Source of the DNA: a virus | Lineage: Duplodnaviria > Caudoviricetes | Reading direction: 5' to 3' (one strand) | Virus record (IMG/VR): IMGVR_UViG_3300011008_002687 | Location: 1-64,000 of that record | DNA: 64,000 nucleotides | In this document: piece by piece, positions 1 to 64,000 of the stretch | Layout of the letters: each line of letters opens with the position of its first letter | Position numbering within the stretch: the stretch's first letter is position 1 | Notes under the pieces: model-generated | What the model saw: only the letters and a program-made list of their open reading frames with translations | What the model was told of the DNA's origin: nothing | Databases searched by the model: none | Translations under genes and position numbers: made by a program

Positions 1-169
1 TCACAGCAACTCAACAACTCTGCTCCTTTCCGGGCGGTTGCGCCGTCCGCCCTGTTTTATTTCCGTGATATACCTTCCCAAAAGGAGATGCGCTAAAACG
101 ACGGAAACCTTCTGTATCTTACTCCCTTTCTTACATTCCGGTTTTTTGTCCTGGGAGAAAACCGCCTCG

Positions 170-415
170 TCACTCTGTCTCTCCGCTATATACAAAGCCT
201 GTCGCCTCCCAAAATTTCAGCGGCGATATGTAATAATCGTACTGATCGCTCCCTTCCTTCTTGAAGGCTACTCCAAAGTCAAGCAGTCCTTGAATGATGC
301 CCTGTCTCACAAACTGCTTATCCTTTTTCATGATCCTGGCCGCTACCGCTACCGGGATATTCGCCCCACTGAACTCCGGGATCACGAGATAGACTCTCTT
401 TTCTTCCCTTTCCAT
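170..415 (-). CDS. Small putative DNA-binding phage protein
   Basis: IPVAVAARIMKKDKQFVRQG is HTH-like; RBS present. Confidence 0.45.
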   Translation of the reverse strand: MEREEKRVYLVIPEFSGANIPVAVAARIMKKDKQFVRQGIIQGLLDFGVAFKKEGSDQYDYYISPLKFWEATGFVYSGETE

Positions 416-419
416 CCTA

Positions 420-665
420 TCACCCCGTTTCTTTTGCCTCGTGAGCTGCCCTTAGTGCCTCGACAATATCTGTCGCCTTCTTTTCGCCTATGCCCTTGAT
501 CTGCAGGATGGCCTCTTTGGTTTCTTCTTCCGACAGCCCGGATGCAGATTTCTTTCCGGCCTCAAAGCCACGCATATAAATCCTCTCCATGAAGTCGCTC
601 ATTTGGTTGTGGTCCATCTTCTTGATGTCCTTGTACTCTTTTCTGTTCAACACCTGCTTTGCCAT
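420..665 (-). CDS. Hypothetical protein with HhH-like C-terminus
   Basis: Start MAKQ after GGAGG; IKGIGEKKA motif. Confidence 0.5.
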   Translation of the reverse strand: MAKQVLNRKEYKDIKKMDHNQMSDFMERIYMRGFEAGKKSASGLSEEETKEAILQIKGIGEKKATDIVEALRAAHEAKETG

Positions 666-666
666 A

Positions 667-915
667 TCATCCCTCCTTGCGTTCATCAATTCTGTATGTC
701 GCATCCGGATAATACGGATAAACTCGCCCTTCATTTTTTCCTGGGCGTGTATCTCTGATTCTAAACGGATCATCTCCAAGTCCGTCTGCCTCTTCCGTTA
801 AATAGACCACTCCTTTTCCGACAAACGAATAACCATTTGCTCTGAAATGAACAATGTCGCCTACTGCTATTTCGATTCCATTCTTATCGAATTTCCCTGT
901 TCCATAGCTACTCAT
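667..915 (-). CDS. YopX-like protein
   Basis: TGKFDKNGIEIAVGDIV resembles the YopX motif. Confidence 0.55.
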   Translation of the reverse strand: MSSYGTGKFDKNGIEIAVGDIVHFRANGYSFVGKGVVYLTEEADGLGDDPFRIRDTRPGKNEGRVYPYYPDATYRIDERKEG

Positions 916-1339
916 TTCGCTGCTCCTTTCTTTCATCAAGGCGTTTCCGTTGCCTATTTACCTTGAAATCAATTCTTTTCTCAACTTCATCTTCTGCCTG
1001 GAAAAGAATCTCCATCTGCCGGCACATAATCCTCACATCTGCGAGTTCGTCAACAATATTGTCTCTTGCTGCTGTCAGCTCGGCTCCCTCTGCTCTTCTC
1101 CATTTCAGCAAAGCCTTCGTTAGCTCACTCATTTCCTCTAATGCCATATCAATTTGAGGCTGAGTGCCATATTCACAAATGCACCGGCGATAAACTGCGT
1201 CTCTTCCTTCGCTATCTGATAATCTGTCGATACACTCTGCAGCCTCTTCTAATAATTCTACGGTTCCTTCGACCTCTTTCCCTGTTGGTTGCTCCTTATA
1301 TGCCTCCGCAAATATTCTTAACCTTGCCTGTGTAGTCAT
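908..1339 (-). CDS. MazG-like nucleotide pyrophosphohydrolase
   Basis: EEMSEL...DELADV acidic motifs; start refined to MTTQ after GGAGG. Confidence 0.7.
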   Translation of the reverse strand: MTTQARLRIFAEAYKEQPTGKEVEGTVELLEEAAECIDRLSDSEGRDAVYRRCICEYGTQPQIDMALEEMSELTKALLKWRRAEGAELTAARDNIVDELADVRIMCRQMEILFQAEDEVEKRIDFKVNRQRKRLDERKEQRNE

Positions 1340-1445
1340 TTCGATTCCTTCCTCCTTTATCTTTTTGATCCTCTCCCTTGCCGGAGGGAATGGTGCGAAA
1401 AATCCTCCCGGAAAGAAAATTCCATGAGGTCCGTACTCCCACATT

Positions 1446-1634
1446 TCATACACCTTCTCTCTGAATATGCCTGAACACCATTTCGTTGTCAGATGTTCCC
1501 GGTTCGATTGCCTCATACCTCTCGTTGCAGTCCACGCATCTGAACTCTGTTTCCCCGTCCTTTGTTATCAGTCCGGAGCAGGCAGGACATACTGCCTGCC
1601 GCCCGAAAAGATATATTGTATGTAGTTCTGCCAT
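1446..1634 (-). CDS. Small zinc-ribbon protein
   Basis: CPAC...CVDC. Confidence 0.55.
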   Translation of the reverse strand: MAELHTIYLFGRQAVCPACSGLITKDGETEFRCVDCNERYEAIEPGTSDNEMVFRHIQREGV

Positions 1635-1643
1635 TCTCGCCTC

Positions 1644-2678
1644 CTACTCCGTATGGATGCCGCAATGTTCAAGTGCCTCTTTGTATGTCACTTCGTTATT
1701 TTCAATCCCCATTCCCCAATCATAAAGTTGCCTATGCACCATGCAGTCTGAGTATTTCATCCGCTGCAACCTATTTGGTTCCTGCTCTAAGTGACACCCA
1801 AAGCCGCACAAAATGCAACCAGTTCTTTGCTCTCCTGTAAACTTCCAATCTCCATTTTCATCCTTGATGGGCTTTCCGTACACCGAGCATACCGGGATCT
1901 CTTTATCTACCACGAATTGTATTATTTCTTGTTTTGGCCAAAATCCTAAAGGTTGGCTTTTTATTGTTCTTCCGTCATAGACATTGCACCCGGTATGATT
2001 GTATATATTTTCTCTTACAAAGCTCTCGTCCTGCGTTATTCCGATAAAAGGCTTTCTGCCAGTCTGCTTGCCGTACCTTTTGAATGGTTCCTTTTTTAAC
2101 ACATCACAGCATTTTTCGGATATATCCTCTCTTATCTGCTGCTTGTCCGTCAAAAACTGCCACTTCTTTGCAAGGATTCCAAACTTCCCTCTTTCATCTC
2201 CATTTAGCAGGTAATTTCTGTATCTGTAGCTCAATTTTCCTTTCCGGAGCTTTCTTATTTTCATAGCTGTTTCCTTACTAATGATCGGGAACCCATGATG
2301 TTCGCATACCCACTTAAACCCATGTTTCGGGTATATAATATCGAGTTGTATATCTAACTCCGGGAATTGATCCCGGAGCCAAATCGGATATTGCTTGACA
2401 AAATCCCTGATCTCCGGAAACTCCATTCCGGTATCGCAGAATACAAGCCTTACATCTCCTTTCAAATCAAATTCTCTGTATGCCATGCAGACAATATATG
2501 CCAATACTGTGCTATCCACACCTCCGCTGAATGAAACATAGACATCTCCGTACCAATATGTATGCCATTGATACACCCGATACATAGAAAATTTCGGTTT
2601 CATTTCGTAGGGCTGATATTTCATACTCTTAAAGTTATCCTTTGGAAATTTGAGCGTTTCTTCAAGTAAATATGCCAC
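1644..2678 (-). CDS. PAPS reductase family protein
   Basis: SFSGGVDS PP-loop, DTGMEFPE, CCDVLKK, RTGCILC. Confidence 0.85.
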   Translation of the reverse strand: MAYLLEETLKFPKDNFKSMKYQPYEMKPKFSMYRVYQWHTYWYGDVYVSFSGGVDSTVLAYIVCMAYREFDLKGDVRLVFCDTGMEFPEIRDFVKQYPIWLRDQFPELDIQLDIIYPKHGFKWVCEHHGFPIISKETAMKIRKLRKGKLSYRYRNYLLNGDERGKFGILAKKWQFLTDKQQIREDISEKCCDVLKKEPFKRYGKQTGRKPFIGITQDESFVRENIYNHTGCNVYDGRTIKSQPLGFWPKQEIIQFVVDKEIPVCSVYGKPIKDENGDWKFTGEQRTGCILCGFGCHLEQEPNRLQRMKYSDCMVHRQLYDWGMGIENNEVTYKEALEHCGIHTE

Positions 2679-2680
2679 CT

Positions 2681-4033
2681 TTATTCGCCTACTTTCTCTT
2701 TCTTGGTGTATAGCTCATGCTCACCGCTTGCAATCTTGTAGCTTTCATCGTCTGAGTAGGAGAAGCCAAACATTGCCAGGATGTCATACAGTCGATCTAA
2801 CTTCTCGCCGGCACTCTTGCTGTATGTATTGTTCCACTCCATCAGATTCAAGTCCTTCAACTTCCAGTAAGCTACCGCAATCTTCTGCTGCAGGATAGGA
2901 AGTTTGGCCGCCTTTTCTTCTGCGGTCTTTCTCTCTTCCTCTGTTATGTCCTTTGCGTATAGTTCTTTTCCGAGAATGGCCTGCGTAATGTCGTTCTTTC
3001 CGATCCACGTAGAATCACACATGAACAGGTTCCAAATCAACATATCCAGTTTCTCGGTTTCCTTTACCGGCTCAACCTTACCGTCCAGGATATTCCGAAC
3101 GAAATCGCCCATATCCTCAAACATAGCCTTATATTTTGCTGTCAACTCTCTCTTATTTTTCTTCTTCTCTCTTTCCTCCAAGTCCTGCTTGGTAGGCTCT
3201 TTCTTCTTTGTCTCCGCTTTCTTGATGATGTAGAATGTGCCGTATCTCGTCAGATAGAACAGCTCGCCACCCTTCCCTACCTTCAACTGCTTAGGTACTT
3301 TATCGGTAAGGCTGTAGTCTGCGACTTTATCCCATTTTCCGGAATAAAACTCATTATCTGCCTCTTTGGGAGCCGCCTTGATGTCTCTCTTCTTGCAGAG
3401 TGCGATAAGTTCCTTCTCATTCTTTGCCTGCAGTTCCTCTCTTGCTGCTGATCTTGCCTTGTTTGCCAGGTCTCTCGAATCCCTGGCCTCTTTCAGAATC
3501 TTATTCCTCGTCTTGACATTCTCGACCTTCTCCAGTGAGTAAAGGTCCGTAAGCGATAACTGAAACTCTTCGCTCTCTGCCTTCTCACGCAGCACCTTCT
3601 CATTCAGCTTTGCTACATTCAGTCTGTGATTGATCGTCGTCTTGGAAAGTCCGGTTTTCTGCTCCATCTCTTCCATTCCGAATCCAAAGTCCGCAAAGCA
3701 CATCTGAATTGCCGCCGCCTCTTCGTAAATCTTCAAGTCCTTGCGGTTCATGTTCTCGGTCAGCATTGTCGTAACCTGGTCCCTGTCGCTCATATCCTCG
3801 ATGATAACGCAGGGAGCGGTCTCAATGCCCGCCTGCCTTGCCGCCGTAAGTCTGCGGTTTCCGATAACCACAAAATACTTCCCTGGATCTTCCGGATCGG
3901 GAACAACGGTTAGATTCTGCATGATGCCGTTTTCCTTGATGCTCTGTGCCAACTCTTCGATTCCCTCATACTCCTTCCGGACATTCTTGGGGTGAATCTT
4001 CAACTGCTCCAACTTGATTTCTACTACTGCCAT
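2681..4033 (-). CDS. ParB/RepB/Spo0J family protein
   Basis: HPKNVR, LAQSIKENGIMQNL, GNRRLTA, ENMNRKDL and following HTH. Confidence 0.88.
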   Translation of the reverse strand: MAVVEIKLEQLKIHPKNVRKEYEGIEELAQSIKENGIMQNLTVVPDPEDPGKYFVVIGNRRLTAARQAGIETAPCVIIEDMSDRDQVTTMLTENMNRKDLKIYEEAAAIQMCFADFGFGMEEMEQKTGLSKTTINHRLNVAKLNEKVLREKAESEEFQLSLTDLYSLEKVENVKTRNKILKEARDSRDLANKARSAAREELQAKNEKELIALCKKRDIKAAPKEADNEFYSGKWDKVADYSLTDKVPKQLKVGKGGELFYLTRYGTFYIIKKAETKKKEPTKQDLEEREKKKNKRELTAKYKAMFEDMGDFVRNILDGKVEPVKETEKLDMLIWNLFMCDSTWIGKNDITQAILGKELYAKDITEEERKTAEEKAAKLPILQQKIAVAYWKLKDLNLMEWNNTYSKSAGEKLDRLYDILAMFGFSYSDDESYKIASGEHELYTKKEKVGE

Positions 4034-4036
4034 TGC

Positions 4037-4360
4037 TTAATCTTCCTCCTTTACTGCTGATAATCTGATTGCCAGTTCCTCTAATCTCTTTTCTGTATCT
4101 TCCGCATCCTCAACAAGTCCTCGTGCGCTCGGTACTCCTGCCAATCCGTTCTTCCTTGCCTCTAAGTACATTTCCACGTACTCGTCAACATCGAAGTCGT
4201 TGTAGTAGTCCCAGATTTCCTGCACAAAATTCTCCTTGTTTACTGTGAAAACAAAATCTCCCTCGTACTTCGTGGTAGTTTCAAGCTCTACCGTTCCATC
4301 CTCGCACTCATTGACGCTCCATCCTAATTCCTCGCAGATTTCTATGTACTTCTCATTCAT
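4037..4360 (-). CDS. Hypothetical protein
   Basis: ORF with RBS, tightly packed in operon. Confidence 0.6.
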   Translation of the reverse strand: MNEKYIEICEELGWSVNECEDGTVELETTTKYEGDFVFTVNKENFVQEIWDYYNDFDVDEYVEMYLEARKNGLAGVPSARGLVEDAEDTEKRLEELAIRLSAVKEED

Positions 4361-4370
4361 AAGCCACCTC

Positions 4371-5138
4371 CTACGCCACCTGCGGTTTCATGTTGAGGAT
4401 CGCATCGAATAACTTAAATCCATAGATGAAGCCCTGCATCTCTGCCTCTATCGCCACATCATACATAGCTGTTTCCATCCGATTACTGTCCTTCGCCGTC
4501 AGTTGGAAGTCCTGCATTACCTTGTAAAACGCCTGGTACTTCTCCGTCAGCTCCGTTATCTCCCTGCCCTCGCAAGCCGGACCTGTTATAAACTGGTTAA
4601 ACACATCACAGTATGGCTCGTATTCCTTCCTTGGCTTTCCTTCAAGCAGAAATCCGCTGCCGATCAACCCTATCGGGAATGAGGACAGTTTCTTTGCCGG
4701 ATGAAACCGCTCCTGGATTGCCTGCTTGTACCTCTCCAACCCCGCCGCTACCGTCTTATAGTTTGTCCGGCTTTTCAGCAGGTCATAATAGAGGTTGCAG
4801 GCTTTCTCTGTCAGCTCATACATCGGGTATGTCTGCCCCTGCGGAATCTTGAATGAGGTCAGTCGAAACTCCTTCTTATCCTGCTCCGTTGCCTTGCTGC
4901 ATAGGAAACCGGAAATCTGCTTGAACACCACCGTATGCTGCTTTGCAAATATCTCCGCTACTTCCTTGCTGCTCATAGTGACTGCAGGTTGTTTCTGTGC
5001 TGATCCTTCCTCTGCCTCTGCCGCCTTGATGATAATTTCCACAATGTCGTCTGCAGAAACACTTCCGGCAATCCCTTTGATGCAGGCAACTACTCTCTGC
5101 GTGTCCTCCGTCCCTAAGTTCAGTTTCAACTCCTTCAT
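4371..5138 (-). CDS. Rha-family phage regulatory protein
   Basis: TMSSKEVAEIFAKQHTVVFKQI...YPMYELT. Confidence 0.65.
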   Translation of the reverse strand: MKELKLNLGTEDTQRVVACIKGIAGSVSADDIVEIIIKAAEAEEGSAQKQPAVTMSSKEVAEIFAKQHTVVFKQISGFLCSKATEQDKKEFRLTSFKIPQGQTYPMYELTEKACNLYYDLLKSRTNYKTVAAGLERYKQAIQERFHPAKKLSSFPIGLIGSGFLLEGKPRKEYEPYCDVFNQFITGPACEGREITELTEKYQAFYKVMQDFQLTAKDSNRMETAMYDVAIEAEMQGFIYGFKLFDAILNMKPQVA

Positions 5139-5392
5139 GCTGCCGCCTCCTTCGCTAAGATTTTCAGCAACGGATGCCAAGGCCTCGCCCCACGCATCCG
5201 ACTGGCAATTTTCTTGACATCTATCTCTGATCTGTCTGCAGGTCGGTACCCGACAAATTTCTCTTTATTTCTCTCTGTCACCGCCCTGTCATGGAAACCG
5301 TCGGTAATCTTAAAACTGCCGTTCCTGCTCGTGTCGTCCGTAAACGCTACGTACTGCTTATTCCCATGAATGTAATAGCCGATAATCCGCAT
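5135..5392 (-). CDS. Hypothetical protein
   Basis: ORF with RBS, ATGA-coupled to next gene. Confidence 0.55.
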   Translation of the reverse strand: MRIIGYYIHGNKQYVAFTDDTSRNGSFKITDGFHDRAVTERNKEKFVGYRPADRSEIDVKKIASRMRGARPWHPLLKILAKEAAA

Positions 5393-5398
5393 ACTGTC

Positions 5399-6106
5399 TT
5401 ACCTCCCTTCGTACCTGTCATGTATCGATACCGGGTAGCTGATCCCGGTAATCTCCTTGTATCTCGAATCCGATGTATAGAGGAAATTGCCGCCGGCCAT
5501 ATACCACCTTCTCGGAAAGTACAGCGGCTTTGCGTCCACATAAGTCTCTCCGCAGCAATCCCTAAACTCGATGCCGATGCACTGCCTCAGATCGTCCGGC
5601 TCAAATGGATATTTTCCTTCGGTCATGATGTATAGCTCTTTTCTTGCTGAAGAAATACCGCCGTTCGTGCAATCCCCAAGACCATCTCTTAGCACATAGG
5701 CTGTCAGACCACTCTCAATCTGATAATTGTCGTGCATCCAGTTCTTAACCTCGTCCGGATATTCGCATCCGGACCATATCTCGCCCATGTAAACAAATTC
5801 ATCGTCGTACTTCTGAACCGTCCAAACTTTGCCGCTTTCCGAATACACCGCCTGCAACTGGATATATCTCTGTGTTTCCGGATCAAATGCCACCTTCTTG
5901 ATGATGTCCGGTCTCGGAAAGTCCGCAACCTTGTGTTTCTCGATGAACTTATCCAGTCTCTTCTCAGCCCAACCCTCCGGAATGGTTCCCGGATTAAGTA
6001 CCGCCACATCTCCATGCTCCAACACGCCGTATTTGTTGGAAATCTCCATCCATGTACCGCCCAGGTACAAGGTAAATCCACCCTTCTCAACTCGCACTTC
6101 GCTCAT
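5399..6106 (-). CDS. Hypothetical protein
   Basis: 235 aa ORF with RBS. Confidence 0.65.
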   Translation of the reverse strand: MSEVRVEKGGFTLYLGGTWMEISNKYGVLEHGDVAVLNPGTIPEGWAEKRLDKFIEKHKVADFPRPDIIKKVAFDPETQRYIQLQAVYSESGKVWTVQKYDDEFVYMGEIWSGCEYPDEVKNWMHDNYQIESGLTAYVLRDGLGDCTNGGISSARKELYIMTEGKYPFEPDDLRQCIGIEFRDCCGETYVDAKPLYFPRRWYMAGGNFLYTSDSRYKEITGISYPVSIHDRYEGR

Positions 6107-6329
6107 TCTCTTCCTCCATTCTTCTGATTCTTCTCTGTGACGCTACAATGTAAATATCCACATTAAAGCCATTGAGAATATTGATAGCCTCGACCTCCGA
6201 CAAAGCACATTTGCTCTGCAGCTCGATCCTCAGCTTTCTTCTTTCGCCTATGTCCTGCAAACCGTTCGGCGGTAGCTTTTCGGCTCTCTGTCTGTATTCT
6301 CTTGCAATGCTCTTTGTCAGTGCCTCCAT
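6087..6329 (-). CDS. Hypothetical protein
   Basis: ORF packing. Confidence 0.5.
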   Translation of the reverse strand: MEALTKSIAREYRQRAEKLPPNGLQDIGERRKLRIELQSKCALSEVEAINILNGFNVDIYIVASQRRIRRMEEENERSAS

Positions 6330-6333
6330 CTCT

Positions 6334-6531
6334 TCACGCCCTCTCTACATAATCTACTGAGTTGGGATCACATCCCTCGTCTTTGCAGAAACCCTTCCAA
6401 CACTCTTCTAACTCCGACAGGTTTCGTACATCAAACTGCGTCTCGTCGCCGTCATTGAAACCAATGTTGTAGGATGCCATCCCGCTACTCTGCTTAGGAA
6501 ACACTCCCTTTGCCGCTTTCCTTAATGTCAT
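6334..6531 (-). CDS. Hypothetical protein
   Basis: Start MTLR after GGAGG, coupled to upstream gene. Confidence 0.5.
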   Translation of the reverse strand: MTLRKAAKGVFPKQSSGMASYNIGFNDGDETQFDVRNLSELEECWKGFCKDEGCDPNSVDYVERA

Positions 6532-6755
6532 GCTCTCGCCTCCGATCCTATCTTTAATGCACATTTGGTGCAGGCTGCTCCGTCAAGTTTGCTGTGGTAC
6601 ATCACACCGATATTCTCCGGACTCCACCAACACATCTCGCCGCATACCGGACAATGGATTTTCTTGCAACCAGGCTTGCCGTTTGGTACGTTCTCACATA
6701 ATGGCAAGCAGAGGTACCCGCCTCTGTCCGTTTCTTTCCTCGGTTCTATCTTCAT
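6528..6755 (-). CDS. Small Cys-rich zinc-finger protein
   Basis: CPVCGEMC...CTKC; start MKIE. Confidence 0.55.
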   Translation of the reverse strand: MKIEPRKETDRGGYLCLPLCENVPNGKPGCKKIHCPVCGEMCWWSPENIGVMYHSKLDGAACTKCALKIGSEARA

Positions 6756-7678
6756 GGTGTCTCTCCTTCCAGTTTCTCCAACTCCTTGATTACTTGCTGT
6801 AACGCATACTCCGCATTTCCGGTGAGCTGTCTCTGCCATGCACTCTGAGACGGCGCCCATTTGAAACCGTTGCCTTTCAATATGTCTCTCACTTCCGGAT
6901 CAGGCTTTCCGTCGAAGATAAGCTGCAGGCGCATAATCTCCGTATTCTTTACCACCTTGAAAAACTTGCACTCCGTTTCCTGCGTTCCCTTCTCTTTGGT
7001 GGCTTTCAGAGATTTCAGCCGGTCCTCCGTCCTGTGGATATTTGCATTATTGTTCTGCAGGGCGTAGTCCGGAAAACCAAGCCTTCCGCAAAAGTCCGGT
7101 GTCCGCAACTCCTTGATCTGCTCGTCAGAAAATCCAAGCTCTTTCAGCTTTGCGTTGCCTTTCTCTGAATCCTTCATGCGGATTGCCCTGTTCGCCGCCT
7201 TCATCTTCTCCTGGGTAGCTTTCAGCTCGTCCAGTTTCCTCTCCAACTTCTCAACCGCATCCTCGTCGCCGGATTTGATGATCTCTTTTCCGTAGCGGAT
7301 ATTCTCGATCTTCTGCAGAATCTCTTGTATCTCGTTCCACTCCTTATGATTGCGGTCCCAGGCGGCGTTTTGCTTTTCCTTCTTGCGTACCGGGAAGTTG
7401 GCAGGTCCGGAAATCATAACCGACGGACACATACAACCGATCCTGCTCTCTGCGTTCATGTTGTCTGCCAGTCTCTTCGCATACCTCTCTGCCAATCCAT
7501 AGGCTCTCTCTGCGTCCTCCGGCCTTTCCTCTGCTATTGCGTCCGCAAGGTCGTATGCCTTATTCACATAAGACTGGTACTCCGCTGTCTTGCTGCCCTG
7601 CTTGTAGTCACTGAATGACATCATTTCGTGAGCTGATCTCGCTCTTTCTTCGTCGATGCTGTAATACACTCTTTCCAT
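6752..7678 (-). CDS. Hypothetical coiled-coil protein typical of mobile elements
   Basis: PSVMISGPANFP and GFKWAPSQSAWQR motifs. Confidence 0.65.
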   Translation of the reverse strand: MERVYYSIDEERARSAHEMMSFSDYKQGSKTAEYQSYVNKAYDLADAIAEERPEDAERAYGLAERYAKRLADNMNAESRIGCMCPSVMISGPANFPVRKKEKQNAAWDRNHKEWNEIQEILQKIENIRYGKEIIKSGDEDAVEKLERKLDELKATQEKMKAANRAIRMKDSEKGNAKLKELGFSDEQIKELRTPDFCGRLGFPDYALQNNNANIHRTEDRLKSLKATKEKGTQETECKFFKVVKNTEIMRLQLIFDGKPDPEVRDILKGNGFKWAPSQSAWQRQLTGNAEYALQQVIKELEKLEGETP

Positions 7679-7998
7679 TACGCCGCTACCTCCTTCTCTT
7701 TGACTTTCTCCATATCAAACTTCACAACCGGATAGGTGCAGTAGCCGCTCTTTCCGGTTCTCCCGGTTCTCTTGCCGAGACCTTCCTGCTCGATGAAATC
7801 TACCGCCCAGGGACAGTTGTTCGTGTCGATGTATGCCTCGCCCTCGCCCAAACTTCTGTCACACAGGCAAACCGTAAGCGTCGCAATACATCCGTCCTGT
7901 CTGTTCCACGCCTGGATCGCTACGCTATCGTCTGCCCGGTACTTGCCTACCTGCAGGTAAACACCTGCATAAACCCCAAATGTCGTCCTCAATGTCAT
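7678..7998 (-). CDS. DUF4313-like protein
   Basis: ATLTV...AYIDTNNCP...SGYCTYP. Confidence 0.65.
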   Translation of the reverse strand: MTLRTTFGVYAGVYLQVGKYRADDSVAIQAWNRQDGCIATLTVCLCDRSLGEGEAYIDTNNCPWAVDFIEQEGLGKRTGRTGKSGYCTYPVVKFDMEKVKEKEVAA

Positions 7999-8192
7999 GC
8001 CGTTTCCTCCAATCTTTCTCTGTGCTTTGTCATGCGTACATCGCATTTCCCGTATGCCTGCAGGTTCTCTCTGTACTCCCGGAGAGACCTCTTTGCATCT
8101 GCCCTTGTGTACTCGCTGTTCTCAACCTCCCAGCCGTAGCCGTAGTTGGTTTCGATGTCCCAACGGTCCCTTGTCTTTCTCTGATAAGCCAT
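7995..8192 (-). CDS. Hypothetical protein
   Basis: ORF with GGAGG RBS. Confidence 0.55.
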   Translation of the reverse strand: MAYQRKTRDRWDIETNYGYGWEVENSEYTRADAKRSLREYRENLQAYGKCDVRMTKHRERLEETA

Positions 8193-8203
8193 CTCGTCGC
8201 CTC

Positions 8204-8476
8204 CTATCCGAATAATCTTTCCAGTTCCTTCCGCTTGGTGCGGATCATCACTCTTGCCGTCTGCTTATCCACGCCGCCGGAAGTGATTCTGACAATCTGA
8301 TCTGCAGCTTTCTCTATGAGGTCGAAGAGCTTTTCATACAGCACGTCGCCCTTCTGCTCATACTCTTCTACCTTGTCCTCATTAAAAGGCTCTACGGTCA
8401 ACCAGTAATCAGCCTGCTCCTGGGCTTTGTTCATATCCTGCTCTACCAATTCGATCTGCTTTAACAACTCCTTCAT
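8204..8476 (-). CDS. Hypothetical protein
   Basis: Start MKEL with RBS. Confidence 0.55.
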   Translation of the reverse strand: MKELLKQIELVEQDMNKAQEQADYWLTVEPFNEDKVEEYEQKGDVLYEKLFDLIEKAADQIVRITSGGVDKQTARVMIRTKRKELERLFG

Positions 8477-8560
8477 ACTGCCACATCCTTTCTCGGTTCT
8501 GCGTGTCGTTTGCCACTTAAAATCTCTCATTTGCGAGTATTGAGGGTAAAAAAATATACC

Positions 8561-8725
8561 CTACTTAATCTCGCTCCCATCTGCGTTCAGAAAATTATCT
8601 GCCAAGAACTCTTCGTAGCTCTTATGAAACCAACTCTGCTGCTTAAACCACTCATACTGTTTCTTCGGAACTTCCTCTGTTACCACTCTGCCGTACTCCG
8701 GATCGTAATATTTCTTCATAACCAT
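8561..8725 (-). CDS. 54-aa hypothetical protein (absent from ORF track)
   Basis: GGAGG-ATG, MVMKKYYDPEYG; first gene after promoter copy 2. Confidence 0.55.
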   Translation of the reverse strand: MVMKKYYDPEYGRVVTEEVPKKQYEWFKQQSWFHKSYEEFLADNFLNADGSEIK

Positions 8726-8736
8726 TTCCTCCTTCA

Positions 8737-8809
8737 CATTTGCTTTGTTTGATTATGTATATATTATACTTCGCAACTGCGAGTTTGTCAATAGTTTTAC
8801 TTCTCAAAA
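8737..8809 (-). promoter_or_regulatory. Consensus sigmaA promoter with palindromic operator (copy 2 of a 73-bp repeat)
   Basis: TTGACA (8791-8786), 17 bp, TATAAT (8768-8763); spacer contains TCGCA-N2-TGCGA. Confidence 0.9.
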
Positions 8810-8819
8810 GCAGAATTTT

Positions 8820-9164
8820 TCAAGATTTTTTTCTGCAAATTACCTCGTAACCGAGAGCCTGCACCATCTTCTGAAAACTGGAAAATCTCATGCCCTCGCC
8901 CCTGGTAAGCATCTGACTGATGTTCTGTCGGATCGTTCCTACCTTATCTGCGAGTTGCTGCTGATTCAGCCCTTCCTTTGCCAGTATCGCTCTGATAATG
9001 CCCTGTGCATCGTTTCCTTCGCACTCAGTCGTGAATTTCTCCACCGCCACCATTAAAGCCTCTGTGTCGCCCTTCCAAATGCAATCCGGATCATCCTTGT
9101 CGATCATGGTCTCGCAATGCTCTGCCAGGTCCTCTAATTGCTTTATCATCTTTTCCTTATCCAT
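8820..9164 (-). CDS. XRE-family HTH transcriptional regulator
   Basis: GLNQQQLADKVGTIRQNISQML; start MDKE after GGAGG. Confidence 0.8.
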   Translation of the reverse strand: MDKEKMIKQLEDLAEHCETMIDKDDPDCIWKGDTEALMVAVEKFTTECEGNDAQGIIRAILAKEGLNQQQLADKVGTIRQNISQMLTRGEGMRFSSFQKMVQALGYEVICRKKS

Positions 9165-9174
9165 CTCGTCCTCC

Positions 9175-9936
9175 TTAACAACCATTGCAATCCTCGCAAC
9201 GCTTAGGATGCCAGTTGCCGTCCTTATCCTTCTCGAAACATTCAGACTCTCCCCAACAATAGATATATGTCTCGTATGCCTCGTTGGAGCAGCTATCATA
9301 GGCGCATCCACCGGTAATCTCCCCTGCCTTGTATGTGACGTAGCCGGTATTACTACCTGCATCCTCGTCTGCGTACCAGTGTTCAAACTCAATCTCCGGG
9401 AACATTTCAGATAATTTCAACATAACTGGTTCCGGCATACTCCAAGCTGTATCAAATGAAATTGTATCTTCGTCCTTCTTTTCGGTCTCGTATGCGTTCC
9501 ACTTTGTTCCCCAGTTTGCTATGTTCCATTCGTACCATGTGGTATATCCGCACATCCGATAATTCTCTACATAGGTTCTGCCTAACTGGTAGATTCCGTT
9601 TTTTTCTTCCTCGCTCTTCTTAAATGTCTGCGTCATTGCCCTTTGAAAGATTTCCTGTTTCCAGTCCTTTCCTACTACAAGACTATTCTTTATAAGTTTG
9701 GATATGATCTCTTTCTTCTCGTCTGATAGACAATCAAGCGGAACCGTACACCTTTCCGTCAGATAGTACATGATGCTTGTCTCTTCACACGATCCTGCTT
9801 GTACATCCAGTCCCTCCGGTCTCGGTACGATTGTCCCGAAATCGAAGTTATCTTTTCCGGTTTCCTCGTCTTTTGTGAATACCGGGAGATTGTGAATCCC
9901 CTTTGCTTTTACTACATTTCTTACCCAATTTGGCAT
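9175..9936 (-). CDS. YubB/DUF1281-like ferredoxin-fold protein
   Basis: MPNW...WYEWNIANWGTKWNA...FDTAWSMP. Confidence 0.75.
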   Translation of the reverse strand: MPNWVRNVVKAKGIHNLPVFTKDEETGKDNFDFGTIVPRPEGLDVQAGSCEETSIMYYLTERCTVPLDCLSDEKKEIISKLIKNSLVVGKDWKQEIFQRAMTQTFKKSEEEKNGIYQLGRTYVENYRMCGYTTWYEWNIANWGTKWNAYETEKKDEDTISFDTAWSMPEPVMLKLSEMFPEIEFEHWYADEDAGSNTGYVTYKAGEITGGCAYDSCSNEAYETYIYCWGESECFEKDKDGNWHPKRCEDCNGC

Positions 9937-9937
9937 A

Positions 9938-10561
9938 TTATTTTTCTCCTTTCTTTGCTCTCTTCGCTTTTGAAATCTGAATTTTCAAACTCGCTATGTT
10001 CGCCGCAACCTCGGCGTGATCCTTGTCGCATCCTTTGATGCCCCACCTGTTCATTACTGCGTGCTGTGACCTGCTTACCAGGAGCAGATTCGATATGTCG
10101 GTGTTCAAAGTGTCGCCGTCTGCAAATACCACTATCTTGCCCTTTGGTACCGGTCCGTTGTGCCTTTCCCATTCGAGAACGTGTTTCATTCTCCACTTGT
10201 TAGGCTCAGCCACCTTTTCCCACACATAAGGCTTTTTGCCCTTGTAGGACCTTCGCACCCTCACACTCCCTACTGGGAGATGATTTTGAGATACTTGCCC
10301 TTTCTTGAACTGGGTTTCAGCCATACGCCCTACTGTCGGTGGATGCGTTCCCTTGTTTGCAGGAACATGACCTTTTTCATACTGGCCGGTCCTTCCGGTT
10401 CTGATCTTGAACCTCTTTCCTGCAGCTCTTACCGCTGTTTCAGATAAATCACACCCATACCGCCTATTGAACTCTTCTGCCGCCTCCGGCCATGTATGAG
10501 ATAAGACATATTCTCGCAGGAAATCTTTCTCGCCTTCCGTCCACTTGTGAGGAGCTGCCAT
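9938..10561 (-). CDS. HNH endonuclease
   Basis: FKKG repeats; KHVLEWERHNGPVP...FADGDTLNTDISNL. Confidence 0.85.
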   Translation of the reverse strand: MAAPHKWTEGEKDFLREYVLSHTWPEAAEEFNRRYGCDLSETAVRAAGKRFKIRTGRTGQYEKGHVPANKGTHPPTVGRMAETQFKKGQVSQNHLPVGSVRVRRSYKGKKPYVWEKVAEPNKWRMKHVLEWERHNGPVPKGKIVVFADGDTLNTDISNLLLVSRSQHAVMNRWGIKGCDKDHAEVAANIASLKIQISKAKRAKKGEK

Positions 10562-10564
10562 TAT

Positions 10565-10804
10565 TCATCGCCCCCCCCCCCGCAAGAACTCCGGAAGTGC
10601 CGGCGTTGCTGATATGGAGTTTTCCTTAAACTGCTCCGCTTTCAGTGCCAGCGCTCCATTCTGAATAATCTGCATTGATACCCCGCAGACTGCATCTGCC
10701 CTCTTGATCTCTTCCTCCAATTCCTCGCCCTTCAAATCCTCGTCCGAAAGCCTTTCAAGCTCTGCGAACAGATGATTATTGAGGTCAACCAATGTGTTCT
10801 TCAT
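10565..10804 (-). CDS. Conserved phage protein preceding HNH gene
   Basis: MKNTLVDLNNHLFAELERL. Confidence 0.65.
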   Translation of the reverse strand: MKNTLVDLNNHLFAELERLSDEDLKGEELEEEIKRADAVCGVSMQIIQNGALALKAEQFKENSISATPALPEFLRGGGR

Positions 10805-12134
10805 TGTACCGCCTCCCATTCTCCGATGCAGGTAAGCACCTTTCTCTTCCGGATGATTACTCTCGTGCAATCCACACTTTCCGAAATCCATCCTTTTTCT
10901 GCCGCCTCGTTCAGACGGTTCCTGCACAAAAGCTCTGTGCCTACTGGTCTACCAATCCTCACATACTCCTGCTTGTCAACATCAAAGCCAAACGCTGCGT
11001 ACTCGGTATCTTCCTGGATTGCGACGCTCTCTCCTTCTAAAATTGCCAATACTTTCACTTGTTCTCTACCTCCACTAATTCTATTGTCTTTCTAATCTTT
11101 GCGACCATGCCATCTATGCCAATTCTTTCCAAAGCCTTTTCTGCAAGCTCTTTTGTGTCGTACTGCATCGCTCCGTTTAGCTTGATCGTATAATCGAAGT
11201 CGTGCTTTCTGAAATATCCTCTACTTAAATATTTCAACCTTCCATCCTTTGGAGCAACAATCACATACTTTTCCGTTATATGTTCTTTTCTTAATAATTC
11301 CATATTGCCTCCTACCACTGGATGTCAAAGCCGGTGTAATCAACCAGGGCTTTCAACTCTTCCGCAAACAGTTCCTTGTAAATTTCCTGTTTCTCTGCCT
11401 TGTTGTCGGTGTAAAAGTACAGGTTCGTATCCAGGCAGTTCACATAGTATCTGAAATCCTCTTCCGGATTCAGACGGTACCGGTTGAGCTTTTCCCACTG
11501 ATCCGCACTTTCGTCCGACATTTGTCCTGCCTTCTTTTCTTTTTTCAAGTCTGCTCTAAGTTCCTTTACCGCCTGCCCCAGTCTGTGTATTCCCTCTTTG
11601 ATTACCTCGGTCATGATATTATTCAGAGACAACTCCATACCTTTGGACTTCATCTTATCCACTATCTCGAACATATCCGCCTCTGCGTCGTCAAGCATAC
11701 TCAGATCATCAATCCCACAGTCAAGTATTGCCCGAATCAAATCATTCCTCATAGTCCACAACCTCCTCCGTAATATAAAACTTGGCGTACTTCTCGCCGT
11801 TCGTTACCTCGTAATGTCTTTCGCCTCTTTCTTCCTGCAGATAACCGCCCATAAGCAGGTAGTCCTTAGCCTTGTTATCTGCTACCTTTTCCAGTGCCTC
11901 TTTCGCCTTTCTCTCGGATGTCGTAACCAAGACGATTGTAACTCCGTCATAGTCCGGCGTGTCCCAATACCCATGCAGGATAAAGACTTTTCTCTCTCCA
12001 TTCATAAGCTGTATCACTTCCTCCGGACTCAAATTTGAATCCTCGTATTTCGCAAGCTGAGTGTAACAATCTTTCCCTGGCTTGCCTGCTCCATGACCTC
12101 CGCTCCATTCCGTATATCTTTCTTTCTCTATCAT
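10801..12134 (-). other. Four small hypothetical CDSs (10801-11058, 11055-11318, 11312-11761, 11742-12134)
   Basis: Overlapping start/stop packing with GGAGG RBSs; some starts probably lie slightly downstream. Confidence 0.6.
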
Positions 12135-12143
12135 TGCCGCCTC

Positions 12144-12431
12144 CTACAAATATGATTTTCCGTATCTCTTTCTGAACTCTTCCCTGGTTCCTATCTTCGC
12201 CTCATATATCGCTTGCCCTAACATCTTTGACAACTTCTCGGCCATCGGGTTATCGTGAATCCGTTTCAGCTTATCACCCATATTGTGACAGTCATTGCAG
12301 ATGGGAACCTTCAAACCATCTTTCTCCGAAAGCTCTCTTCCTGCGGTACCAAATATCAGATGATGCTCGCCCTCTGCCTGTCTGCCGCAAAAAAAGCAAA
12401 TACCGGTGTATTCCGTTACTATGCTCTTCAC
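12144..12431 (-). CDS. Small HNH-like zinc-binding nuclease
   Basis: CFFCG...EHHLIFG...ICNDCH. Confidence 0.65.
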   Translation of the reverse strand: MKSIVTEYTGICFFCGRQAEGEHHLIFGTAGRELSEKDGLKVPICNDCHNMGDKLKRIHDNPMAEKLSKMLGQAIYEAKIGTREEFRKRYGKSYL

Positions 12432-12772
12432 TCAGTCTCAACTCCTTTCAGCCACGCCCATTCATCCCACTTTCCGGATGCCACCAGGAAATTCCGGTAC
12501 AACTCTTCCGCTGTCAAATCAACTGTGCTTGCCTGGTCTGTCTCTGAAAATCCTTCTCTGCAGATTTCAAACCAACAATGATCGTCCTCGGTAATCTTCC
12601 CGAACCTCGTTTCCGGCAATCCTACCTGCTGAGGAACGAAATACTCTACGCAGTCACAGCAGGATATGATCTCTTCTATCTGCTCTGTCGTAAGCGTTCC
12701 CTTAATGACCGCCTCATTGTGTACCTTGTAGTTGGACGCATCTCTATACAAATACTCTACCTTTGTGTTCAT
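12428..12772 (-). CDS. Hypothetical protein
   Basis: YLYRDASNYK...DDHCWFE; RBS. Confidence 0.65.
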   Translation of the reverse strand: MNTKVEYLYRDASNYKVHNEAVIKGTLTTEQIEEIISCCDCVEYFVPQQVGLPETRFGKITEDDHCWFEICREGFSETDQASTVDLTAEELYRNFLVASGKWDEWAWLKGVETE

Positions 12773-12848
12773 CGCCGCCTCACTTTCTCTTTCCCATTGC
12801 CACCAGGAATATCAAAACCGCTACTGTCACCGCCATAACAAGCCCTCC

Positions 12849-13730
12849 TTATCCGAAAACAATCTCACCAAACAAACCGTACTGTACGATCATATCCGCC
12901 ACTACCGCATCCACCATACAACAGTCAAGTGCATATCCCTTGTGACAACCTATCGTATTATCCTGTCTGCAGAGGATGTCATACGGTTTGTCCGGATCTT
13001 CAACATATCTCTTGATGCCATTTATCAGCTTTTCCCTGTCGAGAATATACTTCTCGTCCTCTTCGCAATCGTGCAGGATAAGCCTACCGCCTCTGCTGAT
13101 CTGTTCGCTTGCGTATTCTCCCAGGTATTCGCCTTCAACCTCTGCCTCGTTGCACCAGTAATTGATGCCGCCTTCAAGTGCCGTACAAACAATGTCGTCT
13201 ATGTCCTCGTCTGTGACATTCACATCGAGAGACACCTTCAACGCCTGCTTATTCTCAGCCTCTTTTAAGGCTTTTTCAATCTCGCCCTGTTTTTCATCGG
13301 AGAGCAGTTTGAAATTCACGCCTGCGTCCATAAGGACCGTTAAGAGGCTGTCCTGCACCGTCTTGACCGTCGCCCAGTCCGGATCATCGTCCTGCGTCCG
13401 GATTCCGAACAGAGCCAGGTATTCTTCTATCACTCCCCACAAGGAGTATTCCAGTTCGTCAAGACTGCCAAGCTCTGATATATCCACAACCTCCGGTACT
13501 GTAATCAATTTTCCGTCCGGCAGGGATAGCTCCACGCTGTCAAGCTCTTCTCCAAACTCACCGCCGTTGTCTCTGTGCTGCTTAATATCCTCCAGGTCTA
13601 TGAATGGTCCCATTGCCGCCTCGGTGTTGTCATCGTACAGCTTATAACAGCCGCCCAGCTCTCCCTTCTCTAATCTTTCCTTGACCTCTTCAAAGGTCAG
13701 CTTTCTCATTCCACGCCACTTGTAACCCAT
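12849..13730 (-). CDS. Hypothetical acidic protein
   Basis: 293 aa ORF; start may be the downstream Met. Confidence 0.65.
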   Translation of the reverse strand: MGYKWRGMRKLTFEEVKERLEKGELGGCYKLYDDNTEAAMGPFIDLEDIKQHRDNGGEFGEELDSVELSLPDGKLITVPEVVDISELGSLDELEYSLWGVIEEYLALFGIRTQDDDPDWATVKTVQDSLLTVLMDAGVNFKLLSDEKQGEIEKALKEAENKQALKVSLDVNVTDEDIDDIVCTALEGGINYWCNEAEVEGEYLGEYASEQISRGGRLILHDCEEDEKYILDREKLINGIKRYVEDPDKPYDILCRQDNTIGCHKGYALDCCMVDAVVADMIVQYGLFGEIVFG

Positions 13731-13731
13731 A

Positions 13732-14142
13732 CTATTCGCCTCCTACTTCCACCCCGCATGAAGGGCATTTCTTGTCATTGGTTCCGTCCCCGAAGTCAAC
13801 CAGTTTCCCACACTTCGGGCAGTTTACCCACTCATTGTTTCTCTGCCAATCTTCCAAAAGGCTCTCCGGATGCTGCCAGTCCACTCCGTCAAATAACTCG
13901 TCTGCAAATTCTTTCTGATCGTTGCAGATATGCAGGAAGTCCTCTGCCGTATAGACCGAATCGGATAACTCCGGCACGTAGCAGGGAGCCTTTGGCCTGT
14001 TGTGGTACGCATCCCAACTCTTGAAGATGTTTCCCTGCCCCCAAAACTTTCTCTCGATCTTCGGCTCTTCGCCTTCTCTGATCTCGCAGGAACCGACATC
14101 TTCCGGATATTTCCTTTCTTCGCTCATTCCAAGAACCCCCAA
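13732..14142 (-). CDS. Hypothetical protein with C-terminal zinc ribbon
   Basis: CPKC...CPSC. Confidence 0.6.
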   Translation of the reverse strand: MGVLGMSEERKYPEDVGSCEIREGEEPKIERKFWGQGNIFKSWDAYHNRPKAPCYVPELSDSVYTAEDFLHICNDQKEFADELFDGVDWQHPESLLEDWQRNNEWVNCPKCGKLVDFGDGTNDKKCPSCGVEVGGE

Positions 14143-14399
14143 TCTTCATAATCGAGCCAAATTGTATCTCCCTCGTCCGGCTCAAACGGCTCGTCGCATA
14201 CAATGGTGCCGAAAAAGTTTACCATTATCCCCGGACGCATCCTGCAGGGGATTCCGTCGCTGTCGCCGTCGGCCACTTCGTACATATACTTACCCTCCGG
14301 GGTCGTGTTTCTGTCTATTCTCATATCATTAAACAGGCACTCCTTACCCTTGACCTCAACTCTCTGCCAATGTTCCTTGTTATAATCCAATCTTTCCAT
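14124..14399 (-). CDS. LPD28-like (polyvalent-protein-associated domain) protein
   Basis: LFNDMRIDRNTTPEGKYMYEV...VNFFGTIV. Confidence 0.6.
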   Translation of the reverse strand: MERLDYNKEHWQRVEVKGKECLFNDMRIDRNTTPEGKYMYEVADGDSDGIPCRMRPGIMVNFFGTIVCDEPFEPDEGDTIWLDYEDWGFLE

Positions 14400-14401
14400 G
14401 C

Positions 14402-15402
14402 TCAATCTCCTATGAAATAACAGCTCAAATTCCAATGATGCCCCATTTCGTAGTACAGCCCGTACTTCTCGAAAATCGCATCAAATCTTCTCTTTACATC
14501 CGGTGCCGTCCCGTAGTAAATCATCCCGCAGGCCGGTCCCTCAAAACTCATGCTCAGGATGTGGTCCGGATTCACATACTCAAAGTAAACCTCCGGCTCT
14601 ACTCCTTCCTCAATTTTCAGATAGTCCTCTTCGTTGTAGTGAAACTCTCCTGTCTCTTTATCCCAGGGACTAATCCTCTTGTGGTCGTAGTAGATGTCCA
14701 CATCCTGCCACATACCATAATGGAGCAGGAACTTTCTTAGCTCCATTGCCAGTTTCTCGATCCTCTTAACCGGCATCCTACTGGTTGTCTGCATTGTCCT
14801 CGCCCTCCATCTTCAAAACTTCTCTGTACTCATGCTCGATTGTGGTCTCGCCGCCATAGTTGCTTGCGCTCCATCCGTCAAGTCCGTTGCCCTCGATGCT
14901 GAAATAATCATCGTCGCCCACATAAATTCTTACGCCCTGCTTGATGTCGTACTTCTCGGCCAATTCCCGGAGCCTTTTGACTTCCGGGATAGCCTCCTTG
15001 AAAAATCCTCTTGCCTTCTCTGCGTTCATGCTGATCTCGTTCATACCGCTACCTCCTTGATTCCTGTGATTGATGCACCTACCAGGTGCCATTGCTCGAT
15101 GTATCTCTTGCCAATCCTTCGTGCCTCGCTGATACTATTCGCCTCACACTTCATAGGCTGATTACATCCGGATTCCTCGTCGTAAATCCATACCTCGTAT
15201 TTCTTCAATCCTGGACCTCCTTCACTTCCCAACCATCAATTTCCCTACGCAGCATCTTGTAAACCTCGACGACATCCTCAACGGATAAGCCTCTGATTTC
15301 CACCATTGCAAGCAGCTCTCCGAGTACCACGCCGTTCTGCAGGTACTCGGTCCGAATCTGCTCAAAGGCTTGCTGCATATTCTCCGCAACAATTACCTTC
15401 AT
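14402..15402 (-). other. Four small hypothetical CDSs (14402-14794, 14778-15092, 15041-15232, 15205-15402)
   Basis: Coupled ORFs with RBSs; starts approximate. Confidence 0.55.
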
Positions 15403-16040
15403 ACTTCCTCTGCCTCCTTCTCGGCTTTCTTTGCTCTCGGCTTTCTTGCCGTTGCTTTCTTCTCTCCTGCAGGCTTGCGGCCTCTCTTCGGCTTTTCTTC
15501 CTTTTCCGGATCAGCAGGTGTCTCTTCTACTACCTCTTCCTTTACTTCCTCCGTAGGAGCCTCCATCTGTACCTCTGCCTCCGGCTTGGTCTCTGTCGCC
15601 TGCTCCTGCAATCTCTCCTGCAGCTTGTAGCGCTTACGGATGGACTCAATCATAATCGTAAGCTCCTTATTTACCTCGCCTACCTCTTCCTCTGTCAGTC
15701 CTGCGATCTTCTCTCTGTCCGTAAACCACATCTGAGCCTGGTCTAACGCTCCGCCGATAATTCTCTTCGCCTTGTCGTGCTTAACATCCCACTTCATACT
15801 GTTTTTCCTCCTGCTTTCCGCATATTCTTTTACTATTGTTTTGCCTTGTTCTATCGCCTCCGGAATGTCCGTTCCGATCTGCCGGTAGAAATCCGGATGT
15901 ACGATACACTCATAGGCTCGTGCCATCTTGTCTCTTTCTTCCTGCGTCACTCCGATATGAAAATCCTTCGCTATCTGCAACGCTTTCTTCCAGTCCTGCT
16001 TTTGGACTGCCTCTCTTACGATGTCCGACTTCTTAATCAT
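15399..16040 (-). CDS. Hypothetical protein with acidic then Lys-rich tail
   Basis: KPKRGRKP histone/AT-hook-like tail. Confidence 0.6.
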   Translation of the reverse strand: MIKKSDIVREAVQKQDWKKALQIAKDFHIGVTQEERDKMARAYECIVHPDFYRQIGTDIPEAIEQGKTIVKEYAESRRKNSMKWDVKHDKAKRIIGGALDQAQMWFTDREKIAGLTEEEVGEVNKELTIMIESIRKRYKLQERLQEQATETKPEAEVQMEAPTEEVKEEVVEETPADPEKEEKPKRGRKPAGEKKATARKPRAKKAEKEAEEV

Positions 16041-16207
16041 TCATCATCACCAAACCCCGGAATCTCTAACAATTCCTTTTCAATCCACATCTGCTCACCC
16101 TGCAGGTCTATCTTTACCATGTGTCTGCCGGTCTGAATAACCGTTGCCAGTGGTCCTATGTCCGGTATCTTTACCATTGTTCCTACTGCCATAAGCTCTA
16201 CCTCCTA

Positions 16208-16393
16208 TCAGTAACATTCAACGTGCATCGTGTCCGCATCGCATATAACAATCCCGTCATATCCGTTTTCTATTGCGTGTGCCTCAGCCTCGTCCTCGTC
16301 ATCCTCATAGGCTACTGCCTGCTGAGGATGCTCCGGATCGTACAGTCTGTATGCCTTCATAAATGGGATCCACTCTGCTTTTAACTTTGCCAT
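16208..16393 (-). CDS. Hypothetical protein
   Basis: Start MAKL directly after the upstream stop. Confidence 0.5.
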   Translation of the reverse strand: MAKLKAEWIPFMKAYRLYDPEHPQQAVAYEDDEDEAEAHAIENGYDGIVICDADTMHVECY

Positions 16394-16394
16394 C

Positions 16395-16547
16395 TCACTG
16401 ATCCATCCTTTCTGCATTGATAATTGCCAGCACCACCACTCCATTTATTACAATCGCAAGCAGGTTTCCGGCTTTCATTCCGTTTGCCATGCCCCCAAAA
16501 AAATTGATGAAGAGCAGCGCTGTCAAGATTCTTCTAATCTTTTTCAT
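16395..16547 (-). CDS. 50-aa membrane protein (absent from ORF track)
   Basis: GGAGG RBS; MKKIRRILTALLFINFFGG...LLAIVINGVVVLAII. Confidence 0.6.
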   Translation of the reverse strand: MKKIRRILTALLFINFFGGMANGMKAGNLLAIVINGVVVLAIINAERMDQ

Positions 16548-16627
16548 TGCCTTTGACCTCCTTCTGTGTTAAACTTAACGAATGAGGGCGGGCTTTCCGC
16601 CCCCACCGTTAAGGAACTGCCGTTCAG

Positions 16628-16795
16628 TTAGTTGCCGATCCAGTTAAGCACCGCCGTAATGATTGCTAATACAACCGTTACTATGGTGGCTATGATAGTT
16701 GTCAGGCTCTCATAGATTTCAAATCGGATTTTACGCTGTTCGAGCAGTTCTTTTTCTGTCTTACCCTTGCTGTCTTTCCGTTTCTTCTTTCCCAT
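16628..16795 (-). CDS. 55-aa single-TM protein (absent from ORF track)
   Basis: AAAGGAGG RBS; basic N-terminus, TIIATIVTVVLAIITAVLNW. Confidence 0.65.
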   Translation of the reverse strand: MGKKKRKDSKGKTEKELLEQRKIRFEIYESLTTIIATIVTVVLAIITAVLNWIGN

Positions 16796-16828
16796 ATGGT
16801 GGGCCTCCTTTCTTCGGATTTAATCAAG

Positions 16829-16901
16829 CATTTGTTTTGTTTGATTATGTATATATTATACTTCGCAACTGCGAGTTTGTCAATAGTTTTACTTCTCAAA
16901 A
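16829..16901 (-). promoter_or_regulatory. Consensus sigmaA promoter with palindromic operator (copy 1)
   Basis: TTGACA (16883-16878), 17 bp, TATAAT (16860-16855); 72/73 identical to 8737-8809. Confidence 0.9.
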
Positions 16902-17086
16902 TGCAAATATTTTTACTTCTCGGCTCTCAACATCGAATTTATAAGGAAATAGGATCAAAAATCGGGTTAAAGTTGGCTCAATGTTGGTGCAGTACCAGGT
17001 GCATCACAGGCTCAATTTTGGCTCAATTTTTCCCTGCTGATTTTCTACAAACCGTTGTAGTTAAAGGATTTCGCAGATTTTGCTTA

Positions 17087-17262
17087 GGACATTTGTCCGG
17101 ACACTTGTCGGACATTTGACAGACTTTTCTCCACCATAATTAGAGATAGAGATAGAGTATAGAGATATATACATATATGGTCATTTAGACAAATGACCGC
17201 CTTTGTTTTTTTCACTCTCAATAGCGAGTTTATCCACACAAAAATGTGGATATTGTGAACAA
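17087..17262. other. Putative replication origin (iterons, AT-rich tract, DnaA boxes)
   Basis: Three GGACAYTTG repeats, GAGATA repeats, TTATCCACA at 17230-17238 plus two 1-mismatch boxes. Confidence 0.6.
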
Positions 17263-17461
17263 TTCAGCTCCTTATCTTTCCCAAAATATCATATAGGTCT
17301 AAAACTTCGTACACGCCTCAATACCGAGCTTTTCTTCTTAGGCATAGGATAGGTACCAAAATCGTCTATCGTTGCTCAAGCACATTTCGTCAATTTACCC
17401 GGTCAAATTTTGGTTATTTTGTATATTGATTTTTACCTCTGACTTGCTCCGCATTTTCGGG

Positions 17462-17498
17462 CAAAAAAATAAAGCCCCCGGCCATTTTGGCCGAGGGC
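17462..17498 (-). terminator. Intrinsic terminator ending the late operon
   Basis: GCCCTCGGCCA-AAA-TGGCCGGGGGC followed by TTTATTTTTTT. Confidence 0.85.
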
Positions 17499-17533
17499 AA
17501 AGTCTTTTGTTCCCGAAATAAATGTCGGGAGCA

Positions 17534-17707
17534 TCACTCTTCCGAGTTGATAAATTCCTTACAGTCCAATTCCCGGTACGCCTTCTCAAAGGTTTCCTTC
17601 GGACTCCAGGAGGTATAGCCGTCCGGATATTTTACCCGGTACCCAGGCTTGCCGTTTTTCTCTTCCGGCTCAGCCTTCACAATTTTAACGCCGATGTAGT
17701 TCTTCAT
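17534..17707 (-). CDS. Small conserved phage protein
   Basis: MKNYIGVKIVKAEP...YPDGYTSWSPKETFEKAY. Confidence 0.7.
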   Translation of the reverse strand: MKNYIGVKIVKAEPEEKNGKPGYRVKYPDGYTSWSPKETFEKAYRELDCKEFINSEE

Positions 17708-17718
17708 TGTCTCTCCCC

Positions 17719-19236
17719 TTATTTTTTCAGATACCCGCTGTGGCTGAATCCGGTATAGAGAACGCCGTCGATTGCCACCTGGATATACAGCCACTTTGCT
17801 CCGTTCAGAACGCTATAATAGCCGTAGCAATTTACGCTTGTCCCCTTCGGGATCAGTGCCAACGCCTTCTTACTGGTGCCTGCTCCGTTCCGGATGTATA
17901 GGTCTGCAGTCGTCTTGTAGGTTCCGGCCAGTTTGGAATCCAACTTCTGAGCGTACTCCGTAGCCGTTACCTTTTTCTCTGTCGGCTGACTCTGATCCTG
18001 GGTGTCGGTCTTAGGCTTAGCCGCTGATCCGTTCAGAATCTCGTTTACCTTTGCCTGGACAGCATTGTAATCATAGCCCGCCTCAGTGAGTCTCTTCTTT
18101 CTTGTGTCGCCGGTACCCCATGCGCCTGCGATAACCTCACGTGCCAATGTCTCAACATCCTTCTTGGCCGTCTGCTGAGCAGGTGCAGTAACCGCATTAT
18201 CGGTGTACTTCGGAGCGATAAAGCCTCTGATAAACTTTCCATTGATGGCAATGGTACGCTTTTTCACTGAATTGCTGTAATTGCCCTCGACAACCACAAA
18301 GTAACCTGCAGACTGGTAAACCTCCGTAACGGTACCCACATGATCCGGGGAGCCGGTATTGTCGCCCGAACCGCTGTCCTGCCAGTCATAGAGAACTGCG
18401 TCGCCAGGTTTCGGAACATATCCGTCATTCTCCACCCAAACGCCCATTTTCTTCGCCTGCTCAACCAGGTAGTAGCAACTGATCTCCACCGGCATGATTG
18501 CCGTATATCCGAGCTTGACCGCAAGTGCCGACCAAGTGCAGGCGCACCACGCCCAACCGTACTGCATCTTGGTACCTCTCGGAAAACTTTTCTGCGTGTT
18601 GTAAATGTCGATAATGGACTTATAGCTGCCATCAGATTCTTTCTTGCCGATCCAACTGTTGATAAGGTCCACTACCTTCTGTCTTGAATATCCCATAACT
18701 GATCCCTCCTGTGTGCCGGTTCCTCCGGCGTACTTGTCATAATAGGTCTGACCGTAGCCGGCCCTCTTCGTCTTTACCGCCGTACTCATATCTGCAGAAC
18801 GCTCAAACTGCGTCAAAACGGCGTCGCTTGCAGCTTGCAGGCTACTTGTGCTTTTCAACAAAGTAAACAAAGATTTGTAACCGGAAAGCTCCTTCATTAA
18901 GAAATCAAGCTGCGTTTCCAAATCCCCGATGCTCTTCTTTGCTGCCTTGTGGAAATTGAGCATATTCTGCTTTCTGCTCCAATAAGTCCACTGTGCCAGG
19001 CCATACCCTGCACTATCCTTCACAAAATTACCATAGGTGCCGTTGTCAACCGCCGCCGTATAGCTCTCGTCAGTATATCCCAAGGACTTCTCGTAGCTGT
19101 TCTGCAGATTGTTCGGTCTGAGACCGCTTTCCGCATAGAGATTTCCCATAAGACCGGCTGCTCCTGCTTTGGTTAAGCCCTTACCTAAAAGGTAATTCCA
19201 AATCTTTTCCTCATTCGTGTTACCTTTAAGTGACAT
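17719..19236 (-). CDS. Modular endolysin (lysozyme-like + CHAP + Cpl-7 + SH3-like)
   Basis: GNLYAES/GYGLAQWT; WCA...HVG...EGN; LAREVIAGAWGTG. Confidence 0.88.
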   Translation of the reverse strand: MSLKGNTNEEKIWNYLLGKGLTKAGAAGLMGNLYAESGLRPNNLQNSYEKSLGYTDESYTAAVDNGTYGNFVKDSAGYGLAQWTYWSRKQNMLNFHKAAKKSIGDLETQLDFLMKELSGYKSLFTLLKSTSSLQAASDAVLTQFERSADMSTAVKTKRAGYGQTYYDKYAGGTGTQEGSVMGYSRQKVVDLINSWIGKKESDGSYKSIIDIYNTQKSFPRGTKMQYGWAWCACTWSALAVKLGYTAIMPVEISCYYLVEQAKKMGVWVENDGYVPKPGDAVLYDWQDSGSGDNTGSPDHVGTVTEVYQSAGYFVVVEGNYSNSVKKRTIAINGKFIRGFIAPKYTDNAVTAPAQQTAKKDVETLAREVIAGAWGTGDTRKKRLTEAGYDYNAVQAKVNEILNGSAAKPKTDTQDQSQPTEKKVTATEYAQKLDSKLAGTYKTTADLYIRNGAGTSKKALALIPKGTSVNCYGYYSVLNGAKWLYIQVAIDGVLYTGFSHSGYLKK

Positions 19237-19249
19237 AGAACTCGCCTCC

Positions 19250-19564
19250 TTACTGCTTTTTCGCCAAATTCATTGCATAAACCGCAGACTCGATCAAGGC
19301 GTTTAGCTGATCGTCGGAAATGGAGAGGTTCTTTGCCTCCAACTGCTTTTTCAGAAACTCCGTAACGATGGCTTTCTTCTCTGCCCCGCTACCCTTGCCG
19401 ATAGTCTGCTCCGCATACTGTACCGCAGCGGTCACAATATCCATGAGGATCTGATTCTTGGCAAGGTCCGTATTCTCCTTTATCCAGGGAATCACATACC
19501 TCATTGCCACCATGATCGAGATGATGATTACCGCTTTCAGTACCTCAAATAAAATCTCATTCAT
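19250..19564 (-). CDS. Holin, LL-H-like
   Basis: N-terminal TM; AVQYAEQ...GAEKK...LIESAV. Confidence 0.8.
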   Translation of the reverse strand: MNEILFEVLKAVIIISIMVAMRYVIPWIKENTDLAKNQILMDIVTAAVQYAEQTIGKGSGAEKKAIVTEFLKKQLEAKNLSISDDQLNALIESAVYAMNLAKKQ

Positions 19565-19877
19565 TGTCTGCCTCCGCTTCTTCCGTTTTTCCGGATAATT
19601 CTTTTCTGTCCTCTACCTCCCACTGTCGCTCTCTTCGCCGGTCTTTCGTGGTTCTGATCCATCCGCAGATGCCGCACTCGCCTATCGTGGCCGCAATAAC
19701 GGCGCAGGCGTATGTTTCCGGGATTGTTCCCTGCTCCCGGAAGATACAAAGCATCTGCCAGTTAAACCACACGAAAAAGGCACCGACAACAATCAATACG
19801 ATGTTGAGGGTGCCTATCTTTCCGAACCAGTTTTTGATTGCTCTCAGAGGGTGGCGCTCTTTGATGCTTTTCCGCAT
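19557..19877 (-). CDS. Two-TM lysis-cassette membrane protein
   Basis: Hydrophobic segments; position in cassette. Confidence 0.6.
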   Translation of the reverse strand: MRKSIKERHPLRAIKNWFGKIGTLNIVLIVVGAFFVWFNWQMLCIFREQGTIPETYACAVIAATIGECGICGWIRTTKDRRRERQWEVEDRKELSGKTEEAEADNE

Positions 19878-19891
19878 AGCTCTTTAACCTC

Positions 19892-20200
19892 CTACATTCC
19901 GATTTGAGTAAAAATAAAGCCAATAGCAATTCCAACCACCGCCGTAATCACATAGCCAACGACTTTGCGCCACATCTCGCCGTCTCTCCCTTCCAGTGTT
20001 TCGAGACGCTTACCCTGTTTTTCCTGCTCTTTGAGCATACTTTCCATGCTTGTAGCAAGTTTCTCCACCGACGTTGTCAGACTTCCGATCTGTCGCACCG
20101 TATCTTCCAGGTCGCTGATCCTGTGGTTTTGTCTGTCGTTTTCCTGGTCGATTCTCTTCCGGAACTCTTCATGCTCTGCCCTGGTTATTACATCTTCCAT
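19892..20200 (-). CDS. XhlA-like coiled-coil/TM lysis protein
   Basis: Coiled coil plus C-terminal TM. Confidence 0.65.
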   Translation of the reverse strand: MEDVITRAEHEEFRKRIDQENDRQNHRISDLEDTVRQIGSLTTSVEKLATSMESMLKEQEKQGKRLETLEGRDGEMWRKVVGYVITAVVGIAIGFIFTQIGM

Positions 20201-20224
20201 CTTCGCTTTTTCCTCCTTTCTGCC

Positions 20225-20401
20225 CTAATCGAGCTTTTTGATTTCTGCAGCTACATCCTTTATGTCAGCGTATGACTGCAGGCTGCATAATTCCTCGACC
20301 TCGATATGCTGCAGCAGCATGCGGAAAAGCTCGTCGATGATCTGTGACTCCTTCCGGATCACTTCGTTTTGCCTTTCAATGATTTCCACTATTCCGTCCA
20401 T
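20225..20401 (-). CDS. 58-aa hypothetical protein overlapping the RT stop
   Basis: MDGIVEIIERQNEVIRKESQIIDELF; fills the RT-lysis gap. Confidence 0.5.
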   Translation of the reverse strand: MDGIVEIIERQNEVIRKESQIIDELFRMLLQHIEVEELCSLQSYADIKDVAAEIKKLD

Positions 20402-21528
20402 AACCAGTCATTCCCCCATTCATAGATGTTTTCGCCATCTGTATCAATCCCTTCTCCATGTGTCAGTATCATTTCGTCATACAGTTTCTCTAATAATGCG
20501 TCTGAATCCGTATGTTTCAACATACCCACATAGCTCTGAAATGTCTGCGATGCCTTCTCTAAAGTGATAAGGTAATCATGATATGCCTCCCTTATTCCTT
20601 TCAGATTTCTTTTTATTTTCAAAGTCGTAGACTTTCGCAGCACTACCCTGTTGCTCCATATCCGATACCCTACAAACTCAATCCCCTGGGATATTGGCCG
20701 GATGCAGGTTTTATTGTTCAGCATCAGCTCTAACTCTGTTTCCAGGAATACAGCGATCCGGTCCTTCCATTCCCTTAACTGGATTTTGCTGTCGCTGAGA
20801 ATGATTATGTCGTCCATATACCTCACATAGAACTTGATGCCGAGTGTCCTCTTGCAGAACTGATCCAACGCATCCAGGTATATATTCGCAAACATCTGAC
20901 TGAGCAGGTTCCCTATCGGCATACCCACATCATACAGCCTCTCTTCAAGCGGTACCTCTCCCGGACCTTTGCCCGGTGGCAATCCAAAAGGCGTATGCTT
21001 GCAGTCTATAACGCCGAAAAGGACCTCCAACAATCTCTCGTCCTTGATTTTCTTCCGCAGGATTTTCTTCAAAACCCTGTGTGAAATCCGGTAAAAATAC
21101 TTGCTGATGTCAAGTTTCAGATAAAACCACTCGTTTTCCTTCCTTGACACATACTCAACCCACCCCTGCAGACATTGCATGGCACCCAACGCACCACGCC
21201 CCGGTATGCAGCCGTAGGAATCGTCAATGTACCCTTTTACCAAAATCGGATTGAGGACTCTGTATATAGCCCACTGGACGATACGATGCTCAAAGCCGAT
21301 TGACATTATCATCCTTTTCTTTGGCTCGTACACATAGAAGATATAGTACCGTTCTATCTCGTACTCGCCTGCCAGTATCTTTTCCCTTAACTCACGAAGT
21401 TGCGACCAGGTATCTTGCGAATACAACAGCACATCCTTGTTGTACCGCCGCCCACTGGCCGCATCCTCATAAGCCATGTAGAGGTTTTCCATTGAGAATA
21501 TGAGATCATAAACCTGTTTTATCTTCAT
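20389..21528 (-). CDS. DGR reverse transcriptase 1
   Basis: GMPIGNLLSQ (DGR GxxxSQ motif), YVRYMDD; adjacent TR/VR pair. Confidence 0.96.
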   Translation of the reverse strand: MKIKQVYDLIFSMENLYMAYEDAASGRRYNKDVLLYSQDTWSQLRELREKILAGEYEIERYYIFYVYEPKKRMIMSIGFEHRIVQWAIYRVLNPILVKGYIDDSYGCIPGRGALGAMQCLQGWVEYVSRKENEWFYLKLDISKYFYRISHRVLKKILRKKIKDERLLEVLFGVIDCKHTPFGLPPGKGPGEVPLEERLYDVGMPIGNLLSQMFANIYLDALDQFCKRTLGIKFYVRYMDDIIILSDSKIQLREWKDRIAVFLETELELMLNNKTCIRPISQGIEFVGYRIWSNRVVLRKSTTLKIKRNLKGIREAYHDYLITLEKASQTFQSYVGMLKHTDSDALLEKLYDEMILTHGEGIDTDGENIYEWGNDWLWTE

Positions 21529-21782
21529 ACACCAACCAACCTTACATTTTCTTGTATAGCGGCTTTCGCCTTTCGGCTACTTGCGGCTGCCAAAGTTGCC
21601 ATTTCGGGCCATGAGTCTCCCTTGTGGCTGAACCGCCCACTGTCCTATTTCACTCATTGCTCTCTTATAGACGGTTGTTTTTCTCCTGCAATACTGCCCG
21701 GAGTGGAAATGGACTCCTTTATCCCCTCTTGTACTGGAAAGCAGACCTTGATCTGCCAACAAATCTGACTAACGGAGGGTAG

Positions 21783-21897
21783 AGCGGAGCGGAAACCGAT
21801 GTTGTCGTTCGAGTTCGACCGGGCATTGTTGAGGTTCACGTTGAACACGCCCGCATTGGCGGCATTGTTCCAGTTGCCCCCGCAAATCGGCAAACGC
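21783..21897 (-). repeat. DGR1 template repeat (TR1)
   Basis: 115-bp match to 22447-22561; 20 of 21 mismatches at TR adenines. Confidence 0.96.
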
Positions 21898-21929
21898 AAT
21901 AGCCCATTCCCATTGAAAAATCACTGCGT

Positions 21930-22328
21930 TTATTTCTTGCCGTTATTTTTCTCTGATTCCATAACCTTTCCTATCCAGCTCCCAGTCATTTTGCCTATCT
22001 GATCGAGGTAATCACTCATGATCTCAAACTTCTTAAAGTCGAGGATTCCTTTCTTCTTGGCACGCTCCACATAAAACTTCGCATACTGGATTTGCTTGTC
22101 GAGTTCGTTCAGCTCCTTTAGTGTCGATTTCGCATAGAAACATTTCTGCGTATCCATTGCTCTCTCGGCCATCGTGTTAAAACACATTCTGATCTTCGTA
22201 GCAAGTCCTGCGTAGCCCTTTTCCGGTCTCGGAAATTTGTCGAGCTGCGGTTCCGCATAGTCCATAAGGTCTTTTAATTTCTGCAGTACCCGTCCGGTAT
22301 CTTCTCCGCCGGTTCTCTCTTCACTCAT
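21930..22328 (-). CDS. avd: DGR accessory variability determinant
   Basis: Basic helical 132 aa with FPRPEK and IGKMTGSW; lies between VR gene and TR. Confidence 0.88.
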   Translation of the reverse strand: MSEERTGGEDTGRVLQKLKDLMDYAEPQLDKFPRPEKGYAGLATKIRMCFNTMAERAMDTQKCFYAKSTLKELNELDKQIQYAKFYVERAKKKGILDFKKFEIMSDYLDQIGKMTGSWIGKVMESEKNNGKK

Positions 22329-22431
22329 GATGTACCTCCCACAAACTTACCCCGGATAACCGCTTATGCAGCTACCCAGGGCAAAAAGATATGGCTCACT
22401 AACGTTCGCCTAACAGGAAACAGAAACCAGT

Positions 22432-23472
22432 TTACAGTTCGCAAAAAGCGGAGCGGAAACCGAGGTCGTCGGCCGAGGACGACCGGGCAGTGCTGAGGGA
22501 CACGCCGAACACGCCCGCATCGGCGGCAGCGCGCCAGGAGCCCCCGCAACGCGGCAAACGCTCGCCTTCTACATTCCACCAATGGTAATCGCCGCCGTAA
22601 TCGCCGTTAGGTTCATCCGGATAAATAAGCAGTCCCTTCGCAATTTCCGGAACGCTGAGACCGGACTGTAAGCCCATAGCCGCATAACTTCCACTCGGAG
22701 AACCGGTTGCTTTAGTAAGAGAAGTAACCAACTTGAAAGTCGAATCATACTTCAAGGTTCCTGTGGTACCAGGTTCAACAAGGCTGCCGTCCGGCATAAT
22801 CGCCTTCCAAGCGGTAGAATCTGCTCCGTTGCTCACTTCCGGATCAAAGATATTGCTGTAAGGGATAATCTGAATCTCGCCGTTGACAATTCTCATGCCT
22901 GCGCACCACTCACATACATTGCCGTTCAGATCGAAAATACCGTCCGGCATCCAGTTATGGCTCCAAGTATTAGGTCCGGAACCGGTAAGCACTCTCGTTA
23001 CAATATTGCTACCATCTCTTGCTGCAGGTGTACCCTTCTCCAAAGTGTAGGTGTGATCCTGCCCGTAGTTATTGTTGCCTCTCGGCATAGTGCCGTTCTT
23101 TCTGCACCATAAAGCGATTGCGCTCCAAAGTGCATAAGGGGTAAGGCACCAACCTCTGCCCTTGTTTCTGCTGAAAGTAAGTGCCTGGTCGAAGTTCACA
23201 TTTACCCTCGGCTCTTTTCCTGCCAGGGAATATGCCCTGTTGTTGATTACGATATTCTGAAACTTAGACACGTAGAGGACATCCTTCTCAACACCGCCTA
23301 CCGAAAAGGCATGATGTTTGTTGGCGCTGCCTCCTGTGATTACATCCGAATACTTGAAACTGTTAAAAGGCACCATGATCGACGGCATTTCCTGGTCGTC
23401 AAAAAGGACCGTATTCTTGCCACCCGACAGGGCCTCTACCGCAAATTTGATCTCGTCAAAATTCTTTGCCAT
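22432..23472 (-). CDS. DGR1 target, CLec/FGE-sulfatase-fold receptor-binding protein
   Basis: GIFDLNGNVCEW; C-terminal VR GGSW...LGFRSAF. Confidence 0.92.
   Translation of the reverse strand: MAKNFDEIKFAVEALSGGKNTVLFDDQEMPSIMVPFNSFKYSDVITGGSANKHHAFSVGGVEKDVLYVSKFQNIVINNRAYSLAGKEPRVNVNFDQALTFSRNKGRGWCLTPYALWSAIALWCRKNGTMPRGNNNYGQDHTYTLEKGTPAARDGSNIVTRVLTGSGPNTWSHNWMPDGIFDLNGNVCEWCAGMRIVNGEIQIIPYSNIFDPEVSNGADSTAWKAIMPDGSLVEPGTTGTLKYDSTFKLVTSLTKATGSPSGSYAAMGLQSGLSVPEIAKGLLIYPDEPNGDYGGDYHWWNVEGERLPRCGGSWRAAADAGVFGVSLSTARSSSADDLGFRSAFCEL
22447..22561 (-). repeat. DGR1 variable repeat (VR1)
   Basis: Adenine-specific divergence from TR1; shared A-free 3' segment GGTTTCCGCTCCGCT. Confidence 0.96.
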
Positions 23473-23478
23473 TGCTCC

Positions 23479-24813
23479 TTATACCTCCTGTTCAAAAAGT
23501 GTAAGCTCAACATTATCCATGCTGAACGGTACCGCCTCGTGCTGAGTGATCTTCTCCTGCGAAGTCTCGTCCTCCGGATCATAGTCCGGGTTGTCGATCT
23601 CCGTATCGATGTACTGCCTTGCAGGAATAAAAATCTGCGCCACGTACAACTTTGCTCCGCTCGTGCCGAATGTCAGACCGCCCAAGTAGTCCATGCAGAC
23701 ATCGATCTTGACATCATCATCACGCTCTTTCTTCTGAAGATCAGCGGAAATCTCGCCGTCATTGAAAGAAATCTTCGTGCCTCTCGTGGAATACTCCACA
23801 AAGTTCTTGCCGTCCTCCGGCTTTTTGATTACCTTCATCGATAAATCCTCCTTGTCTCTGCCTGTTTAATTGCCTCTTCCTGCAGGCGGGCCGTAGTGTA
23901 CGCCGCCTCACGCATGGAAGGATCGTTTTTGTTCACTCCGTACTGCTCCATGATCTTCTCTGCGGTACGCTGCGATTCCTCGCTTTTGATGATTACATTT
24001 GCCATCAGTACATACCTCCTATCACATGACATCTAACCTTTACGGATGTTGCCGAACCGGAAAATTCCAGTTTGAAACCATTGAGCAGTTTTTCCGATAC
24101 CTCATACTCTCCAACCTCGCCATTCGTCTCCAATGTTTCCGGAATCACGTAATAGTCTTTCGTGTTCCTTAATGCCGGGAGCGTGACGGTAGCCTTCGAG
24201 TTGTTGAACGGATAGACCTGGGAGTTTGTCAGAGTGACATCAACCGTCAATCCCTTTACGCCCTCCAAGTCTCTGATCGTCTGCATAAGCATCCTGGTAT
24301 TCTCATTTCCAATCAGCATTGCCTCATAAGCCGCAAGGTCCATAGTGTTGAAATTGCTTGCGTTCTGAGGAGTACCCTGCTGTCTGATAGTGCCAGGTGC
24401 CGGCGTGAGCTGTTCCATGCCGTTGCCTAAATCCTCAACCGTAAAGCGTCCGGGATGTTCAACAACATGGTCCTGCCAATTTACTAACTCTCGCATTAGC
24501 TGTTATCCTCCTTTTCTGAAATTTCCAACTGCACTGTGTAGAAGAAACCTTCCACGACGGAACTCACATCTAATGATTCCGCTTTTCTTAGCCACAGGTC
24601 GCCGTTCGTGTCATACAACTGCACTTCCGTAATCGTGCCGGTTACTGTCGGCTCGATCATGAAATTCACTTCCACGATGCCGCCGCTTGTCACATTTACA
24701 GAATCGATGTTGACCTTGTAGTAGGTACTGCCGATTTTGTACCTTGCGTATGACAGCGTTCGTCTCGTGTACTGCTGATAACCTGTGATTGCTGCACTCG
24801 TTAATAAGCTCAT
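23479..24813 (-). other. Four small tail-fibre-region CDSs (23479-23838, 23835-24005, 24005-24496, 24496-24813)
   Basis: Coupled ORFs between baseplate and DGR target. Confidence 0.65.
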
Positions 24814-24827
24814 AAGAACCTCCTTTC

Positions 24828-25865
24828 TTATATCTCAAAAGCACTACCACAAAGCGGATATGTCACCTTGAAACTCTCGGTAGTCACTCCTGGCACAAGC
24901 GAATTGGCCGCACTTCCTGCTCCGGTTGATACTCCCGGAACCGTACCGGCTGCAACATACTCTGTCCTACTGCCTTGACCGGATGCCTCTGCAACAATGC
25001 CTCCGTTTGCCTTAACAAATCCGGTACTGGTCTTTGGAAACTGCCCCGCCTCTCCTTCGCCGGATAAGGCATATTTCACGCCCTGCCCTTTTCCGGAAGT
25101 CTGCAGCTCCACCAGGTCATTCGTGATTTTCAGCCCGGTACTCGTCTTAGGGTATTGTCCTGTTTCTCCGGAAACGCCCGACAAAGGCGGCTCCGATTTC
25201 GTGCCGCCTGCAGTAATGTCTAATTCAATTCCGCTTGTCAGTAATCTCCAACCGGTGCTTATCTTCGGGTACGTGCCGCATAGTCTGTGAATGACTCGGT
25301 AAGACTTCGGATCAACGCCTATCAGAAGTTTTACTGCCGTCGTGACTCTGAATGTGAATGTGGTATGTGACTGCTTTACCTTTCTGAGTTTCTGCAGCAC
25401 TTCGCCCATATTTACCGGATCACTCCCGACTTCGAGCGTTACCCGGAATACGTTCGGATGCTCCGGGACATACCCATCGTCGCCCAGGCTGTGGATGTCA
25501 TTGATATACACCGTACAGCCCGACAGATCGCTCAGCAGGACTTCCATTCTGTGCGGTGTCATAGGCGCACGATAGTCTCTTTTCTGATAAATCAGTTTCC
25601 GGCGTTCCTCGTATGACAGGTTTTCCCTTATCGGCAATCCCCACTTGATCTCGTGATACATAAGCCCCCATGTTGCCGTTTCCGGAAACATCTGATCCGG
25701 GAGCGTTTCGAGTATTTCCAAAACGCTGTCATGCTCCAGGCCCATGACCTGGTACAGCCACTTTCCGACATAGGAATTGTCATAGAATCCGTCCGACACA
25801 TAACTGAGCATTTTCAAGGCGCTCTCGCTTGTTGGGAAGTTCTCAATATCAAACCTTTCACTCAT
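24828..25865 (-). CDS. Baseplate wedge/tail protein (XkdU/DUF2313-like) with repeat extension
   Basis: PETATWGL...LSYEERR; follows baseplate J. Confidence 0.78.
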   Translation of the reverse strand: MSERFDIENFPTSESALKMLSYVSDGFYDNSYVGKWLYQVMGLEHDSVLEILETLPDQMFPETATWGLMYHEIKWGLPIRENLSYEERRKLIYQKRDYRAPMTPHRMEVLLSDLSGCTVYINDIHSLGDDGYVPEHPNVFRVTLEVGSDPVNMGEVLQKLRKVKQSHTTFTFRVTTAVKLLIGVDPKSYRVIHRLCGTYPKISTGWRLLTSGIELDITAGGTKSEPPLSGVSGETGQYPKTSTGLKITNDLVELQTSGKGQGVKYALSGEGEAGQFPKTSTGFVKANGGIVAEASGQGSRTEYVAAGTVPGVSTGAGSAANSLVPGVTTESFKVTYPLCGSAFEI

Positions 25866-25876
25866 TGATACACCCC

Positions 25877-26998
25877 CTAACTAAAAGTAAGAGTACCTGT
25901 CTCCGGGTACTCTTCTTGCTGCAGGGTTATGTTCGTCATTGCTCCGTCCATTAAGAATGTGGAGAAATCCTCGACACCTGCTATGTCGCTTATGATAGGA
26001 CGTACATCGTTGTACCGGAGTACACCTTCGTCCTTTGCCACCGAGTAAACCGCCTTGACCGCCTCGGCAAAATCCGCCTTGATCTGCTCAATGCTCGTCG
26101 TGTTATCATACACAAGCCCGGTTATCGTGAAGTTGATGCTGACCGTTGTTGCCGCTACGCATGAAAGCTGAGCGCAAGCAGTAGGAAGTAATCTTGCCGT
26201 CCTGTCGTTTGGCGATACGATGAAGTTATACACTGCATCTATCAAATCCTGGCTTGCGGGCTGTCCGTTCGCATCCACAAGTACGAGTTTGACCGTTCCC
26301 GGACCATCGGCCGCAGATACCACGATACAATCTCCTGCTCCTGCCTCTTTCGCCCACCGGACATAATCAGTATCATTTCCCAGGTATGTCATGCTGTTGT
26401 CGTACTCTGCCGCAATCCTGTCGTAGAAATCATCGTTGGATTCCCTCTCGGTTCCTCCGGATGTTGCGGCCTCATTTGTGATCGATGTCACCGCCTTATT
26501 CGGCTTTGCCATAATCACAATCGTATTCGCCGCCACATTGGAACCTGGACCTGCCTCTACTGCCTTTATGCCGATAGTGACGGTTCCATCATTTCCGATG
26601 TCCGCATTTTCCATAGTGGCAAACTCGATAGCCGGTCCGCTGTCCGTTGCAGGAGTGCAGAAAATCGTGCCACTCTCAATCAGTGTCCCCGCCGTTCCGG
26701 TTATCGTGACTGTTCCTGTCGCATACTCTGCCTCGTGCCTCGTCAAGTGTACCTGCGTTCCATGAAGGTCTAACCAGTCGTCCCACGCATACTGAGGAAA
26801 CGCTATCATCAAAGACCTAACCAAGTGATAATTGATGAACTCGTCTTTTTCCAAAGCTGCAGGCATCGTAAAATCATACGGAAAGCCGCCTGGCATATCG
26901 TCGATGTCGTCCGGGAGGTTATTCATCATTCGCTCATGGATTTCCTCTGCAGAATTATTGTTGATAAAATCCGGTGCTATAAAATCCGGTTGTGCCAT
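25877..26998 (-). CDS. Baseplate J-like protein (XkdT-like)
   Basis: ATGTVTITG...GGTERESND...GTVK. Confidence 0.9.
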   Translation of the reverse strand: MAQPDFIAPDFINNNSAEEIHERMMNNLPDDIDDMPGGFPYDFTMPAALEKDEFINYHLVRSLMIAFPQYAWDDWLDLHGTQVHLTRHEAEYATGTVTITGTAGTLIESGTIFCTPATDSGPAIEFATMENADIGNDGTVTIGIKAVEAGPGSNVAANTIVIMAKPNKAVTSITNEAATSGGTERESNDDFYDRIAAEYDNSMTYLGNDTDYVRWAKEAGAGDCIVVSAADGPGTVKLVLVDANGQPASQDLIDAVYNFIVSPNDRTARLLPTACAQLSCVAATTVSINFTITGLVYDNTTSIEQIKADFAEAVKAVYSVAKDEGVLRYNDVRPIISDIAGVEDFSTFLMDGAMTNITLQQEEYPETGTLTFS

Positions 26999-27010
26999 GA
27001 CCTCACCTCC

Positions 27011-27448
27011 TTAAAATGTGATTGTTATTTCTTCGTCCCAGTCAATCCCTTTAACCTTGAATTGACAGTGCATATTGTCGCCGTTCCATGAAAAAACAAA
27101 ATCCCGGACATATTCTGTCCTGGGATTTACCATGATTGCGTCTGTTACTGTTCTTTGGACCATGGACTCAACTGTTCTTTCGTCGTCGTCGGCCATAGCC
27201 CTTTCCATTTCGGTACCGATTGAATCCGGATAAGCAAGACAGCGGTACCTCTCTGTCTGTGCTATCTTGAAACACCATATCGCATAAGCCTCTTTTCCGT
27301 CGCACTCTACCACCCTGTTCGCTCCGTCTCTTACGAAATCGCCCTTTGCGGCATCCCATTTTGCACTTCGCTTATACTTGGTGTCGTACTCCGTACTCTC
27401 GTCTATGAACTCAGGTACTTCAACCACCGGAAAAAGAGCCTCTGCCAT
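27011..27448 (-). CDS. Baseplate wedge protein (XkdS/DUF2634-like)
   Basis: TERYR..AY...IGTE; synteny. Confidence 0.8.
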   Translation of the reverse strand: MAEALFPVVEVPEFIDESTEYDTKYKRSAKWDAAKGDFVRDGANRVVECDGKEAYAIWCFKIAQTERYRCLAYPDSIGTEMERAMADDDERTVESMVQRTVTDAIMVNPRTEYVRDFVFSWNGDNMHCQFKVKGIDWDEEITITF

Positions 27449-27466
27449 AATGCCTCACTCCTTCCT

Positions 27467-27832
27467 TTAGCTCACTATTACATCTATCACACAAGCCTCA
27501 TTCTGAACCCATGCCACAAGGACACGATCCCCTGGCTTTATCTGAGGTGGTTTCAGCGTGTGCGTGTGACCGCCCGTGTTATGGGTTTCTGTTTGGTTCT
27601 CGTGTCCCGGATGTCCTCCCTTGTCGGTTGTGTAGGTCAATCCTCCGACAAGCCTGCAGACGGAATACTCGCCTTTCGGTATCGGAACCGGGAAGGTATT
27701 TGTCAACAGACTGTAATTCGCCTGTATCTCCCCGAAGTCCAACACCAAAGGCGACTCTCCTTCTTTCTTCATTCTTTCGCTGAGGACTGACGCAAGTTTC
27801 TGTGTTCCAGGATGTCCTTCAAATCCTTCCAT
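27467..27832 (-). CDS. Baseplate spike (XkdR-like)
   Basis: HxH motifs, KPGDRVLV. Confidence 0.7.
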   Translation of the reverse strand: MEGFEGHPGTQKLASVLSERMKKEGESPLVLDFGEIQANYSLLTNTFPVPIPKGEYSVCRLVGGLTYTTDKGGHPGHENQTETHNTGGHTHTLKPPQIKPGDRVLVAWVQNEACVIDVIVS

Positions 27833-27843
27833 CTGCCGCCTCC

Positions 27844-29097
27844 TTAATCAAATGTTCCCTCGTCAACCCAACCATACACATTGCTGCCGCTGTCCGTATG
27901 AATAAGGTGCCAGGGATGTGCTTTGCCGTTGCCTTTGCAATTTGGATCAAGCGTGATTTTGGCTTTTCCTGCCCTTGCGCTATACCCTTTTGCTCCGGAA
28001 TAACTGCTGACATAATGGGTACCACCATGAAAATTCACGATGTCTCCCACCTTGTACTCTTTTTTCTGCTCCGTCTTATTCTCTGCTTTGACGGTTTCCG
28101 GTTTCGCAAGCTCCACATCCATTGTCATGCTGTACTGCTCCGCATTGTGCTGAATACTCTTGACATAGTAGTAATCTTTCGCCGTTCCGCAGATGATATA
28201 TACCAGGTCGCCTTTCCGGATAAAAGGAACGTCCGGACTCTGTACCGTCATTTCCCTTTGGATCGCTCCCTCATTGTCAAGTATCTCCTGTGCTGCAGAT
28301 TTCGCATCGTCCATTGACTCGTCTGATCCTCTCGTATAAATCCTCTGCCGGATTCCGTACTTCGTGAGACCATTCAGCGTCGCCTCAACGCTCCGCTGTC
28401 CGTCGTCGTCTGCCTTGCCGACAACCTTTACCCTCGTAACAAGGTCTGCCGTACTAACCGACTGCCCGATCATTTGGCTGTTGTCTGCCCGGAACACATA
28501 GATTTCTGTGTTGCTTCCTCTTGGAATAATGCTTGTTTTACCCTTTGATGCCCGGATGATACATTTCTCTTCGCCCTTCTTTCTCGCATCGTCAAGCAAT
28601 TCAAGAATGATGTCCGACAGGTACTTATTGTTGAACACCTGCTTTCCATGTGAGGCGTTCGGACCTTTGTACTCGCCCTGCGGTATCTCCCAATCGTCCA
28701 GTACACCGCTGATTGCCGCTTTGGTTCCGGTACCGGAAGGGTAATACCTGTTATCCTGGCTTTTCTGTAGCTTGTAAAGCTCGTCGTAGTTGGTGCATTT
28801 CAGCGTGTTGCCGCTGTTCTTCTCCACCGGATTCCATGTTTCCACATAGCCCCTGGCAACCTCTTCGTCTTTATCTCCTGCAGATGCAAAAATACCTATC
28901 AAACATCCCGGTTTGATGATGCTCGACAGGTACCCTTGCGATGTCTTGTCATTCTTCGATGTGAAGGACGAACGGACTGAGATTTCCTTCTCGTTTTCCT
29001 CCCACCCAAGATTAGTTATAAACTCCTTGATGTTATACTGCTTGCCGTCCTCTGCCATTACGACTACCCGGTAAGTGATCTTCGATAAATCTATCAT
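27844..29097 (-). CDS. Baseplate hub (XkdQ-like) with C-terminal extra domain
   Basis: Synteny; YGIRQ, IRKGD; C-terminal HPWHLIH..VYGWVD. Confidence 0.78.
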   Translation of the reverse strand: MIDLSKITYRVVVMAEDGKQYNIKEFITNLGWEENEKEISVRSSFTSKNDKTSQGYLSSIIKPGCLIGIFASAGDKDEEVARGYVETWNPVEKNSGNTLKCTNYDELYKLQKSQDNRYYPSGTGTKAAISGVLDDWEIPQGEYKGPNASHGKQVFNNKYLSDIILELLDDARKKGEEKCIIRASKGKTSIIPRGSNTEIYVFRADNSQMIGQSVSTADLVTRVKVVGKADDDGQRSVEATLNGLTKYGIRQRIYTRGSDESMDDAKSAAQEILDNEGAIQREMTVQSPDVPFIRKGDLVYIICGTAKDYYYVKSIQHNAEQYSMTMDVELAKPETVKAENKTEQKKEYKVGDIVNFHGGTHYVSSYSGAKGYSARAGKAKITLDPNCKGNGKAHPWHLIHTDSGSNVYGWVDEGTFD

Positions 29098-29109
29098 AGC
29101 CGCACCCCC

Positions 29110-29805
29110 TTATACGAGAGTTAGGACTTCGCCCGGCCATATCCAGTGACCATGATCCGAACTCGACTTCCCGTGTTTCTTTGCCTCAGCCTCTATCGTA
29201 GAGGAATTTGCATCATAAAGTTTCGTCCAGTTAGAACCGCCTCCGCAGTGCTTTGAGGCTATGCCCCACAGCGTATCTCCACTTTTGACGGTGTATGATC
29301 CCTTGCTGTTATTTGCCGGAGCTGCGCTCGAATCATTCCTCGGTTTCGTCTTTTTCACAAAGGACGCTATTTTCAGCTCATTCGTGGTGTAGATTTTCAG
29401 ATCCCGCTTGACCGTAAACTCGATGGAATACTGAATGTTTCCGTATGCTCCATAAGGAAATGCCTGGAATGAGGAAATCGTGACATCCGCATTTATCCAT
29501 GTTTCCGTCACAATCAGATTAAGCACCGTCTCCTTTTCCATGAAATCCGTAAGGATTTTCACGCACTCCGTCGGCTCCTGCCAGGAATTTTTCTTGACAA
29601 TCGGCTCGTTCCGTTTGCTCCTGCCAAAAAATACACCTTCCCATGAAAAGGTTGTGACATTCGTACCCTTTGGCACCTTTACGGTGCCTTTGGATATGAT
29701 GTCGAATGATTGATACTTTGCGGCATAACTGCCTTTTAATTTCTCCGGTAATGCGGGAAACGTAAATCTTGAACCGCTCCCAACCGGAACTAATTTGATA
29801 TTCAC
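29110..29805 (-). CDS. LysM tail-tube initiator (XkdP-like)
   Basis: YTVKSGDTLWGIA. Confidence 0.85.
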   Translation of the reverse strand: MNIKLVPVGSGSRFTFPALPEKLKGSYAAKYQSFDIISKGTVKVPKGTNVTTFSWEGVFFGRSKRNEPIVKKNSWQEPTECVKILTDFMEKETVLNLIVTETWINADVTISSFQAFPYGAYGNIQYSIEFTVKRDLKIYTTNELKIASFVKKTKPRNDSSAAPANNSKGSYTVKSGDTLWGIASKHCGGGSNWTKLYDANSSTIEAEAKKHGKSSSDHGHWIWPGEVLTLV

Positions 29806-29808
29806 GAT

Positions 29809-32800
29809 TTACGCCTCCTTTACCGGCATATTGGAGAATACCTCGCCCAGTTTTTCGGCAATCTCGCCTCCAAGCTCGTCGGCAATCTCTTTCATGTGCC
29901 GCCTTATTGTCTGAACAATGTCCTCTTCGGTCTGTCCGTTCTCTCCGGTGATGTTAAACTCCGGTGTCATGCTGACGCTTACCTGGACTGGCGGGCCAAC
30001 CGATTCAGATTTACCTCCGGTCACTTTCGGAGATACTGGTGCGGTAGCCTCATAACTACCCTCTGTGGATTCGTTATAGGCTCGTGCGTCGTTTCTAACT
30101 GCGTCTGTGAGGAAATTATTACCTTGTGCATAATCACTCAAATATGAGCCGCTTACATAACCCCCTTCTGCGTGCTGTGATACACCCAACGCTCTACCTG
30201 CCTGCTGATACAATTCGATGGCATCTGAACGCCTGCTCGGATTCGTAGGGATAATGAACTCTCCCCAACCTTCCTCTGCAAGCCAAGATAGCTGAGGACC
30301 TCCGCTGACATAACCTCCCGCAGCATGACCGCTCGGATTAGTTGTTAGCGTCGTCGGAAGTGTCAACCCGGAATATGTCGGATTTATCGTTATCTTCGCA
30401 TTGACCGCAAACGGATTTGCAAAGGCATCATTGAGTGCCGACTGTGCCGACGATCTGAACACCGAAGAGCCGTTAAGCAGCTCCGTTGACAATCCCTCAT
30501 TGAACTTCGCACCGCTGAGTGTTCCTGTCTGCAGATACTCCGCAAGCAACTGGTCGTAATATTCGTTGCTGATAGGTCCAGGAGCAAATTGCTTTACAAG
30601 TTCGTTGAACTCGTCCATGTTCGGCTGATTTACCGTAACAATCTGAGCAAAATATTCATCCATCACCTTTTGCAGTGCCTCCGGATCAAGATTCTCCTGC
30701 ATGGTCCTCTCGATGTTCTCTGATATAGACTTAGCTGCACTTTGCCAGTCATAGCCACTATTCGTATAGTAGTCCACGATGCTTTGTGTCTTATCCGTAA
30801 CTCCGATACTTTGTCCCTGTCCAAATGTTGGATCAATTAGCGACATCAATTTGTCTTGGTCTCCAAAAGTGAATGAACTCCAATCAATCGCCGCATAAAT
30901 TTCGTCTGCCGTCGGGATGCACTCCTTGTAACTTTCGATCAACTGCTCTTTGGTAGCGTCTGTATTTGCCTGTGCCGACTGGATAAGTTGTGCCGCAAGC
31001 GGCGTTGCTACATCCGTAGGCAGCTTATCAAGACCAAGCCAACCAATTACATCTGCCGTAGTCCATGATGCTGTGTCCGGATGTGAAATCATGGCATTAT
31101 TGATTGCCTGCTGTAACTTCTCCTGCGTCGTACCCTCAAAGTACGGCAATATTCCGTTCAGCTCCGTCTCGTATGCCGTAGCAATCGCATCGAGATTGAA
31201 ATTGTTTATCCTCACACTTACATCATTAAGCTGTGCCTGGTAGCCCTCCGTTGCCTCCTGGACTGCTTTATCGTACTCTGCCTGTGTGATAGCACCCTCA
31301 GCAAGTTCAAGATTGAGATTTGTCAATGTCAGCGTCAAAGCCTCGTCGAAACTGTCTTGAGCTGCCTGGGAATATGCCGTAAGTTCTTCCTGCATAGCCT
31401 GGAATGACTCCGCATCCAGTTCCGCTCCGGAATATTTGATACCGATAGCCTGCAACTGTGCCTCGCTCTTTGCCTCAGAAATCTTATTTGTGATGTTGCT
31501 GATCTTTTGCTGATATTCCTCTATGATCGCCATTTCATCAACATCTATTATTCCATCTGTCAAAGCGTTCTCAATCGCCTCGGAAAGCCCCTGGCTTAAT
31601 TCTGTTGTCTGTGTCTTAAACCCTTCGTACATAGAATCAAGCCCGGTAGTGTCGCCACTTCCATTTGTCAGAAGTTGCAGGGCTACCGTAGCCTCGTAGT
31701 GATTATCCTCTATGTACGCCTGTGCTGAGCTAACGAAATTATCTATCGCCGTCCGGTAACTGTCTCTTTCACTCTCCGAAAGTTCCATACCAAGACCGAC
31801 CTTCCAGTTCTGCTTTTTCATTGCTGTTACCGACTGCTGCAGAGTGTTCAGAGAAGAATCAGCCTGCGCTACTGCTGAGGTAAACTCATTCAGACTGTCA
31901 GCCATATTCCCGAAAGTAATCTCGCTTGCCAGTTTCTTTATTTCCGTAAGTGACAGGTGGATGTCTCCAAACGCTTTATCCATAACCTTGGCGCACTGCT
32001 CCTGGAACATGGACGCAAACTCTTCCGCAGAAACTTCCGAATCGTTCATCGCTTGCGTCAGAGCCTCGTTTGAAAACCTCACCTTGTCAATATCCATTCC
32101 GGTTGCCTGGAATACCTTTCGTGCCTTTTCTGCCTCTTCCTGCATTTTCTGCACATTTTCCTCGTACTCCTTCTTGACGCTGTTTCCCTTGATCCATCCG
32201 GCTATACCTCCAACACCGGCACCAATTAAAGCACCGACTGCCGTACCAAGACCAGGAATAACACTACCAAGTGCGGCACCTGCCGCTGCTCCGGCTGCTA
32301 CACCGCCAAATTTCCAAGCGGCTGATTCTCCGTATGCTGCAGATTCCTCTTTGCTGTCGGACTTGATCGCCTTGTAGGTATCAAGCGCACCGCTAATGAT
32401 TGTTGCTCCTGCGGCAATAGCTCCACCGGCTGCACCCATACCAAGACCACTTAATGCCCCTGCACTGAGAGATGCACCGCCCGCAAGGTTTCCTGCCCCC
32501 AGGTTGATTGCTAACATTGCCGAATTACCGAGAAGTCCGGTTCCTGCCGCCGCTGAACCCATTAGCGCACCCATTAAGGATGTGCCGGTTGCCGCATTGG
32601 TTCCGAATAATGCCTTGCCCATGCCAAAAGCACCTTTGCCAAGACCGATAAACGGACTTGCAATCTTGCTGAGCAGGATAGCAGACATAATAGACGACAA
32701 TCCTGCCGCCTGTCCTCCCGGAAGTAACTTTCCGGCATCTTTCAGCAGGTTTCCAAGCCCCTGCCATAGTTTTTCTGATACTACATCGAAGTCAAAACCC

Positions 32801-34488
32801 TCTGAAAATCCTCTTGCAAAGGATGCTCCGATACTGGCTCCCTCGTCTACGGTTTCGCTGATGTCAATACCGAGTAAAGTCATGATCCCGACCTTTAAGC
32901 CGGTACCGATTGCCTGGCCGATGTCCTCTGAGAAATGAGCAAACTTTGCTTTTCCTGTGGTCTGCCACCACTCCGAAAACGGCTCAACGATAAATTCATC
33001 CCAAAGGATATGAGCTTTTCCGAAGAAATCAGCATTTTGCCACTCGTCCGTATCGGTTATCTCGCTGAATTTCCTCTTCATGCGATCAACTTTTACATCA
33101 ACCCAGTCCATAAGTTCGTCAAGTCCCATCTCAACCGCCGGCATCTGATCCGTCAGCCAGTCAGCAAGGCTACGCACATACGGAGATAGTCTTTCGCCAA
33201 AGGAGATTTTCACTCCGTCAACCGCACTCTGTAACAAGGTAATCGAACCCTGCAGATTATCCATCATGGTATCCGCCATAGATGCGGCTGCTCCGTCAGC
33301 GTTCTCGATAGCATCCTGCAATTTCTTATAATCTGCCTCAGACGCATTTAAGACTGCAAGCAAGCCCTTCTGTGCCTGGGTGCCTGCTATCGTGTTAGCA
33401 AGACTGGATTTCTGCTCGTCGTTCATACCTGCCGTTGCTGTTCTCAATTCCTCGATTACATCCGACAGGTCTCTCGCTTTTCCTGCAGAATCAAAATACT
33501 CGATACCCAAATCAGATAACGCATCTCTCGCATTGCCTGTGTTCGTGGATAACCGAGTAAAAATCATATTCAAAGCGGTACCGGACATGGTTGCCTTGAT
33601 ACCGCTATTTGCCATAAGTCCGGTCATGAGGGCAACGTCCTCGATGGAATATCCGAGGGTGCCCGCCATGGCACCGGCATATTTGAAAGTCTCACCCATC
33701 ATTGAGACATTTGTATTCGCATTTGATGCTGCCGCCGCCATTACATCGGAGAAATGCCCTGCATCACTTGCCTGCATATTAAACGCTGTCAATGCGTCTG
33801 TCACAATGTCAGAAGTCGTCGCAAGGTCCGCTCCGGATGCGGCTGCAAGGCTCAGGATTCCTTCGATGCCGTTCAGCATATCGTCTGTTTTCCAACCGGC
33901 CATTGCCATGTAGTTAAACGCCTCTGCAGATTCCGTCGCCGTAAACTTCGTTGTTGAACCCATCTCTTTCGCCTTGGCTGTCAGCTTATCCAACTCACTT
34001 CCGGTTGCTCCGCTGATTGCCTGCACCTGTGACATAGCAGCCTCAAAGTTCTTGTACGTCTCTATCGTGTCCTTTAGACCGATACTCACTCCGAGGACTG
34101 CCCCTACTTGAAAGATAGGATTCTTCAACAGATTTATGATTCCCCGGACCGGGGAGGTTATGAGGTCAATAGCCCGCATTGTGACGCTCCAAGTCTTTCC
34201 GGCAAAACTCCGGAGGCCACCGCCTAAAGTCTGCAGGATAGGAGAAATCTTATCTTTGGCCTCAAGCATAATCTCATACTTCTCTTTGGCCCATTTTGAC
34301 AAGCTGCTCTCGGTTTTCTGTGCCTGCCTGTCAAACGCACTAACCGTCTGCCCCGCTTTCTTTGCGGAACTGTTCGCATTGTTCGCCGCTCTTTCCATGT
34401 TCTCGAATTTTCTCGTGACATTGGAAAGCTCCGGATCGGTGTTATCTATCGTCTCTATGGGTATCTCAATCCGAACTGTTTCAGCCAT
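29809..34488 (-). CDS. Tape measure protein
   Basis: 1559 aa; TP901-type core FEAAMSQVQAISGAT...AMAGW. Confidence 0.93.
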   Translation of the reverse strand: MAETVRIEIPIETIDNTDPELSNVTRKFENMERAANNANSSAKKAGQTVSAFDRQAQKTESSLSKWAKEKYEIMLEAKDKISPILQTLGGGLRSFAGKTWSVTMRAIDLITSPVRGIINLLKNPIFQVGAVLGVSIGLKDTIETYKNFEAAMSQVQAISGATGSELDKLTAKAKEMGSTTKFTATESAEAFNYMAMAGWKTDDMLNGIEGILSLAAASGADLATTSDIVTDALTAFNMQASDAGHFSDVMAAAASNANTNVSMMGETFKYAGAMAGTLGYSIEDVALMTGLMANSGIKATMSGTALNMIFTRLSTNTGNARDALSDLGIEYFDSAGKARDLSDVIEELRTATAGMNDEQKSSLANTIAGTQAQKGLLAVLNASEADYKKLQDAIENADGAAASMADTMMDNLQGSITLLQSAVDGVKISFGERLSPYVRSLADWLTDQMPAVEMGLDELMDWVDVKVDRMKRKFSEITDTDEWQNADFFGKAHILWDEFIVEPFSEWWQTTGKAKFAHFSEDIGQAIGTGLKVGIMTLLGIDISETVDEGASIGASFARGFSEGFDFDVVSEKLWQGLGNLLKDAGKLLPGGQAAGLSSIMSAILLSKIASPFIGLGKGAFGMGKALFGTNAATGTSLMGALMGSAAAGTGLLGNSAMLAINLGAGNLAGGASLSAGALSGLGMGAAGGAIAAGATIISGALDTYKAIKSDSKEESAAYGESAAWKFGGVAAGAAAGAALGSVIPGLGTAVGALIGAGVGGIAGWIKGNSVKKEYEENVQKMQEEAEKARKVFQATGMDIDKVRFSNEALTQAMNDSEVSAEEFASMFQEQCAKVMDKAFGDIHLSLTEIKKLASEITFGNMADSLNEFTSAVAQADSSLNTLQQSVTAMKKQNWKVGLGMELSESERDSYRTAIDNFVSSAQAYIEDNHYEATVALQLLTNGSGDTTGLDSMYEGFKTQTTELSQGLSEAIENALTDGIIDVDEMAIIEEYQQKISNITNKISEAKSEAQLQAIGIKYSGAELDAESFQAMQEELTAYSQAAQDSFDEALTLTLTNLNLELAEGAITQAEYDKAVQEATEGYQAQLNDVSVRINNFNLDAIATAYETELNGILPYFEGTTQEKLQQAINNAMISHPDTASWTTADVIGWLGLDKLPTDVATPLAAQLIQSAQANTDATKEQLIESYKECIPTADEIYAAIDWSSFTFGDQDKLMSLIDPTFGQGQSIGVTDKTQSIVDYYTNSGYDWQSAAKSISENIERTMQENLDPEALQKVMDEYFAQIVTVNQPNMDEFNELVKQFAPGPISNEYYDQLLAEYLQTGTLSGAKFNEGLSTELLNGSSVFRSSAQSALNDAFANPFAVNAKITINPTYSGLTLPTTLTTNPSGHAAGGYVSGGPQLSWLAEEGWGEFIIPTNPSRRSDAIELYQQAGRALGVSQHAEGGYVSGSYLSDYAQGNNFLTDAVRNDARAYNESTEGSYEATAPVSPKVTGGKSESVGPPVQVSVSMTPEFNITGENGQTEEDIVQTIRRHMKEIADELGGEIAEKLGEVFSNMPVKEA

Positions 34489-35202
34489 CTTCCTTTTCGC
34501 CTCCTTTCCTTGATTCCAGGGTTATGCGCATGGATGCAAGCATAAATGCCTGCACCCCGCGCGGTTTCATGTAAAATTCGTCCGGGGTAATTCCTGTTGT
34601 CTGAAAGATGTGGTGCAACAGGCAGAGCTTACCTCCGGCCTCGATCAGTTTTTTGCTACTTCCTCGATGTTGGACTCATAGCCGCTGAGACGGTCAATCG
34701 CCTCAATGACCTTATCCTTCTCGCCTGCCTTTAACGCAAACTCGATTACATCCAGTCCGTTCATTACCTGGTATTCCTTGTTTCTGAGGGTTTCCCATAC
34801 CTTCTTGTTGTCCCACAGCTTTGCTCTATCCTCGTCGGTGGTTGCCGTATAGATGATTGCGGACTGATACTTCACACGATCCGTTTCATCCGGCATCTTC
34901 ATACCGAGCTGGCGGTTACGAACATACTTCGTATGCTTTTTACGGCACTTCTCGTATTCTTCAGCTCCAAGAGGACGGATATTGAAAGCAAAGAACAGCT
35001 TGCCTTCACGAACAATCTCAATCCTCTGCTTTTCGTCATTGGCAAACTCTACCGCATCGATTAAGCCCTGGATGAAATCCTCTTCATTCGTGCGGACCTG
35101 CTCCTTTGTTTCCTCTTCGGTAAAGTCCTTTTCCTCTACCTTTGCATCTTCCGTTACCTCAGCCTCACCAACTGCAACACCTTTTACAAAATCCTTAGAC
35201 AT
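34481..35202 (-). CDS. Tail assembly chaperone (XkdN-like; short form 34645-35202) with -1 frameshift extension
   Basis: A AAA AAC immediately before TGA; -1 frame open to 34481. Confidence 0.8.
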
Positions 35203-35236
35203 ATTGTTTTCCTCCTAAAATTTTTCTTGATAAACT

Positions 35237-35265
35237 AAAAGAGGGAGACACGCTGCCTCCCTCTC
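35237..35265 (-). terminator. Terminator after tail tube gene
   Basis: AGAGGGAGGCA-GCG-TGTCTCCCTCT followed by TTT. Confidence 0.7.
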
Positions 35266-35285
35266 AAACTCTGATGATCTGTCTC

Positions 35286-35747
35286 TTATGAATCAATGCC
35301 AAGCAAAGACTGCAGCTTAGGCGGTCTGTTGACAAAGAAGTTCCACTGGCGCTTAATAACATCACCGACAGCGATATTCTGAATGTCAACCTGGCCGGAA
35401 GGGATACAATCTCTGTAAACAACTCTTTCCTCGGAACCATTTCTGCCAAGCAAGGAACCCTGGAAATCCCATCTCGGCATTTCCTGTGTTTCCAAAGCAG
35501 TCATAAGCTCCTGGATAAAAGCGTCGTCCTCGACCACAATCTGCGACATCGTAAGGTTGACCGCAAAAGTGTTGGCCGTCTCATGCTCCTGTGCGTCGCC
35601 CAGTACGCTATACTTCGCATTGTTGTAATTCACATTGGACTGGAAAGACTCTACCGTTGCAAGCAGTACGCCGTCTGCATTGTAAAATGCTCCGTCTTTA
35701 CCGGTTCTTGCGTGTCGGGAGTCGCCCGCTGCTCTCACATTTCTCAT
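35286..35747 (-). CDS. Tail tube protein (XkdM-like)
   Basis: Follows sheath; size and sequence character. Confidence 0.8.
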   Translation of the reverse strand: MRNVRAAGDSRHARTGKDGAFYNADGVLLATVESFQSNVNYNNAKYSVLGDAQEHETANTFAVNLTMSQIVVEDDAFIQELMTALETQEMPRWDFQGSLLGRNGSEERVVYRDCIPSGQVDIQNIAVGDVIKRQWNFFVNRPPKLQSLLGIDS

Positions 35748-35764
35748 TGCCTATTTCCTCCTTC

Positions 35765-37180
35765 TTACTCTTCGTTGGTGCTAAAACGGAACAGGAAGGT
35801 CAGATAGATATGCTCCATCGAATCCTTGTCGATCACGTCAATATCGAACCATGCGCTGTCTCCGTCTGCGGTATAAACGCTGCTCTCCGTTACGTTGCAG
35901 GCTACCAGTTTGCTCTCAGCGATCATTGCATCACCTACGCCCTGGATTTGGCTGATAACCGTCAAGCGTCCGTTCTTGTCGTTATCCACCTTGCCTACAA
36001 GGTTGTCGGTAGTGGTATTGACACGACGGATCAGCTCGAAACGAGTCTTTACCCTGCGGATTTTCTTCCATCCATCGTCCTGGTTGTCTGCCGGAGTAAT
36101 AAGCGTATTGATGGCATTGTCGATCCATACCTGCTTTTCCTTGTTGTAGGTCAGCACGATACAGCCCTTCTTCTCTGCATTGATTACCTCGGTGTTTGTC
36201 AACTTCTCCAAAATCTCGGTAAAGCCGTTTACTACCGTATGGGTAAGCGAAGATGCTGAGGAAACAGCACCGATCATACCGGCAATTCTCGCCGCAGTCT
36301 TATATCCGTCAATCGTGGTACCCTGCTCATTGATCTTTGCGTTCAGCACGTAATGCATCTTCTCGTCATTGAAAGCCGCAGCGTGTGCCATTCTCGTTTC
36401 AAGCTCCACAGTCTGCGCCTCTGCAACAACAGCCTGCGCAAGAGATGCTGCATCAAAAATACGGTTCACGAAGGACTGCAGGAGCAGATGAATCGTCGTA
36501 TCTTCCGTATCAACGCAGATCGTGTTGAACTCATAAGGCTCTACCTGTGCAAAAGCGTTGGAATAATCGCTGTTCGTTGCCGTCGGATTGGTTCCTGCGG
36601 TAAATGCACTCTGAGATACGATTGCCAGGGTTGCGTTCTCCTTTCCGGTTGCTACCTCTGCCGAGAACTTCTTGGAAGATGCCAGGGCATTTTTGAGGGC
36701 GGTTGCCTCTCCGGTACCTGCCGCAAACTCCACCTTCTCAAATTCAGTCGTTCCGGAATAGATGATGCACTCCTTCAAAGTAGCGTCTGAAAGTTTGGTG
36801 CGGATCGTCACCGTAAAGTTCTTTGCTCCCGGATACTTGCAGGTAATGGTTACTGCGGTTGCAGGAGTTTCCGCTGTGTCTTTCAGCGTTACATTTCCTG
36901 CGGTACCGCCACTTCCTACTCTGCAGGCGATGATCGTCTTTGCTCCACCCGCAAACGCCTCTTTCAGAGCGTCGGTTGTGAGAGCGTCACCAAAGGTTGA
37001 CTCATACCCGTCCTCTGCACTTAACTCCACTGCCTCATTCAGAGGACCGAAATCAGACTTGAAGATAACCGCCGTTACGCCATTCATAACGCTTGCGGCA
37101 GCATTTCCGCCCTTTTTCTGAATGTTGAAGTAGGAGCCAGGGCGCACCTTAGTTTCTCCTAAAATAAATGTTCCTGCCAT
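35765..37180 (-). CDS. Tail sheath protein (XkdK-like)
   Basis: KVRPGSYFN...SLTH...KKIRRVK. Confidence 0.9.
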   Translation of the reverse strand: MAGTFILGETKVRPGSYFNIQKKGGNAAASVMNGVTAVIFKSDFGPLNEAVELSAEDGYESTFGDALTTDALKEAFAGGAKTIIACRVGSGGTAGNVTLKDTAETPATAVTITCKYPGAKNFTVTIRTKLSDATLKECIIYSGTTEFEKVEFAAGTGEATALKNALASSKKFSAEVATGKENATLAIVSQSAFTAGTNPTATNSDYSNAFAQVEPYEFNTICVDTEDTTIHLLLQSFVNRIFDAASLAQAVVAEAQTVELETRMAHAAAFNDEKMHYVLNAKINEQGTTIDGYKTAARIAGMIGAVSSASSLTHTVVNGFTEILEKLTNTEVINAEKKGCIVLTYNKEKQVWIDNAINTLITPADNQDDGWKKIRRVKTRFELIRRVNTTTDNLVGKVDNDKNGRLTVISQIQGVGDAMIAESKLVACNVTESSVYTADGDSAWFDIDVIDKDSMEHIYLTFLFRFSTNEE

Positions 37181-37182
37181 TG

Positions 37183-37431
37183 TTACTTAACCTCCTTTTT
37201 CAAGAATTTATCCACAATCTCCTTGGCCTCGGAGAGTGTGCAGGTTTCCTTTTCAGCGGCTCTCAATGCTGCCACTACGCACTCAGGTCTCGTCTTAAAC
37301 AGCGTGCTTGCGTTCTGTGCGAACTCTGCGGCTGTGTACTCCGATTCCTGTTGTTCTGCCTTTACCACCGGCTTTACCTCCTGCTTAGTCGCAGTCTCGG
37401 CGGTATTGGTGTCTTTCTGCTCTTTCGCCAT
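37183..37431 (-). CDS. Hypothetical pre-sheath protein
   Basis: GGAGG RBS, MAKEQ. Confidence 0.55.
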   Translation of the reverse strand: MAKEQKDTNTAETATKQEVKPVVKAEQQESEYTAAEFAQNASTLFKTRPECVVAALRAAEKETCTLSEAKEIVDKFLKKEVK

Positions 37432-37444
37432 CTCTATGACCTCC

Positions 37445-38326
37445 TTATCCAAATTCCACATGAGCCTGCTGCATGGTGTGAGGCTTTGCCTTGTATCTCA
37501 GCAGTCCATAGTGACCTGTTACAAAAATCTGACCGCTTTTCAGATAGTCAGACTTGTAGTTTGCCTGCAGACGGCGTATGAACATCGGGGAATAGTCCAA
37601 CATGATGATCTCTCCATCGAGGGACATCTGATTTGCTATTGCTGCCGCAATCTTTACCCTCGTGGTCGAATCCGGACATAAAATATGGACGGCAATTCTG
37701 CCATCCATCCATGCCACATTATTCGTTTCCTCGGACTTCTCCACCGACAACAGCCTGCAGTACGCTACTGGCCTTTCGGCGCTTATTTCTGTGATTTCCT
37801 CCATCCTGTCATATCCCATAACCAGGCACTCCGGGAACAACTCCTTTATGTACCTGTTGGTAGCAACCACCGGGTCCGGATCAGTCGTTTCGAGCGACGG
37901 ATATTCCATGATGTCAAACCGGACTTCACACCCGATTGTCATGTACGGATTTTCCGTCTTGTCGTTTTCTGTAAAGCTGTCTGTCCTCGCCCATGCAAAA
38001 CAGTATGGTGTGCCGCCTTCCGGCAGCAAGATTACATCTCGCAGGCATTTTCTCACTTCCGGCTCAATAGCCTCCGGCATGATTTCCTCTGTATTCTGAC
38101 AAAGCAGAGACACAGACAGGGTGCCGACGCTGTTTCTCTCTTCATTCGCCTGCATATCGTAGTTATAAACTACTCGTGGGTAATGCGTATTGCCTCCCCA
38201 CTCTTCTTGATTATCCTCCGGCGGTTCCGGACTGAACACAGCGGGATTTCCGGCAAAGGTTGTCAGATGCTTAGTCAGCCCTTCCGATGCGGTAAACCGC
38301 TTATAGATCAGCTCGCTAAGGTTCAT
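37445..38326 (-). CDS. Putative tail terminator/completion protein
   Basis: Synteny; start MNLS. Confidence 0.55.
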   Translation of the reverse strand: MNLSELIYKRFTASEGLTKHLTTFAGNPAVFSPEPPEDNQEEWGGNTHYPRVVYNYDMQANEERNSVGTLSVSLLCQNTEEIMPEAIEPEVRKCLRDVILLPEGGTPYCFAWARTDSFTENDKTENPYMTIGCEVRFDIMEYPSLETTDPDPVVATNRYIKELFPECLVMGYDRMEEITEISAERPVAYCRLLSVEKSEETNNVAWMDGRIAVHILCPDSTTRVKIAAAIANQMSLDGEIIMLDYSPMFIRRLQANYKSDYLKSGQIFVTGHYGLLRYKAKPHTMQQAHVEFG

Positions 38327-38621
38327 CGTTGCCCTCTCCTTCCGTCTCAATGTTGTATTCGTGGACCTCTGCCATATCTTCGGACCACCGGATTTCCCAC
38401 TCTTTGGCTACTGCCTCCGAGACAGGAATAATAAAATGATTCGTTACATTACCGATGCCGGGGTGGTACTGCGCTATGAGCTGATCGCTCTTTGCAGATG
38501 TCACGAACCCCGCTTTGCCTTCGTCCCAGGTCCTGTGCTTAGCCCATATCAAATCGCCTCGCTTGATCTGAGACAAATCGAAGGTAGCAACCGGCTCTGT
38601 GATTACCAATGCCATATCCAC
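38316..38621 (-). CDS. Hypothetical protein
   Basis: ORF with RBS. Confidence 0.6.
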   Translation of the reverse strand: MDMALVITEPVATFDLSQIKRGDLIWAKHRTWDEGKAGFVTSAKSDQLIAQYHPGIGNVTNHFIIPVSEAVAKEWEIRWSEDMAEVHEYNIETEGEGNDEP

Positions 38622-38629
38622 TTACCTCC

Positions 38630-39085
38630 CTATGTGTATGGTTCCTTATAAATCTTCTCGATTTCCGGAGCAGCCTTTTCCTTGATCCTTTCCACAAAAG
38701 GTCTTGCCGCCATGTGTGAGGTTCCGTTTTCGAGATACCCGGCATATTGCTCCTGGCTTTCCAGTTCCGCAATTACTTGAACACCGTTTCCGGTGCCTCC
38801 TTCGGTTCTTACCTGTCCGTTCCAGTGCATACGGAGATTTCCTGTCCTTCGTGCCGGCGGTTCGCCCGGTGCTGATGCGGTATATGTCGCTTTGCTAAAC
38901 GGCTTTCTGTACTGTCTGCCGCTCCTTTGCCCTTTCAGCACTTCAAGCTCAGCGTTCCGGATAGCGTTGACCGCCCGAACACCTCTTGACAATACCTGTC
39001 TGTTGACATTCGCTACCTGGTCTTTCACTTTTGCCCGGATTGCTGCACCTGCGCTCCCCTGTTGGCCATCTACCCATAGTTTCAT
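38630..39085 (-). CDS. HK97 gp10-like neck protein
   Basis: SAPGEPPARRTGNL; YLENGTSHMAARPF. Confidence 0.82.
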   Translation of the reverse strand: MKLWVDGQQGSAGAAIRAKVKDQVANVNRQVLSRGVRAVNAIRNAELEVLKGQRSGRQYRKPFSKATYTASAPGEPPARRTGNLRMHWNGQVRTEGGTGNGVQVIAELESQEQYAGYLENGTSHMAARPFVERIKEKAAPEIEKIYKEPYT

Positions 39086-39438
39086 TTGACATCCCTTCTT
39101 TCCTCTGCATAGTAAAGCGTCGAAACGCCAAGACTTCCGGTGTCGTCAATATCCACGATGTAGAAAACCCGATCTCCGAGTATCAATTTATCTGTCCTCT
39201 TCGCTTTCGGCGGTCCCTGTTGCACAATCGTATGAGTGACAGTATGCTCCTGCGTGCTGTGGCTCTTCTTTTCCTCGTCTGTGGAATCTGCAAGGCAGCC
39301 CCGCAATGTGACGGAGCCATCGCCCTTATGAGTAGTCGCCACTCTTCCTGTGCTTGTGACCTTCTGTGTGTTGCTCTCAACGATAAAGTCCTTGAAAAGA
39401 TTGCCCGGCCTAAGATACATGAATCTCGCATTTATCAT
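39082..39438 (-). CDS. Head closure protein
   Basis: Synteny; start MINARF. Confidence 0.6.
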   Translation of the reverse strand: MINARFMYLRPGNLFKDFIVESNTQKVTSTGRVATTHKGDGSVTLRGCLADSTDEEKKSHSTQEHTVTHTIVQQGPPKAKRTDKLILGDRVFYIVDIDDTGSLGVSTLYYAEERRDVK

Positions 39439-39439
39439 C

Positions 39440-39847
39440 CTATTTCGCCCTTTCGTTCTCCTGCATACCCGTATAGAAGTATGGAGGCTTAGGACCGCTT
39501 TCATCATCGAACAGGGGCGGTACAGAAACGGACTCGACAGCAACTTCTTTCTTCAAGTCGTCGTAGTCTTTCTTCCACTGCTTTGCCCTTTCCTGCAGTT
39601 CCAATGTCAGAGGACCGGTCTTTGTATCAACTTCATAAGCAAAACGGCGATACAGACTTTCCAGTAAAAAGAGCTTTGCCCTTTTCCACTTCGGATGTGT
39701 CGTAATCGCCGCCTCAATCTCTTCATCGGTCAATGCTGATGTATCAGCTCCGCCCTCTACCATCGTGTCGCCCAGTTCAAAGCGCATACGGTCTTTGCCA
39801 TTCTCAGGTATCTTGGCAGGATCATATGTGTATGCACCTTTCGCCAT
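39440..39847 (-). CDS. Head-tail adaptor
   Basis: RFELGDT...LTDEEI. Confidence 0.65.
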   Translation of the reverse strand: MAKGAYTYDPAKIPENGKDRMRFELGDTMVEGGADTSALTDEEIEAAITTHPKWKRAKLFLLESLYRRFAYEVDTKTGPLTLELQERAKQWKKDYDDLKKEVAVESVSVPPLFDDESGPKPPYFYTGMQENERAK

Positions 39848-40428
39848 TAGGTTTCACCTTCCTTATTGCCTTCTGTGGTGTCGTTACCGTTGCCTGCAGC
39901 GTTGTTTTCGCCTTCGGTTAAGGATAAGTTGTCTAACCTGCTTTTAGCCGCCTTTTTGACCGTACTTCTACTGTCAACAAACAAAAGCATTGTCAAAACA
40001 TTCTCGTCCGTAACATCGGCAATCGCTCCGGATGCCTTGTCAGCGTTCAACTGCATAATCTCAAAAGTCTGCTGAATCTGTTCCGGTGTTGCGGGAATCG
40101 CCATAATCTGATCGTTGTTGCCATCGCTCCCTGTCTTAATTGCGATCTGTACCGTTCCCTCGTAGGTTCCCAGTTCAGTCTCTTCCAGTTTCGCAACAGT
40201 CTCTTCGAGTTTGGCTCTTACTTCTGCAACAGCCTCGTCAAACTGCTCCTGCGTGTAAAGAGTGCCGGACTGTTCGCCCGACACCCCTGCACCTTCATTG
40301 TTGGCAATGGCAATGACTCCTAATCTCTCCTGTGCCTTCGGTTCCGCTACCAATTCTGCCGGGATTTCATCACCGATGTAGAATCTCTGCCCGCCAAAGC
40401 TGCAAGGTTTCTTAGCAATCAATTTCAT
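39847..40428 (-). CDS. Hypothetical head-associated protein
   Basis: Follows major capsid gene. Confidence 0.6.
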   Translation of the reverse strand: MKLIAKKPCSFGGQRFYIGDEIPAELVAEPKAQERLGVIAIANNEGAGVSGEQSGTLYTQEQFDEAVAEVRAKLEETVAKLEETELGTYEGTVQIAIKTGSDGNNDQIMAIPATPEQIQQTFEIMQLNADKASGAIADVTDENVLTMLLFVDSRSTVKKAAKSRLDNLSLTEGENNAAGNGNDTTEGNKEGET

Positions 40429-40440
40429 ACCTGCCCCTCC

Positions 40441-41472
40441 TTATACTGCGTCGCCAAACCACATACCGAGATCGTCAGCGGTTTTCTTCATATCGCTTGC
40501 CATAAGGCCCTCGATATACTCCGAATGGGTACCGTTCTCGCCGTCGTAGTTGAGGATCGGCATAATGTTTCCGTCGCCAAGCATATCCCAGGTAAAGATG
40601 TAACCCGCAGAAGGCTCGTCGATGGAAGGATTGTCGGTTGCATACGCAAGCAGGAAACCGTTAGGATCACCGATGAACTGCATATTTGCAGTCTGCCCGA
40701 ACTCTGCCTTATTCATGATCGAACGCTGTACGGAAAGTCTCTCCATACCAAAGAGCTGAGCCAGTACATTCTCGGTAATCTGTGCAGGATTCAGAGTGGT
40801 ACCGCCGTACTTCACCCTCTCCAGGATGCCCTCGTGGTTCTGCAGAGCATTGAATACGTTCACGCCAAGCGCCAGTCTGTTAGGTCTGCGTCCTGTTTTC
40901 TGCTCCATCTCGGTAGCCTTCTCATTCATGAGTGCCACAGGATCGGAATTGCCGTTGCTGAACTTGATAAACTGGCCAGTCGTAGGAGTGGTCGTATCTA
41001 CGCCGGTAAAGGAATTGCTCCACACACCGCTCTTGAAAAAGTGGTCTGCGAAAATTCTGTCCTGGTGGATGTTTGCCTGCCCTGCCATAGTCCTGGTTCT
41101 CTGCGCACGAGGATCTCTCGCTGCAGTAGGTCCCTGTCTGCGGTTGAGGTCGGTCTGTCTGATGCGGTCAATACCCATAATCATCTGATCTACGGTACAA
41201 GCGTAGCTCTCAGTATGCTCGGAGATTACTGCAGGATCAACCTTGCCGTATGCAGGCTTTCTCTGCCAGTTGTCACGCAGTAAATCTTCCTTGTCAAAAA
41301 CATAATAATTGTCAGAGGACAGGGACACCGGACAAATCGGGAAAATCGTCTTTGCAAATGCCTTTGCGTCACTCTGATAATATGCAAGCGCCATATTGGA
41401 AAGCGCCGTATGAGGTCTGAAAGCACCCTTCGCAATATCTGCCTGGATGCTTGCTGCTGTTCTCTTTGCCAT
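40441..41472 (-). CDS. Major capsid protein
   Basis: 343 aa; LSNMALAY, IFPICPV; synteny. Confidence 0.82.
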   Translation of the reverse strand: MAKRTAASIQADIAKGAFRPHTALSNMALAYYQSDAKAFAKTIFPICPVSLSSDNYYVFDKEDLLRDNWQRKPAYGKVDPAVISEHTESYACTVDQMIMGIDRIRQTDLNRRQGPTAARDPRAQRTRTMAGQANIHQDRIFADHFFKSGVWSNSFTGVDTTTPTTGQFIKFSNGNSDPVALMNEKATEMEQKTGRRPNRLALGVNVFNALQNHEGILERVKYGGTTLNPAQITENVLAQLFGMERLSVQRSIMNKAEFGQTANMQFIGDPNGFLLAYATDNPSIDEPSAGYIFTWDMLGDGNIMPILNYDGENGTHSEYIEGLMASDMKKTADDLGMWFGDAV

Positions 41473-41493
41473 TTCTAATTATCCTCCTTATCT

Positions 41494-42051
41494 TTACTCG
41501 ATTGCGTCGTTGCCGGCTTTCCATTTGGTAGCCGTACCATCATACTTCAATACCTGGCCATCGGTTGCCGGGGTGCTGAGGTCAACATCCGCAAGGTCGC
41601 TGAGTTTCACTCCGGATGAGTCTCCATCTGCCTTCTGATACTTGCTGATCTGAACTCTCACATAGTCATTCGCTGCAGTTGCCGCACTGAGGGCTACACC
41701 TACAACATACTCGCCTGCGGTTGCGGTCTTTACAAGACCTCCGGTAGTAGCTGTTACCTCTGCGCCCTTTGCGATAGCTGCACTTGCGATAGCATATCCG
41801 ATGTCCTTGATCTGAATGTCCACATCATCGCCTACAGCAACCTTTCCGGATTCTGCGCCGGAGATGTCGTTGATACCTGCCTCGATGATTGCAATACCTA
41901 CGATGGGCTTTGTTCCATCTGTCGCAAGTACCACATTGCCGTCACTGTCATAAGCTAAGAGCTTGTTTCTGCAATCTGTGATTGCCGCACCTGCCTTCTC
42001 TGCGATAGTGACGCTCTGATTGATCTGTACGCCGTTATAATTCTTTGCCAT
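41494..42051 (-). CDS. Capsid cement/decoration protein
   Basis: VVGVALSAATAAND (DUF2190-like) plus C-terminal extension. Confidence 0.7.
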   Translation of the reverse strand: MAKNYNGVQINQSVTIAEKAGAAITDCRNKLLAYDSDGNVVLATDGTKPIVGIAIIEAGINDISGAESGKVAVGDDVDIQIKDIGYAIASAAIAKGAEVTATTGGLVKTATAGEYVVGVALSAATAANDYVRVQISKYQKADGDSSGVKLSDLADVDLSTPATDGQVLKYDGTATKWKAGNDAIE

Positions 42052-42070
42052 GATTCGTTATCCTCCTTCC

Positions 42071-43300
42071 TTAGAATCCTTCCTGCTCGTCATACTCTGC
42101 CATAAGCTCCGGGTGGTCCTCCCATGCCTTCGCTATTGCCTGGTTGTAGGACAGGGTTGCATCCTTCTCCATCATGCCCTTAGCGATAGCACCGATCTTT
42201 GCCTCAGCGGAATTTTCACCCGCGCTATGACCTGCCTTGCCGATTTCAGAGAACGCACCGGACTTCTCAACAGTCTCTAAGGTCTGATCGAGAACTGCGA
42301 TCATGTCATTGTAAGCGGTGCCGCCTGCAGCTTTGAGAGACTTCAAAACAGGTGCAAGCTCGTCGGCTTTCTTGCCGATGATCTCATACTTCTTGGCTAC
42401 TTCCTTCATCTCTCTAAGCTCTGCCTCTTCTCTGAACTTTTTGAGGGATTCAAGCTCTGCCTTTACTGCAGGGTGCATACCCTTGTAGATGTCGTCCGTT
42501 CCTTCCTCTGTTGCAGGAGTTTCGACCTGTGCAGGGGTTGCGGACTTGGTAACAGGTGCCTCCGATGTTGCTGCAGGAGTACCCTCTGCCTGTGCCGGTG
42601 CCTCTTCCTCAGTACCATACTTTTTCTCAATGGACTCCAGGAAAGCACGCTCTGCGTCTGTGAGTTTGCTCTTGTCGATCTTCATTTCTGTTTCTTCTCC
42701 TTTCGATTGCTCATTATTGTTTGGTTGCGGTCCTTCTGATGTTGCCGGAGCAGATGCCTTCTCGATGGACTCATTCAGCCTTGCTACTGCAGACTTCATA
42801 AGCTCAATGTCGGCCTCTGTTACCTCCATTTCTTTCTTCGCAATGCTTGCCACCTTGCCATCGGACCACTGCGTAATGCACTCCGTCACTACCGACTGGA
42901 ATTCATTAAGGCTCTGTTGCATTGCTGCTGATGCGCTGATGCTATCCAAATCTTCGTCATTCAGAATGGAACAAAGGGAAGATTGCAGCGCATAGCATAT
43001 ATCCCAAATCTCGTCAGCGATCTTCCGGTTCTTTGCCTCGTTGTACTTCTCGCTGAAACTTACGGAATCGCTTTTTCGGATTTCATCCATTGCACTGTCG
43101 ATTTCGTCCTGGTTCATTCCTGCCGCTTTCCCGAAAAACGTAAAAAACTTTCGGATAAAACCAGTACCCTTCTCGCTGTTCTCTCCTGCAGACTGCTCAC
43201 CGTCCTTATTCTTTTTCAGACGGATGTGAGCATCCGGATTAGCACCCTCATCTACAAAGTCCACCTTCTTGACTTTGAGATTTTTGAGTTTCGTTGCCAC
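42071..43300 (-). CDS. Scaffold-like head protein
   Basis: VDFVDEGANPDA; acidic coiled coil. Confidence 0.65.
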   Translation of the reverse strand: MATKLKNLKVKKVDFVDEGANPDAHIRLKKNKDGEQSAGENSEKGTGFIRKFFTFFGKAAGMNQDEIDSAMDEIRKSDSVSFSEKYNEAKNRKIADEIWDICYALQSSLCSILNDEDLDSISASAAMQQSLNEFQSVVTECITQWSDGKVASIAKKEMEVTEADIELMKSAVARLNESIEKASAPATSEGPQPNNNEQSKGEETEMKIDKSKLTDAERAFLESIEKKYGTEEEAPAQAEGTPAATSEAPVTKSATPAQVETPATEEGTDDIYKGMHPAVKAELESLKKFREEAELREMKEVAKKYEIIGKKADELAPVLKSLKAAGGTAYNDMIAVLDQTLETVEKSGAFSEIGKAGHSAGENSAEAKIGAIAKGMMEKDATLSYNQAIAKAWEDHPELMAEYDEQEGF

Positions 43301-43332
43301 TTTGCATCCTCCTTTCTGTGGATTTATAACAC

Positions 43333-43356
43333 AAAAAGCACCCGTTTCCGGATGCC
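43333..43356 (-). terminator. Terminator-like hairpin
   Basis: GCATCCG-GAAA-CGGGTGC followed by TTTTT. Confidence 0.65.
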
Positions 43357-43458
43357 TCTTGAATTACCGTAAAAATATGTCTTACCTACGCCCTTTTTTG
43401 ACCTTCGTATGTGGAATTATAGGGTTAAAGTCTCTGAAAATCGCAATACACCCCACTT

Positions 43459-43932
43459 TTACAAGGTGTTTTTATCTTCTACTTCTACCCTTTCAGCCTC
43501 TCCTTCTATGGAGAACATCGGATATGTGCCATCCTTGACCTTTTCCCACACATCATCGTCCAGGACCTTGAAACCAATCCACCACCCTATCGGCAATGTG
43601 CCTTCGGGGATTCCGATTGCCTTCATCTTTTCCTCAGTGAACACCACCGACTCGATCAGAATAGCAACACCGCCTCTTTCGTGCATCTCTCCACCTTCCC
43701 GGTAAAGCTCCACAAAATTGTAGGCTGCGTTTTCCAGTTCTTCCGGTTCAACAATGTCTGATTGCCAGTCCTCGATTACTTCTCCGTCAACTCTCATTGA
43801 TACACTCGCCCAACCAAAGGCAAGGCGTTTGTCGTCGTCGGATTTCGTGATCTTGAATCTGCCTTTTATTACAGAGTCCTCTTTCTGCTGAGGAACAGCG
43901 GACTTCTGTATCAAATCCGAAAACCTCTTCAC
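43459..43932 (-). CDS. XkdF-like putative prohead serine protease
   Basis: GEMH...FSIEG. Confidence 0.8.
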   Translation of the reverse strand: MKRFSDLIQKSAVPQQKEDSVIKGRFKITKSDDDKRLAFGWASVSMRVDGEVIEDWQSDIVEPEELENAAYNFVELYREGGEMHERGGVAILIESVVFTEEKMKAIGIPEGTLPIGWWIGFKVLDDDVWEKVKDGTYPMFSIEGEAERVEVEDKNTL

Positions 43933-43933
43933 T

Positions 43934-44899
43934 TTATCCTCCTTTCCCCGAGAATACCGGCGGACTTTCTTCGATGTACTCTATGGCACAGGCACATCTT
44001 GGGTGTGCAGGCGGTAACATCTTGTGGCCGCTGAATAGCACTCTCCCTTTGAAATCGAAACTTTCATCCATTCCGATCTCCATGCCTTCCAATGATGCGC
44101 ATATCTCACACACAGCATCATCACCGGATGTACTCCACCGTTTCTTGCACTTTCCGAGCAGGTTTTCTTCCTGTGCCTGCCTTATTCCTTCATCTGCTCC
44201 CCGGTTATACGCAAAGGCACTCTCGGTCTGAGCTATTGTCAATGCTCTTTCCCGGTGCTGTCTCTCTGCGTATTTCCTCGATGCGTCCAACGCTTTCTTC
44301 CGGATGCTTTCTTTACTCATTCTCGGATGGTCTTTTGTGAGGGTGGCTACGATAGTGTCATAATACTTCGCATTTGCGGATGCCTGCCCTTCTGTCAAGC
44401 CTATACATGGTCGGATCAGCCTCGCCAGTTCATCAACCGTATGGCTGTCTCGCATCTTCTTTGTCAGCAAAGAGGCTATTGCGTCCCTCTGCTCCTGGGT
44501 GCAGGAAGTTACAAACTCGGCACCACGCTCATTTATCCAGGCAATGATGCCCGGCCTCTGCATATTCAACTCAAAAGCAAGACCGTCCATAATGGGCTGT
44601 CCTGCCGGTCCTGCGGATATAGCGTCGGTCCAAAGACTCGATAACCTGTCTCTCACAAGTATGGAGTAGTCCTGTTGCCATAATCTCAGCGTTTCATCGC
44701 TGATTGCACCTTCTCTTACCGCCTGTCTAAGCTCCTGGTATGTGATAGCGTTCTGCTGATCCTCCCAAAAGCCACACAGAATCCGGATAGGCTCGTCGCA
44801 ATTCTCGTCAAGATACTCCTTTAATCTCCGGAGGACTTCCTGGCTGTTGTACGACTTCGCTTTTTTCAACCTCTTCGGCGGTATTATCCGGAATCCCAT
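43934..44899 (-). CDS. Minor head morphogenesis protein (Mu gpF/SPP1 gp7-like)
   Basis: RALTIAQTE; CEIC; PPAHPRCAC. Confidence 0.85.
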   Translation of the reverse strand: MGFRIIPPKRLKKAKSYNSQEVLRRLKEYLDENCDEPIRILCGFWEDQQNAITYQELRQAVREGAISDETLRLWQQDYSILVRDRLSSLWTDAISAGPAGQPIMDGLAFELNMQRPGIIAWINERGAEFVTSCTQEQRDAIASLLTKKMRDSHTVDELARLIRPCIGLTEGQASANAKYYDTIVATLTKDHPRMSKESIRKKALDASRKYAERQHRERALTIAQTESAFAYNRGADEGIRQAQEENLLGKCKKRWSTSGDDAVCEICASLEGMEIGMDESFDFKGRVLFSGHKMLPPAHPRCACAIEYIEESPPVFSGKGG

Positions 44900-46305
44900 G
44901 TTTCAACCTCCCTTCCTAATCGCCTTTTGGCAGCTTTCCTTTTCTCTTCGGGGATTTCGTCCTCTTCCTCGATTTCGCCGGTGCCTGCGGCTGTCTCAGG
45001 CTCAGGCGGTTGGTTCTGCTCCTGCTGTTGCTGTCTGCGTTCGTCCATTGTCCTGGTGTCAGAAGTACGCTCCGGCAGGTGTCCCACCTGTCTGATGTAA
45101 TCTTCTAATCCATCGTCCGGTACCAGTACGCCGATGCCTGTCATATCCTTTATGAAGGTTGCTACCTTCGTGATGTCTGCGTCCTCGATGTCTCCATGCG
45201 TCATTTGCGGATATTCTGTTATTCCTTTGAAATGATCTCCGTTAATATCAATCAGAGCAGGTATGCCCTGGCTGTTGAACGTCTCGCAGATGATGTCAAG
45301 GAAAGCGCCTATCGCAACCGCAAAAAGCTCCGTCTTGTCAGAACTCAAAGCCCAGCTACCAGTCTCAGAGTGTCCGAGGAAAATAAAATCGGCAAGCACC
45401 GTCATAGCAATTCGGGTGTCGTACCGGTTTATGATGGCGTTCGTGTCAAATTGTCTCGATCCTCCGGAACTCAAAAGCTCCAACTTATATCCTGCAGGAA
45501 GTACAATACCCTCTCTCTCGTCTCGTCTGATCTGCCGCACCATTCTTTCCAGTCCGGCTCTCGCCTTGACATTCGTATCAATGGTATCGTCCCACAAATC
45601 CAATCCTTCCGGACCGTAAATTACCGGGAGTCCTGCAAGGTCTCTCTCAATACCGATGCCTTCAATCTCCTGGATTCTTCTCTTGAAGTACCAAGAGCGG
45701 TAAGCATTTCTCAGTACGCTCCTTCCTTCCGGATTGTTTTTTCTGCTCTTCGTGCGGAATAGCAAAGCCTTTTCAATCGGGATCGTGTACGTCCCAAAGT
45801 ACGGAGGCGGCTGCTGAGTCATACCCAACAGATTGTCCTCGTCGTCGTATTCCCACTGATAAAGCGTTTCCTGCGCTCTGATAGGCAATTTCTGCCATCC
45901 GATCAAACCGTCGTTATACTTGGACTTGGTTCTCTTGTCTTTCGTATTTCCCATACGGCGCTTATACACTATCTCGTGATAGCTCCAACCGTAAGTGAGG
46001 AAAGACAGGATTTCCGAGATTGTGTCAATCCATGTGTCCTGCATATCGTCCATACAGCTTTCAACGAACTCAGCCGCCTCTCTGTCTTTGGCTGTGTCGC
46101 CGCCCGGCTCGATATTCCAGTCGCATTGTCTCACAAGCATCTCTATCGCAAAAAGGATAGCACCTATCACATCGTCATTCTCAGACATTTCACGATAGAC
46201 CTCTACCCCTTTCTTGCCTCTCAGCTCATGCAGGAACTCTTCGTAGATTACGCCGCCGTATCGCCTTTGGCCTACTCGCCCGATTTCCTTGCTGCCGTTT
46301 GCCAT
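44884..46305 (-). CDS. Portal protein
   Basis: 473 aa after TerL; NPEGRSVLR, GIERDLAGLP. Confidence 0.85.
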   Translation of the reverse strand: MANGSKEIGRVGQRRYGGVIYEEFLHELRGKKGVEVYREMSENDDVIGAILFAIEMLVRQCDWNIEPGGDTAKDREAAEFVESCMDDMQDTWIDTISEILSFLTYGWSYHEIVYKRRMGNTKDKRTKSKYNDGLIGWQKLPIRAQETLYQWEYDDEDNLLGMTQQPPPYFGTYTIPIEKALLFRTKSRKNNPEGRSVLRNAYRSWYFKRRIQEIEGIGIERDLAGLPVIYGPEGLDLWDDTIDTNVKARAGLERMVRQIRRDEREGIVLPAGYKLELLSSGGSRQFDTNAIINRYDTRIAMTVLADFIFLGHSETGSWALSSDKTELFAVAIGAFLDIICETFNSQGIPALIDINGDHFKGITEYPQMTHGDIEDADITKVATFIKDMTGIGVLVPDDGLEDYIRQVGHLPERTSDTRTMDERRQQQQEQNQPPEPETAAGTGEIEEEDEIPEEKRKAAKRRLGREVETWDSG

Positions 46306-46334
46306 CCGTTCTCACCTCACTTTCTTCTGAAATT

Positions 46335-47783
46335 CTAACTTCTCCAATAACTGTCTTTGCTCAAACTATCTGTCGGCGGTGCGGAGTATGTCATGCCGCT
46401 TTCAATCGTATTAAAGGCATTTGCTCCTGCGTCCACCATATCCTTGAAATCAGACTGAGGAAAGCTCTCATACTGGTTAAAGAACATTCCGTTCCAGTCT
46501 GCTACCAAAACATCTACAAAGCCGACATCCATTGTCTCGGTACCTTGCCACATTGCCGAAAACGGCTCTGCTCTCGTTACCTTGTCGCCGGATTCCGGCA
46601 TGATCTTTACTATAAATCCGGACAGGAGTTTCATATAACTTTGAGCCTGCTCCTTTCCTGCCTGGCCGGGATCTTGCGGAAGTCTCTGACATACCCTGCC
46701 GTATGTCGCCCTGTCTGACTGCGCCGTCATGAGAATTAGTTTTCTCACATCGGATGCTGCCAACCTTCTATTGATTACATCTGCCACAATGTACCGACCA
46801 TTTCTTCGCTTTCCGATAAGCACTCCTGCTGTATATGCCGGGTTTCCCTCTTCGTCCTCGGATGTGGCTGCAAGGTCCCAACCTCTGCACCATAGGATCA
46901 CATCGTTCGGGATTTCCTCGACCATGTTCACCTGTGTACGCTTGAACATAAGACCTGCCGCCGCCTTGATCTTCCAGTTACCATAAAGCAGACGCTCTCT
47001 GTCAACCAATGGCAAAGCCTGCAGGTTCGCCAAATAGCTCGGATCATTCTTCATGAGGATTTTATTATCCTGCAGCGTACTCGCTATGAATGTCACGCTC
47101 TTTGGCATTGTTTCGGCCTGCTCCTGTCCTATGCCGTTTTCGACTGCTACCGCAACAGCCTCTTTTCTGCTGTCCGTCCAATGGATAACCTCGTTTACTC
47201 TTACCATCCACCTGACTTTTCCGGACCTTTCCGGTATCGGGTATCCTGTTTTCTGATCTATCCACCATGAGATAAACTCTGCCACCCAACTGTCTGCGTC
47301 GGGGTTGCAGGTGGCTCTCACATATGGAGTAACACCGGAGTCTGTTCTATTTCGGGACAGCATATAAAAAAACTGATGCTCCGTAAAGTGCGTCAGCTCG
47401 TCGAAACCGATCATTGCTATCTGTGAACCTTGCCATGATTCGCAATCATCGTCATTATTCAGATGTGCGAAATTGACCGTAGCGCCTTTTGTGAAACACC
47501 AATGTAGTTTAGGTGTCTTTAGCGGATAGGCACCTTGCACGTAGCTGTAAACTTTTCTTGCACTATCCCATAAACCACCGGGGGCGGTTATCTGAGTGTA
47601 CTCCTTTCGGAATATTACCGCATTGAAGTTTGAATTGTTCATGTGCCGCATTGGTTCCAGGAGTAAGCCGTAGGTCTTTCCTCCACCTGCCGCTCCTCCA
47701 TAAATACAAATATCTGCAGGAGTAGCCAGGAACCTTTCCTGTGGTCCTTTCTGTGGTGCCAGGATAATCTTATTCTTCGCCAT
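46335..47783 (-). CDS. terL: Terminase large subunit
   Basis: GGAAGGGKT Walker A, FDELTHF, TCNP, RGWDLA, DMVDA; start refined to MAKN. Confidence 0.93.
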   Translation of the reverse strand: MAKNKIILAPQKGPQERFLATPADICIYGGAAGGGKTYGLLLEPMRHMNNSNFNAVIFRKEYTQITAPGGLWDSARKVYSYVQGAYPLKTPKLHWCFTKGATVNFAHLNNDDDCESWQGSQIAMIGFDELTHFTEHQFFYMLSRNRTDSGVTPYVRATCNPDADSWVAEFISWWIDQKTGYPIPERSGKVRWMVRVNEVIHWTDSRKEAVAVAVENGIGQEQAETMPKSVTFIASTLQDNKILMKNDPSYLANLQALPLVDRERLLYGNWKIKAAAGLMFKRTQVNMVEEIPNDVILWCRGWDLAATSEDEEGNPAYTAGVLIGKRRNGRYIVADVINRRLAASDVRKLILMTAQSDRATYGRVCQRLPQDPGQAGKEQAQSYMKLLSGFIVKIMPESGDKVTRAEPFSAMWQGTETMDVGFVDVLVADWNGMFFNQYESFPQSDFKDMVDAGANAFNTIESGMTYSAPPTDSLSKDSYWRS

Positions 47784-48240
47784 CGTTATCCCTCCCATTA
47801 TCCGGAAGATAAATCTGCACTTCCGTATCATCACTGCCACTGTCCGGAAGTTCCATAGGACGGTCTTGCCAACGGTCACGCTGTCTGTTTTTAAGCCAAA
47901 AGCACATAGCACCGACATCTGGAGGAACGTGCTTTTTCGTGTTCTCAACTCTGACAGGTTTTACACTTCCGTCTTTGTCATACTCCACGATTTTCTTCTC
48001 TTCCACGTAATCATAACCCGTAGCTCTCTCATAGAGACTGCGGATCACCTTCGCATCTGATACGCCTTTTCCCTTTGACAATGCCTCCGCAAATGTCGGA
48101 TGATCTTTCTTCCAACGGCCTATGGTTCGTTTCGATACACCCATTGCTTCGGCTATCTCTTCCTCGGTGGCACCCATAGCGGCCAAAGACCACGCCCAAT
48201 CATCATGGTAGTCGGCATTGTACTTTGGTTGTGCCGCCAT
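47770..48240 (-). CDS. terS: Terminase small subunit
   Basis: HTH plus PPDVGAMCFWLKNR; upstream of terL. Confidence 0.85.
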   Translation of the reverse strand: MAAQPKYNADYHDDWAWSLAAMGATEEEIAEAMGVSKRTIGRWKKDHPTFAEALSKGKGVSDAKVIRSLYERATGYDYVEEKKIVEYDKDGSVKPVRVENTKKHVPPDVGAMCFWLKNRQRDRWQDRPMELPDSGSDDTEVQIYLPDNGRDNDGEE

Positions 48241-48246
48241 ACGCTA

Positions 48247-49173
48247 TTAACTCCCGGCTATATAGTCAGCGCAAAGGTACTCAATAAGCTGCCACCGGTT
48301 TTTGCTTGTTATGGTGCCTTCTTTCTCCGCTTTCTTGATTGCCTGCTGTATTACCTTAGCCGCCTCGCCTGGTACTGCGTTGCTGCCAAAGAGCTTTGTC
48401 AAGTAGGTCCAATCCTCTTCCTCATTGTACCCTGCGTCGTCCATCTTCTCGTTGACCGACTGCACCATAGAGTGAACTGCTGCTCCGACATTTCGGATGT
48501 CCGTAAATTTCTGATACTTCGCAAGTGCCTCTACGAACTCCTGGCACTGATCGTATGCCGCTACTCCGATGATGTCCGGAGAAGTGATTTCCAGGTTCTT
48601 CACAAGTGCATCCATATCTTTGACCTGGTGCGGCAGAAACGAAAAGGTCACATTCTTAAAATCAAAAGAAACCGCAGGGCTGAGCATTTTGTCATACTCA
48701 GATAGCGGCTCTTCCAATATGTCCTTGCCTATGAAACTCTCGATCATATCATCAACATCGGTTATCATCTTCACGATTTCCCGGAGCGTCGAATCATCAT
48801 CGAATCCGGAGATCGCATTGTGTGCCAACTGCTTTGCGGCAATTTGACTTCGAGATAACCCGCTTTCATCCACAAGAGCGATAATCTCTTTCAAACCCGC
48901 CGCCCTTGCGCTTTTTATTCGGTGGTGGCCGGATATGATCTCGATTACTCCGTCCACATTCACCAGGAGAGGCAGGCTTTCAAGCTGTCCTCTCTTCGCT
49001 ATGTTGGCCGTCAACTGATCCTGCATCTCATTCTTCATAATGCGGGCGTTGATGTCCTGCTCTTTCAATTTGTCAATGGGTACCTTCGCTATTACTAAGC
49101 CGGAACCCATATCATAAATCACTTCGTAGTTTTTGCTCTGCTCTCCTGCCATTTGATTTCCCTCCTTAGCCAT
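48247..49173 (-). CDS. ParB/sulfiredoxin-like protein
   Basis: INARIM, IISGHHRIKSA, QLAHNAISG; start may be MAGE. Confidence 0.82.
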   Translation of the reverse strand: MAKEGNQMAGEQSKNYEVIYDMGSGLVIAKVPIDKLKEQDINARIMKNEMQDQLTANIAKRGQLESLPLLVNVDGVIEIISGHHRIKSARAAGLKEIIALVDESGLSRSQIAAKQLAHNAISGFDDDSTLREIVKMITDVDDMIESFIGKDILEEPLSEYDKMLSPAVSFDFKNVTFSFLPHQVKDMDALVKNLEITSPDIIGVAAYDQCQEFVEALAKYQKFTDIRNVGAAVHSMVQSVNEKMDDAGYNEEEDWTYLTKLFGSNAVPGEAAKVIQQAIKKAEKEGTITSKNRWQLIEYLCADYIAGS

Positions 49174-50519
49174 TCAATCATTGTCTGATGTTCGTTTCTT
49201 CCCTCAACCAGTTCAGCCTCATATGTCAGCTTATAGCCGTTCTGCTTATCCTCTGCCCTATTTACCAGTTTCATGATGCCCCGTACCTCTTTGTTTTCCG
49301 GGTACTTGGTAAGCATAGCAGTCCGCATTTTTACGACCTTTTCCCGGTCTATGGTGTCAAGGAGCGTATCAACAAAGCCTCTGTTCTGTGCAAGCATATA
49401 GCATAACCGCCCCAAGCGGTATTTCTCGTGTGGTACCTTCATCACATACCACACAAATACGGAATCAGCCGCCATCTTCGATATGCCGAAAACTCCGGCC
49501 ACATATCCGTCTATCAGCAACGCCCTGTTCCAAGTAGCTGAGGAACCGACAAAGTTATGCGTCCATAGCACTCTGTAATACTGGGCTGTTGCCGCCTTAA
49601 TCGGTATGATCTGCACCTTGCTTTCCTCGGTTATCACATGGTCCCTGGGTAGCATACTGCAGTCAAGCGGTTCCAGTTTACTCTCTGCAGGACGCTTGAT
49701 CTTCTTTCCATTCGCAAGGGCCGTTGCCTCTTCCTCCCGGTTCGTAGTGATGTAAGCATTGAGGTCTGCCCTGGTACCGGACCGGGCGTATATCGTATAG
49801 CCTACTGCCTCGCCTACTTTCTTTTCCTGGTAGCAAAGCACCAATGCCTTTGCGTCCATGCACATATCATAGAACTGCTTATGTCCTGTCTCCGGATCAA
49901 ACAACTGGTACTCCGGTTCCTTCCAGGTCATTTTCCCCTGGGTGTCGTAGAACTTCTCATATCCGGAGAAGTATGTCGGCGGATTCGCTATCACGATAGC
50001 GTGGGGATCATCCAGTACCTCTTCCAAGTGTTTCCACATATCAAGCGGTCTGTAACTCATGCCATGCAGGAGATTTCTCACAACCTCAATCTGCCGATTG
50101 ATGCTCTCAATATGTTCTGCTCTTCGCTCTCTGAGGTCAACAAGCATATTGTGAAAATACTCGTTGCCCGCACTCTTCGATGTTCTGAGGTACAACTGTG
50201 CGTACAATGCCGTTGCAGGATCAAGCAGCTCTTCATCACTAAAGCCTTGTGCATGAATTTCCAAAGGCTCCAATGACTGCCCTGTTATCGCATACCCAAG
50301 CACCGTAGGCATCATAGACACATCACTCGTCTCGATCTGCTCCGGCTTAAATCCATTCTGCACTGCAAGATTGCTCATTGCGAATGTTCCGGCACAAGGC
50401 TCAACGAACCTCGTATAGCCCGACTTCGCTGCTGTCTCAATCAATTTCACGAGAAAACGCTGCTCGGATGTTCCCAGGCACCCAAGAAACATTGCTCCCG
50501 GATTCATAAAAAATGCCAT
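49119..50519 (-). CDS. N6-adenine MTase-like protein with putative Mom/GNAT-like C-terminal domain
   Basis: FVEPCAG (motif I), TSDVS, IANPPTY (motif IV variant); C-terminal IIPI..A....HNF....DGYVAGVFG. Confidence 0.7.
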   Translation of the reverse strand: MAFFMNPGAMFLGCLGTSEQRFLVKLIETAAKSGYTRFVEPCAGTFAMSNLAVQNGFKPEQIETSDVSMMPTVLGYAITGQSLEPLEIHAQGFSDEELLDPATALYAQLYLRTSKSAGNEYFHNMLVDLRERRAEHIESINRQIEVVRNLLHGMSYRPLDMWKHLEEVLDDPHAIVIANPPTYFSGYEKFYDTQGKMTWKEPEYQLFDPETGHKQFYDMCMDAKALVLCYQEKKVGEAVGYTIYARSGTRADLNAYITTNREEEATALANGKKIKRPAESKLEPLDCSMLPRDHVITEESKVQIIPIKAATAQYYRVLWTHNFVGSSATWNRALLIDGYVAGVFGISKMAADSVFVWYVMKVPHEKYRLGRLCYMLAQNRGFVDTLLDTIDREKVVKMRTAMLTKYPENKEVRGIMKLVNRAEDKQNGYKLTYEAELVEGRNEHQTMIEWLRREIKWQESRAKTTK

Positions 50520-50557
50520 TGCCCTCTGTCACTCCTTTCTTTTTGTTCAAAATATAC

Positions 50558-50613
50558 AAAAAGCTGAGGTCAGCCAAAGTATCAACCCCGTAATTTTTGA
50601 TACCCACCTCAGC
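50558..50613 (-). promoter_or_regulatory. Long hairpin plus U-tract in MTase leader
   Basis: GCTGAGGT/ACCTCAGC and GTATCAA/TTGATAC stems then TTTTT. Confidence 0.6.
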
Positions 50614-50622
50614 ACATTGCAC

Positions 50623-50656
50623 AAAAAAGGCACCGTACCCTGCCGGATGCGATGCC
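50623..50656 (-). terminator. Intrinsic terminator after tRNA-like gene
   Basis: GGCATCGCATCC-GGCA-GGGTACGGTGCC followed by TTTTTT. Confidence 0.75.
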
Positions 50657-50664
50657 GTTGTTTT

Positions 50665-50736
50665 TGGACCGGAACCCCACAATGAAGTGGAATCTCTCTG
50701 ATGGAATCAGAACGTGCTACTTTACACCAGTTCCGG
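50665..50736 (-). tRNA. Non-canonical tRNA-Gly(UCC)-like gene
   Basis: Cloverleaf: CCGGAAC/GTTCCGG + T + CCA; D stem GTGT/GCAC; anticodon stem TTCTG/CAGAG with loop ATTCCAT; T stem TCCAC/GTGGG. Confidence 0.85.
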
Positions 50737-50741
50737 ATATA

Positions 50742-51257
50742 TTAAATCCCTGCCCCTACCAAATCGAAGATGCTCATTTGCTTTGCCTCTTCCTGTGCAG
50801 GTTTCTTATTGTCAACCTTACTCTCTGCCTTTTTCTCCGCAGGCTTAGGTTTCTTTACCTTCGGCTCCGACGGATCGGGCAGCTCTTCAATCAACTCGCC
50901 TGTGTTCTCAGCCCACCATTCTGCGAATACCGTTCTGTGACACCAATCTTCCGGGATTCTCACATCCTCATAACAGAGCAGGACTAACTCTTTTCCTTCG
51001 TCCTGGGCTTTCTTATCGAGCCTCTCGACCATGTTTATGATCTTCTCTGTGCCGATGTCCTCTAACTTTCCGTAGTATGCAGGCTTGAAATCTTCAAGGC
51101 TCATGTTCAGCATATATCCCTTCGGTGCCAGGGAGAAACACTGCTCTCTCAGCTCGTAGCCAAGCGGCCACTTTGGTTTCCCTATACTGATCCCTACCGG
51201 ATAATACTTACCACTCTGCAATTCTTTGTTGCTGTACCGACTAACCCAAATAGCCAT
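50742..51257 (-). CDS. DUF488-like protein
   Basis: LAP...LVLLCYE...CHR. Confidence 0.75.
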   Translation of the reverse strand: MAIWVSRYSNKELQSGKYYPVGISIGKPKWPLGYELREQCFSLAPKGYMLNMSLEDFKPAYYGKLEDIGTEKIINMVERLDKKAQDEGKELVLLCYEDVRIPEDWCHRTVFAEWWAENTGELIEELPDPSEPKVKKPKPAEKKAESKVDNKKPAQEEAKQMSIFDLVGAGI

Positions 51258-51294
51258 TTCAAATCACTCCTTTAACCAGTTATTCTTTGATAAT

Positions 51295-51305
51295 ATTATA
51301 CCACA
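51295..51305 (-). promoter_or_regulatory. Extended -10 promoter of DUF488 operon
   Basis: TGTGGTATAAT about 40 nt upstream of the start codon; weak -35. Confidence 0.55.
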
Positions 51306-51433
51306 ATTTTTCCCGTTCTTAAAGTCTGCAATATGCTGAATTTTCGCCATTTGTTCAGTATTTCAGACGGCAGAAAACGATATAAAACGGTGGTATTTAG
51401 TAACAAATTAGAAACACGGTTCCGACATCCGGA

Positions 51434-52318
51434 TCAGACCTTCTTCAGGTACAGACTGGACGTGAAACCAGTGTACTTGGTGCCGTTGTAGGTCACCTGA
51501 ATGTACAGCCACTTTCGGCCATTGGACTTGTCCACACTGTAGTAGCCGTAGTTCATGACCTTCAGACCAACAGGCAGGACAACCATGGCCTTGTTTCCGG
51601 TACCGGCACCGTGCCGCATATAAACGGCAGCAGTGGTGACGTACTGTCCGGCCAGCTTCTTGTCAAAGCCCGTGGCATAGCCGGTTGCCCTGACTTCCTT
51701 CACCTTGCCGCTGGTGCTTCCGGATCCTGAACCGGATCCGCTGCCGGAACCAGTTCCGGAACCGCTGCTGGATCCACCAGCCTTGGCACCATCATCAAGT
51801 GCCATGACGGTATGACCGGAACTGACAAGCACGTCACCACGCTTCAGGTAGTCAGAAGATCCGGTGTACTTCTTATCCGTCAGGATTTCATACTTGCCGG
51901 TCTTCTGATAGGCATTCTTCATGGTGCTGCACACCAGGGCATTTCCGGTATATTCCAGTTCCTTGACACCGGCCAGGATAGCCAGCACGGTCTGGAAAGA
52001 ACTGCAATCCGCTTCCGTGGCCACCTTGGACTTGATGTACTTGTCCACGTCATAGCCGTTTGCCTTCAGCTGATCATGCAGCGTGTTCCGCTGGGACTGG
52101 TCATAGCCTACCAGGTTGCTGTTGCACAGCTTTTCACATGCAGCGGCAGACTTTTCTGCCACAGCCGGATCCTTCGGTCTAATGACAACCAGCCAGTCCT
52201 TGTTGTACCAGTAGGAAATCTTCACTTCAAGGCCGGTCTGGTCACCAGCCTTGGCACGTCCGTCCCATCCGGCATTGCCGTTTTCAGAAATGGACGCATG
52301 TCCGATTCTCACAGCCAT
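51434..52318 (-). CDS. Endolysin (NlpC/P60-like Cys/His domain + Gly-Ser linker + SH3-like domain)
   Basis: GYDQSQR, DCSS, GDVL..GHTV; C-terminus homologous to endolysin A. Confidence 0.85.
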   Translation of the reverse strand: MAVRIGHASISENGNAGWDGRAKAGDQTGLEVKISYWYNKDWLVVIRPKDPAVAEKSAAACEKLCNSNLVGYDQSQRNTLHDQLKANGYDVDKYIKSKVATEADCSSFQTVLAILAGVKELEYTGNALVCSTMKNAYQKTGKYEILTDKKYTGSSDYLKRGDVLVSSGHTVMALDDGAKAGGSSSGSGTGSGSGSGSGSGSTSGKVKEVRATGYATGFDKKLAGQYVTTAAVYMRHGAGTGNKAMVVLPVGLKVMNYGYYSVDKSNGRKWLYIQVTYNGTKYTGFTSSLYLKKV

Positions 52319-52328
52319 TGTGTTCACC

Positions 52329-52634
52329 TCACTTCTTTTCAAAATAAGCCATCAGCTTGTCAAAGCCGAACATTGCAGCATAGGCCACCATGATGCCCAC
52401 AATGACGAATGCAGCAACCAGATACCATGTCAGCATCATGCCATTCATCTGCCAGTAGGCAATGAACACACCCACCGTCAGAACAATGGACAGGCACAGC
52501 ACAAAGATGTTGATCACCTTGGACGTACTAAGCCAGCTGAAGGATTTCTTCATCACTTCAGTGATGATGTTGACAAAAATGGTCAGAATTCCGACAATGA
52601 TCAGAACCTGACTGATGATAGTTGAATAGTCCAT
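52329..52634 (-). CDS. Holin
   Basis: Three TM segments, AMFGFDK; precedes endolysin. Confidence 0.78.
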   Translation of the reverse strand: MDYSTIISQVLIIVGILTIFVNIITEVMKKSFSWLSTSKVINIFVLCLSIVLTVGVFIAYWQMNGMMLTWYLVAAFVIVGIMVAYAAMFGFDKLMAYFEKK

Positions 52635-52652
52635 ATAGACGCACTTCCTTTC

Positions 52653-52964
52653 TTATCCCTTGGGTTCTTCTTCAGATGCAGAAAGATCAGGATCCGGCTG
52701 ATCACCGGATCCCGTCTTCCTGATTTTGAACACGTTTTCAGCGCCTGCCTTGATGAAGTACCCAAAGACACAGGTGATCAGCACGTTGGTGGACAGTTCC
52801 ATGAACGTCCCCAGATTGCTGTAATCACCGGAAACCATCATCACGATTGCAGAATAAAAGAAGGCTATGACGTACAGCACAAAGCACGTGGCCACAACCT
52901 TCTTTGAAAATTCCCACAACCATGACAGCTTGGTCTGTTTCTTCTTTGAATGCTTATCCTTCAT
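52653..52964 (-). CDS. Two-TM lysis-cassette protein
   Basis: EFSKKVV...GYFIKAGAEN. Confidence 0.6.
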   Translation of the reverse strand: MKDKHSKKKQTKLSWLWEFSKKVVATCFVLYVIAFFYSAIVMMVSGDYSNLGTFMELSTNVLITCVFGYFIKAGAENVFKIRKTGSGDQPDPDLSASEEEPKG

Positions 52965-53277
52965 CCACAGCGCCACTTGTTCCTTTCCCTTCCAAGAAGT
53001 TGATCCGTTTCCATGCAGATTTCAGGGATTCATCCAGACGGATGATCTTTTCAGTGTTTCCCTTCACGTCTTCTTTCAGGCTTTTCAGATCATTCTTGAT
53101 TTCAGCAGTGTCACGGCCTATGCCTTCCAGCTTGACAATGACGGTGGTCAGGTCACTGGCTTCCCGTTTGTCATCAGAAGACTTGTTCCTTTTCAGATTG
53201 GCAATACCTGTGTAGATGCTGAAGGCAAGGGAAACAGCGGAAATCAGCAGTGCAATTTCAATAGTCATGTTGTTCAC
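52954..53277 (-). CDS. TM plus coiled-coil lysis-cassette protein
   Basis: N-terminal TM; ESLKSAWKRI. Confidence 0.65.
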   Translation of the reverse strand: MNNMTIEIALLISAVSLAFSIYTGIANLKRNKSSDDKREASDLTTVIVKLEGIGRDTAEIKNDLKSLKEDVKGNTEKIIRLDESLKSAWKRINFLEGKGTSGAVDEG

Positions 53278-53358
53278 CTTTCCCTTCCGTCAGAAAGTGC
53301 CGTCAGACCTTATATAACGGTCATATACGGCACTTTCCAGCGTACTTGATATTTTCCC

Positions 53359-53493
53359 TTATCCTTCATCAGGAACCTTGTCAGGATAGCCAGCATCAAT
53401 GACAGCCTGTCTGACAGCAGGCTTCAGGGCAGCAGGCACCTGTTCAAAGGTCATCCGGTCATGAATGATCAGGTTGGCATACACTTTTACCAT
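53359..53493 (-). CDS. 44-aa CD1375-like phage protein (absent from ORF track)
   Basis: MVKVYANLI...TFEQVPAALKPAV; RBS. Confidence 0.7.
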   Translation of the reverse strand: MVKVYANLIIHDRMTFEQVPAALKPAVRQAVIDAGYPDKVPDEG

Positions 53494-53511
53494 GGTTCAC
53501 ACCTTCCTTTC

Positions 53512-53781
53512 TTACACCGTCAGAAGTCCGTAGACTTCCACCAGGCCTTCCTGGGTGTCCAGGATCTGACTTTCAAGATCAGCCTGCTTGTCAGACTGCA
53601 TCTTGATGTATTCATCCTTGTCATACTGCACCAGGTCATATTCATAACCGGTGAAGCCAGGTTCATCATCCGTGCCTTCGGTGTTGATTGCCGTCACGTT
53701 GCTGGCAATCCAAACACTGAATTCATCCACCACAAGGGGTTCAGGCTGCACGGTTGCCTGTACACGTCCATGATTGATCAT
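53512..53781 (-). CDS. Tail-fibre-associated hypothetical protein
   Basis: GYEYDLVQYDKDEYI plus coiled coil; start MINH. Confidence 0.7.
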   Translation of the reverse strand: MINHGRVQATVQPEPLVVDEFSVWIASNVTAINTEGTDDEPGFTGYEYDLVQYDKDEYIKMQSDKQADLESQILDTQEGLVEVYGLLTV

Positions 53782-54931
53782 TTTCCTTACTTCCTTTCTT
53801 GATGTGTTTGAAATAGTATGCATCAGCGTATGGCTGAAGCGGATCCAGATACTTTTCAGTCAGACGGTGACTGTCACAGTGGATCAGCCAGCCCTTATAG
53901 GAAGCAATGCTGCACCACTCTGAATAGTTCATTTCCTTGCCGGATTCCACCTTCTTCAGCAATCTGGTCATCTTGTCCTTCATCTGATTGCAAGTGGACT
54001 TTCTAAGAAGGGTGTATTCCTTGAAGATCCGGTATCCAACAAAATCCACACCACGCTGATACGTGGGGAAGATCTGATAATTCCCTTTGATCCTCAAATT
54101 CAGTTCAGACTTCAGGTAGTCACCCATAGCTGCCAGGATCCTGTGAAGTTCTTCCTTGGTACTGGCAAACACACAGATGTCATCCATGTATCTGTAGTAG
54201 TGCTTCACGTGAAGCACTTCCTTCATGAAGTGATCAAAGTCCGACAGGTAGAAGTTGCCGTCATATTGTGAAAAGTAGTTGCCTATGGGAATGCCAATAC
54301 CATCAATGAACTGTTCATCCTTTCGCTGAACAATGGCAACGGTCTTTCCCAGTGACCTGTAAAACGCTATGTTTTCATCCGTGGCCGGACAGGTGCTGAT
54401 ACTGTCAATGATTTCATCAATGACCTGAAGCAGTTCAGGATCCTTGTATTTCTTCCGGTACTTTGCCTTCAGGATGTCATGGTCAATGCTTGGATAGAAC
54501 TTCTGACAGTCAATCTTGCAGCAGAACCGCAATTCATCAGGCACGGTGTCCACAGCGTTCCGAAGTTTCTTGAAGGCTGCATGTATTCCTTTATTTGGTA
54601 TGGCTGAATAGGTATCATCCGTAAAGTGTGCCAACAGCTGTGGTTCAATCACCTGAATGATTGCCCATTGTGCTATCCTGTCAGGGAAGAACGGCAGCTT
54701 GTAGATTTCACGGACTTTGTTTCCCTCTTTCCGAAGGAACATTTCATAGCTGGAAGTGTGATAATCATGGTTGATCATCATTTCCTGAAGCAGCCCTAAG
54801 TAGTACCAGATATTCTTTTCAATTTCCCTTACTTCTTGATACCAGCCTTTTCCTTTCTTGGCATTCTTATATGCCCGGTACAGATTGTCCATTGAAACAA
54901 TCTTTTCAAATAAATAACCATAACGCTTCAC
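53741..54931 (-). CDS. DGR reverse transcriptase 2
   Basis: GIPIGNYFSQ, YYRYMDD; GTG start (MKRYG) after AAAGGA. Confidence 0.95.
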   Translation of the reverse strand: MKRYGYLFEKIVSMDNLYRAYKNAKKGKGWYQEVREIEKNIWYYLGLLQEMMINHDYHTSSYEMFLRKEGNKVREIYKLPFFPDRIAQWAIIQVIEPQLLAHFTDDTYSAIPNKGIHAAFKKLRNAVDTVPDELRFCCKIDCQKFYPSIDHDILKAKYRKKYKDPELLQVIDEIIDSISTCPATDENIAFYRSLGKTVAIVQRKDEQFIDGIGIPIGNYFSQYDGNFYLSDFDHFMKEVLHVKHYYRYMDDICVFASTKEELHRILAAMGDYLKSELNLRIKGNYQIFPTYQRGVDFVGYRIFKEYTLLRKSTCNQMKDKMTRLLKKVESGKEMNYSEWCSIASYKGWLIHCDSHRLTEKYLDPLQPYADAYYFKHIKKGSKENDQSWTCTGNRAA

Positions 54932-55142
54932 AGTGTTTCCTTTGTATGCACTAAGCCGAACCTTCGACACGCACCGGAACCGGTGCATCCTACCAGTACA
55001 GCCTGTTTAGAATTTTGTCAGTGTTTTGCCAAGCGGCACGGTGACACGGTTGCAGTTCAAACTGGATGCAGAACACGCTGCATCACTTATTTATTGAAAC
55101 ACCCACCCGGTGTTGACCGGATGGGTGCTTTTTAGTGCATGT

Positions 55143-55273
55143 ACTGACTGCCTGGAGATATTCCGATTACGATTAGAAGACGAATTATTCAGATTCCGAT
55201 TGAAGATCCTGGCTTTCAAGGCATTATTCCATTTACCACTGGATTTAGCTACATGCCAACTGGTGTTACCATT
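55143..55273 (-). repeat. DGR2 template repeat (TR2)
   Basis: 131-bp match to 55423-55553; all 23 mismatches at TR adenines. Confidence 0.96.
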
Positions 55274-55382
55274 TAGACTTTTTTGCTTTTTTCCAGTAGC
55301 CATGTGTGGTCTTCCACCTATCTTGCAAATAATCCGACTGTATAACCACGTCACCTATAGTTCTATGTTTCAGGCTATTGCC

Positions 55383-57218
55383 TTACGCAGCGTCAAGTTC
55401 CGCCTTCCTGCTGGGAATGAACACCGACCGCCCGGAGACATTCCGACCACGATAAGAAGACGAATAATGCAGATTCCGATAGAAGATCCCGGCCGCCAAG
55501 GCATTAGTCCACATACCACCGGATATAGCCACAAGCCAACCGGCGTTACCATTCCAGGTGTAATCACCAACAGGCAGGGCACTGGTGCCGGAGAATTCCA
55601 CACCAACAAAGATCCAGTCATAGTCTTCACTATAACCAAAAGCGCTGATGTAGTTGCCGCTGGTGTACGGAATACGGATGCCGGTGTCTTCATAGGGTGT
55701 AGCACCGGTGTCATCAGTAAAGCCGTGATCAGCCACATAAACAGTGCCGAACATGCCAGCCGCAAAACCGGAAGGATTCTGGATGTTGAAGCCGTCTTCC
55801 CACTTCCAGATGTTGCCCAACAGGTTTTCCTCACCACGATAGGACACAGCCTTCTGATGGTTGGCATTCTCTGCTTCACCGGAAGCGTTGCCAAGGTTCA
55901 CCGTGGCACCGGTCAGTTCAGCCATGTTGGTGCTGCCGTCATCGGTCTTGTCCACAATGCCCTTGCCAATGACGGTCTGACTGTTGAAGCTGCCGTACTC
56001 AATCAGCATCAGCAGCTGGGTACCGGCCAGCATGACAGCGTTCTGCTGTTCCCAGCCGTTGCCCATGTTGTGTGCCAGCTTTCTGGTGTTCGCCCTGGTC
56101 AGATTCTGTGTCAGGCCGGAAATGGGCTTGGCATTGGCAATGGAAGCCAGCTTGTCACCCGTGCTGACCGTGAAGTCAGCAACCTGATCATCATCCAAGA
56201 TGTAGGCAGAAGCAGACACGTCATACAGGCAGCCTTCAAAGGCAGACTTGTAGATGAAGTCATCAACGGTTTTCCCCTCATTCATAGTGAACTGGGGATG
56301 GATCTTGAAGCCCTTCTTCGGCACGTCAGACACGTAGTATCTGATCTTCTTGGTCTTCCAGCCCTGGCTGACACCGTTGGCATCAAAGACTTCTTCAATG
56401 GACAGCGGCACAACCTTGTAGTAGAACTTCGGCTGTTCCACCATGACCTGAACCATGGTGCCGATAGGATAGGTGACACCGCCTTTTTCCACGGCCTGAA
56501 GCAGTGCACCACCGGTGGTGTATGCAGTGTCACCCTGGTATGCCAGGACAACACCGTCAGCCGTCATGATGCAGCGCTTTCTGCCGCCGAAGGCATTGAT
56601 GCTGTCAAAACCAGCACCACCGGACTTGTTGACTGCACCGGCCAGACGGGTGAACTTCTTGTTGGCAAAGTCCACTTCAACACCATAGATGTCATTGTCA
56701 GAATATCCGACAAAACCCTTCAGGTCAGCAATTTCATCTTCCAGGGCATCAATGTCTTCAACCGTTGCATAGGCACCGGAATAGACGCTGATGTCCACAT
56801 CATCAGAATTGCCAACCGTGGTGTAGATCTGAATATAGGCAGAAGACACGGTGACACCTTTGTATGCAGGCATGTAGCAGAAACCGGAAGTTTCCACACA
56901 CACGGCATACAGGATTTCACCAATGTCAGGATCCGTGGCATACAGGCCAAGGGAACGGAGATAGTACCCGGCAGCCAGTGCTTCATTGGTGAAGGCCGTT
57001 TCAACCTTCACAGAAGTGTGATTGGTGATGGTCACCCTGGTCACGCTGTTGGTCTGCTTGATCTGTTCCAGTGCAGTCAGACTTTCCAGCTGACTTTCTG
57101 CATAGGTCTTGGAAGACGTGCAGACCTTAGTGAAGACCAGGCTTGCCTGACCAGCAATGATCTTGGCAACAAGTGCCTGACCTCTTGTGGTCAAATAAAG
57201 TTTGCTAAATTCAGCCAT
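55383..57218 (-). CDS. DGR2 target: tail fibre with C-terminal CLec-like domain
   Basis: N-terminal tail-collar LTTRG...LGLYATDPDIGEILY; YRGEENLLGNIWKW; C-terminal VR. Confidence 0.92.
   Translation of the reverse strand: MAEFSKLYLTTRGQALVAKIIAGQASLVFTKVCTSSKTYAESQLESLTALEQIKQTNSVTRVTITNHTSVKVETAFTNEALAAGYYLRSLGLYATDPDIGEILYAVCVETSGFCYMPAYKGVTVSSAYIQIYTTVGNSDDVDISVYSGAYATVEDIDALEDEIADLKGFVGYSDNDIYGVEVDFANKKFTRLAGAVNKSGGAGFDSINAFGGRKRCIMTADGVVLAYQGDTAYTTGGALLQAVEKGGVTYPIGTMVQVMVEQPKFYYKVVPLSIEEVFDANGVSQGWKTKKIRYYVSDVPKKGFKIHPQFTMNEGKTVDDFIYKSAFEGCLYDVSASAYILDDDQVADFTVSTGDKLASIANAKPISGLTQNLTRANTRKLAHNMGNGWEQQNAVMLAGTQLLMLIEYGSFNSQTVIGKGIVDKTDDGSTNMAELTGATVNLGNASGEAENANHQKAVSYRGEENLLGNIWKWEDGFNIQNPSGFAAGMFGTVYVADHGFTDDTGATPYEDTGIRIPYTSGNYISAFGYSEDYDWIFVGVEFSGTSALPVGDYTWNGNAGWLVAISGGMWTNALAAGIFYRNLHYSSSYRGRNVSGRSVFIPSRKAELDAA
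55423..55553 (-). repeat. DGR2 variable repeat (VR2)
   Basis: Adenine-specific divergence from TR2. Confidence 0.96.
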
Positions 57219-57273
57219 AACATTTCTTCCTTTCTTGAAAACTATGATAGTGTATTATTTCAATGACCATCAT

Positions 57274-57343
57274 CAGGGACACCGTATGCCTTCCCATAAC
57301 CACCTGCAAGCAGGGACACCGTATGGTCTGACATAACCACCTG
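57274..57343 (-). repeat. Two 33-bp self-complementary direct repeats
   Basis: CAGGTGGTTATG-N6-CATACGGTGTCCCTG twice, period 37. Confidence 0.85.
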
Positions 57344-57362
57344 GATCCGGATCACGGAAACC

Positions 57363-57992
57363 TTAGTGATTATCAGATGTGATCTGATACATTTCTGTGC
57401 TGCTGATGACACCGGCAGACACACCGCCACTTGGCCGGAAGGTTTCACACCAGTCCTGTGTCAAGGTGATCTGTGCATGGGTGGTCAGCCTTGCAGCAAA
57501 GGTATTGTTGCTGATTATGGTGCACATGATCTGATTGATGGAATACACCACGATGTTGCACGGCAGCACTTCATTGAACAGTTCATTCAGTTCATCCACC
57601 TGGCCAAGGTTTTCCAGGTATGTTGTGATGGACAGCAGATATTCTTCAGTGAAACTGCCGCTGACAATGTAGTGATTGGCACCACACAGCACGTTCAGTT
57701 TCTGAAGAAATGTCTTCATGGTGTACGGCAGCAGATTCACCCAGTTCACCTGCACCCTGGATCTTCTGGATTCCAGGTTGTCATGTTCATCTGGGATGAT
57801 ACCCATGATCTTTTCATATCTGCTGATGCCATATTCATCTGCCGTGCTGATGAAATGATTATACAGGCAGTGATCCACGGCATCCCATATCAGGATGAAT
57901 TCCGGATTTTCTGCTTCCAGGGCAGCAACCTGTTCTTTGTATATCTGCAAATATGGGGGAAGGTATGAAACCAGATCAACCTGTCTAACCAT
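57363..57992 (-). CDS. XkdU/DUF2313-like baseplate protein
   Basis: YLPPYL...GISRYEK...LESRR. Confidence 0.82.
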   Translation of the reverse strand: MVRQVDLVSYLPPYLQIYKEQVAALEAENPEFILIWDAVDHCLYNHFISTADEYGISRYEKIMGIIPDEHDNLESRRSRVQVNWVNLLPYTMKTFLQKLNVLCGANHYIVSGSFTEEYLLSITTYLENLGQVDELNELFNEVLPCNIVVYSINQIMCTIISNNTFAARLTTHAQITLTQDWCETFRPSGGVSAGVISSTEMYQITSDNH

Positions 57993-59208
57993 TGATCACA
58001 CCCCCAAACGTAGGAATCTGATACTTGGTCAAGGTGATGTTGTTTTCAGATCCGTTCAGCAGGACGCTTTCAATATCCAGCACACCTTCCACGGCCAGCA
58101 CCCTGGATTCAATCTGGGAAACACGGACAACCAGATAGTCACTGTCTTCCCAGTCTTCACGCAAAGACTGAAGGTATTCATCAACAGTGCCTTCAATAGC
58201 ATCCTTGCAAGCTGACCAGCTGTAGCCGGTATTAAACTGAAGACCTGTCAGCTTGACACTGATGGTCACCGGTGAAGCAGATCTGACATTCACAACATGG
58301 CCGATTGGTGACAGGCCATAACCTTCACCAGTCATGGCATCCGGATCCAACGTGTTCTTCACAGAACTGATCAGTGCAGGACTGGCTTCACCATAGTCAT
58401 CACTGTCAATGATAGTGATCAGCACTGTGCCGCCAACAGTCAGCTTTCTGGATGCAGCTGCCGTATAAACAGCAGTCAGCCATGTAGCCACTTCATCAGA
58501 CAGGCCGCTGATCACCGATTCATACCAGGTATCCACATCTTCAGAAGGTACCAGGTCAGCAGGCTTGATGTCACCATTCCAGACACGTTCAACTTTCACG
58601 GCACCAACACCGTTGATGCTTTTGACCTTATCAATATAGTCAGCACGGTTGCCGCCGAAGGCAAAGGTACCAAAAGAATTGAAATACCGTGTCCGTAGGA
58701 CTTCAGTGTCTTCTTCATCTTCACCAGGTATCAGCACTTCATCCAGTGTGGCCGTTTCCAGTCCCTGAATGTATTCCATTGGAATCAGGTTGCCAAAATG
58801 CTGATTGCCGGTGATTCCAGCCGTTTCACACTGCACCTGATAGGTTCCGGCAGCGGCATTGATTGCAGACAACACCACGTAGTTCAGACTGTCCAGGTTG
58901 AAACGCTGACCGATCAGTGCAGCGGATCCAACACTGGCCGGTGTGAATGTGGCCTTCAGCACCGCCTTGGTTGCCGGTTCAGGTTCTATGCCACGGTCTT
59001 TGCACAGAAGGATCAGGAAGTCACGTGATGCAGTGTCACCATAGCCGTCCTTGATCATCTGATCCAGTTCAATGTACAGCGTCTTCAGTTCAATGGCCGT
59101 AGGTGAATGTGTATCATAGATGACGGATCCTTCACGCTTGTCCAGGGAAGACGGCACCCGTGCCAGCATTCTGTCCCTGATTTCTTCATAGGTCACATCT
59201 TCATACAT
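57985..59208 (-). CDS. Baseplate J-like protein
   Basis: DKREGS...GEDEEDTE...GGNRADY. Confidence 0.9.
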   Translation of the reverse strand: MYEDVTYEEIRDRMLARVPSSLDKREGSVIYDTHSPTAIELKTLYIELDQMIKDGYGDTASRDFLILLCKDRGIEPEPATKAVLKATFTPASVGSAALIGQRFNLDSLNYVVLSAINAAAGTYQVQCETAGITGNQHFGNLIPMEYIQGLETATLDEVLIPGEDEEDTEVLRTRYFNSFGTFAFGGNRADYIDKVKSINGVGAVKVERVWNGDIKPADLVPSEDVDTWYESVISGLSDEVATWLTAVYTAAASRKLTVGGTVLITIIDSDDYGEASPALISSVKNTLDPDAMTGEGYGLSPIGHVVNVRSASPVTISVKLTGLQFNTGYSWSACKDAIEGTVDEYLQSLREDWEDSDYLVVRVSQIESRVLAVEGVLDIESVLLNGSENNITLTKYQIPTFGGVING

Positions 59209-59612
59209 CAGAAATTCACCGTCCTTTCTTCTTTTATGTCACCAAAGACGGTGTGAACAGTGAATTTCACGGCCACAACACCCTTCCTGGACAGATCAAA
59301 TTCAAAGTCCGTCACGGACAGGATCCGTTCATCCCATGTCAACGCTTCAGTGATTCTTCTTTGCAGTTCAGGGCACACCCATGAAACAGGTTCCCCAAAC
59401 AGATCCATCAGTTCAACACCGTAGTTCCATGAATACATTGGATACTTGTACCGCTCTGTGTTCAGTATCTTGAAGACAGCCTGTTTCATGGCATCAAGGC
59501 CGTCAACATATCCCCTGGTGGTGTTTCCTTCAAGATTCATCTTGTATGTTTTGCTTGGCTGTTCAGTGATTTCAAAATCACTGGCTAAAAATCCGGAATT
59601 GGAAGGTATCAT
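59208..59612 (-). CDS. XkdS/DUF2634-like protein
   Basis: LNTERYKY..YSWNYGVE. Confidence 0.85.
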   Translation of the reverse strand: MIPSNSGFLASDFEITEQPSKTYKMNLEGNTTRGYVDGLDAMKQAVFKILNTERYKYPMYSWNYGVELMDLFGEPVSWVCPELQRRITEALTWDERILSVTDFEFDLSRKGVVAVKFTVHTVFGDIKEERTVNF

Positions 59613-60010
59613 GATTTCTTACCTATCCTGTCTATGATCACGAATTTCTGACCACCAAACTTCCGTATCAAGACCACTTCATCACCGACAGCCAAGCCAT
59701 TGTGCACGGTGATCTGTTTCTTTCCGGAAATTCCGTGGTTATGGGATGCAAAGGACGCTTCCCCTGATCCACCTGATCTGTATCCGGTTGCCCAGTCAAC
59801 AGTGACGTTTGTTGTGAAGTCCATCACGTTTCTGGTCAGCACTAACTGCTTTTCACCAAGGATGAACTGCTGTTCAACATTGATCTGAAGGGGTGATACT
59901 GAAATCACCTTGCCAAACAGCACGTCCGTTGGTTTTTCAGCCATCAGTGCATCAAGTGCAGCCTTCTTCAGTGTTTTCAATAATTCCGTTGCATCAGGCA
60001 ATGAATTCAC
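59609..60010 (-). CDS. DUF2577/XkdR-like spike protein
   Basis: GKVISVSPL, SHNH, GDEV. Confidence 0.8.
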   Translation of the reverse strand: MNSLPDATELLKTLKKAALDALMAEKPTDVLFGKVISVSPLQINVEQQFILGEKQLVLTRNVMDFTTNVTVDWATGYRSGGSGEASFASHNHGISGKKQITVHNGLAVGDEVVLIRKFGGQKFVIIDRIGKKS

Positions 60011-60974
60011 CCCCTCTTAAAGTCAAGTCCATCCAATGTTCTGATTCATTGAAGGTATGGACGCATTTTTCCACCAGCATGAAGTTCTTCACGTTGATGT
60101 CACCAAGGCCAAGGTTGATGACCACCATGGATCCGGCACGGACACGGCAGTCACCGAAGGCCTTTTTTACCACCAGTTTTCTGGTCTTCTGATTGTACAG
60201 CTTCAGCAGGGCATCAGCCTTGGCCTGACCGTTTTCACCCTTCTGAAGGGTGTCAAAGTATTGCAGGATGCCCCATTTGTTGATGTTTTCACCGGACTGT
60301 GCCACATAGACTTCACGGATACCGGTTTCATCATTGTCATAGGTCAGCTTTATCCTGTTGAATGTCGCATCATCAATGCTGCTGGTATAGTCAAAGTTCT
60401 GGCCTGTTTCTTCATCAATCATCAGGTATTGGCCATTGCTGCCCACACGCATCTGATCAAGGCTTTTCAGCGTTAGACTGCCGAAGTCATCATAAAGGAT
60501 GAACATGTTGCCTGTGTTGGTCAGTGTCAGATCCAGTGCATTGCCGATCATGTCAAATAGGGAAGTGTTTTCTTCCACCCTTGATTCAATGACATAACCT
60601 GTATCAGCAATGGATCCAAGGTTCAGCGTATAGTCATTTGCCAGCATCCGGATGAATTCTGATGCCTTCTTGCCTTCATAGGTCTTTGTGTCCTTGTTCT
60701 GAAGATACCGCATCTGGTCATAGGCAGTCACGCTTATGATCTGATCACGGTTCCTGGATTTCTTGAACACCCAGCCATAGAAGATTTTCTGGCCATCAAC
60801 TGTCATCCGGACTGGTGATCCTTCCTGAAAACTGATGATTTCATCCTTCAGGACTTTGAATTCCAGCTTTCCAGGTGTACCAAACCGCTGTGTTGTCCAC
60901 TTTATACCGTCTTCCACAGCAGGCTGGTACACCGTATTTCCATTTGCAATCAAAAGTTCAACCATGTTCACCAT
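59994..60974 (-). CDS. XkdQ-like baseplate hub
   Basis: PGKLEF, AYDQMRYL, WGILQY. Confidence 0.85.
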   Translation of the reverse strand: MVNMVELLIANGNTVYQPAVEDGIKWTTQRFGTPGKLEFKVLKDEIISFQEGSPVRMTVDGQKIFYGWVFKKSRNRDQIISVTAYDQMRYLQNKDTKTYEGKKASEFIRMLANDYTLNLGSIADTGYVIESRVEENTSLFDMIGNALDLTLTNTGNMFILYDDFGSLTLKSLDQMRVGSNGQYLMIDEETGQNFDYTSSIDDATFNRIKLTYDNDETGIREVYVAQSGENINKWGILQYFDTLQKGENGQAKADALLKLYNQKTRKLVVKKAFGDCRVRAGSMVVINLGLGDINVKNFMLVEKCVHTFNESEHWMDLTLRGGEFIA

Positions 60975-60979
60975 CCTTT

Positions 60980-61666
60980 CTATGCTGGGGGAATGACCAG
61001 CACATCACCGGCATAGATCAGATTGGGACTTCTGCCCTTGAACACGTTTGGGTTTGCATCATAGATCTTCGGATACAGGGCACCATTGCCGTAGAACTTC
61101 CGTGCTATTGCCCACAGGCAATCACCCCTGACCACCGTGTATGTGGTCTGTTGTGGTGGTGCAGGGGATGATTCCACAGGTCTTGGTGCAGGTTCCGGTG
61201 ATGCAACAACCTTCTTCTGCTGAATGGTCATTGCCACTGTTTTGGTTCCGTAGTCCTTCCACTGTTTCAGGCTGATCTTGACCTTCACATCAAAGCCAAT
61301 GTCTGCACCTTCCTGGATCTGATAGTCTTCCAGGGACACCTTGATGTTGGTGTTGTACAGCGCCCTGCCATTAGGAAAAGCCCTGGTGATGATGAACTGG
61401 AATGGTTCCTGTGTGACCTTCAGTTCTTCAAAGTAGTCCAGGAAGTAGGACGCATTCTGAAAGCCGCTGTTGTACACGGCAAAAGGATACCGCACGTTTG
61501 GCAGCAGACATTCAAATTCAATGTCCGTCAGTCCAGGCTTCTTCAGGATGTTGATTTCACCTTCATTGATCAGTGTGACCTTCTTGTTTTTCCCATTGAT
61601 CTTTATCTTGCAATCCTTGGGGGTGACAGGAAGAAGGCCCTTTTTCAGGTAAAACATATATGCCAT
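60980..61666 (-). CDS. LysM tail-tube initiator (XkdP-like)
   Basis: YTVVRGDCLWAIA...PNLIY. Confidence 0.87.
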   Translation of the reverse strand: MAYMFYLKKGLLPVTPKDCKIKINGKNKKVTLINEGEINILKKPGLTDIEFECLLPNVRYPFAVYNSGFQNASYFLDYFEELKVTQEPFQFIITRAFPNGRALYNTNIKVSLEDYQIQEGADIGFDVKVKISLKQWKDYGTKTVAMTIQQKKVVASPEPAPRPVESSPAPPQQTTYTVVRGDCLWAIARKFYGNGALYPKIYDANPNVFKGRSPNLIYAGDVLVIPPA

Positions 61667-64000
61667 TAGTCATGCACCCCCTCTGTTAGTTCATCCACCG
61701 CTTCATTCACCGCATCAGTCAGACCGCTTACAACACCATCAAGATCCATGTCATTGTTGATATTGTTCTGCATACCGGACATGTCAACGTGAATTTCTGC
61801 TGTGGTATATCTGTTTATAGCTTCTTGTTCAGCAATGTCACGTAAATACTTCAGTTCTTCCTTGGTAACGTCCAAGGATCCTGCAATAGCTGCCGTATTT
61901 CCGGCTATGTCACCAACACCGGATCCAATGTCACCAACACCGTTGGCCAGCTGTGTGGCAAGATCACCACGGTCAGACAGACCTTCAACGTCAGTGGAAA
62001 ACATGTCAGTGAATCCATCAAAGAAGCCGGACACGCTTTCAGAAACACCGTCACCCCATTCAGCACCAGCGGCAAAGGCATCTGAAGCCCATCCTTCCTG
62101 GAATGTGTCAAAGGTGTCCATGCCTGCATCAAAGGCAGCACCGGTGTCCATGTAATTTTCATTCAGCTGATAGGTTGACATGCCTTCCTGGAAGGCAGAC
62201 AGCAGGCTTTTATAGTCTTCTTTTCCTTCATAGGCAGCAGCACTTTTGGCAGCATATTCAGAAGCAGCGTTTGCAATCCCTGAATAGTCAAATTCCACGA
62301 ATGGCAGCTTGTTCAGGGCAGCTGCAATTCCGGCAACCACCGTCAGAACATCCGATAACAGTCCATACCACCATCCGGTGACGTTTGCAATGACATTGTG
62401 AAATGCTATGCCGATGTTATCACACACGGCACCAAGGGCATTCCAGATGCCAAGTGCAATGTTTGCTATGGACAGTCCCAGGTTGGAAAATGCTATGCCA
62501 ATGTTGGTCACCACAGCCTTGATCCAGTTCCAGACACCAATGGCAATATTGGCAATGGACAGGCCAAGGTTCTTGAAGAATGCGCCCACCGTTGCAATAC
62601 CACCACAGATGACACCAAAAGCAGAATTGGCAGCGCCTGTAGTGTTGGCAATCCACTGGCAGACGGCAATCAATGCCGCAATCAGTGCAATGACGGCCAG
62701 TACAATCCAGGTGATAGGACATGCAGCCAATGCAGCATTCAAGCCATACTGTGCAGCCGTTTCAGCAAAAGTGGCACCAGTAGCCATCATCTGTGCAGCA
62801 GCCTTGGCAGCTTCGGAAGCGGCATGAATGCCGTTTGCCACAGCCACAATGCCGGAAATAACGGCATATGCAGACAGGGCAGCCACAATTCCAAGCACTA
62901 TAGGTTCAATCCAAGACCAGTTATCCTGGATGACCTGTGCAAACTCTATGGCACCTTCCAGCATGTTCCCCAGGATGCCAAGCACCATGGCCAGCGCATC
63001 TGTAAAGCCTGCAACCAGTTCAGTGATCTGTGGCCAGTTATCGTTTATGATCTGGACAAAACGGACAATGTACGGATACAGCTGCTGTCCAATCATTTCT
63101 TTCATATCACCCCATGCATTGGTCATCTGGATAATCTGACCTTCAGGGGTGTTGCTCATTGTTTCATACAGATTGCCCCAGGATTCATCAATGACCTGGC
63201 TGATCACCAAGGCCGCCTGCATTTCATCAGACAGGGATGCATAATCATCACCAAGCACTGCCGTCAGCTGATCCTGTGTGGCCGTGCCTTCAATAATGGC
63301 CTTCTGGGCTTCCGTAAATTCAAAACCCTTCTTGGTCATGGCATCATAGGATCCTGTCATGATCTTGCCAAGGTTGGTGGCATAATCGGTCATCTGGGTG
63401 GTATCCAGTGCACCACCGCCAGACATACCCATGGCATAGTTGGACAGGGTGTCCATCATGGTTGTGATTGCATCAGTATCTGTGAAGTAGGTGGCAAATT
63501 CAGCACCAGCGGCAATCATGGCTTCATCACCATAAATACCCTTGGACTGAATTTCACTGGCCTTGTTTGCAACGGCATCAAACTGACCAAGCAGATAGTC
63601 AGTTCTCATTTCCGGTGTCACGTCAACCGTGGTGCCGTCAATGGTGCTGACCAGATTGCCAAATTCATCAAGTGCCAGTGTGTCATCAATGCCCACAATG
63701 AATTCAGGCACTTCAGACCAGTCAGCCATGTTTGCCAGAACCGTCATCAGCTGATTTTCTGCATTCAGCTGTGTATCATACAGTTCAGTGGCTTCCTGGA
63801 TGAAACCAATGGTCTTCTTGATGCCAGCAACACCAAGGAAGCCAGCAAAGGCCGTCCGGATCATGTTGTTCAGACCGGAAGCCGCCTGTGTGCCCTGGTT
63901 GATTGCATTGTTGAATGCACCCTGTTCACTGACGTTATCCCTGATGTAGCCTTCGGTTCCCCTGATGGTTCCGGACAGCTGAAGGTATGCAGCATTGATC
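61666..64000 (-). CDS. Tape measure protein, 5'-truncated by the window edge
   Basis: Ala/Gly-rich amphipathic repeats; position upstream of LysM gene. Confidence 0.85.
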   Translation of the reverse strand, partial: INAAYLQLSGTIRGTEGYIRDNVSEQGAFNNAINQGTQAASGLNNMIRTAFAGFLGVAGIKKTIGFIQEATELYDTQLNAENQLMTVLANMADWSEVPEFIVGIDDTLALDEFGNLVSTIDGTTVDVTPEMRTDYLLGQFDAVANKASEIQSKGIYGDEAMIAAGAEFATYFTDTDAITTMMDTLSNYAMGMSGGGALDTTQMTDYATNLGKIMTGSYDAMTKKGFEFTEAQKAIIEGTATQDQLTAVLGDDYASLSDEMQAALVISQVIDESWGNLYETMSNTPEGQIIQMTNAWGDMKEMIGQQLYPYIVRFVQIINDNWPQITELVAGFTDALAMVLGILGNMLEGAIEFAQVIQDNWSWIEPIVLGIVAALSAYAVISGIVAVANGIHAASEAAKAAAQMMATGATFAETAAQYGLNAALAACPITWIVLAVIALIAALIAVCQWIANTTGAANSAFGVICGGIATVGAFFKNLGLSIANIAIGVWNWIKAVVTNIGIAFSNLGLSIANIALGIWNALGAVCDNIGIAFHNVIANVTGWWYGLLSDVLTVVAGIAAALNKLPFVEFDYSGIANAASEYAAKSAAAYEGKEDYKSLLSAFQEGMSTYQLNENYMDTGAAFDAGMDTFDTFQEGWASDAFAAGAEWGDGVSESVSGFFDGFTDMFSTDVEGLSDRGDLATQLANGVGDIGSGVGDIAGNTAAIAGSLDVTKEELKYLRDIAEQEAINRYTTAEIHVDMSGMQNNINNDMDLDGVVSGLTDAVNEAVDELTEGVHD

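Follow-up and report, generated by a model that had tools for sequence, protein, structure and literature searches.

The Mom protein of phage Mu transfers glycine from Gly-tRNAGly to the N6 of adenine in double-stranded DNA, and its catalytic residues R111 and S124, together with an HTH-like insertion (residues about 175-209), are essential (Silva et al., 2026, PMC13219725). Staphylococci keep non-proteogenic tRNAGly species of low EF-Tu affinity for the Fem transferases, and the determinants for charging by GlyRS are G1-C72, C2-G71, U73, C35 and C36 (PMC7826273). In phages, ParB-fold proteins are often fused to DNA methyltransferases (bioRxiv 10.1101/2025.10.10.680097), and some phage-borne tRNAs counter tRNA-targeting defences (PMC12409363).

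Here, we analysed a 64,000-nucleotide stretch of a Caudoviricetes record (IMG/VR IMGVR_UViG_3300011008_002687), hereafter the window, in which a sequence-only reading had proposed a DNA-hypermodification operon carrying a dedicated tRNA-Gly and had cited the use of Gly-tRNA-Gly by Mom, which the literature bears out (PMC13219725). The locus belongs to a widespread phage module of four parts that heads the packaging operon, and the pairing of tRNA and enzyme suggests that the phage modifies its own DNA with amino acids delivered by a tRNA, thereby escaping host restriction.

Organization and genomic setting of the module

On the minus strand, a DUF488-like gene is followed by a tRNA-like gene, a Dam-like/GNAT fusion gene and a ParB-like gene, and then by the genes of the small (TerS) and large (TerL) terminase subunits (Table 1). 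The layout that had been described beside the terminases was recovered in full, with all four parts in place. The kit is carried by a prophage, represented by a 111-kb provirus record, and directly precedes the DNA-packaging genes. The ParB-like gene shares 55 nt with the end of the fusion gene, and a candidate sigma-70-like promoter upstream of the DUF488-like gene, a pattern match only, agrees with the consensus at 10 of 12 positions and has an extended -10 element. A hairpin with a T-run is also found 3' of the tRNA in relatives (e.g., FP_Brigit and the loci L181 and L186), and the stem of hairpin 2 covaries among them.

Table 1. Features of the module and its flanking genes, with positions in the window.
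Feature	Position	Strand	Evidence
Sigma-70-like promoter (candidate), TTAAGA, 16 nt, TG-TATAAT; upstream of DUF488-like gene	51295..51322	-	Consensus scan
DUF488-like gene, 171 aa, LLC...CHR motif	50742..51257	-	PHROG 2450, weak Pfam
Miniature tRNA-Gly(UCC), 72 nt	50665..50736	-	MFE cloverleaf, covariance model R1
Intrinsic-terminator-like hairpin 1, GGCAUCG...CGGUGCC then U6, directly after tRNA	50623..50656	-	Sequence and fold
Hairpin 2 with U-run, fusion-gene leader	50558..50613	-	Fold and terminator scan
Dam-like/GNAT fusion gene, whole, 466 aa	49119..50519	-	ORF, Pfam
Dam-like domain of fusion, aa 11-281	49677..50489	-	PF22555
GNAT-fold domain of fusion, aa 300-454	49158..49622	-	PF22559
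ParB-like gene, 308 aa, SGHHR box	48247..49173	-	ParB_N (weak), PHROG 7405
Small terminase subunit TerS (context)	47770..48240	-	PHROG 309, E 7.5e-46
Large terminase subunit TerL (context)	46335..47948	-	Terminase_6N E 3e-31; Terminase_6C

A miniature tRNA with a distinctive selection pattern

The stop codon of the DUF488-like gene (TAA, 50744-50742) is followed, five bases on, by a 72-nt cloverleaf (50736-50665), in agreement with the start 5 nt past that stop given by the sequence-only reading. The element has four stems, a 7-nt anticodon loop (AUUCCAU; anticodon UCC, Gly) and a CCA end; its acceptor stem reads CCGGAAC/GTTCCGG, with the pairs C1:G72, C2:G71 and G3:C70, and its 3' end consists of U73 plus the encoded CCA. 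The MFE fold is the cloverleaf (z = -3.06). The canonical elbow formed by G18G19 and T54-psi55-C56...A58 is absent, the D loop being AAAGUA, without GG, and the T loop having 6 nt (UUCAUU). ARAGORN called no tRNA in the window and the Rfam tRNA model (RF00005) gave no match there at E <= 10, so that the earlier description of this copy as degenerate was apt; a covariance model built from relatives (R1) scored it at 77.8 bits (E 1e-16). No second tRNA was found anywhere in the 111-kb provirus record.

Across 74 distinct tRNA sequences of the family, 99.1% of cells were paired, compared with 78% in shuffles and 27-52% when the partner was slid, and compensatory changes on both sides were observed in 16 of the 20 stem pairs. 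Because the same element is found in the loci of relatives and shows this massive covariation, the cloverleaf of the window is no chance fold. C35C36 was present in 73 of the 74 sequences (the sole exception being a misaligned canonical GCC copy), as was U73, while CCA was kept in 71 and the CCG/CGG acceptor top in 70. Position 34 was U, C, A or G, and position 33 was other than U in 19/74, with A33 in about a fifth of the Gly-clade tRNAs, whose D loops lack GG, whose T loops are highly variable and whose T stem has 4 bp. The window copy carries the GlyRS set C35, C36, U73 and C2:G71 (plus G3:C70), as do 70-73 of the 74 family members. Since the GlyRS marks are kept while G18G19, the T loop, U33 and position 34 are free, selection on the tRNA, judged from the alignment, looks like charging without decoding; the translation-incompetent tRNA postulated beforehand is in line with this combination of a conserved GlyRS set and a free elbow and wobble position. 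The first acceptor pair is C1:G72 in 71/74 sequences and G1:C72 in merely three; C1:G72 deviates from the GlyRS determinant G1:C72 and counts against a glycyl-donor reading.

Linkage of the tRNA to the fusion gene and clade-specific tRNA types

In essentially every locus with upstream DNA, the fusion gene is closely preceded by a co-oriented tRNA or tRNA-like gene. The covariance model found it in 53/53 IMG/VR loci possessing such DNA, and ARAGORN in many of these; the linkage extends to prophages of Lachnospiraceae, Oscillospiraceae and Actinomycetota, to FP_Brigit, to Mycobacterium phage Jeon (fusion protein at 24% identity), to Microbacterium phage ValentiniPuff, where the order spans the genome ends, and to metagenomic representatives (29-46% identity). 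At the locus L185, the DUF488 and fusion genes are present and no tRNA was detected. From the IMG/VR loci and the prophages together, homologous operons retain the tRNA, as the proposed operon had implied.

Depending on the clade, the tRNA is of the Gly, Lys or Pro type, or is Arg-like and has a broken anticodon loop; the types track the clades of the enzyme tree. The Pro clade keeps G35G36, A73 and C1:G72, with a variable position 34, and the Lys clade keeps CUU and A73. In the actinobacterial clade, near-identical enzymes are found beside tRNAs with 6-, 7- or 8-nt anticodon loops or an inserted hairpin, and the acceptor end CCG...CGG-N-CCA is kept despite the broken or replaced anticodon loop. 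Glycine, the amino acid named by the sequence-only reading, is thus no general rule, sister clades having Lys, Pro, Arg-like or anticodon-less tRNAs.

These genes might instead be ordinary phage tRNAs, aiding translation or serving as replacements or decoys against anticodon nucleases and other tRNA-targeting defences, with the early/late boundary beside the fusion gene acting as a mere storage place for tRNA genes. Phage tRNAs directed against such defences have a precedent (PMC12409363), and the variation of tRNA type between clades fits this explanation, as do the FP_Brigit tRNA, which scores as a normal tRNA (Rfam, 62 bits), and the tRNAs of the Pro and Arg-like clades, which ARAGORN calls at default settings. 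In addition, ordinary-looking, canonical Trp, Leu and Ser tRNAs, as well as tandem copies, occupy the same site in some Oscillospiraceae prophages, and for this reason the module site may also be a general tRNA landing place. We nevertheless consider the ordinary-tRNA explanation distinctly unlikely, given Gly-clade copies that lack both G18G19 and a T-psi-C loop and have a 4-bp T stem, A33 and even A34, and the 6- or 8-nt anticodon loops and loop-inserted hairpins of other clades, which should not decode. Furthermore, the adjacency holds down to 24% protein identity across phyla and differing genome layouts, the Jeon pair does not adjoin the terminase, and a single tRNA was found in each phage checked, the module tRNA being the sole one of the genome in FP_Brigit and ValentiniPuff.

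The Dam-like/GNAT fusion protein

Two Pfam domains score above the gathering threshold in the fusion protein, PF22555 (DAM-like-phage1; aa 11-281, E 7.4e-72) followed by PF22559 (GNAT-phage-like; aa 300-454, E 1.7e-34), each with a cut-off of 27 bits, and the protein is therefore a member of the family with this architecture, which is shared by Jeon gp68 and ValentiniPuff gp1 and comprises 819 clusters at 50% identity. The N-terminal domain has a Dam-type Rossmann fold with a target-recognition insert; its Foldseek matches include the Dam enzymes of T4 (1yf3_B) and E. coli (2g1p/4rtj), at E about 6e-4 and probability 1.0. Its SAM-pocket residues E40, G44 and D66 are conserved, motif I (FVEPCAGTF) lacks the second glycine of FxGxG, and motif IV reads NPPTY (N179-P-P-T-Y). 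Among 37 diverse members, only P181 is invariant in motif IV; the first residue is not conserved, position 179 being N, C, G, W, A, V, Y, H, E or T.

The extra C-terminal domain, suspected beforehand of being Mom- or GNAT-like, is GNAT-fold according to its AlphaFold model (pLDDT 96), to Foldseek (probability 1.0 to many GNATs, E about 2e-5, and to Mom, 8bv8_B) and to VIA-align, in which Mom 8bv8_B ranked third (Z 10.9, 137 residues aligned). The best Foldseek matches are protein and small-molecule acetyltransferases. As the domain is structurally as near to ordinary acetyl-CoA GNATs as to Mom, the fold alone is no pointer to a tRNA donor.

Membership of this domain in the Mom family was rejected: hhalign of the family profile against Mu Mom gave a probability of 0.7%, and Pfam at E <= 10 assigned the domain to PF22559 alone, the Mom family being PF25680 (Mu Mom, E 2e-75). 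A single local resemblance (YYRvLWtH vs NR111-MWLH115) lies in a non-significant alignment. With glycine not general and the GNAT domain outside the Mom family, the system extends beyond a Mom that brings a tRNA-Gly of its own.

Plain methylation by the fusion enzyme is possible, and in its full form this explanation takes the fusion for an orphan N6-adenine methyltransferase used in anti-restriction, with the GNAT domain using acetyl-CoA to acetylate a protein or small molecule and the tRNA uninvolved in DNA modification. The Dam-like fold with its conserved E40, G44, D66 and PP(T)Y motif is compatible with such an activity, as are the SAM synthetase gene close to the FP_Brigit module, the SAM synthetase fragment of L187, the acetyltransferases heading the Foldseek matches, and the frequency of phage ParB-fold/methyltransferase fusions (bioRxiv 10.1101/2025.10.10.680097). 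We give it little credence, however, for it leaves the near-universal tRNA neighbour and the tRNA selection pattern unexplained, N179, which has a catalytic role in enzymes of the Dam type, varies across the family, and the usual acetyl-CoA loop (R/Q-x-x-G-x-G/A) appears from the alignment to be replaced by a conserved R368-L-x-R371-L.

The DUF488-like and ParB-like genes

The DUF488-like protein matches PHROG 2450 (E 6e-20) and, under the 27-bit cut-off, Pfam DUF488-N3a (E 7.5e-4, 20.2 bits); its homologues in relatives match PF22751 or PF04343. The gene is kept directly upstream of the tRNA in 48 of 57 IMG/VR loci, eight of the other nine being without upstream DNA and one (L056) rearranged. 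A DUF488-family gene likewise adjoins the tRNA on its upstream side in distant relatives, including ValentiniPuff (profile E 7e-15) and FP_Brigit, whose gp20 has 50% identity to the DUF488-like protein by tblastn and no match in a Pfam search; Jeon has a weak match to DUF488-N3a, located one gene further upstream. The ParB-like protein matches ParB_N below the cut-off of 26.3 (E 1.4e-4, 22.3 bits), PHROG 7405 (E 4e-78) and the ParB-like families of PHROG (E 5e-16). Its SGHHR box is invariant, and the gene lies beside the fusion gene in nearly all loci reaching that far.

Discussion

Taken together, we lean modestly towards a putative tRNA-dependent aminoacylation of phage DNA as the best reading of the module. 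The interpretation offered from the letters alone is supported in part: those of its checks that computation can address all went in its favour, the GNAT fold, the retention of the tRNA, the donor used by Mom and the tRNA marks expected of a charged, non-decoding species agreeing with it, and the kinship with the Mom family and the generality of glycine do not. Counting against the aminoacylation reading, besides the C1:G72 pair and the lack of sequence kinship with Mom, are the tRNA-less locus L185, the ordinary-looking tRNAs at the site in some Oscillospiraceae prophages, the conserved SAM pocket, and the actinobacterial tRNAs with altered anticodon loops, which may not be charged by any synthetase. 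In the putative pathway, the 70-72-nt tRNA would be transcribed with the DUF488 gene up to the terminator, and the window tRNA would be charged by the host GlyRS, because C35, C36, U73, C2:G71 and G3:C70 are kept. With the D/T-loop elbow lost, and in many relatives also U33 or a sensible wobble base, the tRNA would likely be used poorly by EF-Tu and the ribosome, leaving a reserved pool of activated glycine. The Dam-like domain would recognise DNA and flip out an adenine, the putative target, and the GNAT domain would move the glycyl group from the CCA end of the tRNA onto the base, as Mom does with host Gly-tRNAGly. The ParB-like protein may bring the enzyme onto phage DNA as packaging proceeds or shortly before it, a helper role would fall to the DUF488 enzyme, and the modified DNA would resist host restriction, the presumed purpose of the system.

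A different role for the RNA has also to be weighed, in which it is a partner of the enzyme and not a donor, namely a substrate to be methylated or acylated, an RNA that assists or scaffolds the enzyme as a cofactor, or one that regulates the late operon downstream of it. The linkage of tRNA and enzyme is equally strong under both models, the actinobacterial tRNAs with a kept acceptor end and a broken anticodon loop would fit recognition of the acceptor arm by a phage protein with no synthetase involved, two conserved terminator-like hairpins lie between the tRNA and the enzyme gene, and GNAT toxins that acetylate charged tRNAs are known (PMC13219725). We regard this role as unlikely, because the Gly, Pro and Lys clades keep the two anticodon bases read by the matching synthetases and the matching discriminator while the wobble base drifts, a pattern not easily accounted for if charging were irrelevant. 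DNA is the target suggested by the Dam-like fold, by the adjacent ParB-like gene and by the terminase setting, and a search of the tRNA site with Rfam returned neither a T-box nor any other known regulatory RNA.

An extension of the aminoacylation reading, which we put forward tentatively and hold to be rather doubtful, would make the module a family of DNA "aminoacyl writers" that depend on tRNA, each clade having a non-decoding tRNA matched to its Dam-like/GNAT enzyme. The tRNAs concerned are Gly, Lys, Pro, Arg-like or acceptor-arm-only forms. If true, different phages would put different amino acids on adenines from a ribosome-shielded pool, which would add a new class to the known DNA hypermodifications and give virus-encoded tRNAs a new role outside translation.

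Regarding known systems, the proteins of the window are members of PF22555 and PF22559 or match PF22751 weakly, and are therefore already catalogued as phage families with a predicted nucleic-acid-modifying function. These three families were presumably deposited with Burroughs & Aravind 2023 (NAR Genom Bioinform lqad029); they are computational, with predicted functions, and the accessible literature, to which that work does not belong, makes no mention of a tRNA linked to their genes. The pairs and fusions of ParB and DNA methyltransferase described in phages (bioRxiv 10.1101/2025.10.10.680097) are similar in coupling a ParB-fold protein to a methylase-like enzyme, in their occurrence in prophages and in their proposed anti-defence role, whereas here ParB has a gene of its own that overlaps translationally, an atypical methylase-like domain is joined to a GNAT domain, and the module includes a tRNA.

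The staphylococcal tRNAGly/FmhB/FemA/FemB system resembles the module in its dedicated tRNAGly, with GlyRS determinants kept and deviant D and T arms, and, as proposed here, in the escape of the tRNA from EF-Tu and its use by a GNAT-fold aminoacyl-transferase outside translation. Conversely, the staphylococcal tRNAs are chromosomal and restricted to staphylococci, and the acceptor is a peptidoglycan precursor, while the phage tRNA is more reduced (70 nt, C1:G72) and linked to a fusion resembling a DNA enzyme. Mom is likewise a late-expressed phage GNAT-fold enzyme, appears in the top three when the GNAT domain of the window is compared by structure, and modifies adenine in protection against restriction (PMC13219725). 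It is, however, a single-domain protein that uses host tRNAGly isoacceptors, whereas in the module a single protein joins the GNAT domain to a Dam-like one, and the phage itself supplies a pared-down tRNA along with DUF488 and ParB-like genes, with non-Gly tRNAs in other clades.

Results

Organization of the locus

The DUF488-like gene, the tRNA-like gene, the gene fusing Dam-like and GNAT domains and the ParB-like gene that the sequence-only reading had described were all found where it had placed them, on the minus strand of the window. The ParB-like ORF and the fusion gene share 55 nt, and the ParB-like product carries an invariant SGHHR box. Downstream of this ORF come TerS, TerL, a portal of the Mu type and a Mu F-like protein.

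Features of the module and its leader in the window
Feature	Position	Strand	Remarks
Sigma-70-like promoter	51322-51295	minus	Pattern match
DUF488-like ORF (171 aa)	51257-50742	minus	PHROG 2450, E 6e-20; Pfam DUF488-N3a, E 7.5e-4, under cut-off
Cloverleaf tRNA-like gene (72 nt)	50736-50665	minus	Starts five bases past the stop codon of the DUF488-like ORF
Hairpin 1 with U-run	50656-50623	minus	
Hairpin 2 with U-run	50613-50558	minus	
Fusion ORF (466 aa)	50519-49119	minus	PF22555, aa 11-281, E 7e-72; PF22559, aa 300-454, E 2e-34
ParB-like ORF	49173-48247	minus	ParB_N, E 1.4e-4; PHROG 7405, E 4e-78

The elements of the leader that separates the tRNA from the fusion gene (50520-50664, minus strand) come in a fixed order, with terminator hairpin 1 first, then the conserved TTGTGCAAT box, and hairpin 2 with its U-run last. 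The stem of hairpin 2 covaries among the relatives, this hairpin being absent from two sub-clades (loci L145 and L178). No T-box or other known RNA element was detected in the leader with Rfam; the leader might act on the late operon as an attenuator. Upstream of the DUF488 gene, the window carries an endolysin-like gene (51434-52342) that is found in none of about 60 relatives, and a mosaic or prophage junction is therefore placed at 51258-51440. Regarding expression, the contigs considered came from four runs, three of them metatranscriptomes and the fourth of doubtful kind. A few low-depth pieces, for which DNA carry-over is possible and which are too sparse to demonstrate transcription or place RNA ends, match the DUF488 gene, the tRNA and the leader. 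A bovine-gut metatranscriptome contig of 151 nt (50667-50817), of depth 2 and therefore a hint, spans the tRNA together with the DUF488 gene's 3' end, ending 2 nt before the CCA end of the tRNA.

The module carries a structured tRNA gene

ARAGORN with default settings reported no tRNA in the 64-kb window, and Rfam at E <= 10 gave no tRNA match there. The minimum free energy fold of the element is a cloverleaf (z -3.06), which by itself, without the relatives, is a doubtful fold. In IMG/VR, 57 loci encode a fusion protein 76-91% identical to that of the window, and in about 20 of them ARAGORN called a tRNA-Gly (UCC, CCC or GCC) shortly ahead of the fusion gene. A custom covariance model built on 13 of these copies matched the element in all 53 IMG/VR loci with upstream DNA (48-93 bits), the window's copy scoring 77.8 bits (E 1e-16). 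A broadened search yielded 86 copies comprising 74 distinct sequences; among the latter, standard pairs occupy 99.1% of the cells (78% in shuffles, and 27-52% when the 3' partner was slid), two-sided changes occur in 16 of the 20 pairs, and 303 compensatory cells were observed against 75 expected. Purifying selection acts on the element, which is a gene for a structured RNA, and what had been read as a degenerate tRNA-Gly(UCC) is a real one, which standard finders miss because a register shift has left its T loop with 6 nt and its D loop is longer by one base. It is the sole tRNA of the 111-kb provirus record. The possibility of an att-site remnant was ruled out, as the cloverleaf is complete and covarying and is also present within lytic phage genomes.

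Features conserved in the Gly-clade tRNA

The determinants of bacterial GlyRS are G1-C72, C2-G71, U73, C35 and C36 (PMC7826273). Among the 74 distinct sequences, C35 and C36 are present in 73 (the exception being a misaligned canonical GCC copy), U73 in 73, an encoded CCA in 71, and a CCG/CGG acceptor top (C1:G72, C2:G71, G3:C70) in 70, with C1:G72 instead of G1:C72 as the one clear departure from the GlyRS set. Conversely, position 34 drifts (U in 56 sequences, C in 11, A in 5, G in 1-2), 19 sequences have A, G or C at position 33, the D loop is 4-7 nt long and has no GG, and a 4-bp T stem carries T loop variants such as UUCAUUG, CCCCGCAAG and CUUCGCUG. Thus nearly all features read by the synthetase have been retained, and those needed for EF-Tu, the ribosome and codon reading have been let go. 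Judging from these sequences, the window's tRNA is probably private, chargeable and translation-shy, and it would be pared down to the needs of a synthetase and an acceptor-end-binding enzyme.

Reach of the linkage between tRNA and fusion gene

The fusion family comprises 819 clusters at 50% identity (E <= 1e-3). Related loci were searched with a 16-sequence subset of a 37-sequence alignment, and a second scan of viral contigs mainly brought back close relatives already collected. The order DUF488, tRNA, fusion gene, ParB, TerS and TerL is kept in the close loci, except in a rearranged copy (L056:4001-4543), where residues 281-461, the GNAT part, are left adjoining ParB and the terminases, and where no tRNA or DUF488 gene was found in the DNA present upstream of this remnant.

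Co-occurrence of the tRNA with homologues, a check put forward in the sequence-only reading, extends from the close IMG/VR loci to distant relatives, with changes in tRNA type. Faecalibacterium phage FP_Brigit (fusion protein 58% identical to that of the window) has at the equivalent spot a bona fide tRNA-Lys(CUU) with A73 and C1:G72 (Rfam, 62 bits), the only tRNA of this phage; a second member of the Lys clade, L083, has a tRNA-Lys as in FP_Brigit, and there, at L083:1749-3001, an additional ORF of about 1 kb lies between the tRNA and the fusion gene. Relatives at 38-50% identity carry a tRNA-Pro (CGG, AGG or UGG) with A73 and C1:G72, located 19-65 nt upstream. Prophages of Streptomyces, Nonomuraea, Streptosporangium and Planotetraspora (30-34% identity) have a CCGCGAG...CUCGCGG-U-CCA tRNA whose anticodon loop is UCUCGUA, has 6 or 8 nt, or contains an inserted hairpin, and metagenomic representatives (29-38% identity) show a canonical tRNA-Gly(UCC), a Gly-like form with an aberrant D arm, a 6-nt-loop form or a hairpin-interrupted form. 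In L090, L098 and L100 (91-nt tRNA-like genes) and in L188:2400-2500, a short hairpin lies in or in place of the anticodon loop, and the acceptor, D and T arms are still canonical. Mycobacterium phage Jeon encodes a fusion protein of 24% identity whose two domains score Pfam E 9e-86 and 2e-57, and a tRNA-Gly(UCC), annotated as such, lies directly against the fusion gene. Microbacterium phage ValentiniPuff has the fusion gene as gene 1 and a DUF488 gene (E 7e-15) as its last; the sole tRNA of this phage lies between the two, across the genome ends. No tRNA was detected in L185, which has upstream DNA and a gap of 99 nt between DUF488 and the fusion gene. As the module's component, tRNA-Gly holds for the Gly clade, Jeon and some metagenomic representatives, and Lys, Pro and odd-loop types take its place in other clades.

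A maximum-likelihood tree of 41 fusion proteins supports the Gly clade (100/100, with the Lys pair alongside), the core Pro clade (100/99) and the actinobacterial clade (100/100), and the Gly type recurs on its deepest branches. As kin share labels, this tree shows a clade-specific tRNA pattern and is not proof of co-evolution.

Two alternatives bear on the RNA itself. The tRNA-like RNA may serve as a substrate, scaffold or regulator instead of a donor; we consider this unlikely, its support being the broken anticodon loops of the actinobacterial members, for which how or whether they are charged is in question. An ordinary or decoy tRNA is a poorer candidate, based on ordinary-looking tRNA-Trp, tRNA-Leu and tRNA-Ser and on tandem mini-tRNA copies in some Oscillospiraceae prophages. 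In these prophages (L074-L079, L160-L172), 2-4 tandem mini tRNA-Gly lie 300-1200 nt upstream of the fusion gene; they differ at the wobble base (UCC, CCC, ACC, GCC), often have A33, and are interleaved with the canonical-looking tRNAs. The IMG/VR phage L048 has a canonical 74-nt tRNA-Gly(GCC) with G1:C72 beside a mini tRNA-Gly(UCC) (3492-3565 and 3629-3699).

The fusion enzyme

An AlphaFold model of the whole fusion protein was obtained with pLDDT 92 and pTM 0.69. The extra domain noticed in the sequence-only reading (residues ~300-466) is a GNAT fold in its model (pLDDT 96), with Foldseek matching many acetyltransferases at E ~2e-5 and Mom, the DNA-modifying enzyme of phage Mu (8bv8_B), in 16th place (E 1.4e-4). 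With VIA-align, Mom was third (Z 10.9; top match 11.3) and gave the longest alignment. The suspected likeness to Mom therefore stands for the fold and fails for the sequence, as hhalign of the family against Mu Mom gave a probability of 0.7% and the Pfam families differ; the GNAT fold by itself is no pointer to a tRNA donor. PDB sequence searches with the GNAT domain and with the whole-family profile returned nothing useful, the sole hits being marginal matches between glycine N-methyltransferase and the first 60 residues at the N-terminus. A nearly invariant YYRxLWxH motif (aa 313-321; window 49560-49585) resembles N-R111-M-W-L-H115 around the essential R111 of Mu Mom, in an alignment that is not significant.

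The N-terminal domain matched T4 Dam and E. coli Dam structurally. In an alignment of 37 diverse members, conservation covers three residues of the SAM-pocket region (E40, G44 and D66) and P181, and does not extend to the first residue of motif IV (N179 of NPPTY). Such a pattern would suit a domain which can still flip and hold adenine, and which may no longer be an ordinary methyltransferase. A plain methylase would agree with the conserved SAM-pocket residues and with a SAM synthetase gene near the module in FP_Brigit, and is to us the least probable explanation. That gene (gp17, L058:1993-3171) lies 2 kb upstream of the module, and locus L187 has a SAM-synthetase C-terminal fragment between the fusion gene and ParB (4068-4268); no SAM synthetase gene was found in the provirus record of the window.

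Discussion

The usual explanation for phage tRNA genes is codon usage, to which escape from tRNA-cleaving defences has been added more recently. Here, a tRNA is genetically tied to a GNAT fusion resembling a DNA enzyme, and this holds for hundreds of protein clusters in Bacillota and Actinomycetota phages. Pfam already lists the three protein families as predicted phage families, probably defined by Burroughs and Aravind in 2023, and the Mom precedent is published. Among papers other than that 2023 study, our literature search found none linking a tRNA gene to the module.

In the mechanism we propose, one gene cluster would unite a private, chargeable tRNA with a protein in which a GNAT domain and an adenine-flipping fold are fused, and phage DNA would be aminoacylated from the tRNA in time with packaging. 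From knowledge of their families, ParB might guess-wise be assigned to loading or spreading on DNA, and any role of DUF488 in the module is equally a guess. If the donor model is true, the single known tRNA-dependent DNA modification (Mom, 2026) would become a large and diverse family, DNA amino-acid adducts beyond the glycine-derived one would be expected, three orphan Pfam families would gain a function, and compact enzyme/tRNA pairs would be usable for writing DNA adducts. The cultured members (FP_Brigit, Jeon and its relatives, and ValentiniPuff) make direct testing feasible.

Both precedents named in the sequence-only reading are borne out by the literature. Mom was shown in 2026 to transfer glycine from Gly-tRNAGly to N6 of adenine in dsDNA, the adduct then rearranging to carbamoylmethyl-adenine; every tRNAGly isoacceptor serves it, so the authors suspect mainly acceptor-end recognition (PMC13219725). 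Staphylococcal non-proteogenic tRNAGly bind EF-Tu poorly, which reserves their Gly-tRNA for Fem transferases (PMC7826273). Because the module would join these two ideas, we regard the tRNA-dependent aminoacylation of phage DNA, in step with packaging, as its most likely function, with somewhat better than an even chance, and tRNA-dependent GNAT modification of DNA appears to be the kind of precedent with which it belongs. The GNAT fold is common to Mom and the window's module, whereas in the latter it is fused to a Dam-like fold and accompanied by a private tRNA; similar to the staphylococcal tRNAGly, the window's tRNA is, by prediction, set apart from translation for a GNAT enzyme.

Follow-up and report, generated by a model that had tools for sequence, protein, structure and literature searches.

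A tRNAGly-like RNA linked to a Dam-like and GNAT fusion enzyme in phages of gut bacteria: a candidate aminoacyl donor for DNA modification

Introduction

Modification of DNA that depends on a tRNA has been shown recently and for one enzyme only, Mom of Mu, which transfers glycine from Gly-tRNAGly of the host to the N6 position of adenine in dsDNA (PMC13219725; Silva et al. 2026). Mom (PF25680, PDB 8BV8) is a GNAT-fold enzyme with an HTH-like insertion, uses ordinary host tRNAGly isoacceptors, and likely serves to protect phage DNA from restriction. The Mom paper mentions no phage-encoded tRNA (PMC13219725). Dedicated non-proteinogenic tRNAs were previously thought to be restricted to staphylococcal cell-wall synthesis, and they have been stated to occur solely in staphylococci (PMC7826273). 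These are the NP1-3 tRNAGly of S. aureus and S. epidermidis, extra tRNAGly(UCC) genes that keep recognition by GlyRS, have altered D and T arms and lack G18G19. They are thought to avoid EF-Tu and the ribosome, and they feed the GNAT-fold aminoacyl transferases FmhB, FemA and FemB, which act outside translation on a peptidoglycan precursor (PMC7826273).

Two further groups are relevant. The GNAT toxins TacT, AtaT and ItaT recognize specific charged tRNAs via the acceptor end, with TacT reading U73 and G71 of tRNAGly; they acetylate the amino acid with acetyl-CoA and belong to toxin-antitoxin pairs. Ordinary phage tRNAs are cloverleaf RNA genes with an encoded CCA, and their common specificities include Lys(CUU), Gly(UCC), Pro(UGG) and Arg(UCU).

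We analyzed a window of 64,000 nucleotides (positions 1 to 64,000 of the 111-kb IMG/VR virus record IMGVR_UViG_3300011008_002687) in which a tRNAGly-like RNA gene of a gut-bacterial prophage lies beside the gene for an enzyme with Dam-like and GNAT folds. As with Mom, a phage GNAT-fold enzyme is tied to tRNAGly, genetically in this case, and the acceptor proposed here is adenine N6 in dsDNA. In contrast to Mom, the GNAT domain is fused to a Dam-like domain rather than carrying an HTH-like insertion, a sequence relationship to Mom is undetectable, the RNA is the phage's own and atypical, and Lys-, Pro- and Arg-type RNAs accompany the enzymes of sister clades; the chemistry, demonstrated for Mom, is a proposal here. 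The NP1-3 tRNAs are cellular and of a separate lineage, keep G1-C72 and a normal-sized T arm, and have changed the T-loop UUC to UGC or UGU, whereas the RNA family described here is phage-borne, has C1-G72 and a shortened T stem, retains UUC, and is coupled to a DNA-type enzyme. Unlike the GNAT toxins, the enzyme has no antitoxin, does not conserve the CoA motif, and sits as a Dam-like fusion in a late operon. Unlike ordinary phage tRNAs, the RNA fails standard tRNA models, is unconstrained at decoding positions, and is fixed in position beside one enzyme family with which it co-diverges. The locus would join tRNA-dependent DNA modification and dedicated tRNAs in a widespread family of phages of gut bacteria. 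Literature searches found no paper on a phage tRNA coupled to PF22555/PF22559 enzymes, and did not reveal where the Pfam entries DUF488-N3a, DAM-like-phage1 and GNAT-phage-like originate.

Results

Structure and detection of the RNA

50665..50736, minus strand: tRNA-Gly(UCC)-like RNA, 72 nt including the encoded CCA (sequence, fold, covariance model)

The minimum free energy fold of this RNA is a cloverleaf of -26.2 kcal/mol (z = -3.4), equaled by 0 of 200 shuffled sequences. The acceptor stem has 7 bp, beginning C1-G72, C2-G71, G3-C70, and is followed by U8 and G9. The 4-bp D stem carries a 6-nt loop, AAAGUA, with a single G and no GG; the 5-bp anticodon stem carries the loop AUUCCAU with anticodon UCC, in which A32 and U38 could pair. 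A variable region of 4 nt leads to a 5-bp T stem that ends in C53-G61 and closes a 6-nt loop, UUCAUU, and the 3' end is U73 followed by the encoded CCA. The four stems, U8, a 7-nt anticodon loop with U33, and the 3' CCA are canonical. The RNA departs from the canonical elbow set of G18G19, a 5-bp T stem with G53-C61, and a 7-nt T loop with T54-A58. The bacterial tRNAGly identity elements U73, C2-G71, G3-C70, C35 and C36 are all present; the exception is G1-C72, which counts among the established Gly determinants of E. coli and T. thermophilus (PMC9976931) and is replaced by C1-G72 here. Every sequence detail listed for this RNA in the initial annotation was recovered from the minus strand.

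The same annotation had predicted a low or pseudogene-like score from tRNA finders. ARAGORN at default settings reported no tRNA in either the window or the full 111-kb record, and with a relaxed threshold or in metazoan-mitochondrial mode it called tRNA-Gly(tcc) at exactly 50665-50736. The Rfam tRNA model RF00005 did not match the RNA even at E<=10. Our own covariance model, R1, scored it at 78.8 bits (E 4e-20), the sole strong match in the window and in the record. Weak Rfam matches to Ysr155/RyfD, Evf-2 and GcvB near the locus (E 2.6-8.8) were dismissed as chance, and the antisense matches of the Rfam model 'Plastid-ycf2 5'UTR' (RF04354), which fall on tRNA-like RNAs and real tRNAs alike, as a model artefact. 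An antisense match of RF04354 did help to find the RNA in an enzyme group with 35% identity.

Covariation and comparison with host tRNAs

Among 27 distinct homologues, 99.6% of stem cells were paired, compared to 86% in shuffles and 23-47% for slid partners. Changes on both sides were found in 13 of 21 pairs, and the observed values were reached by 0 of 500 shuffles. The covariation check proposed for the RNA thus gave compensatory changes, and together with the conservation of the RNA at every related locus this bears out the earlier claim that its departures are not random decay. Many stem pairs are G-U, which means that the structure exists only in the minus-strand RNA. The structure is conserved, and the 72-nt cloverleaf is real. 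Stem divergence also explains why blastn-short with the RNA as query recovered only 2 of 57 loci.

In most homologues a G-C pair closes a 4-bp T stem, and the 7-nt T loop reads UUCAUYG, with U rather than A at position 58. All homologues keep one D-loop G, in a loop that is 5 nt long in most, and the T-loop UUC. The elbow had been described as lost. G18G19 is indeed absent and the T arm is atypical, but the description was overstated: with a conserved D-loop G and a conserved UUC in the homologues, the elbow is reduced rather than wholly lost. Likewise, C53-G61 and the 6-nt T loop are present as annotated but are specific to the window's own lineage. C1-G72 is found in all 27 distinct homologues, and U73, C2-G71, G3-C70, C35 and C36 are invariant among them.

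In the genome of Blautia fusiformis, RF00005 found 59 tRNAs, the prophage RNA not among them, and R1 matched the prophage copy alone. The host tRNAGly(UCC) has G1-C72. The RNA is not one of the host's tRNAs. A search of two Blautia genomes found no GlyQ (PF02091), so the host GlyRS appears to be of the alpha2 type.

The gene module

51295..51322, minus strand: sigma-70-like promoter before the DUF488 gene, 10/12 matches with extended -10 (consensus match only)
50742..51257, minus strand: DUF488-N3a-like gene (weak Pfam match to PF22751), conserved upstream partner
50623..50656, minus strand: intrinsic-terminator-like hairpin and U run, 7-bp GC-rich stem with a long loop, starting 8 nt past the CCA
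50558..50613, minus strand: long conserved hairpin and U run in the enzyme-gene leader (RNAalifold, 12 loci)
49119..50519, minus strand: 466-aa fusion enzyme with Dam-like and GNAT folds (Pfam PF22555, PF22559; AlphaFold)
48247..49173, minus strand: ParB_N (ParB-CTPase fold) gene (Pfam, PHROG), conserved downstream partner
46335..47948, minus strand: large terminase (Pfam Terminase_6N/6C)

The order of the module is a DUF488-like gene, the tRNA-like RNA with its own terminator, the PF22555+PF22559 enzyme, the ParB_N gene and the terminase, which places it at the head of the packaging operon. The promoter at 51295..51322 is likely the start of the transcript that carries the RNA, judging from its consensus match. 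The stop codon of the DUF488-N3a-like gene lies 5 nt before the RNA. DUF488 or DUF488-N3a matches were found in upstream ORFs at 7 of 9 diverse loci, including all sampled RNA classes, and a C-terminal tail resembling Q-x-S-L-F recurs in the upstream DUF488-type proteins. The ParB_N gene overlaps the end of the enzyme gene, and the enzyme-ParB_N order recurs in the Faecalibacterium phage FP_Brigit and in distant loci.

The terminator-like hairpin was missed by a consensus terminator scanner because its loop is longer than 8 nt. It is also present 3' of the RNA at homologous loci, with compensatory loop and stem changes. In the leader hairpin, 18 pairs were predicted across the 12 loci, 3 of them with compensatory changes, and its tip scored as terminator-like at 50575-50562. 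This hairpin may be an attenuator or another regulatory element.

Its position 5 nt past a stop codon, before a terminator and near packaging genes could fit a role of the RNA as an element of DNA or of mRNA processing: the remains of an att site within a tRNA gene, a structure linked to pac or cos, or an RNase P/Z signal that processes and stabilizes the DUF488 mRNA at its 3' end. tRNA-like structures serve elsewhere as processing signals. We consider this very improbable. The G-U pairs and strand-specific covariation indicate an RNA structure rather than a DNA-level element, and an att remnant was ruled out since the full cloverleaf is unlike any host tRNA and is internal to the phage, not at its end. 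A processing signal, for its part, would have no need for C35/C36 and U73, or for the matched anticodon and discriminator switches described below. A primer for a nearby reverse transcriptase was also rejected, as that gene is part of a neighboring phage's DGR and is absent from homologous loci.

Linkage of the RNA to the enzyme gene

Family loci were gathered via a degenerate DNA pattern for the GNAT motif. A tRNA-like gene was found upstream of the enzyme gene, on the same strand, at 132 of 132 loci with enough upstream DNA, as 131 clear cloverleaves and 1 degenerate one. A strict cloverleaf scan accounted for 123 of these on the sense strand, compared to 1 on the reverse-complement control; hand inspection of the remaining 9 loci gave 8 clear cloverleaves and the degenerate copy (L077). 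The RNA likewise preceded the enzyme gene in 53 of 53 close IMG/VR loci having upstream DNA, and was present in 17 of 17 prophage loci with enough upstream DNA in Lachnospiraceae, Blautia, Acetatifactor and Oscillospiraceae genomes. It is still present beside enzymes with merely ~30-35% identity. The linkage is obligate at these loci. Because the enzyme is always accompanied by such an RNA, these data suggest that the phages supply their own amino-acid carrier for DNA modification rather than for protein synthesis.

RNA classes and co-divergence with the enzyme

In the Gly group, C35, C36, U73, C2-G71 and G3-C70 never vary, and NCC with U73 was found in 45 distinct RNAs. Other positions vary: position 34 is U, C or G (UCC, CCC and GCC among close Gly-type relatives), U (49), G (5), A (5) or C (1) occupies position 33 in the distinct RNAs, position 37 can be any of the four bases, and anticodon loops of 6 or 8 nt occur in several lineages (L134, L142, L079, L081). 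Constancy of C35, C36 and U73 while positions 33, 34, 37 and loop size vary fits selection for charging and not for decoding. By comparison across homologues, the sequence evidence supports a window-type RNA that would be chargeable with glycine, and the relaxed constraint at decoding positions supports its being non-translating, as the initial annotation had proposed.

Other enzyme clades are accompanied by RNAs with CUU and A73 (Lys), UGG and A73 (Pro), or UCU/UCG and U73 (Arg-like). FP_Brigit has an RNA of the Lys type, and the Blautia and Lachnospiraceae prophages have RNAs of the Gly type. Anticodon and discriminator switch jointly (NCC+U73, CUU+A73, UGG+A73+G72, UCU/UCG+U73), and these are the combinations that synthetase identity rules require (PMC9976931). 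Regardless of class, 61 of 65 distinct RNAs begin with CCG and end with CGG (C1-G72, C2-G71, G3-C70). Identity between the Lys-type RNAs and a host tRNA-Lys(CUU) is 66-78%, but their 1-72 pair is inverted. A common acceptor end across classes, with this flipped pair, indicates a shared requirement of the system. Mapped on the enzyme tree, RNA class required 7 changes, the minimum possible, compared to 17.8 in shuffles (reached by 0 of 200). RNA class and enzyme clade thus co-diverge, and class-specific enzyme residues cluster on strand beta4 of the GNAT domain (W/V/K in the Gly clade compared to M/G/T in the Lys clade).

These results have to be weighed against more than one other scenario. 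The RNA could be an ordinary divergent phage tRNA that supplements the host's decoding of glycine codons, with the enzyme next to it through unrelated conserved synteny. tRNAs are frequent in phages, the copy in the window combines U33 and A37 with an anticodon loop of 7 nt and an encoded CCA, and several Lys- and Pro-type relatives are called by ARAGORN at default settings; such near-canonical relatives could also decode. For the window RNA, however, we regard this explanation as improbable. Its close relatives alternate between UCC, CCC and GCC, which read different codons, and G or A at position 33 and odd-sized anticodon loops recur in the family. Most Gly-type copies have a 4-bp T stem and U58, and the Lys-type copies have a T-stem bulge. 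The Rfam tRNA model failed on the RNA while 59 host tRNAs passed, and synteny persists to ~30% enzyme identity with RNA class following enzyme clade.

The alternative named in the initial annotation, a decoy, can be widened to a resistant substitute against host defences that attack tRNAs, whether anticodon nucleases, GNAT toxins or CCA-pyrophosphorylating toxSAS. There are known cases of phage tRNAs acting against defences of this kind, for example PARIS/AriB. FaRel2 targets tRNAGly via the acceptor stem, and a flipped 1-72 pair could escape a reader of that stem. However, a decoy for anticodon nucleases should keep the target loop, which is here the most variable part except at positions 35 and 36, and a resistant substitute must decode, which variants with 6-nt loops or without U33 cannot. 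The fixed pairing with one enzyme family and the co-divergence are also left unexplained, and we therefore hold this scenario to be quite improbable.

The fusion enzyme

The 466-aa enzyme matched PF22555 (DAM-like-phage1; 7e-72, 242 bits) and PF22559 (GNAT-phage-like; 2e-34, 119.5 bits) in that order, both above the curated Pfam cut-off of 27 bits. A cut-off of E<=1e-3 gave 382 cluster representatives, mostly fusions 460-510 aa long. An AlphaFold model made with a 79-sequence alignment had a pLDDT of 95.4, compared to 34 for single-sequence input. In this predicted structure, residues 9-264 resemble DNA-bound E. coli Dam (Z 14.4) and residues 297-440 have a GNAT fold (Z 10-12 against GNAT structures). 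The enzyme combines these two folds. Motif I (E-P-x-x-G) and D66 are conserved in the Dam-like domain; motif IV is N-P-P-(T/S)-Y with one extra residue, with N in 59% and Y in 66% of the 79 sequences. A SAM synthetase is encoded near the module in FP_Brigit. The Dam-like domain may simply be an active methylase.

The CoA-pyrophosphate motif R/Q-x-x-G-x-G/A is not conserved in the GNAT domain, which has the consensus R-L-x-R-L. Mu Mom (8bv8_A) aligned with this domain at Z 10.8 (rmsd 3.2 A over 137 residues), tied with ordinary acetyltransferases. The GNAT domain was unmatched by the Mom family model PF25680 at E<=10 (Mu Mom itself scored 2e-75), hhalign of a 16-sequence enzyme profile with Mom gave a probability of 0.15, and PDB phmmer and profile searches with the enzyme did not find Mom. 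By sequence, the enzyme is not a member of the Mom family. Weak glycine N-methyltransferase matches in the PDB profile search were set aside, as they cover Rossmann motif I alone.

Linkage and co-divergence show a partnership of RNA and enzyme, not the direction of its chemistry. The RNA could be a substrate, either for methylation by the Dam-like domain or for acylation of its aminoacyl group by the GNAT domain in the manner of TacT or AtaT; other possible roles are those of a scaffold or guide, of a sensor or regulator acting on the downstream gene, or of a donor to protein, cell wall or lipid. There are GNAT toxins that target aminoacyl-tRNA and read U73/G71, the Dam-like domain keeps SAM-type motifs, and the stretch separating the RNA from the enzyme gene contains a conserved hairpin and U run. 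We nevertheless judge these partnerships, taken together, unlikely. Fusion to an adenine-flipping fold of the Dam type indicates a DNA target, as does a location at the front of the packaging operon beside ParB_N and the terminase. A toxin-like role fits poorly in a late structural operon without an antitoxin, and the Gly and Lys clades differ in bulk on beta4 in a way that fits recognition of the amino acid.

Discussion

We consider it somewhat probable that the RNA is a private aminoacyl donor for DNA adenine modification that depends on a tRNA, in the manner of Mu Mom. The RNA would be co-transcribed with the DUF488 gene and excised by host tRNA-processing enzymes, and host glycyl-tRNA synthetase would charge it via U73, C2-G71, G3-C70, C35 and C36. 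Once charged, it would be reserved for the adjacent enzyme, whose Dam-like domain would bind DNA and flip out the target adenine while the GNAT domain moved the aminoacyl group from the CCA end, presumably to adenine N6; an acceptor other than DNA is also conceivable. Reduction of the D and T arms, with the non-U33 and odd-sized anticodon loops of relatives, would exclude the charged RNA from EF-Tu and the ribosome, and the enzyme would recognize it by the common C1-G72/C2-G71/G3-C70 acceptor end. Given the Lys-, Pro- and Arg-type RNAs of sister clades, the family may install varied aminoacyl-derived groups on DNA just before packaging, against host restriction.

A broader reading is more tentative, and we regard it as possible but doubtful. 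PF22555/PF22559 proteins in general would be DNA modifiers dependent on aminoacyl-tRNA, each clade with its own translation-insulated tRNA (Gly, Lys, Pro or Arg) under a shared acceptor-end mark. Adenines of gut phages would then bear varied groups derived from amino acids, some of them cationic, and the donors would be free of competition from the ribosome and the host.

The donor reading is directly testable, since FP_Brigit has been cultured and there are lysogens of Blautia. If it is true, it predicts new DNA hypermodifications and would provide natural examples of tRNAs excluded from translation, along with a defined acceptor-stem code for the pairing of enzyme and tRNA. The reading would also account for a class of 'pseudo-tRNAs' passed over by annotation pipelines.

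Structure and conservation of the RNA

The initial annotation had described a glycine tRNA-like element that keeps synthetase identity elements and lacks elbow and ribosome elements. All of the features it listed were correct when read on the minus strand.

50665-50736, minus strand, tRNA-Gly-like RNA, a 72-nt cloverleaf read from the sequence

The 7-bp acceptor stem begins with C1-G72, C2-G71, and G3-C70 and is followed by U8, and the 4-bp D stem carries a loop (AAAGUA) with only one G. The anticodon stem has 5 bp and a loop (AUUCCAU) with anticodon UCC, the variable region is 4 nt, the 5-bp T stem ends in a C-G pair below a 6-nt loop (UUCAUU), and the 3' end is U73 plus an encoded CCA. The minimum-free-energy fold was the cloverleaf (-26.2 kcal/mol, z -3.4). 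The RNA is invisible to general tRNA finders: with default settings, ARAGORN called no tRNA anywhere in the 111-kb record, the window included, and the Rfam tRNA model did not match the RNA even at E ≤ 10. As had been anticipated of a standard tRNA finder, tRNA-Gly(tcc) was called at 50665-50736 only when ARAGORN was run with a relaxed threshold or in mitochondrial mode.

The protein encoded next to the RNA (the enzyme) was used as a query and retrieved 57 IMG/VR loci with 76-91% amino acid identity and 18 prophage loci in Lachnospiraceae, Blautia, Acetatifactor, Oscillospiraceae, and other Clostridia genomes. The RNA was present at each of these loci that had enough upstream DNA. Among 27 distinct sequences, 99.6% of cloverleaf cells were paired, compared to 86% when shuffled and 23-47% when partners were slid. 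The compensatory changes sought across homologues were found in 13 of 21 pairs, including all five anticodon-stem, four T-stem, and three acceptor pairs; none of 500 shuffles reached the observed pairing and covariation values. G-U pairs were frequent, which indicates that the structure belongs to minus-strand RNA. A processing or DNA-level element, to be set against these observations, takes one share of the probability left by the reading we prefer, that of an aminoacyl donor.

A covariance model built on the homologues (R1) detected a single copy in the window and likewise in the record as a whole, and in each Blautia genome it found just the prophage copy; it did not match the host tRNAGly genes in the Blautia genomes. 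Invariant in the homologues were C1-G72, C2-G71, G3-C70, G4-C69, U8, U73, C35, and C36, and CCA was nearly always present. Most homologues had a 5-nt D loop (A-A-G-N-A) and a 4-bp T stem with a closing G-C pair and the loop UUCAUYG; the 5-bp T stem and 6-nt loop of the window copy are a lineage variant.

Gene neighborhood

The source record, 111 kb long, is an IMG/VR provirus, and the whole module lies on the minus strand in the order promoter-like site, DUF488-N3a-like gene, RNA, hairpins, enzyme, ParB_N, and terminases.

51322-51295, minus strand, promoter-like site, first element of the module
51257-50742, minus strand, DUF488-N3a-like gene
50656-50623, minus strand, terminator-like hairpin and U run, after the RNA
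50613-50558, minus strand, second conserved hairpin and U run, in the leader between the RNA terminator and the enzyme ribosome-binding site
50519-49119, minus strand, 466-aa enzyme, Pfam DAM-like-phage1 and GNAT-phage-like
Minus strand, ParB_N gene, after the enzyme gene
Minus strand, small and large terminase genes, last in module order

The RNA starts 5 nt past the stop codon of the DUF488-N3a-like gene. The long hairpin at 50558-50613 lies between the conserved words UGUGCAAU and UUUUUGUAUA, covaried in 3 of 18 pairs (12 loci), and may be an attenuator or late-promoter element governing the enzyme gene. Upstream of 51434, a lysin and a reverse transcriptase with an Rfam RT-17 RNA appear to be part of another, neighboring phage. 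The RT-17 RNA (54942-55043, minus strand, 50.9 bits, over the gathering score) is directly upstream of, and slightly overlaps, the reverse-transcriptase gene (53741-54988, minus strand; RVT_1, PHROG 1423); both are outside the tRNA module and absent from homologous loci.

The enzyme

The AlphaFold model of the enzyme had a pLDDT of 95.4 (79-sequence alignment). Residues 9-264 superposed on DNA-bound E. coli Dam (Z 14.4, rmsd 3.2 Å, 195 residues), as well as on T4 Dam and DpnM. Motif I (E-P-x-x-G) and D66 are kept in this half, and N-P-P-(T/S)-Y replaces DPPY, with N 59% and Y 66% conserved; it is possible that the domain is simply a methylase. Residues 297-440 have a GNAT fold (top match Z 11.9). 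This half is without a conserved R/Q-x-x-G-x-G/A CoA motif, and H321, D337, R368, R371, T400, E408, K410, R413, G414, and Y433 are near-invariant. Mu Mom (8bv8_A) gave the longest aligned stretch (137 residues) at Z 10.8, tied with many acetyltransferases. Identification of the enzyme as Mom by sequence was rejected, as the Mom family PF25680 did not match it and hhalign to Mom gave a probability of 0.15.

Linkage of RNA and enzyme

A GNAT-domain search of 1.8 billion cluster representatives identified 382 relatives, the majority being 460-510-aa fusions of the same architecture. Distant members shared the order small DUF488 gene, gap, enzyme, ParB_N, and terminase, with a tRNA-like gene in each gap of the contexts examined. 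In the cultured Faecalibacterium phage FP_Brigit, the equivalent position is taken by a tRNA-Lys(CUU) of ARAGORN grade.

FP_Brigit (MG711465) 3187-3263, tRNA-Lys(CUU) gene, just before the enzyme homologue, missing from the deposited annotation
FP_Brigit (MG711465) 418-1596, SAM synthetase gene, about 1.6 kb upstream of the tRNA

The Dam-like domain may use SAM, given this neighbor.

A degenerate DNA pattern for a GNAT motif added 80 IMG/VR loci, all true family members. In the survey, which covered 132 loci with 300 nt or more of sequence upstream (some on shared contigs), a strict cloverleaf scan was positive for 123 on the sense strand, compared to 1 on the reverse-complement control. A simpler signature scan recovered the cloverleaf in 8 of the remaining 9, where the region had been cut off by the start-codon call or the D arm held an insertion, and one locus (L077) was the sole degenerate case. 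Of nine diverse loci spanning all RNA classes sampled, seven had an upstream ORF that matched DUF488 or DUF488-N3a. At eight loci (L012, L037, L044, L051, L052, L131, L112, and L158), an opposite-strand gene lies between RNA and enzyme gene, and the RNA is retained 650-960 nt away. The RNA-enzyme link is family-wide.

In a 35%-identity clade (L087, L089, L094, L117, L128, L143, L145, and L147), the tRNA-like RNA ends only 3 nt ahead of the enzyme ATG, with CUG after U73 and no encoded CCA, so that RNA maturation and enzyme translation initiation would use the same few bases. RF04354 (Plastid-ycf2 5'UTR) matched tRNAs and tRNA-likes in antisense at 28-35 bits (L094:3422-3495, L089:4391-4464, L145:2238-2311, L158, and L112); it seems to act as an antisense-tRNA detector, and its matches call for caution.

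RNA classes and the anticodon loop

RNA classes, by enzyme identity to the window protein
At least 75%: anticodon NCC, U73, Gly-type
66-68%: UCC in a 6-nt loop, U73, Gly-type
48-61%, FP_Brigit included: CUU, A73, conserved T-stem bulged nucleotide
Single locus (L124): UGG, A73, C1-G72, G37
30-35%: UCG or UCU, U73, position 33 C/G or a 6-nt loop

Published determinants are U73, C35, C36, and C2-G71 for Gly (Giege and Eriani 2023, PMC9976931), U35, U36, and A73 for Lys, G72, G35, G36, and A73 for Pro, and C35, U/G36, and A/G/U at position 73 for bacterial Arg (PMC9976931). The anticodon and discriminator pairings of the classes, as predicted from sequence, agree with them. In a quickly built maximum-likelihood tree (37 non-redundant enzymes, midpoint root, some long branches), from which only clustering is claimed, RNA class required 7 changes, the minimum for 8 labels (shuffles 17.8; 0 of 200 as low). 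The residues that distinguish the Gly clade from the Lys clade are concentrated on strand beta4 of the GNAT fold: W and M, respectively, at 357, V and G at 359, and K and T at 361, with mostly S/A/G at these positions alongside UCN-type RNAs. The differences would be consistent with more pocket space where the amino acid is larger, and the three residues are candidate amino acid specificity positions.

The anticodon of close relatives is UCC, CCC, or GCC. Among 65 distinct RNAs of the survey, position 33 was U in 49, G in 5, A in 5, and C in 1, and position 37 was A in 47, U in 8, C in 4, and G in 1. Loops of 6 or 8 nt, with U-C-C or U-C-U still inside, occurred in L134, L142, L079, L081, and L074. 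This variability indicates selection on 35, 36, and the discriminator rather than on the ribosome-working parts of the loop. What varies in the RNA is what decoding requires; ordinary decoding, and likewise a decoy, each hold a further part of the lesser probability. Some relatives have two tandem Gly-type RNAs (L067:125-197 and 202-272; also L048), and the extra L048 copy, which lies about 210 nt before the enzyme gene, has G1-C72, a GCC anticodon, and G at position 33.

Irrespective of class, 61 of the 65 distinct RNAs start with CCG and end with CGG. The Lys-type RNAs share 66-78% identity with a Blautia host tRNA-Lys(CUU), which indicates descent from real tRNA-Lys genes, but their 1-72 pair is flipped; for the Gly-type RNAs, identity to host tRNAGly reaches only about 50-58%. 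The common C1-G72/C2-G71/G3-C70 end is not accounted for by synthetase rules, and its simplest reading would be a requirement of the system itself, e.g. enzyme recognition. FemX, L/F-transferase, and TacT read the acceptor end.

Interpretation

Mom moves glycine from host Gly-tRNAGly onto adenine N6 in dsDNA, in a study that does not mention a phage-encoded tRNA (Silva et al. 2026, PMC13219725). Staphylococci maintain non-proteogenic tRNAGly for Fem transferases (Rietmeyer et al., PMC7826273), and such tRNAs were stated to be known only there (PMC7826273). Both principles would be joined at this locus. The best explanation, which we hold to be slightly better than an even chance, is that the RNA is a private aminoacyl donor: it would hand an aminoacyl group to the Dam-guided GNAT, which would modify phage DNA ahead of packaging. 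Against a donor role, the Gly-type RNA is without G1-C72, although the hosts seem to have an alpha2 GlyRS. The RNA could also partner the enzyme otherwise, as substrate, regulator, or donor to a non-DNA acceptor, and this shares in the remaining probability.

Our literature search found no paper on the coupling of a phage tRNA-like RNA with such enzymes. tRNA-dependent GNAT transfer and non-proteinogenic tRNA are already known kinds, of which the RNA-enzyme coupling is a variant. The donor reading predicts new DNA chemistry that would be testable in cultured phage.

What the first reader, a model, noticed from the sequence alone, without database searches (positions are those of the whole stretch)
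51434..64000. Near-total avoidance of the trinucleotide GAG/CTC in phage B
A manual scan found only about 20 GAG or CTC in 12.6 kb versus roughly 390 expected at uniform frequency, while phage A is full of them. The avoidance covers all frames and both strands: Glu is almost always GAA, and even Shine-Dalgarno sites read AAAGGAAG instead of GGAGG (near 52650, 53505, 53795, 57230). This points to DNA-level selection, such as a defence or modification system with a very short GAG-containing target, not codon preference (inference).
Basis: seen in the sequence. Interest (0 to 1): 0.78.

Follow-up and report, generated by a model that had tools for sequence, protein, structure and literature searches.

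The report
Gut prophage purged of GAG/CTC
A 46-kb temperate phage of the gut bacterium Faecalibacterium, here inserted inside another phage, has lost about 94% of its GAG/CTC trinucleotides on both strands through ongoing natural selection, which implies that something reading only about three base pairs attacks its DNA.

Summary
Window 51434-64000 holds 20 GAG/CTC, against about 390 expected at uniform frequency or 354 after dinucleotide correction. The depleted block is a complete temperate myovirus ("B", record 51417-97208). It is bounded by an 18-bp att repeat and sits inside another phage. Over all of B there are 84 sites against 1410 expected (O/E 0.06).

Codon usage does not explain it. 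Off-frame GAG and CTC are 10-30 times rarer than in synonymous shuffles. No gene has a GGAGG ribosome-binding site (0 of 49 genes, against 32 of 64 in phage A).

Mutation bias does not explain it either. In two independent pairs of about 97%-identical phages, substitutions that create or remove GAG/CTC are 3-4.5 times rarer than the null, while control words fit.

The trait is shared by a prophage in a Faecalibacterium prausnitzii chromosome and by 67 of 79 gut-phage relatives that share B's primase. I also confirmed it in the unrelated Pseudomonas phage 73 (O/E 0.02). This scan had already noted the same purge in at least four other phage groups.

The best reading is an extreme form of restriction-site avoidance against a DNA-targeting agent with a roughly 3-bp target. 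That agent was not identified. CGA/TCG, CGCG, CTAG and TCGA are purged too.

The parts
51399..51416 (.). attL core AGTAACAAATTAGAAACA, the left boundary of phage B. The identical copy (attR) is at record 97209-97226, beyond the window.
   Evidence: It is the only 18-bp exact repeat between the two junctions. The same core bounds the related prophage in the F. prausnitzii chromosome.
51417..64000 (.). Part of the GAG/CTC-purged block that lies in the window. The block runs on to record position 97208.
   Evidence: 20 sites against 354 (Markov) or 393 (uniform) expected. Whole block 84 against 1410.
52644..52651 (-). GAG-free ribosome-binding site AAAGGAAG upstream of ORF 52329-52634.
53503..53510 (-). 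GAG-free ribosome-binding site AAAGGAAG.
53790..53797 (-). It lies inside the reverse-transcriptase ORF, and I did not confirm that it is a working RBS.
57226..57233 (-). GAG-free ribosome-binding site AAAGGAAG of the tail-fibre gene.
53741..54988 (-). Reverse transcriptase of a diversity-generating retroelement (a phage B gene).
   Evidence: phrog_1423, E 1e-118
55383..57218 (-). Tail fibre / tail protein of phage B.
   Evidence: phrog_5302, E 1e-148
57363..61666 (-). Baseplate and tail genes and a lysin-like protein of phage B.
   Evidence: phrog_521, phrog_6, phrog_120, phrog_400, phrog_380
61666..64000 (-). 3' part of the tape-measure gene of phage B. The gene runs to record position 65169.
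   Evidence: phrog_1068

Best explanation
Phage B is a temperate Faecalibacterium myovirus whose lineage is under continuing purifying selection, acting on the DNA itself, against the words GAG/CTC. CGA/TCG, CGCG, CTAG, TCGA, TTAA, GCGC and GGNCC are also purged. Most likely this is anti-defence site avoidance: a host-encoded agent that cuts, nicks or marks double-stranded DNA recognises GAG/CTC with only about 3-4 bp of specificity. Each copy then lowers the chance of a productive infection, so synonymous changes remove them. The phage pays for this with GAA-only glutamate codons and with re-built ribosome-binding sites (GAAAGGAAGG in place of GGAGG). Shown here: the depletion, its independence of reading frame and strand, its age and spread, and the ongoing selection. 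Inferred: that the selecting agent is a host defence, and that it needs no more than the trinucleotide.
For: (1) Off-frame and both-strand depletion remains after a synonymous shuffle. From the genetic code, every GAG/CTC can be removed synonymously, so near-complete removal is feasible. (2) 0 of 49 genes have GGAGG upstream, against 32 of 64 in phage A of the same record; the consensus is GAAAGGAAGG. (3) Ongoing selection. Between B and a 96-97%-identical phage, 15 GAG/CTC-discordant SNPs are seen against 67 expected, while controls fit (GAC/GTC 109 vs 109; AGG/CCT 121 vs 104). The result is replicated in the F. prausnitzii prophage against its IMG/VR relative (26 vs 82, 18 vs 58, 33 vs 87). 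(4) The same genomes lack classical Type II palindromes (CGCG 0, CTAG 0, TCGA 2). Sub-lineages differ in others (GGCC O/E 1.14 in B, 0.01 in the F. prausnitzii prophage), the usual signature of R-M pressure. (5) Host flanks in F. prausnitzii have normal GAG/CTC (18-41 per kb) and the prophage has 0-11 per kb. (6) The trait is not intrinsic to the replication genes. Paenibacillus phage LincolnB has a homologous polymerase, primase, SNF2 helicase and VRR-NUC but O/E 0.87. Pseudomonas phage 73, which shares only a 30%-identical stretch of the polymerase, has O/E 0.02. Recurrence in another phylum points to an external agent. (7) Natural 3-nt nickases exist: Nt.CviQII R^AG and Nt.CviPII ^CCD (PMC3017599).
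Against: No nuclease, methyltransferase or other system with GAG specificity was identified in any host. No fully specified 3-bp restriction site is known in bacteria (my knowledge). The host would have to protect about 10^5 GAG/CTC sites of its own, or the agent must act only on entering or replicating phage DNA. Phage A, resident in the same record, is rich in GAG (O/E 1.27). So are its relatives, with or without its Mom-like module. A survey found avoidance weaker in temperate phages and largely limited to orthodox Type II sites (PMC6286503). Depletion tracks the replication module more closely than the structural module, which an intrinsic cause would also predict.
Confidence: 0.5

Rival explanations
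1. Half-site purge. The agents are ordinary modular adenine-methylase-based R-M enzymes (Type I, IIB, IIG) whose specificity domains read 3-bp half-sites. A [GAG] domain and a [CGA] domain, recombined with many partner domains across host strains, make removal of the shared half-site the only general escape.
For: Specificity domains that read exactly GAG occur in EcoAI, EcoEI, StyLTIII/StySB, StySJ and PpiI. Domains reading CGA or its complement occur in StySBLI, StySKI, BcgI and EcoR124I (tables in PMC3874165). These are the two trinucleotides purged in B. The model explains both strands, recurrence across phyla, and why other purged phages add other 3-mers (phage 73: CAC/GTG 0.30).
Against: About 70-80% of newly arising GAG/CTC are removed within about 3% divergence. 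A bipartite site makes a new GAG harmful only when a matching partner lies at the right spacing, roughly 1 in 64 to 1 in 256 per specificity. The survey in PMC6286503 saw no avoidance of full Type I or IIG sites. All eight one-base contexts of GAG are depleted.
Confidence: 0.2
2. Self-immunity by site absence. The phage lineage encodes its own frequent-cutting nuclease or nickase that destroys host and rival-phage DNA at GAG, and it protects itself by having no sites.
For: Depletion co-occurs with one replication module: 67 of 79 primase relatives have O/E 0.07-0.34. B encodes a NUMOD4-HNH endonuclease, a VRR-NUC protein and an HD protein with weak Cas3-HD similarity. Close HNH homologues were found only in purged phages. 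Phage HNH nickases with 3-7 bp sites are described in the abstract of PMC3592412.
Against: The HNH gene is absent from the purged F. prausnitzii prophage. The HD and VRR-NUC genes are also present in the weakly depleted clade (O/E about 0.6). Phage 73 is purged but matched none of these proteins. No gene is common to all purged phages.
Confidence: 0.08
3. Mutation bias: context-specific hypermutation (polymerase error signature, cytosine deamination or 5mC decay) erodes GAG/CTC and TCG/CGA without selection.
For: The replacement words are one transition away and are enriched (GAA/TTC 1.8, AAG/CTT 1.4, TGA/TCA 1.9, CA/TG 1.48). The phage carries a C5-methyltransferase.
Against: At mutational equilibrium, GAG-creating and GAG-destroying substitutions should be at least as common as the null. 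They are 3-4.5 times rarer, while control words fit. Functional GGAGG sites have been replaced. The TC/GA dinucleotide is not depleted. Phages with 83-85%-identical methyltransferases have O/E 0.97 and 0.79.
Confidence: 0.04
4. CRISPR PAM purge: GAG/CTC is the protospacer-adjacent motif of the hosts' CRISPR-Cas system.
For: PAMs are 2-3 nt and act in both orientations (my knowledge).
Against: Per-site selection from PAM loss should be weak, yet most new sites are removed quickly. The same word is purged in phages of unrelated hosts. A literature search found no GAG PAM for Faecalibacterium.
Confidence: 0.04
5. RNA or translation-level cause: codon preference, avoidance of internal Shine-Dalgarno-like sequences, or a GAG-specific RNase.
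For: 72 of the 84 surviving sites are GAG on the mRNA-sense strand, and 47 of them are Glu codons. This shows that translation shapes which sites survive.
Against: Sense-strand CTC, which is antisense GAG, is the most depleted class (14 in all). All off-frame classes are depleted. The real ribosome-binding sites avoid GAG as well.
Confidence: 0.03
6. B avoids GAG so as not to be modified by the Mom-like adenine-hypermodification enzyme of the outer phage A, whose operon lies next to B's insertion site.
For: The operon is adjacent (earlier scan note e1-5839110). From my knowledge, phage Mu Mom targets S-A-S-N-Y, which includes GAG.
Against: A purged B-like prophage sits directly in the F. prausnitzii chromosome, and that genome gave no match to A's enzyme. 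CAG/CTG, also a Mom-type context, is enriched in B.
Confidence: 0.03

Closest known systems
Restriction-site avoidance in phage genomes (survey: Rusinov et al. 2018, PMC6286503)
   Same: Target words are eliminated from the phage's own DNA on both strands and in all frames. B also lacks classical 4-bp palindromes (CGCG, CTAG, TCGA), and sub-lineages differ in others (GGCC).
   Different: The purged word is a non-palindromic trinucleotide, shorter than any fully specified bacterial restriction site I know of. The phage is temperate, whereas the survey found avoidance weaker in temperate phages. The cost extends to ribosome-binding sites.
Frequent-cutting nicking systems of chlorella viruses: Nt.CviQII (R^AG) with M.CviQII, and Nt.CviPII (^CCD) (PMC3017599)
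   Same: These are natural enzymes that read three nucleotides, and R^AG includes GAG. They show that a 3-nt DNA reader is biochemically possible.
   Different: They are virus-encoded, eukaryotic-algal systems. From my knowledge, they protect the virus's own DNA by methylation, not by site loss. No homologue was sought or found here.
[GAG] and [CGA] target-recognition domains of Type I, IIB and IIG R-M enzymes (Loenen et al. 2014, PMC3874165)
   Same: The half-sites read by single domains (GAG in EcoAI, EcoEI, StyLTIII, PpiI; CGA in StySBLI, BcgI) match the two purged trinucleotides.
   Different: These enzymes need a second half-site at a fixed spacing. The strength of selection on new GAGs argues that the trinucleotide alone is harmful.
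Pseudomonas phage 73 (Septimatrevirus, NC_007806)
   Same: It has 28 GAG/CTC in 43 kb (O/E 0.02), computed here.
   Different: It has a different host phylum and no integrase is annotated in the record. Its extra purged words differ (GATC 0, CAC/GTG 0.30), and TCG/CGA is enriched (1.9). Only a stretch of the DNA polymerase is detectably homologous (30% identity).

Membership tests
Restriction-site avoidance (anti-restriction by site loss) | The word is under-represented against composition-corrected and codon-corrected expectation. | tested here: met
   O/E 0.06, z -33. Synonymous shuffle z -12 to -15 in each off-frame class.
Restriction-site avoidance (anti-restriction by site loss) | The depletion is maintained by selection, not by mutation bias. 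| tested here: met
   GAG/CTC-discordant SNPs 15 vs 67 and 26 vs 82 in two independent pairs, with control words fitting. SD sites are re-tooled.
Restriction-site avoidance (anti-restriction by site loss) | A host R-M or other nuclease with that specificity exists. | not testable with these tools
   No methylome or enzyme data were available. Literature searches for Faecalibacterium motifs found nothing relevant.
Restriction-site avoidance (anti-restriction by site loss) | Known restriction palindromes are avoided in the same genome. | tested here: met
   CGCG 0, CTAG 0, TCGA 2, GGNCC 1, TTAA O/E 0.13, GCGC O/E 0.24.
Type I/IIB half-site ([GAG] TRD) avoidance | The purged words equal known single-TRD half-sites. 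| tested here: met
   GAG and CGA half-sites are listed in PMC3874165.
Type I/IIB half-site ([GAG] TRD) avoidance | Harm depends on a partner half-site at a fixed spacing. | tested here: inconclusive
   About 70-80% of new GAGs are removed regardless of context and all one-base contexts are depleted. This argues against the feature, but partner words were not tested directly.
Codon-usage bias | The depletion is confined to in-frame codons of the sense strand. | tested here: not met
   Off-frame, antisense and intergenic sites are all depleted.
Mutational footprint (deaminase- or CpG-decay-like) | Substitution flux at the motif is at or above neutral expectation. | tested here: not met
   The flux is 3-4.5 times below the null.
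CRISPR PAM depletion | The host CRISPR system uses the depleted word as its PAM. | not tested
   No spacer-protospacer analysis was done. The literature search gave nothing.

The most novel reading that the evidence does not exclude
A widespread bacterial DNA-targeting agent (nuclease, nickase or modification-plus-reader system) recognises no more than the trinucleotide GAG/CTC. It is strong enough to have driven convergent, near-total purging of that word in unrelated phages of Clostridia and Proteobacteria.
Probability: 0.35. Interest if true: 0.85.

Novelty: new variant of a known kind. Interest (0 to 1): 0.72.

Why it matters
Site avoidance is a textbook anti-restriction strategy, but for 4-8 bp sites. 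A temperate gut phage here has rewritten glutamate codons, leucine codons and even its ribosome-binding sites to remove one trinucleotide. The purge is under measurable ongoing selection, is shared by a large clade of human-gut phages, and recurs in a cultured Pseudomonas phage. Together these point to a selective agent that current defence catalogues do not describe. Phage 73 and its laboratory host make the question directly testable. The result also bears on phage and vector design for Faecalibacterium, a bacterium I understand to be hard to transform: GAG-free, CGA-free DNA may enter it better.

Tried and rejected
1. Codon preference: rejected by the synonymous shuffle.

2. Mutation bias: rejected by the SNP flux test in two pairs.

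3. B's C5-methyltransferase as cause or marker. Relatives with 83-85%-identical enzymes have O/E 0.97 and 0.79.

4. B's NUMOD4-HNH endonuclease. Close homologues occur only in purged phages, but the gene is absent from the purged F. prausnitzii prophage.

5. An 'SLT' ORF (record 86748-87653). Its presence tracks the depth of depletion among primase relatives. It is a membrane-anchored lytic transglycosylase, so I treat it as a clade marker.

6. The replication module as an intrinsic cause. Cultured phages with homologous polymerase and primase have O/E 0.63-1.02.

7. 'Two answers to one nuclease'. The idea was that phage A's Mom-like modification protects A while site loss protects B. A-like phages without the module are not depleted.

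8. B always riding inside A-like phages. In F. prausnitzii the relative sits in the chromosome, and A's enzyme was not found there with this query.

9. DarT1-type guanine ADP-ribosylation with a G-N-G preference. Only a loose preference is reported (PMC11543638), and GTG is not depleted in B.

10. Chi-like AGCGG enrichment: not above composition.

11. Literature searches for a published description of GAG/CTC avoidance or a GAG-specific system found none.

12. No match to phage B in the GenBank phage collection by megablast. No tRNA was found at the att sites.
Full report
**What is there.** The window is the first 64 kb of a single 111,269-bp virus record. A count per 2 kb shows 50-100 GAG+CTC up to 51.4 kb and 1-8 afterwards. 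A first-order Markov model expects 161 and 193 (z -16, -17). The depleted block does not end with the window. It runs to about 97.2 kb, after which normal density returns. An 18-bp direct repeat, AGTAACAAATTAGAAACA, lies at 51399-51416 and 97209-97226, exactly at the two edges.

The block encodes a complete temperate myovirus. Its genes are an integrase, HTH regulators, a C5-cytosine methyltransferase, an SNF2 helicase, Sak4, a DNA polymerase, a D5-type primase-helicase, terminase, portal, capsid, sheath, tape measure, baseplate, tail fibre and a DGR reverse transcriptase. The DNA on both sides (1-51.4 kb and 97.2-111 kb) shares one separate k-mer signature: CGCG, GGCC, ACGT, CTAG, GAAGC, CCTGA, CCAGA, CACGG and CCAGC are avoided. 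It carries a second full structural module. 'Phage B' is therefore a prophage integrated inside 'phage A'.

**Is it more than composition or codon usage?** Over the whole of B, GAG/CTC occurs 84 times against 1410 expected (O/E 0.06, z -33). CGA/TCG is at O/E 0.23 against the dinucleotide-corrected (Markov) expectation, or 0.13 against base composition. I called genes by ORF, cross-checked against PHROG hits. I then shuffled synonymous codons among positions, keeping every protein and the overall codon usage. Results for the sense strand were:

- GAG in frame 2: 9 observed against 108 expected.
- GAG in frame 3: 10 against 144.
- CTC in frame 2: 3 against 110.
- CTC in frame 3: 7 against 151.

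Each class has z between -12 and -15. In frame, Glu is GAA 904 and GAG 47, and Leu CTC is used 4 times. Two kilobases of intergenic DNA hold 4 sites. From the genetic code, every GAG or CTC in any frame can be removed by a synonymous change, so near-complete removal is feasible without changing proteins. The depletion is similar in late genes (1.7 per kb) and in early and lysogeny genes (2.0 per kb). All eight one-base contexts are depleted (0.00-0.11), most deeply with C or G before and C or T after the word. Of the 84 survivors, 72 are GAG on the mRNA-sense strand, and 47 of those are Glu codons. Translation therefore influences which sites survive, but it does not explain why the rest are gone.

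**Ribosome-binding sites.** Upstream of 49 B genes there is no GGAGG, one GGAG, and six windows with any GAG. The consensus is GAAAGGAAGG(T). In phage A of the same record, 32 of 64 genes have GGAGG. Functional sites have therefore been rebuilt around the missing word.

**Age and spread.** A syntenic prophage lies in the complete chromosome of Faecalibacterium prausnitzii strain 2 at 634831-679986. It is bounded by the same 18-bp core. It has 0-11 GAG/CTC per kb, against 18-41 per kb in host flanks of 58-63% GC. Its proteins are 45-86% identical to B's, and its 3-mer and 4-mer profile is almost the same (GAG 0.16, CGA 0.23, CGCG 0.03, CTAG 0.05, TCGA 0.12). Among relatives of B's primase in IMG/VR, 67 of 79 loci (GC 38-48%) have O/E 0.07-0.34, and the other 12 have 0.48-0.70 (most near 0.6). 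Nearly all also lack CGCG and CTAG. Relatives of the portal at 72-75% identity can be undepleted. Two contigs carry a depleted head module inside an otherwise GAG-rich genome, which looks like recent recombination. More distant primase relatives in other Clostridia genomes (GC 29-36%) are depleted in three cases of six.

**Selection or mutation?** B and an IMG/VR contig that is 96-97% identical differ at 639 aligned positions. I placed the same base changes at random on positions with the same base, codon position and synonymy. That null creates GAG/CTC 63.5 ± 6.7 times and destroys it 3.4 times. The observed discordant sites are 8 + 7 = 15. TCG/CGA gives 34 against 87. Control words fit the null (GAC/GTC 109 vs 109; AGG/CCT 121 vs 104). 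The F. prausnitzii prophage compared with its own 97%-identical relative gives the same picture: 26 vs 82, 18 vs 58 and 33 vs 87 on three overlapping loci, again with controls fitting. A mutational equilibrium would show at least the neutral flux of gains and an equal flux of losses. The flux is 3-4.5 times too low, so new GAG/CTC are being removed by selection now. Because roughly 70-80% of new sites are removed, the trinucleotide itself is likely to be harmful without needing a particular wider context. That last step is inference.

**What selects?** I looked for a cause inside the phage.

- The C5-methyltransferase is the best-conserved protein (85% identity). However, phages with 83-85%-identical enzymes have O/E 0.97 and 0.79, and another, only distantly related phage carrying an 82%-identical enzyme is purged (0.05).
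- The NUMOD4-HNH endonuclease has close homologues only in purged phages, but it is missing from the purged F. prausnitzii prophage.
- An ORF whose presence tracks the depth of depletion proved to be a membrane-anchored lytic transglycosylase, so I treat it as a clade marker.
- The whole replication module co-occurs with depletion. Even so, Paenibacillus phage LincolnB has a homologous polymerase (40-41%), primase (46%), SNF2 (46%) and VRR-NUC and has O/E 0.87. Enterococcus and Staphylococcus phages with the same polymerase family have 0.63-1.02.

Notes from earlier agents of this scan reported the same purge in at least four other phage groups. I checked one of them. Pseudomonas phage 73 has 28 GAG/CTC in 42,999 bp (O/E 0.02) and no GATC, CAC/GTG is at 0.30, and TCG/CGA is enriched. 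It shares only a 30%-identical stretch of the polymerase with B. The same word is therefore purged convergently in phages of different phyla. This favours an external, widespread agent over a lineage-specific gene.

**Context of ordinary restriction avoidance.** B has no CGCG, no CTAG, two TCGA and one GGNCC, with TTAA at 0.13 and GCGC at 0.24. GATC (2.4) and CCGG (2.0) are enriched. GGCC is normal in B (1.14) but absent from the F. prausnitzii prophage (0.01). This mix of shared and strain-specific missing palindromes is what R-M pressure produces. It makes the same kind of pressure the most economical reading for GAG/CTC. The published survey found avoidance mainly for orthodox Type II sites and weaker in temperate phages (PMC6286503), so B is an outlier on both counts.

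**Candidate agents.**

- A true 3-nt reader. Nt.CviQII (R^AG) and Nt.CviPII (^CCD) show such enzymes exist (PMC3017599).
- Modular enzymes whose single specificity domains read GAG (EcoAI, EcoEI, StyLTIII, StySJ, PpiI) or CGA (StySBLI, StySKI, BcgI, EcoR124I) (PMC3874165). The match to the two purged trinucleotides is striking. However, the need for a partner half-site fits poorly with the strength of selection on new sites.
- A phage-encoded nuclease with self-immunity by site absence. No gene is shared by all purged phages.
- Other ideas. CRISPR PAM loss, RNA-level causes, and avoidance of phage A's Mom-like enzyme are each contradicted or unsupported.

**Limits.**

- Gene calls are ORF-based.
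- The SNP null ignores context-dependent mutation rates beyond base change and codon position.
- The three loci of the second pair overlap.
- Hosts of the main 41%-GC clade are unknown.
- Host names come from record titles.
- The selecting agent was not identified. Everything about it is inference.

Noticed in passing
window 51399-51416 and record 97209-97226; L164-L166 (F. prausnitzii chromosome 634831-634848 and 679969-679986): Phage B is integrated inside phage A at an 18-bp core identical to the chromosomal attachment core in F. prausnitzii. On the non-phage side the two sites also share CGGTGGTATTT next to the core, and a terminator-like hairpin on the other side. Phage A therefore carries a look-alike of the bacterial attB.
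   Followed up: partly
L010 and L081 (IMG/VR contigs 3300045988_048681 and _148952), about 8-17 kb of each locus: A 9-kb head module related to B's (74-76% aa identity) has 5-16 GAG/CTC per kb, inside genomes with 40-60 per kb. It looks like a purged module recently recombined into an unpurged phage.
   Followed up: partly
record 51417-97208 versus L164-L166: GGCC is at O/E 1.14 in B but 0.01 in the related F. prausnitzii prophage. GGNCC is absent from both. This points to strain-specific Type II pressure on top of the shared purge.
   Followed up: no
window 1-51398 and record 97227-111269 (phage A): Phage A has its own set of nearly absent words: CGCG, CTAG, ACGT, GAAGC/GCTTC, CCTGA/TCAGG, CCAGA/TCTGG, CACGG/CCGTG, CCAGC/GCTGG and GACCC/GGGTC. 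B shares only CGCG, CTAG and GACCC. GAG is enriched in A (1.27).
   Followed up: no
window 55110-57266 (+), and record 62398-64077 (+), 66185-67726 (+), 89118-90947 (+): There are long open frames antisense to real genes of B (up to 718 aa). They are probably a by-product of the strong TA depletion (TpA O/E 0.42), which removes antisense stop codons. A length-based gene caller would be misled.
   Followed up: no
record 85196-85999 (L002:6196-6999, minus strand): An HD-domain protein in the replication module has weak similarity to the Cas3 HD nuclease domain (PADLOC E 4e-7; TIGR01596 E 1e-5, below cut-off).
   Followed up: no
record 89160-89927 (L002:10160-10927, minus strand): A DUF7666 plus pentapeptide-repeat protein lies between the C5-methyltransferase and the SNF2 helicase. 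From my knowledge, pentapeptide-repeat proteins can mimic DNA, so it may be an anti-restriction factor.
   Followed up: no
record 51417-97208: GATC (419 sites, O/E 2.4) and CCGG (O/E 2.0) are strongly enriched in B and in the F. prausnitzii prophage, and TGAA/TTCA reaches O/E 3.1. Part of this may be the replacement products of purged words.
   Followed up: no
L333 (Pseudomonas phage 73, NC_007806): Of its 28 surviving GAG/CTC, 20 are GGAG and 24 are GAGT, so most survivors may share one GGAGT-type motif, possibly ribosome-binding sites. I did not check this.
   Followed up: no
L208 (IMG/VR 3300028914_000136, GC 42%): This phage has an unrelated structural module (portal 27% identical) but an 82%-identical methyltransferase and a 68%-identical HNH. 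It is as purged as B (GAG 0.05, TCG 0.09, CGCG 0, CTAG 0.01). Purged phages appear to share a gene pool.
   Followed up: partly
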